A stretch of 42,039 nt of DNA from positions 1 to 42,039 of the forward strand of contig CAWEXY010000007.1 in assembly GCA_963813135.1 (NCBI GenBank), written 5' to 3'. A program made the position numbers and the translations under genes. Positions 1 through 42,039 of this stretch are shown one piece after another. This DNA comes from an uncultured Verrucomicrobiae bacterium. Its GTDB lineage: Bacteria; Chlamydiota; Chlamydiia; Chlamydiales; Rhabdochlamydiaceae. Numbering within the stretch: position 1 is the first letter of the stretch; every line of letters starts with the position of its first letter. The notes below the pieces were generated by a model. It was not told the origin of the DNA, ran no database searches, and saw only the letters and a list, made by a program, of their open reading frames with translations.

Positions 1-11
1 TAAATAGTAAA

Positions 12-746
12 ATGACCCAATTGAACGCTATCCTTGCCTTGGCCCGGCAAATTCCTTCGAATGAAGCAGCGCTGCCCCAAAAATTGGCTGAGCTGAGCAA
101 ACTCACAGAATCGTTAAGACAAGAGCCGGAACTTCAAGAGCTATTCGGAAAAATTGCAGATATCAACAAAGCGCTCACCGAAAAATATGAAAAAAGGCGA
201 TCTTTACAAAACCTAACATCTACCTACTTCGTCGGAGAGGCCAGCATTGATGGATTAAAGATTGAACAAGAACACAAAGACGACCTGAAACAGAAACTGA
301 AGACCAAGACACATATCCCACGTATCAGAGAATTGATTACCGAATACCAAGTAGATTTCGAGCCGTTCACACAGTTTACAAAAGACTTAGAGGATAAAGT
401 TAAGGTATTCGAAGAAAAAATAACTGCGGCTGAAAAAGAAAAAAGTCAACAACTAGCAAAAATTGGCCAGGCTGTTATCGGTTTCAAAAAAGCAGCCGAC
501 AACCTTCCTGCATTCAAAAGCAAGCCGGTTCATCTCCTTCGATATGTATCCAATGACCAAATTCGTTTCACGATCCTGCAAATCATCACCAATCTTGTTT
601 CAGCTGAAATCCTTCCAGATGTTAAACAAGCGCCTTCCTCCGCATCTAAAGGTTACTTGAACCAGTTCTTCTTTCACCGTATGATGTCAAGAGCCATGGA
701 TGTTCCATTGCCTATAACAGTAATGCCGCCCAACAGTAAATTGTAA
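12..746 (+). CDS. hypothetical coiled-coil-rich protein
   Basis: 244-aa ORF, E/K/L/Q-rich and helical-looking; ends 2 nt before the NUDIX start; no family recognised. Confidence 0.7.
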   Translation: MTQLNAILALARQIPSNEAALPQKLAELSKLTESLRQEPELQELFGKIADINKALTEKYEKRRSLQNLTSTYFVGEASIDGLKIEQEHKDDLKQKLKTKTHIPRIRELITEYQVDFEPFTQFTKDLEDKVKVFEEKITAAEKEKSQQLAKIGQAVIGFKKAADNLPAFKSKPVHLLRYVSNDQIRFTILQIITNLVSAEILPDVKQAPSSASKGYLNQFFFHRMMSRAMDVPLPITVMPPNSKL

Positions 747-748
747 GC

Positions 749-1198
749 ATGCACCGCCACTTCACAGCCAGCGTTTATATCCTCGATAGCGGGAAGGTCC
801 TCCTTCTGCCGCATGTCAAGCTGGGCAAGCGGCTCCCGCCCGGCGGCCATATCGAAGCCGATGAGACGCCGGTCATGGCCGCGAAACGGGAAGTCATGGA
901 AGAGACTGGCCTCGAGATCGAACTGATTGCCCAAGAAAACATCTGGCTGCAGTTTTGGAACGCCTCGAGTTTTGAGCGGCCCTATCTGTGCCTGTTAGAG
1001 AACATTCCCGCCTACAACGAGACGCCGGCCCATCAACATATCGATTTCGTTTATCTGGCCAAACCCTCCGGCGGGGAGCTCATGCCTCCGGCCCAATGGT
1101 ACACATGGGAAGAAGTGAACGCTTTGGAAGAGGAAGACATCTTCGGAGAGACCAGGGCAACCATCCGCCATCTCTTAAAAGAATCTGCCTATGTCTAA
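749..1198 (+). CDS. NUDIX hydrolase
   Basis: Nudix box GGHIEADETPVMAAKREVMEETGL. Confidence 0.93.
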   Translation: MHRHFTASVYILDSGKVLLLPHVKLGKRLPPGGHIEADETPVMAAKREVMEETGLEIELIAQENIWLQFWNASSFERPYLCLLENIPAYNETPAHQHIDFVYLAKPSGGELMPPAQWYTWEEVNALEEEDIFGETRATIRHLLKESAYV

Positions 1199-2285
1199 GT
1201 CTTTATTCATCGCCTCGACGGGGCAAAATGTCGGGAAGACCACCGCCTGCCTCGGACTTTTTTCCGGACTGCAAAAAAGGTTCTCCAGAGTCGGCTTCTG
1301 TAAGCCCGTCGGCCAACAAACCGTCGAAGTCGAAGGGTGCCTGCTCGTCGATAAAGACGTTGTGTTGGTCAAAGAACACTTCGGGCTGCTTTCCTCATAT
1401 CATGACATGAGCCCCGTGCTATTTCCGCCGGGCTTTACCCGAGAGTATTTAGATGGAAAGGTCCATACAAAAGAATTAAAGGAACGCATCTGCGGGTCTT
1501 TTGAAAAGATCCGCAGCGAACATGAATTCGTCCTCCTTGAGGGGACCGGCCATATTGGCGTAGGATCTATCGCGGGGATCAATAATGCCCAGGTCGCTGC
1601 GATGCTCAAAGTTCCCATGGTGCTAGTGGCGCCCGGCGGGCTCGGATCGGCCTTTGATGAGCTCGCGCTCAATAAAGCCCTCTGCGACCAGCATGGGGCC
1701 CAGGTGGTGGGCGTGATCCTCAACCGCGTGCTCCCCGAAAAGCGGGAGATGCTCACAAAATACATCGCCAAAGCTCTGAAGCCCTGGAAAATTCCCCTTT
1801 TGGGCTGCATCCCGTACGACGCGTTCTTAAGCAACCCGATGATGAAAGATTTTGAGCAGCTCTTTAAAACGACGCTGATCACGGGAGCTGAGCATCGTTT
1901 GCGTCATTTTAAGCAGACGCGGCTGGTCGATACTTCGCTCGAGACTTACCATGACCTTATCGCCAAGAGCCAACTGATCATCACGCCCGCAACGCGGGAA
2001 GATATCATTTTAGCGACTCTTACCCGGCATTGGGACGTTAAATTAGAAAATCCTGCCCAGGACCTCGAAGCAGGGATGATCCTGACAGGAGACTCCCCGC
2101 CCAAAAGAGCGATTGTCGAAGAGATTAAAAAAGCATCCATCCCGATGCTTTACGCGCCTCTAAGCAGTTATCAAGTGATGAAAATGATCACGTCGTTCAC
2201 AGCCAAGATCTTCAAGGAAGATGTCCCCAAGGTCCAAGAGGCCATCGAAGTCGTGGAACGTCACATTAATTTCTCAGCGATCTGA
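1191..2285 (+). CDS. BioD-like P-loop + DRTGG protein (phosphotransacetylase N-terminal-like, no catalytic PTA domain)
   Basis: N-terminal ASTGQNVGKTT, KPVG, LEGTGH, GVILNRV; C-terminal IITPATREDI DRTGG-like segment; 364 aa. Confidence 0.85.
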   Translation: MSKSLFIASTGQNVGKTTACLGLFSGLQKRFSRVGFCKPVGQQTVEVEGCLLVDKDVVLVKEHFGLLSSYHDMSPVLFPPGFTREYLDGKVHTKELKERICGSFEKIRSEHEFVLLEGTGHIGVGSIAGINNAQVAAMLKVPMVLVAPGGLGSAFDELALNKALCDQHGAQVVGVILNRVLPEKREMLTKYIAKALKPWKIPLLGCIPYDAFLSNPMMKDFEQLFKTTLITGAEHRLRHFKQTRLVDTSLETYHDLIAKSQLIITPATREDIILATLTRHWDVKLENPAQDLEAGMILTGDSPPKRAIVEEIKKASIPMLYAPLSSYQVMKMITSFTAKIFKEDVPKVQEAIEVVERHINFSAI

Positions 2286-3268
2286 TCTGCGGTAATGTTG
2301 TGGATGCAAGCGCCTGTTGGACACGTGCGCAGCACGGGGCACCGATGTACAAACGTGCGTCCATAGGGGCAGGACCCCTGCAAGTGCTTATGTTGAGCGC
2401 CGAGCGGTTTATAGACATGGGGGTTGGTGGGGCCGAAAAGACTGAACGAGGGGGTTTGCGTCATCGCGCATAGATGCAGCGCTGCGGAATCGACCGCCAA
2501 CACTAAATCAACATGGCGCATGAGCGCTTGCCACAGAGGGATCGAAAGATCTCCTACCGCGCGGCTATCGCTGGGGAACTGTTGGTGAAGCTCCTCGGCC
2601 AACGCTTTTTCTTGAGCGTTGGAGTAGACGAAAAGAAAATAAGGGCCCGATATCTTTTGAAGAAGGGCTTTGAGAGTCTCTGCCGAAGGCTGCTTATTGG
2701 ACCATTTGGAGCTCATCGCCACCATGTAGCAGGGATGGCGAGGAGGAAGCAGCGTCCGCAGGCGGGACTCTTCATCGGCGCTCAGTTTTAAGATGATTTC
2801 TCGAGGTGTAAACGCCTCTCCTCCCACTAAACGCAAATACCGCTCCTGGACCGGCAAATCCCCTGCTACCGATACACGTTTGTTAGTGGCGAGCAAGTTG
2901 GGTTTTTCTCGGACGCTTTTACTATCAAAACCGATCTTTTCCGTCCCCCGCGCCCACCAGGTAAAAAAGGCCGATTTTGTATTGCCTTGCAAGTCGAAAA
3001 TGAGGTCGTAAAATTGGGCGCGGAGCTTGCGGCGCACCTCAAAGATTTCTTTCCACGTGGACCAGAGAAAAATATTTTTTCTCCACTTTCTGGTGGAAAT
3101 AGAAATAACCTCAGAGACGCCTGGATGCGCTTTTAATAAATTTGTATATGTTTCCTCGGCGACCCAGTCGATCTGGGCGCCTGGGTACCGTTCAAGTAAA
3201 TAATCGAGAGCGGGAAAGGATTGAATGATATCCCCTAGGGCCGAGCTCTTGATGATTAAAATACGCAT
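2261..3268 (-). CDS. GT9 glycosyltransferase (LPS heptosyltransferase WaaC/WaaF-like)
   Basis: MRILIIKSSALGDII start, YDLIFDLQG, VDSAALHL, LFGPT motifs; start trimmed to ATG 3268. Confidence 0.9.
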   Translation of the reverse strand: MRILIIKSSALGDIIQSFPALDYLLERYPGAQIDWVAEETYTNLLKAHPGVSEVISISTRKWRKNIFLWSTWKEIFEVRRKLRAQFYDLIFDLQGNTKSAFFTWWARGTEKIGFDSKSVREKPNLLATNKRVSVAGDLPVQERYLRLVGGEAFTPREIILKLSADEESRLRTLLPPRHPCYMVAMSSKWSNKQPSAETLKALLQKISGPYFLFVYSNAQEKALAEELHQQFPSDSRAVGDLSIPLWQALMRHVDLVLAVDSAALHLCAMTQTPSFSLFGPTNPHVYKPLGAQHKHLQGSCPYGRTFVHRCPVLRTCPTGACIHNITADQIAEKLM

Positions 3269-3293
3269 GAAAAAATTATCGCAAAATTCCCTA

Positions 3294-3322
3294 TTGATTG
3301 CCATTGAACAAAGATTTAGAAT
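3294..3322 (+). promoter_or_regulatory. putative sigma70/sigma66 promoter
   Basis: TTGATT-17 nt-TAGAAT, 10 nt upstream of ATG 3333. Confidence 0.45.
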
Positions 3323-3332
3323 CGCGAGCTCT

Positions 3333-3740
3333 ATGAGAACATTTTTAGATCCTTTGGACATTAGAAGACACTATTCTAAGTATCCTCAAACGCCTGACAG
3401 ACAGGCCGCCATCAAGCTGATGCTCCGGACAGCCGTTGCCGGGCTGGGGGTGCTGGGAGCCTTCAAAACTCGTGAATTTAAAATGTTTATAATGATGGGA
3501 GCTGTGACTTTTGCACCTTCCATGCTGTTGGGAGCGGGTGGATGGATGGCCTGCACCGGCACTGCAAAGGTTGTGGCCTCCTTAGCTGTGCCCTCGCTGA
3601 AGGGACTGGCCATCGGTCTTGCTAAGGCCGGCAGCGGATATTTGTGCATTGTCTATCATGATTTTCCCGAAGAATATTTGGGAATGGGCGGAATTTACGA
3701 TCTCAGCATCATCGATACCTTTTCACAAATGCTCGGATGA
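3333..3740 (+). CDS. small hydrophobic membrane protein
   Basis: 135 aa from ATG 3333; long G/A-rich hydrophobic stretch; fills the gap between two minus-strand genes; promoter-like motif upstream. Confidence 0.65.
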   Translation: MRTFLDPLDIRRHYSKYPQTPDRQAAIKLMLRTAVAGLGVLGAFKTREFKMFIMMGAVTFAPSMLLGAGGWMACTGTAKVVASLAVPSLKGLAIGLAKAGSGYLCIVYHDFPEEYLGMGGIYDLSIIDTFSQMLG

Positions 3741-4568
3741 GAGATCGAGCTCTTCCAACGCCATTAAAAAATCTTCCGGCAACGAAGCTGCCACTTCAAT
3801 CTCTTCCCCGCTGGTCGGATGTGTGAACCGAACGCGATAAGCATGGAGTAGCACACGCGGCGGCTCATAAGGGCAGGTAAAGCGCTTGGCGTACTGCGTA
3901 TCGCCCAGGATGGGATGCCCCATCTCTTTGAGGTGGACGCGGAGTTGGTGGGTGCGGCCCGTCACCGGCTCGCAAAGCAGGAGCGAGGCTTTTTTTCCGG
4001 CTTCCAAAAGCGTCCAGTTGGTAATAGCCAGTTGCCCTTTTGCGGCTGACCCATAGATCGTTTGCCCTTGATAGCTGTGCTTTTTGGCAAGGCGCGTCGT
4101 GATGGTTCCCTCCTCTTTCTCAATAGGCCCATCGACGAGCGCGAGATAGGCCTTATACAACGCTTTCTCGGCAAAAAGGGCGATCATCTTTTGTCGCATC
4201 TCTTCGGTTTTCGCTAGGATGAGAACGCCCGAAGTTTCTTTGTCGAGACGATGGACGAGAAGGGCGGGGAAATTTTCGGGAGAGCACGCGATGCCTGCAG
4301 GCTTATCGCAGATGCAGAGCTCTTCGTCTTCAAACAAGATATTGAGATTGGTTTTTTTTGCCTGAGCGGCCAGGTCGATTTCGACAAGATCGCCCACATT
4401 GAGGGGGTGGGTCGAGAATGTCTCGATGCGGCCGTTGATGCGGCATTTTTTTCCGTCGATGGCGCGCTTGAGGGCTTTGACAGAGGTTGCACCCTCGCAA
4501 TGCTCCCGCAAGAAGTAGAGGAGCTTCATTCCCTTTTCTTGCGGGGCAACCTTAAATGAAAACTTCAT
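3723..4568 (-). CDS. RluA-family pseudouridine synthase
   Basis: DKPAG, VHRLDKETSG, TGRTHQLRVH, HPILGD motifs; S4-like N-terminus. Confidence 0.95.
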   Translation of the reverse strand: MKFSFKVAPQEKGMKLLYFLREHCEGATSVKALKRAIDGKKCRINGRIETFSTHPLNVGDLVEIDLAAQAKKTNLNILFEDEELCICDKPAGIACSPENFPALLVHRLDKETSGVLILAKTEEMRQKMIALFAEKALYKAYLALVDGPIEKEEGTITTRLAKKHSYQGQTIYGSAAKGQLAITNWTLLEAGKKASLLLCEPVTGRTHQLRVHLKEMGHPILGDTQYAKRFTCPYEPPRVLLHAYRVRFTHPTSGEEIEVAASLPEDFLMALEELDLSSEHL

Positions 4569-4604
4569 TGCATCCTACTCGGCTTAACTTTAAGAAATAA
4601 AGTA

Positions 4605-4654
4605 TTAACGCAAAGGCGCTAAGGGTCTTTTGTACCTTTGCGCCTTTGCGTTAA
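4605..4654. repeat. short palindromic (REP-like) repeat, copy 1
   Basis: TTAACGCAAAGGCGCTAAGG ... CCTTTGCGCCTTTGCGTTAA, 19/20 complementary; 12 nt past the pepA stop. Confidence 0.85.
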
Positions 4655-4666
4655 AAATCTTCCTCT

Positions 4667-6145
4667 TCACTTTTCGAGGTCGGTTAAAAACTCGACGAGG
4701 AGCCTTAGGCCAAAGCCCGTTGCAGGTGTCGAGTGATAGTGGCGCGGATTCGAAAGATAAGCGACGCCCGCGATATCGAGATGGGCCCAAGCCACTTTTT
4801 TCTCGATGAACTCTTGCAAAAAGATCGCACCCGAAATCGAAGAAGCTTTCCGATCGCCGGCATTTTTCATATCGGCAATCGAAGATTTAAGCACTTCTTT
4901 GTATTCCGGAAAGAGAGGGAAGCGCCAGAGGCGCTCATATGTGGCCGTCCCAGCATCCAACAGCCCTTTGGAGAGCTTATCGTCATTCGAAAAGAGCCCT
5001 GCCGCTTCTTCACCCAGCGCAACGACGATGCCGCCCGTTAAGGTGGCCAGATCGATAATACGTTTGGGTTTGTAATGTTTTTGCACGTAAGAAAGGGCAT
5101 CAGCAAGCACGAGGCGCCCTTCGGCGTCCGTATCGGCAATCTCAACGGTTTTCCCTGCATGACTCTTGTAAACATCGCCGGGTTTGTAACTCAGAGACCC
5201 GATGGCATTTTCCGTTGAAGGAATAGCGCCGAGAATATTCACTTTGAGCTTGAGGGTGGCAGCTGCTTTAATGACACCGAGAACGGTGGCTCCGCCGGCC
5301 ATATCATCTTTCATCGTGATCATACCGCTGCCCGGTTTAATATTGAGTCCACCGGTATCATACGTGATACCCTTGCCGACTAAGACCGTCAGGTCATCGC
5401 CGGAGGGATTGCCGCGGTATTCGACCAGAATAAAACGGGGCTCTAGGGGAGAAGCGCGATTCACCGCGAGCAGGAGTCCCATCTTCTCTTGCTCAATTTT
5501 TTTCTTATCCAAGATCGTCGTTTTAACTGCGCTGTGATCTTTGGCAAGTTTTTTGGCGACATCGGCAAGGTACTCAGGCGTCACATCATCGGCATTTCCC
5601 ATGACGAGGTCGCGGGTAAAGTTGACAGCTTCGATAATCGCCTGCGAACGCTTGCACTCGGCAAAAACTTCTGCATCGATGCCAATCAAGCAGCACTTTT
5701 CAACGTAGACAGGCGGATCTTTCTTTACCGTGGAGGGCCTCAAGGCATCGAAGACGTAGCTCGCGAGCAAAAGACCTTCCGTGATCGCAGCTGCGGCAGG
5801 GAAGCCTGTTTTGGGAAGGGCGATGCTGATGGCCGCTATTTTTTTGGAGCGGCACCATTTGATCGCTGCCGCCATGCTGCGGCGCAGACGCTCGCCGTCG
5901 CATGTCTCTTTATCCCCTAGGCCGAGGAGGAGCAGCCGGTCTTCCTTGTTGTGTTTTTTGTAGATAGGCAGCAGCTCTCCTTCTTTGCCCAGGAAATCGC
6001 CGCTTTTCACAGCGGGATCAAATGCTGCGGCAAACGAGTCCATCGGGCATGCAGACAGCGCCCGTTTTTCTCCCTGCCAAAAAGGGAGAATGAGCAAATC
6101 GGCCGATTTTCTCTCGGCGAAACTGGGGGCGTATGATAATTGCAT
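4667..6145 (-). CDS. pepA: leucyl aminopeptidase (M17)
   Basis: GKGITYDTGG, MKDDMAG, DTDAEGRLVLAD, DLATLTG, HLDIAG. Confidence 0.97.
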   Translation of the reverse strand: MQLSYAPSFAERKSADLLILPFWQGEKRALSACPMDSFAAAFDPAVKSGDFLGKEGELLPIYKKHNKEDRLLLLGLGDKETCDGERLRRSMAAAIKWCRSKKIAAISIALPKTGFPAAAAITEGLLLASYVFDALRPSTVKKDPPVYVEKCCLIGIDAEVFAECKRSQAIIEAVNFTRDLVMGNADDVTPEYLADVAKKLAKDHSAVKTTILDKKKIEQEKMGLLLAVNRASPLEPRFILVEYRGNPSGDDLTVLVGKGITYDTGGLNIKPGSGMITMKDDMAGGATVLGVIKAAATLKLKVNILGAIPSTENAIGSLSYKPGDVYKSHAGKTVEIADTDAEGRLVLADALSYVQKHYKPKRIIDLATLTGGIVVALGEEAAGLFSNDDKLSKGLLDAGTATYERLWRFPLFPEYKEVLKSSIADMKNAGDRKASSISGAIFLQEFIEKKVAWAHLDIAGVAYLSNPRHYHSTPATGFGLRLLVEFLTDLEK

Positions 6146-6576
6146 TAGAACGGCACCTCATCATCACCAATGGCAGCAACCGCTTTTCCTCTTCCATAGG
6201 CTGGCTCGCCTTTCTCAGATTTTTCTTCTTCGGAATCTCCTTGGGAAGCTTCGCCTCCTTTCGCGGAGTCAGGACGTCCAAAGGGGCTGAAAAGGATGCT
6301 AGATGCGGTCAGGCTCATAGAGATCTGGGGTTTGCCATCGCGATCTGTGAAGATTTCGGGTTTGTTCATTTCGCCGACGACGATGATGGGGCTTCCTTTT
6401 TTAAAGTAGGGTATCATCTTATCGAATTGATCCCCCCAAATCGATACGCGCCACCAAATGGTTTCATCTTTGCGAGCTCGGCATGCCACGCGCAGCGTGG
6501 TCACTTTTTGACCGGATGATGTAAAACGGACTTCAGGGTCTGCGCCAAGGTGTCCAGCGATTGTTGCTTGATTCAT
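6145..6576 (-). CDS. ssb: single-stranded DNA-binding protein
   Basis: MNQATIAGHLGADPEVR start after GGAGG SD; acidic tail DDEVPF. Confidence 0.96.
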   Translation of the reverse strand: MNQATIAGHLGADPEVRFTSSGQKVTTLRVACRARKDETIWWRVSIWGDQFDKMIPYFKKGSPIIVVGEMNKPEIFTDRDGKPQISMSLTASSILFSPFGRPDSAKGGEASQGDSEEEKSEKGEPAYGRGKAVAAIGDDEVPF

Positions 6577-6649
6577 ATCTCCTCCTAAATAAGATTCTTT
6601 GTCATTGTTGCAGGTGCAGAAAAACATTTCAAGCAGCGAATGAAAACCA

Positions 6650-7220
6650 AGAGAAAAAGGGTGTCGGGCTCTGACGAGCCCGAAAGTAATTTTTTATTTT
6701 TTGGGTTTCCTATGACATGTCGGGACCACGGCATTACATGTCCGTGCTCCCCGCTGCCCTCCTTGAGCTGACATCGGCTGCGCTAAATGGGTCCTCCGGC
6801 GCCGCGGCGTGCGGAGCACTGCCGCCGGCTTGTTCGGACCACATTTAGCATTGCCGGATGCAGCCGCGGGCTGCTCGCTTGCGCTGCTAAGGCAGCGCCG
6901 GCTCGCAAACCAAACTTAAGAAAACTTCTTAAAAATTGGCCTGTGAGCCGACGCGAAAAGGGACCCGTGCCGCAGGCATGGGAAATGAGCGCGCGAACAG
7001 TCGATGGCTTGCAGCCGCCCTGCAAAATGGTTCCGAACAAGGAGAGGCTGTGCTCTGCACGCCGAACCTTTGGGAGGAGCCATTTGGCTGGCGGATCCAA
7101 GCTCAAGGAGGGCAGCGGGGAGCACGCGCACACAAGTGGCGTGGTCCCGACATGTCATAGGAAACCCAAAAACTAAAATTATTTCATCGGGCTCGTCAGA
7201 GCCCGATACATTTTCTCATC
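6650..7220. repeat. long nested imperfect inverted repeat (REPIN/MITE-like element or structured RNA)
   Basis: perfect paired blocks 6664-6683/7187-7206 (20 bp), 6698-6730/7140-7172 (33 bp), 6743-6769/7100-7126 (27 bp); apex TTAAGAA-AAC-TTCTTAA 6916-6932. Confidence 0.93.
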
Positions 7221-7266
7221 TTGTGTTGCGGGAAATGCCCCCTTAAGATAATTAAATATTTTAGTT

Positions 7267-8418
7267 ATGACCCTGGCGGAAGATTTCACTCCTGATTTTT
7301 ATGACCCGTACTCGGATGTGAGCCTGTTTCTAGCACGCGAGGTCAAAAAAGCGATGCGAGAGGAAACGGAAATGAAATGGTCTCCCACTCTGCAAGAAAA
7401 ACTTCTCCAAAAAATTGCGCCCGAATTTTCTAAGCATTTCCCTCGGTATCGTTTGGGAGTCAGCTCGCTGAAAAAAACATGGGAGAAAATCTCCTACTAT
7501 TCCAAACAAATGCAAGGCCAAACGCATCTCTTTAACGCCGACGGCAAATTAAACGTTGAGGCGCTCATTCGTGAGAATATCCGCCGCGCCCTGCAAATGA
7601 AAAACTCCACACAGCATCAACCTTTGGCCTTTGCCCACCATGTGGCGCATAAAATCACCGATTTTTTGGCGATGATGGAAGGATCGCGGCCGATGCTCGA
7701 TCATTTAGCGCAAACCATTTGGGCCGTTCAACGCCACCTGCTACCGTTTGCACGGATAAAGGCGTCTCCCTCTCCGTATGACACGATGGACAAGCTCGAT
7801 AAAGTAGTGCTGAAAGTCATGCTGGAGGCCAGCGCCAAAGAAAATGGACTATCGCAAAAAAATCTATCCAAACGCGTACACGCCTGGATGCAAGAGGCCC
7901 AGTCGTCAGATCCCTCTCGCCTCGTGATGGAAGAGCTCGCCTATATCTCTATCGATCATCCCATGAAAAGCTCCCGGGCGGTCGCAGAGATGGCCAGCAC
8001 CTTCTTTCAAGGAGTGAAGAAACTTCTTTCCGCCACGAAGCTCTCCGATCTTGAGCACAAGATCTCTCTTTGGACGCATCAGGGAGATCTGGTTTATCGA
8101 TTTTTGTCGCTGCCGGGAGAAAACGGGCTTCTCTATGAAATACTGCACGGGAAGATGCGCGGCACCGTTAAGCGCTACTTGTCGCAGTATCCTCACCTCG
8201 AAGACCACATAGCTCTGGTAAAAGCCCGAGAAATCACCCTGCGCAAATATGTCTGGTATGCGCTGAAAGCGCTTCCGGAAGAATCGTCGTTGGACAGGTT
8301 CGCGGCATGGCACGCCAAGGGAAATCTTGGAGAAATCGCCCGCGAGCAAATTCCGCTGATCCCCTTACCGGCGCCGGTAAATCAAATAGAGGCCGAAGAG
8401 CACAAACGGCACGCTTAG
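7267..8418 (+). CDS. hypothetical protein
   Basis: 383-aa ORF with protein-like composition; overlaps the lgt 3' end convergently; no family recognised. Confidence 0.8.
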   Translation: MTLAEDFTPDFYDPYSDVSLFLAREVKKAMREETEMKWSPTLQEKLLQKIAPEFSKHFPRYRLGVSSLKKTWEKISYYSKQMQGQTHLFNADGKLNVEALIRENIRRALQMKNSTQHQPLAFAHHVAHKITDFLAMMEGSRPMLDHLAQTIWAVQRHLLPFARIKASPSPYDTMDKLDKVVLKVMLEASAKENGLSQKNLSKRVHAWMQEAQSSDPSRLVMEELAYISIDHPMKSSRAVAEMASTFFQGVKKLLSATKLSDLEHKISLWTHQGDLVYRFLSLPGENGLLYEILHGKMRGTVKRYLSQYPHLEDHIALVKAREITLRKYVWYALKALPEESSLDRFAAWHAKGNLGEIAREQIPLIPLPAPVNQIEAEEHKRHA

Positions 8419-9159
8419 GAACTGCGCCATATCAAGTCCGCCGTTTCCTGACATTAAGCGGCTCTGCTCTTCTTTGAAAAATTCGATGAAAAACCGGAAC
8501 GCGAAGACGAGGGCAATAAATAGGCCTGCGGTCCGCCCTTCCTTCCACTTTTTTTTACGCACGTAAAAGAACAGAAGCGCAAAAAGAGCGAAGTAGAAAA
8601 TCGCCTCATAAAGTTGCACGGGATGGCGCGGCGCCGGCGCAGAATGGTCGGCCGGATGGCCAAATACGACCGCCCAAGGAACATTCGTCACCTTGCCCAA
8701 GATTTCTTGATTGATGAAGTTGCCGATGCGGATGCATCCTGCCGCGAGGCCTGTAACGATCGAAAGAAGATCGAGAAGGCGAAGAAAGGAAAGCTCGCGG
8801 TACTTGCGAGAGAAAAGAAAGACCGCCGCTAAAATCCCCACCACACCTCCGTGGCTGGCAAGACCTCCTTCCCAGACTTTCACGATCATCCATGGGTCAT
8901 GCAAGTAATCGGAAGGGCTTTGATAAAACAAAACATCGCCCAGGCGCGCGCCGATCAGCGTTCCCACAATGACATAAAAGGAGAGATGTTCGGCAAGGAA
9001 TTTGGCCTTGCCGTGGACGATCGGGCGCAAAAGATAAAGCAGTGCGTAGTAGCTAAGGGCGAAACCGAAGGCAAAGCAAAAACCGTACCAAAGGATCGGC
9101 CTACCCAAAACAGGAATAGGAAACGAAAACATCTCGGGTGCGGGATCCCAATAAATCAT
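8365..9159 (-). CDS. lgt: prolipoprotein diacylglyceryl transferase
   Basis: WYG, GARLG, GGLASHGG, RIGNFINQE, HPVQLYE, RFFIEF; ATG 9159 overlaps the upstream TGA (ATGA). Confidence 0.96.
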   Translation of the reverse strand: MIYWDPAPEMFSFPIPVLGRPILWYGFCFAFGFALSYYALLYLLRPIVHGKAKFLAEHLSFYVIVGTLIGARLGDVLFYQSPSDYLHDPWMIVKVWEGGLASHGGVVGILAAVFLFSRKYRELSFLRLLDLLSIVTGLAAGCIRIGNFINQEILGKVTNVPWAVVFGHPADHSAPAPRHPVQLYEAIFYFALFALLFFYVRKKKWKEGRTAGLFIALVFAFRFFIEFFKEEQSRLMSGNGGLDMAQFLSVPFVLFGLYLIYRRR

Positions 9160-9575
9160 GCGCGGATTGCTACTGCCCGGCGGTAATAAAGAAAGGCGCC
9201 ATTGATGAGCGCAGAACCTACCGCCACATCCACCAAACCGATCCATTGCGGCGCGATAGGGACCCATTTGAGCACCATCCCCAGCGCCATCATCCCGGCA
9301 ATGAGAAAGATATATCCCTTGCCGTAAACTTCTTTTACAGAAACAGGCGCAGGGAGCGACAAAATCCGGTGGCAGACGCGCTGCACCGTCTTACTTAAAA
9401 CGAATCTCCCCTTAACAAACCCGATGAGAAGCCCAATCGAAATAAATATAAGGGCGGTTTGCTCGGCATTGGTGCCGAGAACAATTTTCTTGAGTCCGAC
9501 CGTAAGTAAAAAGATACCTACCGCCAGCCATAGCGATCCAGAGACAACAATCCAAGGCATGTGTTTCAATTTCAT
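9156..9575 (-). CDS. 4-TM hypothetical membrane protein
   Basis: four hydrophobic segments; translationally coupled to lgt. Confidence 0.8.
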   Translation of the reverse strand: MKLKHMPWIVVSGSLWLAVGIFLLTVGLKKIVLGTNAEQTALIFISIGLLIGFVKGRFVLSKTVQRVCHRILSLPAPVSVKEVYGKGYIFLIAGMMALGMVLKWVPIAPQWIGLVDVAVGSALINGAFLYYRRAVAIRA

Positions 9576-9628
9576 CCCTCCACTTTAACAGATCGACAAA
9601 AAAGATTTCACTACCTAAAATCGTAAAA

Positions 9629-10708
9629 ATGAATATTTCACTAGCCTTTTTAAGGATTTTCTTTGTTCTCTTAAGCGTCGTCTTTTTCACGGTCTTCATG
9701 TCGTCAAGCCCGACAGGCGAGCCAATGACGAACATGTTCATCGGCGCCGGCCTCGGACTGGTATTTGGCTTCTTCCTCATCGGCGTCGATATCGCGTTCA
9801 GGCGCTATAACCTGCGCGCTTTCAATATCGCCGTTATTGGTATTTTCATCGGCTATTTGATGGGCCAAGGCCTCCATTTGGTGTTCGACGCTATCCTGGA
9901 GATCAGCTCTATTTCAGTCGTGCTGCAGCCTCAGACCCTCGAGATCATTAAGATTGCCCTATTCCTCTTTGGCATCTACCTCGGAACCATTATGACCCTG
10001 CGCGCCAGCGATGAGCTTTACGTCAGCATCCCCTTCGTCAAGTTCACCCAAACAACCCAGAAGAAAAAAGATCTGATCGTCGACACATCCGTCCTCTCCG
10101 ACGCACGCATCATCGATGTCGTCGCCACAGGCCTGCTCGACCATCAACTCATCATTCCCCGCTTCATCATCAAGGAGCTCTACGCTCAATCCGAAACCGG
10201 CGATGAACAAACCCGCGTCCGCGCTCGGCGCTGCCTTGACATCTCAAAAAAACTCGAAGCCATCCCGCACCTCGAACTGCGCTACAATGATACTGATTTT
10301 CCCGAGGTCAAGGACACGATGGGCAAGCTCGTCAGGCTCGCCCGCCTCCTCGACGCCAATATCCTAAGCGCCGATATCTCCCGCATCCAGATGTCATCGA
10401 TCGAAGGGATCACCGTCATCAACATGCACTCCCTCTCGAACGCCTTCAAGCCCCTGATGCAAGCCGGAGAGTTCATCCGCATCAAGATCCAGCGCTACGG
10501 GAAAGAGCCGCGCCAAGGCGTCGGTTATCTCGAAGATGGAACGATGGTGGTCGTCAATGGCGGCGGCGATTTTATCGGAGATACGATCGATGCGCGCGTC
10601 CTCTCCGTCAAGCACACGACATCGGGCCGCATGATCTTCTGCAATGTCGTCGATGAGAGCGGAGAAGCCACGAGCGGATTTGAAGGAGAGCCCAGTGCCC
10701 AAGATTAG
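9629..10708 (+). CDS. membrane PIN/TRAM-domain protein (YacL-like)
   Basis: 4 N-terminal TMs; PIN VDTSVLSDARI; TRAM GKEPRQGVGYLEDGTMVVV ... GRMIF. Confidence 0.93.
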   Translation: MNISLAFLRIFFVLLSVVFFTVFMSSSPTGEPMTNMFIGAGLGLVFGFFLIGVDIAFRRYNLRAFNIAVIGIFIGYLMGQGLHLVFDAILEISSISVVLQPQTLEIIKIALFLFGIYLGTIMTLRASDELYVSIPFVKFTQTTQKKKDLIVDTSVLSDARIIDVVATGLLDHQLIIPRFIIKELYAQSETGDEQTRVRARRCLDISKKLEAIPHLELRYNDTDFPEVKDTMGKLVRLARLLDANILSADISRIQMSSIEGITVINMHSLSNAFKPLMQAGEFIRIKIQRYGKEPRQGVGYLEDGTMVVVNGGGDFIGDTIDARVLSVKHTTSGRMIFCNVVDESGEATSGFEGEPSAQD

Positions 10709-11057
10709 GGGAATAGGGAACGATATTTTGGAGATCAGCCGCTTTCGCAAGGCTGCCACCGATCGGTTCTTAAAAAAGCTTTTCACCGACAAAGAGCGGG
10801 CCTACTGCGAAAAATTCCAAGATCCGATGCCGCATCTCGCAGCTCGTTTTTCTGCTAAGGAAGCCGTCGCTAAAGCCTTTGGCGTGGGGTTTGGAAGGGA
10901 TGTTCAGTGGCAAGACATTGAGATCCTCAATGACAAAGCCGGCAAACCCGAAGTCTTCTTCTCCCCTGCATTAAAAAAAAGGTTCAAAAAACCGACCGTC
11001 CTCATCGCCCTAAGCCACTGTCATGAATACGTATCAGCCGTGGCAATATGGGTCTGA
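10695..11057 (+). CDS. acpS: holo-ACP synthase
   Basis: GIGNDILEISR, ARFSAKEAVAKAFG, GKP, LSH; GTG start after AAGGAG. Confidence 0.95.
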   Translation: MPKIRGIGNDILEISRFRKAATDRFLKKLFTDKERAYCEKFQDPMPHLAARFSAKEAVAKAFGVGFGRDVQWQDIEILNDKAGKPEVFFSPALKKRFKKPTVLIALSHCHEYVSAVAIWV

Positions 11058-11063
11058 TCAACT

Positions 11064-11537
11064 TCACTTTATTTTCCCCGTAAAAAATGAGCTGCATTTT
11101 ACGGCTAAAATCCCATTAGCCGCACCGATCAGAGCCCCAGCTAAAACATCCGTAACCCAATGCTTGTTATTCAGATAACGGCTCAGTCCGACTAAAACGG
11201 CCGATGCAGCAGCCGTGATGAAAATCGGATGCTTGGCGCCATGCAGTGCAAACGCAAGCCCGGCTCCAAGAAAGGCGCCTCCCGTGTGGGAAGAGGGAAA
11301 TGACTCTGTATCTTCTCGACTATTTTTACCTTGAACAAAAGGCTCAGGGCGCTTTCTTGGAACCCATTCCTTAAGTTTAAAAACCAGAACCTTTTGCATA
11401 TACCCAAAAGCTGCCATAGATAGCGCTTCTATAATATGTCCTCGCCATAAGGCATGGCATCCCACTAGCGCTGGAATGGCGTACTGACCCGCATCGCCAA
11501 ACTTTTCCAACATTTTCTTTACATCCATAGAACTCAT
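11064..11537 (-). CDS. PAP2-family phosphatase
   Basis: K..VPRKRP, SFPSSH, SRYLNNKHWVTDV motifs. Confidence 0.9.
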   Translation of the reverse strand: MSSMDVKKMLEKFGDAGQYAIPALVGCHALWRGHIIEALSMAAFGYMQKVLVFKLKEWVPRKRPEPFVQGKNSREDTESFPSSHTGGAFLGAGLAFALHGAKHPIFITAAASAVLVGLSRYLNNKHWVTDVLAGALIGAANGILAVKCSSFFTGKIK

Positions 11538-11561
11538 AGGGAAAAGTATACCTCATTGAGT

Positions 11562-12371
11562 CTAAAAAAAACAGAAGGGCAGCGAGTAGCTGACCGTAAA
11601 GAAGTTCACATTCTCGGGGAACAGACGCGCAAAGACACGCCGCGTATAGGCCAAGCGGATCGTTCCCCAATCCTCAAAAACATAGGCGTAAGCCACCCCT
11701 ACATCAATAGAGCGATGGCGGATATCCGCATACCCGTGGAAATGGTCGACGTTGACATGCGTTTCCCCTCCGAACCCAAGATAGCTGGTCCCGAAAACTC
11801 CCAAACGATGAGCCGCCCCAGGATGGCCTTCGAGGACCGCGAGGAAACTCGTCCAGGGAGCGCCGCGGTTCGCGATGCCGGCGACGGCTGTAAGATACGC
11901 GCGGACCATCCAATGGGGATCGAGTTGTTGGTACCATTCCTTGCCAAGAGTGAAAGAGAGTTCGTAGTTGGCATAGGAATGATAAGGGCAGCTGACATCT
12001 TTGAGGCTGTGGCCCGAAACGCCGCGGACGCTGGCCCCTGTGACGAGGGTCACCGGATCGCCCGGAATATCATCGAGCCATTGATAGCGCAGCTGGAAAG
12101 CCGAGCTGCGCAGGCCCATCTTCTGACGCGGCGTATCGGCAAACTCGATATCGACATCAAGCGCCCATGAGGGAGAAGTAGCAACGCCGAGATCAAAGGC
12201 CAGCACGTGATCATTGGAAGCCGCGTTGAGCTGGGGATGCGCCCCTTGCACATCGCGATACCGGCTGTAAGTGAAACTCGAATCAAAATTAAATTCCCAC
12301 TCCTCGCGCAGCCATGGCTGCACTTCCAGCGAGCACAGAGAAATAGGCAAGAGAAACAGCCACTTATGCAT
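11562..12371 (-). CDS. putative outer-membrane beta-barrel protein
   Basis: signal-like [14 protein letters not shown] overlapping the trxB end; alternating aromatic beta-strand patterns; C-terminal Phe. Confidence 0.65.
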
Positions 12372-13320
12372 GGACATGCTCTCGCGCGGCAAGCCACCGT
12401 TCAGCATCGAGCGCGGCCATACATCCCGATCCGGCGGCCGTGACAGCTTGGCGGTAGTAGGGATCTTGGACATCGCCCGCCGCAAAGACGCCTTCGACGC
12501 TCGTGCGAGAGGTTCCCGGGACCACCTTGATATATCCGTTTTGGGCAAACTCGAGCTGGGCGCCTAAAAAAGCTGTATTGGGCTCGTGGCCTATAGCAAA
12601 GAAAACGCCGGCGGCATCCCTCTTCGTCTCAGAACCTGTCTTCAGATCTTTGACGGTGACGGAGCGGACCACTTGGTCTCCTTCGACCTTGGTGACGACG
12701 TGGCTCCAGAGGACTTCGATCTTCGGATGGTGGATAGCGCGGTCTCCCATGATTTTTGAAGCTCTAAATTCATCGCGGCGGTGGACAATAAAAACTTTGC
12801 TGCCGAATTTTGTAAGGAACAGGGCCTCTTCCATAGCGGTGTCCCCGCCGCCGATCACATAGAGGGGTTTATCGCGGAAGATGGGCATCGCTCCATCGCA
12901 GACGGCGCAGGCGGTGACGCCTTTCTGCCAGAATTCTTTGTCGCCGCATCCGGGAATATCGAGGCGCTTGGCGGTAGCGCCCGTCGAGATGATGATGGCC
13001 TCAGCTTCGACCTGGCCTGACTTGGCCTCCACAATAAAGGGGTGCGTTTTAAGATTGACGGAGGTTACGTCCTCCGTGAGGATCGTCGTTCCAAAACGCG
13101 CGGCCTGGCGGCGGAAGAGGTCCATCATCTCCGGGCCCGACACGCCTTCAGGAAAACCAGGATAATTTTCGACGTCGGTCGTCGTCATGAGCTGGCCGCC
13201 GGCAGGCCCCGAAAAAAAACCTTCGAAGAGAAGAGGTTCGAGATTGGCGCGGGCCGCATAGATAGCAGCGGTGTAACCGGCCGGACCCGACCCGATGATC
13301 ACAATTTTGTGCTTTCGCAT
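12364..13320 (-). CDS. trxB: thioredoxin reductase
   Basis: [29 protein letters not shown]; exact start could be 13329. Confidence 0.97.
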
Positions 13321-13377
13321 TTTTCCCATCCTTTTTATGCTAATATTTAAAGATAACACGGTGTACAATTTTTCCCT

Positions 13378-14469
13378 ATGCGCAGTATAAGACTAGAAAA
13401 GTTAAAAAAAACTATTACAGGCCACACGATCATCAGCGATATCAATCTGACGATCCCTGCGGGCAAATTTTTTGCTCTGCTAGGACCCAGCGGTTGCGGC
13501 AAGACGACCCTGCTGCGGCTTATCGCAGGCCTTGAAAAAGCCGATGCAGGCAAAATCATCCTCGGCGAAGAAGATATCACTGACGTCTCGATCCACGAGC
13601 GTCCGATCAATATCGTTTTCCAGAACTACGCTCTCTTCCCCCACCTCGACGTCTTTGATAACGTCGCCTACAGCTTGAAACTCAAATATCTGCCCAAGGG
13701 AGTGATCGAGCAAAAGGTCTTCAAAATCTTGGAAGCCTTCCATCTCGAGAACCACATCTATAAATATCCGAGCCAGCTCTCCGGCGGCCAGCAGCAGCGC
13801 GTTGCTGTGGCCAGGGCCATCGTCAACGAGCCCGACGTCCTCCTCCTCGACGAGCCACTCGCTGCGCTCGATTTTAAACTGCGCGAGCGCATGCTCATCG
13901 AGCTCATCGATCTGCAGGATAAACTCAAAACGACGTTCGTCTACGTCACCCACGATCAGTTCGAGGCGCTCACGGTGGCCGACCAGATGGCCATCATGAA
14001 CCACAAAGGGCAGATCGAGCAGATTGGAACACCCAAAGAAATTTACGAATTTCCGCACTCGTCCTTCGTGGCAAAATTCGTAGGGACGACCAACATTTTG
14101 AGCGGCAATCTAAAAAATCTCGACGGCGAGCCTGAAATCCATATCCCCGATCTGGGCTCTCTCAAAGTTGGGATGACCCATAAAAAACCGTGGATGGTCG
14201 AAGGATGCGATGCCCTGATCAGCATCCGCCCGGAAAAAATCTTCATCTCCAAAAAAGAAGTGAAAAATTTCTCCAACACTCTTAAAGGCGTCGTGCAATC
14301 GATCGTCTATCATGGCCGCTCGACCCAATATAACGTCCTCCTGAAAAACCATGTGCGGCTCCAAGTATTTGAGCAGAACGAAGAACACTTCCCGCAAGAA
14401 GTGATCGACTATGACAATGAAGTAAATTTGTATTGGCAAAAGGACAACGTCGTCCTCCTGGAAAAATGA
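13378..14469 (+). CDS. potA: polyamine ABC transporter ATPase
   Basis: [34 protein letters not shown]-terminal TOBE-like region. Confidence 0.9.
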
Positions 14470-15317
14470 AAATAGCGGCTCCGTCACGATTTCCGTTCAC
14501 CCTTGGCATCCCTGCCATCATATGGCAGGTGGTCTTCTTCTACCTACCTCTCGTGCTCATCGTCATATCCAGCTTTGTGAAAGTGACCGACACCGGCGTT
14601 TTTGAAGGATTTACCTTTGATCTAGTCTCCCACTTTTTCAAACCTCTTTACCTCAAGGTGATTCTTTCCTCCATAGTGCTGGCCCTCGCCAACACGGTCA
14701 TTTGTTTCTGCATCGCCTATCCTCTCGCCTATTTCTTAGCCCTCTCGGGCAAACGGTACAGCAACTTCTTCCTCTTTTTGCTCCTCATCCCTTTCTGGAC
14801 CAACTTCCTTCTCCACGTTTACGCTTGGTTTTATGTCCTCGAAAACCAAGGGTTCCTAAATAATCTTCTCATGCATTTGAATATCATCTCCCACCCCATC
14901 ACGCTCCTTAACTCCCTTTTTTCTATCATGGTCATGATGGTCTACTACTACCTCCCTTTCATGGTCCTGCCGATCTACTCATCCTTAGAGAGATTCAACA
15001 CAAGCCTCATCGAAGCCTCCCTCGATCTAGGAGCCTCCTGGCTCCAAACGTTCCGCCGCATCATCCTCCCCCTTACCATGCGCGGCGTGCGCGCGGGATT
15101 TTTCCTTGTCTACATCCCTTCCTTTGGAGAATTTGCTATTCCCGAGCTCATGGGCGGCGATAAGCGGATGTTTGTCGGGAACGTCGTATCTCAATACATC
15201 CTCGCCGAAGGAACAGGATCTCTCGGCGCCGCCTTCACCGTTATCAGTTGCATCGTCCTCCTCTTCACCGCAATCTTTTTTTATTGGCTAATGGATCGGT
15301 ATGTCCAAAAATCGTAA
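14466..15317 (+). CDS. potB: polyamine ABC transporter permease
   Basis: IPFWTN, LPFMVLPIY, EASLDLGA loop; ATGA overlap with potA. Confidence 0.9.
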   Translation: MKIAAPSRFPFTLGIPAIIWQVVFFYLPLVLIVISSFVKVTDTGVFEGFTFDLVSHFFKPLYLKVILSSIVLALANTVICFCIAYPLAYFLALSGKRYSNFFLFLLLIPFWTNFLLHVYAWFYVLENQGFLNNLLMHLNIISHPITLLNSLFSIMVMMVYYYLPFMVLPIYSSLERFNTSLIEASLDLGASWLQTFRRIILPLTMRGVRAGFFLVYIPSFGEFAIPELMGGDKRMFVGNVVSQYILAEGTGSLGAAFTVISCIVLLFTAIFFYWLMDRYVQKS

Positions 15318-16086
15318 AGTTGGAAAAGTTTCTAATCTCCTTTTCATCGGCTGCACCTATCTTTTTCTATGGGTGCCGATCATCGTCCTCCTCGTCTTTT
15401 CCTTTAATTCAGAAGGATATCCTTCCCCATGGACCGGCTTTACCTGGAAATGGTACCAAGAGCTCATCCACTCCGTCTATCTCTGGAAGGCGTTCGGCAA
15501 TTCCCTCCTCGTCGCCTGCTTTTCTACTTTCTTTTCGGTCGCGATGGGAACGTTTCTCATTTTTTATGCGGCCCAAGGCGGCAGAATTGGCCGTTTCTTG
15601 ACCCTTTTCTATGGAAATATCGTCATCCCTGAGACCGTTCTGGCTGTCAGCCTCCTGACATTTTTTAGCCTCCTTTCTATTCCGCTCGGCCTCGCCACCC
15701 TGATCGTCGGCCACACCGTCCTTGGCCTGGGGTTCGTCGTCCCCCTCGTCTATGCCCGCTTCCTGGAACTCGATTATCGCATCACCGAAGCCTCTCTCGT
15801 CCTCGGAGCCACTCCCATTCAGACATTTTTTAAAGTGACACTCCCTCAACTGCGGCCCGCCCTCATCACGAGCGCCCTTCTCGTCTTCATTATCTCATTC
15901 GACGACTTCATCCTCACCTACTTTACAGCCGGAAGCTCTGTCCAAACATTATCCCTATACATTCTGGCCATGATCCGCGCCGGAGTCTCCCCCGTCGTCA
16001 ACGCCCTTTCCGCCGTGTTACTCTGTATTAGCAGCGTACTCGTCATACTCTTTTTCCAACTCAAAACTAGATCGAGGATTTTCTAA
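15301..16086 (+). CDS. potC: polyamine ABC transporter permease
   Basis: VFSFN, EASLVLGA, SFDDF motifs. Confidence 0.9.
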   Translation: MSKNRKVGKVSNLLFIGCTYLFLWVPIIVLLVFSFNSEGYPSPWTGFTWKWYQELIHSVYLWKAFGNSLLVACFSTFFSVAMGTFLIFYAAQGGRIGRFLTLFYGNIVIPETVLAVSLLTFFSLLSIPLGLATLIVGHTVLGLGFVVPLVYARFLELDYRITEASLVLGATPIQTFFKVTLPQLRPALITSALLVFIISFDDFILTYFTAGSSVQTLSLYILAMIRAGVSPVVNALSAVLLCISSVLVILFFQLKTRSRIF

Positions 16087-17162
16087 TGAGCAAAGTGACT
16101 TTTCGTTTGAGTGTGATTCTTCTCTGGATCGGACTCATCTTCGGCGTTCTTTATTGGCCCAAAACAGAAATCCCTCCCTTCGACGAGCGGAGCATCAACG
16201 TCTTCGCCTGGGGCGATATTCTAGATCCCATGGTCATCGCCGATTTTGAGCACAAAACAGGCATCAAGGTCCATCTCAACTACTACGCCTCTAACGAAGA
16301 GCTCATCGTGAAGATCAAAGCGACCGGAGGCGAAGGCTACGACCTCATCGTCCCTTCCGAATACGCTGTCAGAATCCTCAAAAAAGAAGGCCTCCTCAAA
16401 GAATTGGACCACAGCCAGCTCCACTTTTTAACGAGCCTCAATCCCTCGCTTCTCAACCTTAAGTTCGATCCCGGAAATCGGTACTCCGTTCCTTTTAGCT
16501 GGGAAATCTATGGCCTTGGCATCAATGCCAACTTTTTTAAAAACCGCCCCCTGGATCCAAGCTGGAAAATGATCTTTGACCCCGCTGTCGTCGACTACAA
16601 AGTCGCCATGTCCAACGATCCAGTCCAAACGATCGACTTCGCAGCGTTTTACCTCTTTGGGCCGATTAAAGAGCTGAACCCTGAACAGCTGCAGCAGACC
16701 GTCGATCTTCTCATCGCTCAAAAAAAATGGGTCACCGCTTACGCCGACTTCCGCGCCGATTATTTTCTAGCGACGAACAATTGCCCCGTGGCGCTATCTC
16801 TTAGTTCGTACATGATCCGCGCGATGCGCAAATTTCCTTTCTTAAGTTTTGTGATCCCGAAAGAAGGCACCTTTGTTTCTGTGGAAAACATCAGCATTCC
16901 CGCCGCAAGTAGAAAAGAGCAGCTGACCTACCAGCTCGTCAACTATCTTTATACAGCCGAGTCGGCCCAGGCCCATTTCGAGACCTACGGCCTTTTCCCC
17001 GCCTCCGCCAACAATCTCCCCGACCTTGCAAATGATCTTGAAAAGAAAGCGATGCTCGCCTCCTGCCAAGAGGCGTTCGCCAAGTCCTATATCGGTGTTG
17101 TTTTAGCGTCTCAAGAAAAGATCCGCGATGCTTGGGTCGAGATCAAATCCAGCAGTGATTGA
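16086..17162 (+). CDS. potD: polyamine ABC transporter substrate-binding protein
   Basis: FEHKTGIKV, SNEEL, YDLIVPSEY, DPGNRYSVP, PKEG; last gene of the operon. Confidence 0.88.
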   Translation: MSKVTFRLSVILLWIGLIFGVLYWPKTEIPPFDERSINVFAWGDILDPMVIADFEHKTGIKVHLNYYASNEELIVKIKATGGEGYDLIVPSEYAVRILKKEGLLKELDHSQLHFLTSLNPSLLNLKFDPGNRYSVPFSWEIYGLGINANFFKNRPLDPSWKMIFDPAVVDYKVAMSNDPVQTIDFAAFYLFGPIKELNPEQLQQTVDLLIAQKKWVTAYADFRADYFLATNNCPVALSLSSYMIRAMRKFPFLSFVIPKEGTFVSVENISIPAASRKEQLTYQLVNYLYTAESAQAHFETYGLFPASANNLPDLANDLEKKAMLASCQEAFAKSYIGVVLASQEKIRDAWVEIKSSSD

Positions 17163-17217
17163 CCTTTAATCGAAATTCATCGTAGTCTTATTGTATCCTT
17201 AACATCACGAGGTCAAT

Positions 17218-18321
17218 ATGGCTCATGTTACAAGAACCACCTCTCCAGCGAACATACTCCAAGACTTTTCAAGATTGACAGTGGAACTAACGGGCCGCCC
17301 TACATATAGTCAGCGGACTGCCATCAAAGATTTCATTCAAATGACCGACCAAATGGACAAAGGCAAGTTTATTTGGCCCAAAACCGCCGCTATCAAACCA
17401 AGCATCGCATATCTTCTTTCGGAAAAGATCGACGAATCTGTCTTGCGCGTCTATAACGATGTCGTCCACCAAGTTCAAGCAACTACAGAGCATCGAAAAA
17501 ATCTCAAGGCTCTTCGAGATGCCCCCAAAACCTGCGGCGGGTTTACAAGCAAGACAGCCCTACTTACAACCGCAACGCCTCTGGAACAAATGATTGCCCT
17601 CGACCACCTAATCGATAGTAGAGCTTCTTCGTGGCAAAAAGGAGTTCGGACGATTTGTCTGGGGATCAAAGATAGCGACGACTTGATCCCTGTTTATCTC
17701 CAAAGTAAAGATAACGTCCTTGCCTCGACAATGACCACGCGCCTCGGATCGGGAAGCCGTGGAAAATTTAAAGTTCCTCGCTATGATCAATTAGCCTCCG
17801 ACTCTTACTTAGCCAATAATTCTCTTTTTGTAGAACCATTAGAAGCGCTTGAAATTGTACGGCAGCCTTACTTTGGCGGAGCCACCCTCCTCAAAGGCAA
17901 CGCTTTTTCTACAAAGACCATCGACTCTCAACGGAGATATGAGGTCTTAGACCCAAATGACTCTTCTCGAGATAGCCAATTCGCCTGCGTCGAACTAAAA
18001 GGCCAGAATAAGGACAAGACATCCCCTATCAAAGCGAAGAGCGCAGGCGCCAACATCCTTAGCCTCGAAAAAAAATCTCCCAAGAAGCCCCTCTCCGGAA
18101 AACTCCATTTTGATGATCTTGCCCCTGAAGGATATAAAGATGATGTTGTCTTAGAAGTTCGCCCCAAGGATTATTGGCAAGCCGTGCGCACAGCCATTCT
18201 TGACGACGATTCGACGGAACTCGACCGGCAAACGACAATTTTATTCTTAAAGAAATTTGGGGCATTCAGCTCGCCTGTCGTGAACACCTACCATGCTGAC
18301 AAACTCTTCAAAGAAGATTAG
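17218..18321 (+). CDS. hypothetical protein (effector-like)
   Basis: 367 aa; GAGG SD; S/T-rich N-terminus MAHVTRTTSPAN; no family recognised. Confidence 0.8.
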   Translation: MAHVTRTTSPANILQDFSRLTVELTGRPTYSQRTAIKDFIQMTDQMDKGKFIWPKTAAIKPSIAYLLSEKIDESVLRVYNDVVHQVQATTEHRKNLKALRDAPKTCGGFTSKTALLTTATPLEQMIALDHLIDSRASSWQKGVRTICLGIKDSDDLIPVYLQSKDNVLASTMTTRLGSGSRGKFKVPRYDQLASDSYLANNSLFVEPLEALEIVRQPYFGGATLLKGNAFSTKTIDSQRRYEVLDPNDSSRDSQFACVELKGQNKDKTSPIKAKSAGANILSLEKKSPKKPLSGKLHFDDLAPEGYKDDVVLEVRPKDYWQAVRTAILDDDSTELDRQTTILFLKKFGAFSSPVVNTYHADKLFKED

Positions 18322-18430
18322 TCAGAACCGATATAGCCAGGAGGATCAGTATAAAAAAAGCCCCAAAGAAACGCTTGGTGGTGGGATGGGGACGTCGATA
18401 AAGAAGATTTATTTGAGGGTAAAAGGAAGT
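18308..18430 (-). pseudogene. internally deleted LysE-family gene relic
   Basis: encodes FLLPSNKSSLSTSPSHHQAFLWGF and ILILLAISVLTNLL*, matching LLLPSKKSSSSMPPSHHQAFLSGF and ILLLLALSVLTNLL* of 21441-22040. Confidence 0.8.
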
Positions 18431-18474
18431 TCCAACAGAAGTTTTGCGGTTGTATGCCTGTCCCATTTTAAAAC

Positions 18475-21102
18475 CTACTCGTTTATTTCTTCTTTTGATT
18501 TGTTTTTATTGCTGCTCAGTTCATCTGAAATAGGCGTTTTTCCATTTTCCCACAGCAATCTTGCAATTTTATGACTGTCCCAATTTAGAAACGGTTCATT
18601 TGTTTCTTCTTTTGGTTCGTTTTTATTAATACTTGTCGTTGCAGTGCTGCTCAGTTCAATTTGCTCTTCCTTGTCTGTAGCAACTTCGCCTGATGTCTTA
18701 GTAGTTCGAGGTGGATCAAGTAAATTTTGTCCAGTATACTTTGCAAGGAGGATCCTAATTTCAGAAACGACTTGTTCGGCTTTATCCAAATCAAGATAAT
18801 CTCTTTCTCTTTTAGGATCGTTACGGTCATCTTTGGGAGCATAAACATTAAAATAATTGAGAATCTTTAAACTTTTGAAAACCGCATTAATTGACAAAGT
18901 TTCAGGTTTAAATGTGGAGACTTGATGGATTAAGCTTGTGGGAAAGACAACTATGGAATCTCTTTGGGTAGTTTGTTCACCAAGACATTCCAGATTGACT
19001 GTCCATAGGTAGGTCATATTTCGTTCTTCTAAATTCTGAAGAGGATTTGGTGACTTGACAACACGATGCATCCGAAAAGGGGCAGAAGGCGCGTTACTAT
19101 TTTGCCTATAAAGAGTGTGGGTATACCCCTCGTTAAGGATCATGCTCTCAAAACGGCGCGGGTGATCATGCGGAGCCTCCACCGTATCAATTTCCAACTC
19201 CTCTCGTGGCCAATAATTTAAACGAAGCTCTTTTATTTTATCAGCTAGAGCAAATTCTGGCGGAATGGGCAAGTGAAGACGGACAAACCCCGAAGGATTT
19301 TTTTCGACGCGTACGTTGTCGGCTGCATTATTCAGATAGCTGAGCGCATGTCTGACCAGTTCTTGAAAATGAGCTTTATTCAAAATACCTTCCAACTGAT
19401 CTTCTTCTTGCACTGGTTCCGTCTGCGGCCCTGACAAAGCTTTGTAGCAAGTATCGATAAAAGTCAGAATCTCGACTGTATTGGGATGTTTTTCGCCAAG
19501 GATTTCTTTTGTGATAGCAAGACCCTTCTCAAATGACTCGATCGCTGCCTTAAAATCACGTTTTTTTAATAAACCAATACCTATACTGCGCCAATCAGTT
19601 GCCACACGGAGATGTTGATTTCCATACCTTGTATGAATATCAAGCGCTTTCCGATAGTTTTCTAATGCCTCATCGATTTTTTCTGAAGCTTCTAAACATT
19701 TGCCTTTGTTATTAAAAAAATCTGCTATTCGGGGATGATCGTCACCATACCTAGTTTTATAAATGGTATAACCTTCCTCGCAGCGCTTTGCGGAAGTTGA
19801 ATAATCTCCCAATGAGTATAAGCAAGTACTAATATCAAGAAGAGAATCTGCAACGTAGGGATGGGTTTCAGGGTAAAAAGATCGATTATGGGCAAAAGTT
19901 TTTTCCGCTATCTCCAAGGCTTTCCGAAATTTTCCTAAACGGCCCAAGCACTTACTCACCTTACTCAAATAGGGGCCCATCATCTCCCAAATCACATGTG
20001 TACATCCCCTTTCATACATTTCATGGAACCGTTGGTAATACTTATCAGCCTCCTCAAAACTTCCAAGCCGCTCTAGGACCTCCGCCATATGGAATAAAGA
20101 ATTGGCAATAGCCACACCATCCTCTGAGCCATATATTTTCTGATTCATTTCCAGGGATTCACGAAAATATTTGTGCGCTTTTTGAAACTTGTTTTGGGTG
20201 CATAAGATGTTACCGATGTTATGTAAGGACTCCACAATCTCGGCATGATTTGTTGACCCATATATTTCCTTCCTCATTTCAAGAGATTGTTCATGATATT
20301 CTAATGCTTTGTCAAAATCGCCAAGCTTCCTGAAAGTGTGACCGATACAATCTAAAGTAAACGCAATCTCCGGATGAGGTTTTAAGTCATATATTGCATT
20401 CTTCATCTTCAGACAACGTTGATAGTGCATGAGCGCTTCATCATAACGGCCAAGACAACTCAAGGCGAAACCTATGTCGCTTAAAGAATTCGCAATATTC
20501 GGGTGATCCCTGAGGCCCAATGTTCTTTCCTGCATCGCTAGAGCTATTTGGAAATATTCTAAAGCGCCTTCTGCATATTCGAGCAGCAGAAGAACTCTTC
20601 CCTTATAGTTTAAAGAAGCTGCAATCTCTAAACAATCCTTCGAACCATACACTTTCTTCCTTACATCAAGAGCCTTGTCGAAATATTCCAGAGCATGCTT
20701 AAAGTGGCCTTGTTCCAGTAATTCTACTCCTATCTCATCGTAAAGAAATGAAATATCTAGCGGATTATCAAGATGACCAAGCTTCCAAACCCGTTCAATC
20801 TTCTTATAACAAGTTTCTAAACTAGGATGTTCGCCTTTAACTACCAATTCATTTAACCAGATATCTTTCTCGATCTGATAGCAATCAAATGCCTTTTGAA
20901 ATTTTCCATTACTAAGATAGGTATCGCCTGCTTTTCCTAGCCAGTAGAAAGCTTTTTCATAAGACCGCTCTACTCCTTCTCCATTTTTATATCTCTTTCC
21001 CAATTCATATTGCCTTTTAGGATTTCCTTGGCGAGCCTCTTCCTCAATAATGGGGTCGATAACAGGAGGGGTTGAATGAACTCTTGAAGCTGGAGAAGTC
21101 AT
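18475..21102 (-). CDS. SEL1/TPR-repeat protein with C-terminal cupin-like domain
   Basis: SEL1 repeat (QYELGKRYKNGEGVERSYEKAFYW); many ~42-aa HPxIAxSL TPR units; PHDHP...IHQV tail; AGGA SD; AT-rich. Confidence 0.88.
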   Translation of the reverse strand: MTSPASRVHSTPPVIDPIIEEEARQGNPKRQYELGKRYKNGEGVERSYEKAFYWLGKAGDTYLSNGKFQKAFDCYQIEKDIWLNELVVKGEHPSLETCYKKIERVWKLGHLDNPLDISFLYDEIGVELLEQGHFKHALEYFDKALDVRKKVYGSKDCLEIAASLNYKGRVLLLLEYAEGALEYFQIALAMQERTLGLRDHPNIANSLSDIGFALSCLGRYDEALMHYQRCLKMKNAIYDLKPHPEIAFTLDCIGHTFRKLGDFDKALEYHEQSLEMRKEIYGSTNHAEIVESLHNIGNILCTQNKFQKAHKYFRESLEMNQKIYGSEDGVAIANSLFHMAEVLERLGSFEEADKYYQRFHEMYERGCTHVIWEMMGPYLSKVSKCLGRLGKFRKALEIAEKTFAHNRSFYPETHPYVADSLLDISTCLYSLGDYSTSAKRCEEGYTIYKTRYGDDHPRIADFFNNKGKCLEASEKIDEALENYRKALDIHTRYGNQHLRVATDWRSIGIGLLKKRDFKAAIESFEKGLAITKEILGEKHPNTVEILTFIDTCYKALSGPQTEPVQEEDQLEGILNKAHFQELVRHALSYLNNAADNVRVEKNPSGFVRLHLPIPPEFALADKIKELRLNYWPREELEIDTVEAPHDHPRRFESMILNEGYTHTLYRQNSNAPSAPFRMHRVVKSPNPLQNLEERNMTYLWTVNLECLGEQTTQRDSIVVFPTSLIHQVSTFKPETLSINAVFKSLKILNYFNVYAPKDDRNDPKRERDYLDLDKAEQVVSEIRILLAKYTGQNLLDPPRTTKTSGEVATDKEEQIELSSTATTSINKNEPKEETNEPFLNWDSHKIARLLWENGKTPISDELSSNKNKSKEEINE

Positions 21103-21440
21103 ATTTTATCCTTTAAAATGGTAGGCCAACATTGCTCATAGGAACAGGCACAGATCCAAAAACGTGGCACAAATCCACCTTTTGAGTTTCAAGAGCTCCA
21201 TTATAAATTCATCAAAATGAGACTCTTTGCCAATCTACGAAGTAAAATTATACTGGGATGGAGCTTTCTTTTGAAGAAAAATTTCAACTGAATAGTAATT
21301 CTCAATAAATGTAGGTCGTTTATTCCGAATAACTTACACTTGTTTTCATAGAAACTGATTCTTTTTGAGAATTTTTTTAGCGGGAATTGCTGCCAGCCGA
21401 AGGGATTGCGAGGCGATGCTTCGAAATCAGCCAGCAGCGA

Positions 21441-22040
21441 CTAGAGAAGATTAGTCAGCACAGATAAGGCCAGCAGCAGCAGAATAATTCCCATCCCGAT
21501 GGACAATCCCTTTTGGAAACGGACGAAATGGGGGCGAAATGCAGGGTGGGTAATCATATAGCTCAGAATTCCAAACCATAGAAGAGCCGCGCCGGCCATC
21601 GCCAAGCCATAAATCATCATCATCCATGAAGAAGTCTGAGGCGTCACAAATTGCGTGAAAACACCCAAAATAAACAGAGCTGCTTTAGGATTGAGGATAT
21701 TCGTCAAAAAGCCCGAAAGAAACGCTTGGTGATGGGAGGGCGGCATGGAGGAAGAAGATTTCTTCGATGGTAAAAGCAGGCGGATGCCCAAATAGGCTAG
21801 GTAGCAAGAACCTAGTATCTGCACTGTGCGAAAGAGGCGCGGAGACTCCACGAGCAGAAGCCCGATCCCTAGAGAGCAATAGGAGACATGGACGAGGAGC
21901 GCCACAGCAATACCCAGAGTGGCAAATAAAGCCGCGCGGCGTGAGCCCGTGAGGGCATGGCGCGTGACAATGGCAAAATCAGGCCCGGGGCTCATCGCGC
22001 CCAAGAGGGAGATCAGAAATATCGAAAAGATTTGGAACAT
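21441..22040 (-). CDS. LysE/RhtB family exporter
   Basis: SPGPDF, G..YL.YLG, GFLTNILNPKA. Confidence 0.95.
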   Translation of the reverse strand: MFQIFSIFLISLLGAMSPGPDFAIVTRHALTGSRRAALFATLGIAVALLVHVSYCSLGIGLLLVESPRLFRTVQILGSCYLAYLGIRLLLPSKKSSSSMPPSHHQAFLSGFLTNILNPKAALFILGVFTQFVTPQTSSWMMMIYGLAMAGAALLWFGILSYMITHPAFRPHFVRFQKGLSIGMGIILLLLALSVLTNLL

Positions 22041-22055
22041 GCGGCAAAAAAGAAA

Positions 22056-22121
22056 GATTTTTAACGCAAAGGCGCAGAGTCGCTAAGTTTTTTATGCCTT
22101 TGCGTCTTTGCGTTAAAAATC
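22056..22121. repeat. short palindromic (REP-like) repeat, copy 2
   Basis: GATTTTTAACGCAAAGGCGCA ... TGCGTCTTTGCGTTAAAAATC, 20/21 complementary; same arms as 4605-4654. Confidence 0.87.
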
Positions 22122-22148
22122 CCTCTCCCCTCGATTAACTTTGTCTAG

Positions 22149-22177
22149 AAAAAGGCCCTCTTTCCAGAGGGCCTTTT
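22149..22177 (-). terminator. intrinsic terminator of the fab-acpP operon
   Basis: GGCCCTCT-GGAA-AGAGGGCC followed by TTTTT, just after the acpP stop. Confidence 0.85.
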
Positions 22178-22182
22178 AGGTC

Positions 22183-22422
22183 TTAAGCGCCTTTTTTCTT
22201 TTTAATGTAGTCGACGACGTCGCCTACTGTTTTGAGCTTCTCCGCTTCTTCTTCGGAGATTTCAAAACCGAATCGCTCTTCGAACGTCATAATGAGCTCT
22301 GTGAGGTCGAGTGAATCGGCATTGAGATCTTCGATAAATGATTTTTGCAGAGTGACATCTGCTGCATCAACACCGAGCTGCTCAACGACAATGTCGATGA
22401 CTTCTTTTTCGATCGATGACAT
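22183..22422 (-). CDS. acpP: acyl carrier protein
   Basis: [17 protein letters not shown]. Confidence 0.97.
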
Positions 22423-22460
22423 AAGCATTTCTTCCTTCATATTGTTCCTATACTTTCAAC

Positions 22461-23216
22461 TTACATTACCATCCCCCCGTCGACCGTTAGAACTTGCCCT
22501 GTGATGTAGTTTGACATCGGGCTGGCCAAAAAGAGCGCAGCTTCTGCAATCTCTTGAGGTTGTCCTAAGCGACCCATGGGGATCTGTTTCAAAATGTTTT
22601 CTTTCTGCACATCCGTTAACACATCGGTCATCGCCGTCTGGATAAAGCCAGGGGCGATACAATTAACACACACTCCCCGGCTTGCGAGTTCTTTCGCCAG
22701 GGATTGAGTAAATCCAATCATGCCTGCCTTAGCAGCGGCATAATTAGCTTGCCCTGCATTCCCGATGAGTCCAACGACAGAAGAAATATTGATAATCTTT
22801 CCGCTGCGCGCCTTGATCATAGGGCGAACCAGTGCTTGACATAGATTATAAACAGATTTGAGATTCACGGCAATGACTCTGTCCCAATCGTCCTCGCTCA
22901 TCTTCATAAGCAGGCCATCGCGGGTGATGCCGGCATTGTTAACTAAAATATCAACAGGGCCCCATTTTTCAAGAATTTGGGCGACGCCGCCTTCGACGGA
23001 TGCCTTATCAGCGATATCGACGAGAATAGAAAGAAATTTTTGCTCAGGGAAAACACGGGCATTTTCCAGCTCTTGGAGAACTTGGGCGGCTCTTTCGGCA
23101 TTGGTTCCAAAAATCGCCACGTGAGCGCCGTGCCGTGCATAGGTGAGAGCAATTTCCCTACCAATCCCGGCCGTTCCACCCGTGACGAGCGCTTTTTTAT
23201 CTTTCAGCAGTTGCAT
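22461..23216 (-). CDS. fabG: 3-oxoacyl-ACP reductase
   Basis: TGGTAGIG, NNAGITRD, YAAAK; GGAGG SD. Confidence 0.97.
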   Translation of the reverse strand: MQLLKDKKALVTGGTAGIGREIALTYARHGAHVAIFGTNAERAAQVLQELENARVFPEQKFLSILVDIADKASVEGGVAQILEKWGPVDILVNNAGITRDGLLMKMSEDDWDRVIAVNLKSVYNLCQALVRPMIKARSGKIINISSVVGLIGNAGQANYAAAKAGMIGFTQSLAKELASRGVCVNCIAPGFIQTAMTDVLTDVQKENILKQIPMGRLGQPQEIAEAALFLASPMSNYITGQVLTVDGGMVM

Positions 23217-24099
23217 ACAGCGCCTCCAAATCAGCGGGTTTTTCAATACTTATAGTTTCGCCTGCGCCAATTTTTTTATTCATTCCGCTCAGCGTCTTAC
23301 CAGGGCCTATTTCTATAAAAGTTTCAACTCCAGCTTCCATCATGGCGCGGATGCCTTTTTCCCAACGCGTCGGCGAGGCGACTTGCGCAATGAGGTTCTC
23401 TCGCATCTCTTCGACGAAGCTACCTGGCACGTTCATGACGAGGGCAATATCCGAAGAATGCAGAGGGGCGTTTAAAATAAGCGGTTTTAATTTTTCTTGG
23501 GCGGAGCGCATGAGGGGGGTATGAAAGGCCCCAGACACTTCAAGGGGCAGCACGCGTCTTGCTCCGGCTGCTTTTAAATTTTCTTCAGCTGTCTGCAGGG
23601 CGGCATCTTTGCCGGCGATGACGACTTGCCCTGGGCAGTTGAGGTTGGCGATCCAGACGCTGTCTGGCAAGCAGGCAGCGACCTTTGCTTCATCAAGTCC
23701 CAGAACGACGCGCATGCTGCCCTTTTCACTCTCGCAAGCTTCTTGCATATATTTTCCGCGCGCATGAACGAGCTTTAAGGCGCTGGCAAAATCGATGCGT
23801 CCCGCTGCCACAAGCGCGGTATATTCGCCCAGGCTCAGGCCTGCACAGACTTCGGGTGTCAGAGAGATGCAGCGGAGAATAGCCACGCTGGTGACAAAAA
23901 TCGCCACTTGGGCCACTTCTGTCTGCGTGAGCTCTTCCATCGGTCCTTCAAAAAGGATTTTCTTCAGCGGGATATTTAGGAGGGCTTCAGCTTCATCAAA
24001 AACGGCGCGCGCCGCAGGAAAAGCGTCGTAAAATTCTTTTCCCATCCCCACGTATTGCGCCCCTTGCCCGGGGAAAATGAAGGCAACTTTTTTAGTCAT
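23197..24099 (-). CDS. fabD: malonyl-CoA:ACP transacylase
   Basis: FPGQGAQ, GLSLGEY, SGAFH, EIGPG. Confidence 0.97.
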   Translation of the reverse strand: MTKKVAFIFPGQGAQYVGMGKEFYDAFPAARAVFDEAEALLNIPLKKILFEGPMEELTQTEVAQVAIFVTSVAILRCISLTPEVCAGLSLGEYTALVAAGRIDFASALKLVHARGKYMQEACESEKGSMRVVLGLDEAKVAACLPDSVWIANLNCPGQVVIAGKDAALQTAEENLKAAGARRVLPLEVSGAFHTPLMRSAQEKLKPLILNAPLHSSDIALVMNVPGSFVEEMRENLIAQVASPTRWEKGIRAMMEAGVETFIEIGPGKTLSGMNKKIGAGETISIEKPADLEALYATAER

Positions 24100-25084
24100 T
24101 TGTCAGTATCGCCGCTCCCCATGTCAGTCCGGCCCCGAAAGCCGTTAAAAGGATATGTTCGCTGGTTTTGACTTTTTGCTCTTTCAGAAGCTCATCGAGG
24201 GCAATTCCGAGGGAAGATGCAGAGGTATTGCCGTACTTATGGATGGTGACATAGACTTTTTCCATCGGCACCTGAAAGCGCTTAGCGAGGGCTTCGATAA
24301 TGCGCATATTCGCTTGATGCGGGATAAGCCAAGAAATGTCTTCCTCTTTGAGCCCAGCTTTTTCTATGGATTCTTTGGACGCTGCTTCCATGCGGCGGAC
24401 GGCATGCTTAAAGACCTCTTTGCCTTCCATTCGCAAATAATGCAGCTTGTTGGCGACCGATTCGGCGGTCGCAGGGTGGCGAGATCCCCCGCCTGGCAAT
24501 ATCAGAAGCTCGGCTTGTTCGCCATCAGATCCCAGAACAACGTTCTGAATGACCAACCCTTTTCCTTCGGAAGAAACAATACAGGCCGAAGCGCCATCGC
24601 CAAAGAGGACGCATGTATTGCGGTCCTTATAATCGACAATCGAAGAGAGTTTTTCCGATGCGATGATTAAAATATTTTTGTATATTCCCGCCTCAATAAA
24701 AGCCTTAGCCATGGCCATCGTATAAAGGTAGCCTGAGCAGGCAGCTTGGATATCGACTGCGGCAGCACAAGTGGCGCCCAGCTGCTTTTGGATAAGGCAA
24801 GCTGTACTGGGGAAAACATAGTCGGGAGTGAGGGTTGCGACGAGGATGCAGTCCAAAGAATCGGCAGAAATGTTAGCCGATTTGAGGGCTTCTTTGGCAG
24901 CGGCAAGGCCCATGTCCGAGGTGAACTCCCCCTCGGCGGCCAAACGGCGTTCTTTCATTCCTGTACGCGAAACGATCCATTCATCGGACGTTTCTACCAT
25001 TTTTTCTAGGTCTTGGTTCGTGAGAACGCGGCTCGGCACATAAGAACCCGTGCCTATAATTTTTGCTTTACAAACGTTTTGCAT
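24092..25084 (-). CDS. fabH: beta-ketoacyl-ACP synthase III
   Basis: AACSG, FGDGA, PHQAN, GNTSAS, FGAGLTWG. Confidence 0.97.
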   Translation of the reverse strand: MQNVCKAKIIGTGSYVPSRVLTNQDLEKMVETSDEWIVSRTGMKERRLAAEGEFTSDMGLAAAKEALKSANISADSLDCILVATLTPDYVFPSTACLIQKQLGATCAAAVDIQAACSGYLYTMAMAKAFIEAGIYKNILIIASEKLSSIVDYKDRNTCVLFGDGASACIVSSEGKGLVIQNVVLGSDGEQAELLILPGGGSRHPATAESVANKLHYLRMEGKEVFKHAVRRMEAASKESIEKAGLKEEDISWLIPHQANMRIIEALAKRFQVPMEKVYVTIHKYGNTSASSLGIALDELLKEQKVKTSEHILLTAFGAGLTWGAAILTND

Positions 25085-25216
25085 CCCCCAATTTTACCCA
25101 AAACCAGTAAATTTTAGAAGGTAAAGATATTTCTTTATATAAATCATTACTTTAAGTGGGCAAAAATTCGCCCTGTATGCGATACATTGGAGTTTAAAAT
25201 TTTAAGGTTGCTCTAT

Positions 25217-25492
25217 ATGAAAAAAATAATTTGCGCCTTTCTTGCCCTATCGCTCCTCTGCGTGAGCGTCTCTCCCGCAGGAGAATCTCTCGAAGATCAG
25301 AAGCATAACGTGGAAAAGCTCTGGAATAATGGCAAAAAAGGGACAGCGGCCAAAGACGGATCGTATACGGCTATCTCGGCAGCGATGATAGGGACAGGCC
25401 TTGGCCTCGCCGGACTGATCGCCCTCTGCGCAGCCCTCTTCAGCAAAGGATCGTCCTCCGGGGGAGGCTCCCATGCGCACCATTGCCATTAG
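25217..25492 (+). CDS. small exported/membrane protein
   Basis: signal peptide MKKIICAFLALSLL, C-terminal TM, G/S/H tail. Confidence 0.7.
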   Translation: MKKIICAFLALSLLCVSVSPAGESLEDQKHNVEKLWNNGKKGTAAKDGSYTAISAAMIGTGLGLAGLIALCAALFSKGSSSGGGSHAHHCH

Positions 25493-26136
25493 CCTTTTGC
25501 TGTTAGCAGGAAGCCTTCAAGCGCAGGATTATTACTTTTTTTATCCCGCCACCCGCCTGGGAAATGGCCGACTCCTCTCTCAACACACAGATGACGCACG
25601 CCAATTTTATCTCTAAGGCCCATCCTGGATGCTCTATTTCTTTATCTTCAGAGCCGGTGCAAGGCTCTTTGAAAGATTATGTAGCAGCTGCAAAGGCGTT
25701 ATTTGTACAAGACCCGAACGCAAGGTGGCGCGATATCGGCCCTTACAAAACCGCTTGCGGAGAAGGCAGGCTTGTTGAGATCGAGGTAAAATCTGCGATG
25801 GGAGAAGTTCGCCAGCTCCAACTCATCCAGCTCCATAATGACGTGGCCTATGTTGTCACGACGTCCGCCCCTAAAGGATACTTTGCAAGGCTGGCGCCGA
25901 CCTTTAAAAAAGTGCTTCAATCCTTCCATTGCTCGACCGACCCCTTAAGCGCCCTCACCGACAAAACAAAACGCGCGATGCTTGAAAATGCTATCTCCTC
26001 TTTTCAAACAAATGAGAAAAAGATAGAATCGCCTGAAATTGCCCTGCAAAAGGTTGTTTTAGAGGACTTCTCTGAAATGGGCGCTCTGTGGCAAATCGCC
26101 GTTTTGCAGATGGTAAAGGATCAAATCAAGGAGTAA
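25473..26136 (+). CDS. exported PsbP/DcrB-like protein, frameshifted at a T7 run
   Basis: GGAGG SD + ATG 25473 gives MRTIAISLLLLAGSLQAQDYYFF; removing one T from 25536-25542 joins it to IPPPAWE-MADSS of ORF 25564-26136; fold assignment is inference. Confidence 0.7.
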
Positions 26137-26137
26137 T

Positions 26138-26398
26138 ATGAAACGCCTCATTTCCACATTGACACTTTTCACATTCGCCATCTCTCCGATGGTCGCCGAC
26201 CAACCTCCTGAGGCTGCGCCTCCCGCTCAAGAACAATTGGAGCCTCCTGCTGTTACTCCCGATGTCAAAGAAGTGAAAAAAGAAGACGCAGCTGTTTCGA
26301 CAAAAAACAGCCGCTGGGTCGATTTTGCAATTGCTGCGGGCGCTATCGCCGTGGCGATCACCGCTTTGATCCTGGTCAAGACACATCGAGGCCGATGA
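26138..26398 (+). CDS. small exported/membrane protein
   Basis: AGGAG SD, signal peptide, P/A-rich linker, C-terminal TM. Confidence 0.75.
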   Translation: MKRLISTLTLFTFAISPMVADQPPEAAPPAQEQLEPPAVTPDVKEVKKEDAAVSTKNSRWVDFAIAAGAIAVAITALILVKTHRGR

Positions 26399-26871
26399 TT
26401 CTCCTGCTCCTTTTGTGCAGCTGCGGAGCGCAAAGTTCTTGGCAGGTATCCCACCTTCAAACAGGAAGCTCCGCATTCGATTCCTCCCGCGCCCTTTTTT
26501 GCGCTAAAGACCCAGTCAATGGCATCGATCTAGAACTGATCCGCAGCGATAGCCAAATTTTTGCCTACCTCCTGGTCCACACGCAAGAAACAATTCCCTA
26601 TGAAGACAACCCCAAAGAAGCTATTGTGCGTCTTATTATGGCAGATCAAACTATCGAAAGCATCGCCCACCGGCACGAAGGAGGTCAAAGGATCCTCCTT
26701 ACAGAATCCCTCCAACAAACCCTCCTCGATGCTCTTAAGCTTGAAAAAGATGTCACGATCGAGCTGATGGGCTATCGGACCACGATCTTAGGAAAAGGTT
26801 TCCCAGATTCATTTGCCGCCTTGCAAAAAACCCCGATCCGCAACCCCTTACAACCCCCGGTGCCTCTATGA
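26395..26871 (+). CDS. putative lipoprotein
   Basis: LLLCSC lipobox-like N-terminus; ATGA overlaps at both ends. Confidence 0.7.
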
Positions 26872-27821
26872 ATAAATTAGAACAGCTGAAGAAAATGACC
26901 GTCATCGTCTCCGATACAGGAGAGTTCGAAGACATCAAGCAGTTCCATCCTATCGATGCGACAACGAACCCTTCGCTGATCTTGGCGGCTGCTTCAAAAC
27001 CCGAATACAAGCCTCTCGTCGAAGAAGCCCTGTCCTATGCAAAAAAACAAGGGCACTCCCACAAGGAAGAAAAGAGCTTGGCCCTCGACAAAGTCTTTGT
27101 GAATTTTGGCTTGGCGATTCTCAAAATCATCCCGCGCCGCGTCTCGACGGAAGTCGATGCCCGACTCTCTTTTGATGCCGAAGGGTCGATCGAGAGGGCA
27201 AGGGCCCTCATCGCCCTCTACGAAAAAGCCGGCATCGATCGCAAACGCATCCTGATCAAACTCGCTTCAACCTGGGAAGGGATCCAAGCCGCTGCCGTGC
27301 TCGAACGTGAAGGAATCCACTGCAATATGACGCTTCTTTTTAGCATGGCCCAGGCCATCGGCTGCGCGGAAGCTGGAGCCACGCTCATCTCCCCTTTCGT
27401 CGGGCGCATTCTCGACTGGTATAAAAAGAACGAGGGCAAAGAATATCTACCCCACGAAGATCCCGGCGTAAAATCGGTTACACAGATCTACAACTACTAC
27501 AAAAAAATGGGCTATAAGACGCAGATCATGGGCGCCTCGTTCCGCAACATCGATGAGATCACGGAACTTGCCGGCTGCGACCTTCTCACCATAGCCCCCA
27601 AGCTCCTCGACGAACTCCAAAAAGCGGAGGGGCCTGTTCCGCGCAAGCTCGACCCCGAAGCTGCCCTTAAAATGGAAATGGCCAAAGTCGAGCTCGATGA
27701 AAAGGCATTCCGCTGGATGCTCTGCGAGAACGCGATGGCGAGCGACAAGCTCTACGAAGGTATTCGCAACTTCAGCAAAGACATCGTCAAGCTCGAGCAG
27801 CTGATCGACACCATGCTTTAG
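26868..27821 (+). CDS. tal: transaldolase
   Basis: [51 protein letters not shown]. Confidence 0.97.
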
Positions 27822-28604
27822 TTACTGAAGGCGGGAAAGCCCCTTCATGCGGCTCTTCTCAAACATGTAGCTGAAAAGGGTCGTCGTCAGGAGGAAATAG
27901 AAAAGATTGAGAATGAGGCTGATCCAGAAATAATGCTGAGGGAAAGTCCCTTGGCTCAAGATCGAGCGCATCCCCTCGAACGTATAGGTCATCGGCAGGC
28001 ACCAGGCGATGTTCTGCGCCCACACAGGCAATGAATCTACCGGATAAAATACCGCGCTGAACGGCGAAAAGACGTAGGCCATCATCCAGGCCATCATCTG
28101 AAATCTTTGGCCCCAATAAACGATAATAGAGGCCGATAAGAACCCTATCCACCATCCTGACAGGATCAGACATAGGGCAAACGTCAGAAAGGTCCAGCCG
28201 ACCGTAAAAACGTTCGCTTCGTAGAGGATGTAGACGAGGAGAGATCCAAAGCTTAGGCTGATGCAGATTTTGAAGAGGCCCAATAGCGCTAGCCCGCCGA
28301 TCCACTCCACGACCTTCAGCGGGGTGGAAAAGAGGTTCACGAGGTTCCTGTTCCAAAATTCCATGAGGAGGTTGACAGGGACTTCGTAGTTCGCGCGCCA
28401 TATAATGTGCCAGAAAATAAGCCCGGTTAAAATAATCAGCAGGACATTGGGCACCCCTTGCTGATGATGCTGTATCCATACGGACGTCATTCCCCACAGG
28501 AAAATATCGATCGCCGGCCAATAAAACAGATCGGATATCTGATCTAGATGGGAAGAGACGTAAAAGTAGCGGAGAAATACGGCCCACATTCTTTTAAAAC
28601 TCAT
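27822..28604 (-). CDS. ABC-2 type exporter permease
   Basis: 6 TM segments; FYPVDSLPVWAQ...P.TY.FEGMR. Confidence 0.9.
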   Translation of the reverse strand: MSFKRMWAVFLRYFYVSSHLDQISDLFYWPAIDIFLWGMTSVWIQHHQQGVPNVLLIILTGLIFWHIIWRANYEVPVNLLMEFWNRNLVNLFSTPLKVVEWIGGLALLGLFKICISLSFGSLLVYILYEANVFTVGWTFLTFALCLILSGWWIGFLSASIIVYWGQRFQMMAWMMAYVFSPFSAVFYPVDSLPVWAQNIAWCLPMTYTFEGMRSILSQGTFPQHYFWISLILNLFYFLLTTTLFSYMFEKSRMKGLSRLQ

Positions 28605-29527
28605 AACTTGCCCACCATCTTTAAAAAGTAATCTTCGAGGGTCGGCTGGATCACTTTGATATTGGTATAAGAGACGCCGGCGTGGGCCAGGTCTGAAAGA
28701 AGCCGGGCAATGTGCGTCTCATCGAGCTGAACCTCGATCATCCGGTGCTCGACCTTGTAAGGGAATTTGAGCTTCTCAACGACAGCAATGGTCCGTTTCA
28801 TGCCGTCGCCGACGAGGAGCTGGATGCTGCAACTAGAGACGCTGTAGGCAAGCTTTTCAGGCAGGTCATCGGCGATGATTTTGCCCTTTTGCATGAAGAG
28901 GACGCGGTCGCAGAGTTCGGCCACTTCATCCATCTTGTGGGAAGTGAAGAGGACGGCTGTCCCCTCTTTATCGCGCTGCTCTAAAATGAACTGGCAGACG
29001 TCTTGGGCGACATCGGGATCGAGAGAGGCTGTCGGCTCGTCGAGGAGAACGATCTGGGGACGCGTGAGGTAAGCCTTGATGATCATCAATCGGGTGGTCT
29101 GCCCGGCGGAAAGCTGGGTCACCATGGCATTTCTTTTTTCGCTGATCCCAAATCTCTCTAGAAGAGGATTGGCCCGTCGGAAGATCTCGGCCTTCGATAG
29201 TCCGTACAGCCGGCCAAACACTTCGAGATTTTGGGCAAGGGTCAGCTTCCAGGGCAAGCTCACATAAGCGCTGGCAAAAGACACCTGTTGGAGGGCTTCG
29301 CTGCGATGCTTCCTCAGCTCCTTGCCAAAATAGAGTATTTCGCCGCCGGTGTACGTCAGTGTGCTGAGCAGCATCTGGATCGTCGTCGTTTTACCCGCGC
29401 CATTCGCTCCGAGAAGGCCTAAAATTTCTCCGCCGCTGAGCTCAAAAGAGATCCCGTCCACCGCGACAAACGGAGGTTTTCCGGGATAGACCTTGCGCAA
29501 ATTGCGAACGGACAGAAGTGTGGGCAT
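28601..29527 (-). CDS. ABC-2 type exporter ATPase
   Basis: GANGAGKTT, LSAGQ, LLDEPT, TSH, PTLEDYF. Confidence 0.93.
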   Translation of the reverse strand: MPTLLSVRNLRKVYPGKPPFVAVDGISFELSGGEILGLLGANGAGKTTTIQMLLSTLTYTGGEILYFGKELRKHRSEALQQVSFASAYVSLPWKLTLAQNLEVFGRLYGLSKAEIFRRANPLLERFGISEKRNAMVTQLSAGQTTRLMIIKAYLTRPQIVLLDEPTASLDPDVAQDVCQFILEQRDKEGTAVLFTSHKMDEVAELCDRVLFMQKGKIIADDLPEKLAYSVSSCSIQLLVGDGMKRTIAVVEKLKFPYKVEHRMIEVQLDETHIARLLSDLAHAGVSYTNIKVIQPTLEDYFLKMVGKL

Positions 29528-29675
29528 AAGAACAGAGTCTACACCATTGGGGCATAAATCGCCTATGACGTTCTATATCATTTCTAGACAGAAATAAATC
29601 ATTTGATCAAAATGCTCTTCTCTTGAACGAGTAAGCAGGGCAAACCAGAAGATCACTTAACTCAAGGAGGTTCCA

Positions 29676-30134
29676 ATGTCAAAAGAGATGCAACTCGCTC
29701 GCTTTTTTTCAACAGCAGCTATCGGCGCGTTTGCCGGATGGGGTGTTGGAAAGTTGTACCCTTACCTTAATCCAGCTTTTCGGATGGACCCTCGCGCCAT
29801 AGCCATCACGGCTGGGATCGGGGCTCTATTTTATGCAGGGAGCCATCTACCAGCTTTGAAAATATGCTTTGAAGGTAATAAAGACGACTCTGATCCTAGA
29901 CAATTATTTGGACCGGCAAAAACAAGAAAATGGATCTATGATACTCTACATGGGGCTGTAACAGGTGTTGCTACGGGCGTGGCTTACGGCATTCTTAAAT
30001 ATTCTAAATTCAATTCCACAGTTGGCCAGACGATGGCCGGAGTCTTTATTGGGTTTGGAGCCAAGCTGGTTGTAGATCTTTTCTACTTGCCATCCAAAGA
30101 TACAAATTCAGGTTCTCTGGAGAATTTAGACTGA
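29676..30134 (+). CDS. hypothetical Gly-rich membrane protein
   Basis: AAGGAGG SD; four G/A-rich hydrophobic segments in two pairs. Confidence 0.75.
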   Translation: MSKEMQLARFFSTAAIGAFAGWGVGKLYPYLNPAFRMDPRAIAITAGIGALFYAGSHLPALKICFEGNKDDSDPRQLFGPAKTRKWIYDTLHGAVTGVATGVAYGILKYSKFNSTVGQTMAGVFIGFGAKLVVDLFYLPSKDTNSGSLENLD

Positions 30135-30185
30135 GTAAAGATCAACGCGACTAAAATCAGCACAGAGATAGGCTCTTAGTTTTTC

Positions 30186-30215
30186 GACCATTTTGTCGAC
30201 GCCGACAAAATGGTC
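30186..30215. terminator. hairpin between convergent genes (likely terminator)
   Basis: perfect 13-bp stem GACCATTTTGTCG-ACGC-CGACAAAATGGTC; weak U-tract. Confidence 0.55.
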
Positions 30216-30216
30216 T

Positions 30217-30579
30217 TTATCCATTTATTTTTTGGAAATGGAATAAATTCACGGCCTCTGCACAGAGATATGCTCCAAAGATCACCGTCATGACTTGTGT
30301 GGACGTTATGTTATTACCCGAAGCATTGAGGACTTTCCACGCACCGTAGGCGCTTATTCCCAACGTTGTAGAAGAAACCGTTTTCTCGATGAGAAAATAA
30401 TATCGGTTATTAGGAATGGGTAGGAGGACGAGGTTCGTAATACGCCGAGCAATGCCGGCCACAGTCCAGCTATAAGCTAGTCCAAACGCCGGGTGCATGT
30501 GAGGAACGGCGAAGCGAGTAATTAAGGCAGCGGCCCCGAGATAGGCGGTGTAGCCGGTCCAATTTGCCGTCGCTGCCAT
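30217..30579 (-). CDS. hypothetical membrane protein
   Basis: 120 aa, hydrophobic; TAATG coupling to the upstream gene. Confidence 0.7.
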   Translation of the reverse strand: MAATANWTGYTAYLGAAALITRFAVPHMHPAFGLAYSWTVAGIARRITNLVLLPIPNNRYYFLIEKTVSSTTLGISAYGAWKVLNASGNNITSTQVMTVIFGAYLCAEAVNLFHFQKING

Positions 30580-31447
30580 TACTTATCTTGAAGCTGGGGG
30601 TGGTTGTTTGCTATCCACTTGTCAAATTTATTGCGCATGGAAGCAGCCCTGTCCTGTGTGGCCTGTAGAGGGTCTATCCGCAGATAGCCAATATCGAACT
30701 GGATCACCTTGCCGTCCAAGACTCCAAAGTTCTTTCGAAGGATAGGATCATGATCGACAACTCCTTTTCGAGCAAAATAATCGACGAGTGAATAAAAAGA
30801 AGTCATCACTTCTTTTGCTTTTTCAGGATTGTTTTGTTGGACTAATTCGGAAATATAAGGATAAAGAAGATCGGCCTTCCTCTGAATGGAAAAACTGGCT
30901 TTGTCCATGTCTATCGGATGCTTTTTTCCCCTTTTATCGTAAAACAGAGCGGTTTTTTTGAGATCATGGGTTCGATTGAGATGTACGTAAAGCAATCCTG
31001 TCTCTTCCTTAAACTCGGTATAAGCAATTTTCAGCGCATGGAACGTCCTTCGACGCTTATCTTGAAATGATAGATACTGTTGGCGGAAAGGAGGAAAGGG
31101 AAGATAGGCCAGCCATGTCCGAGGAGAAATCTTTTGCTGCTTGAGAAATTTAACGACATGCTTTCCGTCTTCCGAAAGAAAAACGTAGGTTTGCCCTCCT
31201 CTCGCAAAATAGGTGAATTTTTGGCTTAAGATGCGGTCTAATTCTTGCTGTTCTTCCTTGGAAGGAGCAGGCAATTCCCATTCGGGCGAATGGTGATAGG
31301 TGACGACCTTTAAAGATCTGAATTTTGTTCCTTTCGGATGGCAAATATGATCCGCAACGAAAAATACTCCTACCAAAAATAGCAAAATAAAAAAGCGCAT
31401 AGGAGCTTTACTCCTTTGCGCTTTTGGGTTAAAAATCCTTTTTTCCA

Positions 31448-31448
<1 letters not shown>
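30579..31448 (-). CDS. membrane-anchored protein-kinase-like-fold protein
   Basis: TM, then RGGQTYVF, VVKF, DHDPILRKNF, FDIG in kinase order; alternative start at 31400. Confidence 0.7.
31391..31438. repeat. short palindromic repeat, degenerate copy 3
   Basis: CCTTTGCGCTTTTGGGTTAAAAATCC resembles the right arm of copies 1/2; hairpin AAAAGCGCATAGGAG/CTCCTTTGCGCTTTT. Confidence 0.65.
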
Positions 31449-37415
<5,967 letters not shown>

Positions 37416-37512
37416 TTTCGTGGGTCTTTTCTTTTTGCTTTGTTTGCTTCTGAAATTCTCCGTTTCATATTTCTCCGCGTGGGTGCGGCGACCTCCTTGG
37501 CAATTTTCGAAA

Positions 37513-39313
37513 CTAATACCCGCGACGGCGGAGGCCGGGCGGAAGAATCGACATCATCCTCTGCATCGCTTGCTCACGCGGATGTCATTGGGCGTGCTGT
37601 GTGGCTCGGGTGGTGGGTCGTTGCGGCGGTCATACTGACGGGCCGTTGTCCAATGGCTTGCGCCGTCGCCGAACATGCGGTCGTGATGCGCGTCTGAGGA
37701 GTTGCCGCGTTTCGCATGGCTGTCCAATTCGTGCTCCGTCTCTGCGCTTGGTTTTCGATTTCTTAGCTTCGGCAGTCCAAATCCGGTACACCTGTGCGAC
37801 TTGGGCGATTGCGTCGGCTCTGTCGTCCTTCTTGCTCGCGTTGCTCTTGGTACCGTCCAGTCTCTGCAACTCGGCAAACAACGCATCCAAGTAAGCGCCG
37901 CTCGCGAATTTCAAACGTCCTTGCTCCAGCAAATATTGGAGGTCCTTGATTCGCAAAATTTTGGCGTTCTTGACGTTCGTCGGGGGCACGAAATAGACCG
38001 GGACTTGGCATTCGGACTTCGCTCCCGCCATCTGGATTTGCGTGCGAAGGTTGTCAGCAGTCGGCCCTTTCTCAATCAACACGTTTCGCAAACCTTGGCT
38101 TTGATACTGGCGAGTAATCATAACCAGTTTCGTTGCCAATTCCGAGCCGCGCATTCTGTCCGCCTCGATGTCCAAGACGCACATGCATTTTTCACCAGCC
38201 GCGTTATCGTAAATGCGGACTGCCGCCACCGATGTAAGGTCAGCCTTAGCGTTCAGGGAGTAGGCCACATCGACGGAAAGGACTGTTTCCCCTTGCGGTA
38301 CTGCACTCTTCGAAACGATGGCACTTGCCAACAAGTCCGGGTCGAATTGAATCTTTATGCCTTCATCCTCCGGCGGCAACCAACTGCACAAGTGTTGCTG
38401 TCGGAAGTTGCGGACGTTTTCTTTAAGTTCTTTGTAGAGCACCTTGAACGTAAGGTGAGCAGGAAACAGCAAGTCAACTTCGTCGGGCGTAAGTGTCGGG
38501 TCGTACGGCAGCTTGCCGACGCCCGGCTTTACAGTCCAGCACGGATCGATTGTGAACAACATTTGAGGCGGTTCGCCTGATTCACGTCGTTCTTTTTCAC
38601 GAGCGAGTAGCGCAGTGTAAAGGTCTCCGGGGTCTTCCTCCGAACCATCACCTTGACTGGTCGGCGTGCCTACGAATATCTGTGCCGAGTACGGTTCGCC
38701 CAATTCCCGAATCAGGTCAACTTTTTGCAAGGTCTTCTGAGCGCATTTCCGGCGTGCTGCTGTTGTTGATTTCCGCGATGTCTTCCCCAGCCAGATAATC
38801 AAAACGTTCACCAGCCAGACCTTCGGTATCCACGGACGCCACGAAGAATGTCGGTTGGATACTGTCCAAGCGGCGCATGGGTGACGTGAATGATGTCTTT
38901 GCGCCTTCCTCGCCGGGCCACAGTCATATATTCCGGGTACAACTGGGCGAAGAGACTCATGTCGTGCGGCTTCGCCAACCAGAAAGCTTCTGAAAGCTCG
39001 CAGGAAGCCCTTCGAGAGATGGTTTGGTGGCTGATACGCAAAGCGAGCGTATGCGTCGGAAAAGTTAAAACCCAAGATATTTCGTCCAATAGGTTTGTCG
39101 TGCTCTTAAAGCTTCCTCGACTAGAAACCAAAAGTCGTTGTCGAACTTCCGATTGTCGCAGCGAACGCTTTCTTGTAACGCAGGTAGGTCGTAGTTCTCT
39201 GGCAGCAGGTCAGGATTCTTCTGAATGTACACGTCGCGGAACCAGCGTTGGTGCGGCTCCGGTTTCAAGTCTTCCATGCCCTTGAGTACTTGGCAACCAA
39301 AATTAACGGTCAA
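37513..39313 (-). CDS. terminase large subunit, multiply frameshifted
   Basis: Walker A-like [11 protein letters not shown] (ORF 38808-39131); FVGTP; nuclease motifs [24 protein letters not shown] (ORF 37630-39075); boundaries approximate. Confidence 0.75.
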
Positions 39314-39857
39314 CCATCCCCATGCGGCGGAACTCTTGAATTTTCAAAGTCCCAATGGTGCCGTCGGCTTGCATGCGCCACGACATCGAGTAGTCCCATA
39401 TCGCCCACTGTTCGTGAAGTCGCGTGCGCTGGCCCGGCTCCCAGACGTCCGGGGCTGGGGTGAGCGTTCGGTGTGCCGTTTTGTTCTTGCTAGCGTGTTT
39501 TGCAATCCTGCGGAGAAACAGATGGGCGTTGAACGGCAGTTTTAGATCTCGCGAGGCAATACGGGCAGAGTCGGCGCAGACTTCGATGACGCGGGGATGG
39601 CGCAGGCCACGTTCGTGAAGTAGTGGGATGGCTTCAGTCGTCGTCCACTTCGACCTCGGATTCAGGTTTCTTGCTGTCCTTCTCCGATTTCTTCGCAGCC
39701 TTCTCTCGGGAACGTTGCTTCGCAGCCTTGTTGTATTCGCGCACCTCGGATTCCGACATATTCTTCTTACTCTTTTTCGCCGCAGCGTTGGCTGCTGCGC
39801 CTCCAACACTTGTGGCGTCCCGCCAATTACTGGCGGCGTTCCATCCTGATTTTCCAT
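39303..39857 (-). CDS. hypothetical protein upstream of, or fused to, the terminase; frameshifted
   Basis: AAGGA SD + MENQDGTPP; basic helical segment SKKNMSESEVREYNKAAKQRSREK lies in another frame. Confidence 0.5.
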   Translation of the reverse strand: MENQDGTPPVIGGTPQVLEAQQPTLRRKRVRRICRNPRCANTTRLRSNVPERRLRRNRRRTARNLNPRSKWTTTEAIPLLHERGLRHPRVIEVCADSARIASRDLKLPFNAHLFLRRIAKHASKNKTAHRTLTPAPDVWEPGQRTRLHEQWAIWDYSMSWRMQADGTIGTLKIQEFRRMGMVDR

Positions 39858-39865
39858 TTTTATCC

Positions 39866-39894
39866 TTGATTGACGTATGCACTGAACGCATACT
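39866..39894 (+). promoter_or_regulatory. putative promoter with overlapping operator for the RHH gene
   Basis: TTGATT-17-CATACT ending 6 nt before ATG 39901; inverted repeat GTATGC-N7-GCATAC 39875-39893. Confidence 0.45.
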
Positions 39895-39900
39895 TGTACT

Positions 39901-40035
39901 ATGAAGAGAACAACTGTATTTCTAACCGAAGAGCAAATACGGCGATTGCGAAAAGCTGCCAAGCACAAAGGGCTGGACGTTGCTCAACTCATCCGTCTCT
40001 ACGTCTCTGCCGGGCTGGATAAGGAGAAGCCGTGA
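39901..40035 (+). CDS. CopG-like ribbon-helix-helix protein (44 aa, absent from the ORF track)
   Basis: MKRTTVFLTEEQIRRLRKAAKHKGLDVAQLIRLYVSAGLDKEKP*. Confidence 0.8.
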   Translation: MKRTTVFLTEEQIRRLRKAAKHKGLDVAQLIRLYVSAGLDKEKP

Positions 40036-40403
40036 GCAAATCCGAAGACTGGACGGTGCTCCCACTCGGGCCTGTTGCGGAAGGTACAATTGTTGAGTGT
40101 CCATATTGCGGGAGGCATGCGCTGCTCGTTGAATACCACAAGATTCCGTTTTACAACCACAGGCTGGGGGCATTCCCTGTTGGAAGCGAAGTACAAATTA
40201 TTGAGAACTCTGCCCTCAGACTCCTTGAGCAATCTGCGAAGCGAGGCAACCGGGAGTGCCGAGACCGATCTTCCGTTGCTGTCCACGATGCCTAGGGCCG
40301 TCTCTTTTGTCGTCGCTAGGTACTTTTGCAGTCCCTCTGCATTGAATTCGTAACGCTTCTTGCCATCTTCCAATCGGAACGACAGCGGTTTTGGTGCCTG
40401 CAT
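39999..40403 (-). CDS. hypothetical protein
   Basis: GAGGAG SD + MQAPKPLSFRLEDGKKRYEF; 3' part overlaps opposite-strand genes, so the true end is likely earlier. Confidence 0.45.
   Translation of the reverse strand: MQAPKPLSFRLEDGKKRYEFNAEGLQKYLATTKETALGIVDSNGRSVSALPVASLRRLLKESEGRVLNNLYFASNRECPQPVVVKRNLVVFNEQRMPPAIWTLNNCTFRNRPEWEHRPVFGFAHGFSLSSPAET
40032..40295 (+). CDS. small hypothetical protein with CxxC
   Basis: GTGA overlap with the RHH gene, AAGGAG SD, CPYCG; 3' end uncertain. Confidence 0.5.
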   Translation: MSKSEDWTVLPLGPVAEGTIVECPYCGRHALLVEYHKIPFYNHRLGAFPVGSEVQIIENSALRLLEQSAKRGNRECRDRSSVAVHDA

Positions 40404-40413
40404 GTTGTCTCCT

Positions 40414-40566
40414 CTATGCTGCGTCTAAACTTTTGCGGATTTCAAAGATATTTGAAGTCCGTAGGCTGCTCGGTCTGGTTGCCAATTGGGGAAGTCCTGC
40501 GGTGCTGTTTGCGAGCAATATATGTCTCGGTTTGTTTCTCGAATTGATTTTCTTGGTTGCTATCAT
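40414..40566 (-). CDS. small hypothetical protein
   Basis: AGGAG SD + MIATKKINSR; stop directly precedes the next SD. Confidence 0.35.
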   Translation of the reverse strand: MIATKKINSRNKPRHILLANSTAGLPQLATRPSSLRTSNIFEIRKSLDAA

Positions 40567-41034
40567 GAGTCTCCTGAAACTAGGGACGGCTTCGCAACGA
40601 GCCTCGTCATAAAGCCGTCCGCCCAACGGGGGTTGGGGGAATCTAAAACTTTTGGTACCGGGTGTATGGGACCCACGCGAAAACTTTGGGGGTGGGGTCC
40701 AAAAAACCCCCTACCCCCTTTTGGGGTGGGAAAAATGGGTCCCCTATTTCCGCAAAGTTTTTCGTCAACCGGGTGGGGGTTTGCTTTTGTGCCACGTTTA
40801 CGTCCGCTGGGCTTGATGGGTGGGTGGGGCAACCACGCCCGGCCCTTCTTCGATTTTGGAAAATGGGACCCAAAAATCCCCTGAAAAACTTTTTGAGGAG
40901 AAAATATTTGCCTCGTTTCCCCTCCCGTTGCGGGAACATTTCAGGGAGCACGTCGGTTGCGATTGCATTTGCGAAACTGCGCGGATTGCACGTTTTATTG
41001 CAGGCAGGTGGGTAATGCGTTGCCTTGCTTCACG

Positions 41035-41541
41035 TTAACGTAGTGCGCGAATTGCTTTGCTCACCAGCACGTCGATGATGCGCTCATTTGTTATGTTGCG
41101 CTCTTGCTGGCCTTCGCCTTCCACCAGATACGGATTCTGTCCGTTCATTCGTACTTCGATTGCGTGATTCAGTGCCACGAGTGTCGTGCTCTTGAATCGC
41201 ACTGTGTACTTCGATGCGTTGAACGTGGCACCGACCTCACCATCGCGGTCGATGCGGCTGATGTGCGTCTTGTTGTCTTCTACGGACAACACAAATACCT
41301 TGCCGACGTTCTCGTGGTTGTTGCACTCGTTCACGCTCTCCGCGATGCGCTTGTTAATCTCGGCTTGTAGTGCCCCGAATCGCTGCGCCTGCGTTGCGCG
41401 TTTCGCTAGTTGCAAAGCCTCGTTCGTGCGGCCTTGTTCATTGGTTGCTGCGATGAAGTCTGCGTCTGACTGCTTGTCCATGCTGTCCTGCTTTCCTCGG
41501 CCATCACGACCGAAATGCAATTCGAACTTGATGTGGAACAT
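41035..41541 (-). CDS. hypothetical protein
   Basis: 168-aa ORF with GGGGAG SD. Confidence 0.6.
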   Translation of the reverse strand: MFHIKFELHFGRDGRGKQDSMDKQSDADFIAATNEQGRTNEALQLAKRATQAQRFGALQAEINKRIAESVNECNNHENVGKVFVLSVEDNKTHISRIDRDGEVGATFNASKYTVRFKSTTLVALNHAIEVRMNGQNPYLVEGEGQQERNITNERIIDVLVSKAIRALR

Positions 41542-41581
41542 GTCTCCCCTCTTGTGCTAGCGAGGAGACGGTGGCTCCTTG

Positions 41582-41745
41582 CTACCTCTTTTTCTTTAGC
41601 AGTTCTTGATAGGCTGCAATCGCCCTGCGTATGATTTCGCCCATTGGTGCCCCGGTGGCGGCTGACTGCTCATCCAACCACTTGCGTTGTGCCTCGTCAG
41701 TCATGAAGACGATGCGCTGGTCCTGCCTTTATCCTTTGCGGCCAT
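41582..41745 (-). CDS. second RHH-like protein (1-nt deletion near codon 10)
   Basis: GAGGTG SD; MAAKDKGRT-x-RIVFMTDEAQRKWLDEQSAATGAPMGEIIRRAIAAYQELLKKKR*; span is 164 nt. Confidence 0.65.
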
Positions 41746-41762
41746 GTTTCACCTCTGGGCAG

Positions 41763-41884
41763 AGTCTAGCATCGTTGTACAACCATCGTCAAGGTTGTTC
41801 AAGTCACATGCTTTCAACACATTGTTCCCTTTTCTTTTTTCGTTACAGATTCCGCTTGACAACCTTGCACAACTATGTCAAACT
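41763..41884. promoter_or_regulatory. divergent promoter pair with a shared operator-like motif
   Basis: minus: TTGACG-18-TAGACT (41792-41763); plus: TTGACA-17-CAAACT (41856-41884); both spacers contain TTGYACAAC. Confidence 0.55.
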
Positions 41885-41906
41885 CTGTTCATATCAAGGA
41901 GACGCC

Positions 41907-42039
41907 ATGGAATACTTCAACACCCTGAAATCAAAGCCCTTCTGAAAGCCAGCTATGCATACGGTAATCGCGAAGCCCATCTGGCCTTGCTGACGATGTA
42001 CGCCACAGGCGCACGCGTCAGCCAAATCGTTGGCGACCA
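41907..42039 (+). CDS. tyrosine recombinase, 5' part (frameshifted, runs off the window)
   Basis: AAGGAG SD + ATG; EIKALLKASYAYGNREAHLALLTMYATGARVSQIVG matches the box I L.Y.TG.R.SE pattern. Confidence 0.7.

Follow-up and report, generated by a model that had tools for sequence, protein, structure and literature searches.

The fold-back sequence beside ssb in the window (the whole 42,039-nucleotide stretch of Rhabdochlamydiaceae DNA analysed here) belongs to a repeat that occurs scattered through this and other genomes. This repeat is a gene-less chlamydial element of two facing, folded arms of about 250 nt, and it likely moves as non-autonomous DNA on borrowed IS transposases. The family of the window copy includes a true MITE subfamily in genome G064, and the window copy itself has neither MITE ends nor a duplication. 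By the tests given below, the element is not a REPIN, and it is probably not an RNA gene. The original prediction of a non-autonomous palindromic element is supported; the element is multi-copy, and the window contains no transposase.

Layout and fold of the window copy

The sequence confirms that the region between ssb and the hypothetical gene is, as first described, one imperfect inverted repeat. It has perfect 20-, 33- and 27-bp blocks, further blocks that are shorter, and a loop at 6923-6925. The 20-bp block pairs 6664-6683 with 7187-7206, the 33-bp block pairs 6698-6730 with 7140-7172, and the 27-bp block pairs 6743-6769 with 7100-7126. Inward of the 27-bp block are blocks of 8, 10 and 7 bp, the last of which closes the 3-nt loop. 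The identical, opposite end hairpins, the AT-rich spacers and the GC-richer interior are also present as described. The core (6714-7156) has a GC content of 62%, compared with 20% and 23% in the spacers inside the caps; the flanks have 38% and 32%. The element sits between divergent genes, ssb on the minus strand and a 383-aa ORF on the plus strand (Table 1). Its internal ORFs (6787-7176 and 6783-7133) have no Pfam match.

Folded as DNA, positions 6640-7230 have a predicted free energy of -223 kcal/mol (z -19.0). Folded as RNA, they have a z of -23.8 on the plus strand and -21.4 on the minus strand. None of 100 shuffles is equally stable in any of these foldings. The predicted centre of the element is a multibranch junction, with no continuous rod. 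Where the inverted repeat is interrupted, between the 33-bp block and the 27-bp block, each arm retains its own H1 stem with different bases, and the base differences between the left and right H1 preserve each local stem.

The divergence of the arms had been taken to argue against a read artefact. This is borne out: the two arms are 66% identical across the core, and homologous copies with different arms occur elsewhere. A contig from a public run covers the left junction (6410-6671) with one difference, and the right junction (7110-7260) is covered with none; these contigs come from two other runs of one study, which may be runs of the source sample. No public-run contig was found to span the whole element, and no excision joint is seen in these contigs. 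Many copies in the family are located at contig ends, as an assembly or fold-back artefact would have it, and others are in single-contig genomes. An artefact is extremely improbable, and assembly fold-back is rejected because homologous copies with different arms are present at other sites and both junctions are found in public-run contigs.

Table 1. Features of the window copy and the adjoining genes, with positions in the window.
Feature	Position	Strand	Basis
Left cap hairpin, 8-bp stem and 4-nt loop, genus-specific terminal module	6664..6683	+	Sequence, cap search
Left AT-rich spacer, cap to core, 20% GC	6684..6713	.	Composition
Left arm, conserved GACATGTCGG start inwards to TCGCAG-like inner end	6712..6908	+	Arm profile match 6688-6924, E 7e-36
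Left arm H1, terminal hairpin with bulge	6722..6751	+	Sequence; helix 1; H1 profile match 6713-6768
Left arm domain H2, long stem, conserved mismatched internal loops, inner hairpin H2a	6769..6865	+	H2 profile match; helices 2-5
Central AT-rich spacer, 32 nt, with 7-bp apical hairpin (loop 6923-6925)	6909..6940	.	
Right arm	6941..7158	-	Arm profile match 7185-6925, E 1e-43; sub-domain matches
Right arm subdomain H3	6941-7000	-	Profile match
Right arm subdomain H2	7006-7108	-	Profile match
Right arm subdomain H1	7118-7148	-	Profile match
Right arm GACATGTC	7149-7156	-	
Right AT-rich spacer, 23% GC	7157..7186	.	Composition
Right cap hairpin, same as left cap, inverted orientation	7187..7206	-	Sequence
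ssb gene, context only	6145..6576	-	PF00436
383-aa hypothetical gene, context only, without Pfam match	7267..8418	+	

Copies, sites and ends across the family

The element is present in multiple copies, both in the genome of the window and across the family. This genome (G000; 1.83 Mb, 82% complete) contains three full copies (the window copy, C3:7866-8409 and C11:78346-78863), four partial copies (C10:76187, C23:2963, C11:61459 and C15:1886), one faint remnant and one lone cap. With a relative's copy as the query, 47 of 129 genomes in the family match, and these represent 18 of 40 genera. G013 and G064 have about 100 BLAST matches each, that is, dozens of loci. In a sample of the phylum, 36 of 300 genomes match; all belong to the same order and 14 are in other families, where solo arms are also present. 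All 20 loci fetched to check the weaker matches score with the arm profile. A loose pattern scan of genome contigs returned 120 loci, 14 of which score with the arm profile; these records are labelled Rhabdochlamydiaceae, Chlamydiae, Chlamydiales, Parachlamydiales, Verrucomicrobia or unclassified. The same profile is matched by 77 of 122 loci from a metagenome pattern scan and is not matched by the single viral pattern match. Plasmids have no match to the element, and a proteobacterial class sample of 301 genomes has only five weak matches of 26-33 bp.

The sites of the element turn over within the genus. At eight of nine orthologous sites in G000 and its congener G001, one genome only holds the element, and the ninth site keeps a lone cap. 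In two of the one-sided sites, there is almost no intergenic DNA in the genome without the element. The 205 ORFs beside copies fall into 173 clusters, the largest with five members; they are mostly housekeeping genes and include no recurring transposase. Where the distance to an upstream stop codon is measurable (107 arms), the anchor is 21-66 nt away in over half. The original prediction placed the element upstream of ssb, and comparison of ssb loci gives no tie to that gene: none of 29 relatives holds an arm there, and 11 of the 29 keep the ssb-hypothetical gene pair without the element. The ssb position of the window copy is incidental. For the window alone, the element is no more than a repeat inserted into the promoter region of ssb.

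In G001 and G075 (L359, which is G001:C10:34413-34501, and L381), the 383-aa gene is missing and ssb adjoins lgt. At G000:C17:1-3197, one 14.6-kb contig carries another ssb, with 49% identity, and another lgt, which is frame-split and about 52% identical. The gene neighbourhood there matches that of the window, and the contig is either a block of paralogues or comes from a relative present as a contaminant. The window also encodes an 875-aa TPR-repeat protein (18475-21102) of a kind common in environmental chlamydiae. Some sites recur across genera (L004, L012, L059, L062 and L237; L078, L079 and L200; L013, L202 and L356), and they are either old shared insertions or hot spots. Their neighbours are probably a metallo-beta-lactamase-fold gene and rpsB/penicillin-binding protein, and also glgX.

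The ends of the element differ among lineages. The end hairpins, described at the outset as REP-like caps, do not define the element. Exact caps are limited to two of 129 family genomes, both in the genus of the window, and the core is family-wide. All 12 exact caps are at element ends. The bases that precede them vary, with no consistent GTAG/GTGG tag.

In G064, the core-bearing copies are recent, with 94-98% identity, and end sharply at CAGGG, 66 nt outside the core. This end motif has 33 matches, compared with none in controls. The 31 loci examined include seven copies in which the core and both ends are present, and six of these seven are flanked by a duplication that matches at 9-10 of 10 positions. 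The same genome has 14 matches to an ISAs1-type transposase, and the IS is 1,301 bp long with CAGGG ends and 10-bp duplications, the latter in three of the four two-ended copies shown. ISArsp11 is listed with CAGGG ends and a 10-bp repeat in Table 3 of PMC6305408. The G064 MITE and the resident ISAs1 have only the first five terminal bases and the duplication length in common, and a different ISAs1 member may therefore be the mover. Elsewhere, L314 has ISAs1-related ends, and G071 and L252 retain relics of such ends. In G064, there are also core-less mini-elements of 46-56 bp with the CAGGG motif at their ends (L422:356-401, L425:294-349; also L423, L424 and L426), one of which has a 10-bp duplication. 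An IS66-like ORF was considered as the partner of the motif and set aside, as the ORF proved to be truncated by it. The core-less mini-elements and this cut ORF indicate that the ends act independently of the core.

A different end is shared by L234, L235 and L291, all from one metagenome. It is sharp, lies 54 nt outside the core on one side only and agrees in 15 of 18 bases with the left end of an IS630 from G068; the other ends are unassembled.

Across 53 elements, direct repeats are not in excess (4.7 nt compared with 4.6 nt in the control). Nine of 71 full elements pass a duplication-plus-repeat filter, and the two that are convincing, with IS-type ends and a clean duplication, are both from G064. 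The 99%-complete genome G013, with its dozens of copies, has no readable ends. The CAGGG-type motif is absent from G000 and G001, where the ends are ragged. One G001 copy has a possible repeat of 6-7 bp, which is within chance, and the window copy has no target-site duplication, as had been observed at the outset. Two models of the core edge were dropped. G000 has no empty palindromic target for a model of an 8-bp GACATGTC duplication, and a TA duplication was discarded because the conserved sequence continues outward of the core edge.

The arm and the spacer between arms

The repeat unit is an arm of about 250 nt that starts with GACATGTCGG. It consists of the terminal hairpin H1, the long stem H2, which includes an inner hairpin, and a domain H3. 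The arm alignment contains 73 arms, reduced from 135 by dereplication at 88%. Across 26 named pairs, 95.7% of 1,890 cells are paired and 21 pairs change on both sides, for a structure derived from the same sequences as were scored and with related arms that are not independent. None of 500 shuffles reaches as high a pairing, and slid controls give 37-48%. The covariation check thus upholds the arm fold, and it does not separate RNA from single-stranded DNA.

The two strands of the arm are not equivalent. H2 has six mismatched positions. At five of them, 58-70 of the 73 arms have two pyrimidines opposite each other on the inward strand, and at the sixth 33 of 73 do; on the outward strand these mismatches are therefore purine-purine. 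Wobble-type pairs number 33 outwards and 6 inwards, or 39 in the 1,890 cells. Wobble pairs are commoner in RNA helices. Of 61 arms, 26 have a GNA triloop at the H1 apex on the outward strand, and one has it on the inward strand. Triloops of the cGNAg and cTNCg types number 18 and 42, about ten times the level in shuffles (1.6 and 4.0). GNA triloops are reported to be very stable in DNA (PMC3201870, PMC13037366). From these sequence patterns, we infer that the arm fold is probably a structure of single-stranded DNA.

In 54 elements, the spacer between the arms ranges from 16 to 1,663 nt. Long spacers contain passenger ORFs: an HNH-like ORF (L200:1426-2145, below the Pfam cut-off), an SDR (L289:4381-5256), a P63C protein (L285:4535-5635) and an unknown ORF (L260:1409-1954). 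IS genes also occur inside the spacer, with an IS630 in L234, an IS4-like gene in L250 and a broken IS5-like gene in L078. These transposases were considered as movers and, being single cases, are read as insertions.

Arm identity has a median of 0.72 at spacers under 70 nt (n=27) and of 0.91-0.93 at longer ones (n=27). By genus, it is 0.74 (n=6) compared with 0.92 (n=10; p 0.016), with spacer length confounded with lineage. The exceptions are L208, L203, L285 and L436, with identities of 0.56-0.72 at long spacers, and L286, with 0.92 at 66 nt. The low identity at short spacers fits the part of PMC7999016 in which near-perfect palindromes with short spacers are the unstable ones.

The inverted repeat continues into copy-specific flanks, which are 0.5-0.8 complementary out to 25 nt (control about 0.3). 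Several genomes have tandem arrays of terminal units. In another family, L449:1327-2065 (also L443) is a solo arm within a near-perfect inverted duplication that includes about 170 bp of flank, which suggests that the element seeds fold-back duplications. At L005:1565-1860, an ORF comes after a right arm that is truncated; a 65-aa piece of this ORF has no Pfam match. The start of the ORF looks like an IS110 transposase, and L005 is possibly a case of an IS110 inserted into the element.

Known repeats, rival readings and meaning

The ends and inner junction of the element may resemble those of the Rickettsia RPE. Like the RPEs (105-146 bp) outlined in PMC3184786, the element is a palindromic repeat of intracellular bacteria; the RPEs differ in being shorter and often inside genes. 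Compared by description only, from the same portion of PMC3184786, the element is also like bcr1 of the Bacillus cereus group, which is dispersed at non-conserved positions and has compensatory changes, a branched, cruciform-like fold and no known dedicated transposase. The bcr1 repeat differs in its length of about 155 bp, its 5-bp duplications and its transcription.

Bacterial MITEs (Correia/NEMIS, IMU of 288 bp, NFM2 of 439 bp and an IS982-derived one in Cardinium), in the relevant parts of PMC3184786 and PMC9769881, form the comparison set of trans-mobilised elements. Like them, the element is gene-less, with inverted ends, many intergenic copies and a stable fold, and it can enclose passenger genes. 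The G064 copies, with true terminal repeats and 10-bp duplications, are like ISAs1 elements. Unlike MITEs, the element has as its conserved part an internal arm of 250 nt; its termini are lineage-dependent, no parent IS with arms was found, and most copies, including the window one, are without sharp ends or a duplication.

Like REPINs and TIRtron repeats, as far as these are described in excerpts of PMC3116915, PMC3337134, PMC3733652 and PMC6006769, the element is an inverted doublet that forms a long hairpin with a variable spacer, and it has compensatory changes, singlets as remnants and tandem clusters. Unlike a REP of 20-40 bp with a GTAG/GTGG or CGTC tag, its unit is about ten times longer, has three folded domains and is untagged. 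Unlike REPINs, it has no flanked RAYT, and its spacer reaches 1.7 kb.

A giant element of the REPIN or TIRtron type is rather unlikely. In that case, an HUH (Y1) enzyme would act in trans on the arms as single-stranded DNA, and G064 would have acquired its IS ends by a late accident. Such an element would fit the head-to-head doublet, the ragged ends without duplications in most lineages, the DNA-type GNA loops, the bulged subterminal hairpin, the tandem arrays of terminal units and the position of the anchor past stop codons; TIRtrons with long repeats are described in part of PMC3733652. The lack of a consistent tag before the caps stands against it, as do the searches for an enzyme. The original prediction pointed to RAYT/IS200-IS605 TnpA genes flanked by the same repeat, and none was found at the fetched family loci: 30 TnpA/RAYT loci and 25 further ones contain no match to the arm, H1, H2 or H3. 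Neither G000 (82% complete) nor G001 has PF01797, NF047646, PF13808 or a close IS630 match. With no Y1 or RAYT in these two genomes, no arm at the family TnpA/RAYT loci and a conserved unit of about 250 nt, the proposed membership in the REPIN/RAYT system is not supported. PF04986 (Y2, IS91/ISCR) is found in none of five carrier genomes, where the controls are equally silent. The RAYT-like genes that the family does have (L466, L467, L468, L470, L471 and L483) are flanked by different palindromic repeats of their own. One of these, of the GGAGTGCGG type, is present in four of those loci, and copies of it also occur in the central spacer of the L054 element. A second, unrelated family of short palindromes with GNA-type loops is present in G000 (C6:9671-9725, C10:94022-94064 and six shorter matches).

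It is distinctly unlikely that the arm is a structured RNA (a 3'-end stabiliser, terminator or small RNA) under host selection, with doublets serving both strands. The strong covariation would suit an RNA, and the tandem purine-purine pairs and the wobble excess on one strand also fit. Many ends are just past stop codons, other families have solo arms, and both caps are terminator-like on both strands (four sites compared with 1.2 in shuffles). Against an RNA are the turnover of sites within a genus, the rarity of wobbles, the copies between divergent genes, as in the window, and the GNA triloops, a DNA motif according to PMC3201870. The alternative of a rod-like ncRNA, raised at the outset, is not supported, given the blocks in which the arms disagree, which are local hairpins conserved in each arm, the DNA-type loops and the sites, which are not conserved. 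An already described Rfam family had been named as an outcome that would remove novelty; the window and 12 further loci have no Rfam match at gathering score, only sub-threshold matches of snoRNA and miRNA type. A plain MITE from a single ISAs1-like DDE IS, with ends decayed everywhere except in G064, is quite improbable. The ISAs1-type ends and duplications in G064, the related ends in L314 and the relics in G071 and L252 favour it. The IS630-like end in L234/L235/L291 is at a different distance from the core, genus g1 has hairpin caps, and flanking stop codons are only 28-35 nt from the core, all of which count against it. None of 24 further ISAs1 loci has an arm. At 30 IS630 loci, no transposase is flanked by arms, and L542 is merely near a G064 copy.

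Under the preferred reading of a non-autonomous element on borrowed IS transposases, the arm fold would be active as single-stranded DNA, in the strand running outwards from the centre. Fold-back repair would take one arm, with its flank, as the template for the other. This copying step is suggested by the flank extensions and the arm homogenisation; it would homogenise arms around long spacers and extend the inverted repeat into the flanks. It could also mirror an adjacent IS end, by which a doublet might become a MITE for that IS family, an event that is postulated and not observed. Where spacers are short, as in the window copy, arms that stay 65-80% alike may fold locally and make the palindrome tolerable. 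The window copy would be an old insertion whose mobilising enzyme is presumably absent from the assembled genome. Borrowed DDE ends do not explain the conservation of the arm fold across families. It is possible, if doubtful, that the arm is an ancient, order-wide module that folds in single-stranded DNA and depends on a vertically inherited unknown factor, with a doublet that mirrors neighbouring DNA, captures genes and IS ends, and founds MITEs anew.

No published description of the element was found in searches of the open literature. In the passages covered, the chlamydial genome papers PMC9723776 and PMC13229535 mention IS elements but report neither a palindromic repeat nor a MITE from their genomes. 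The MITE catalogue of PMC11602168 could already contain copies of the G064 type. If the preferred reading is true, the element would be a large undescribed family of chlamydial repeats, with dozens of copies in some genomes and often at assembly breaks. One structured core would then move under different transposase families, which would bear on the origins of MITEs and REPIN-like elements. The doublets that carry genes would offer intracellular bacteria a minor way of gaining genes.
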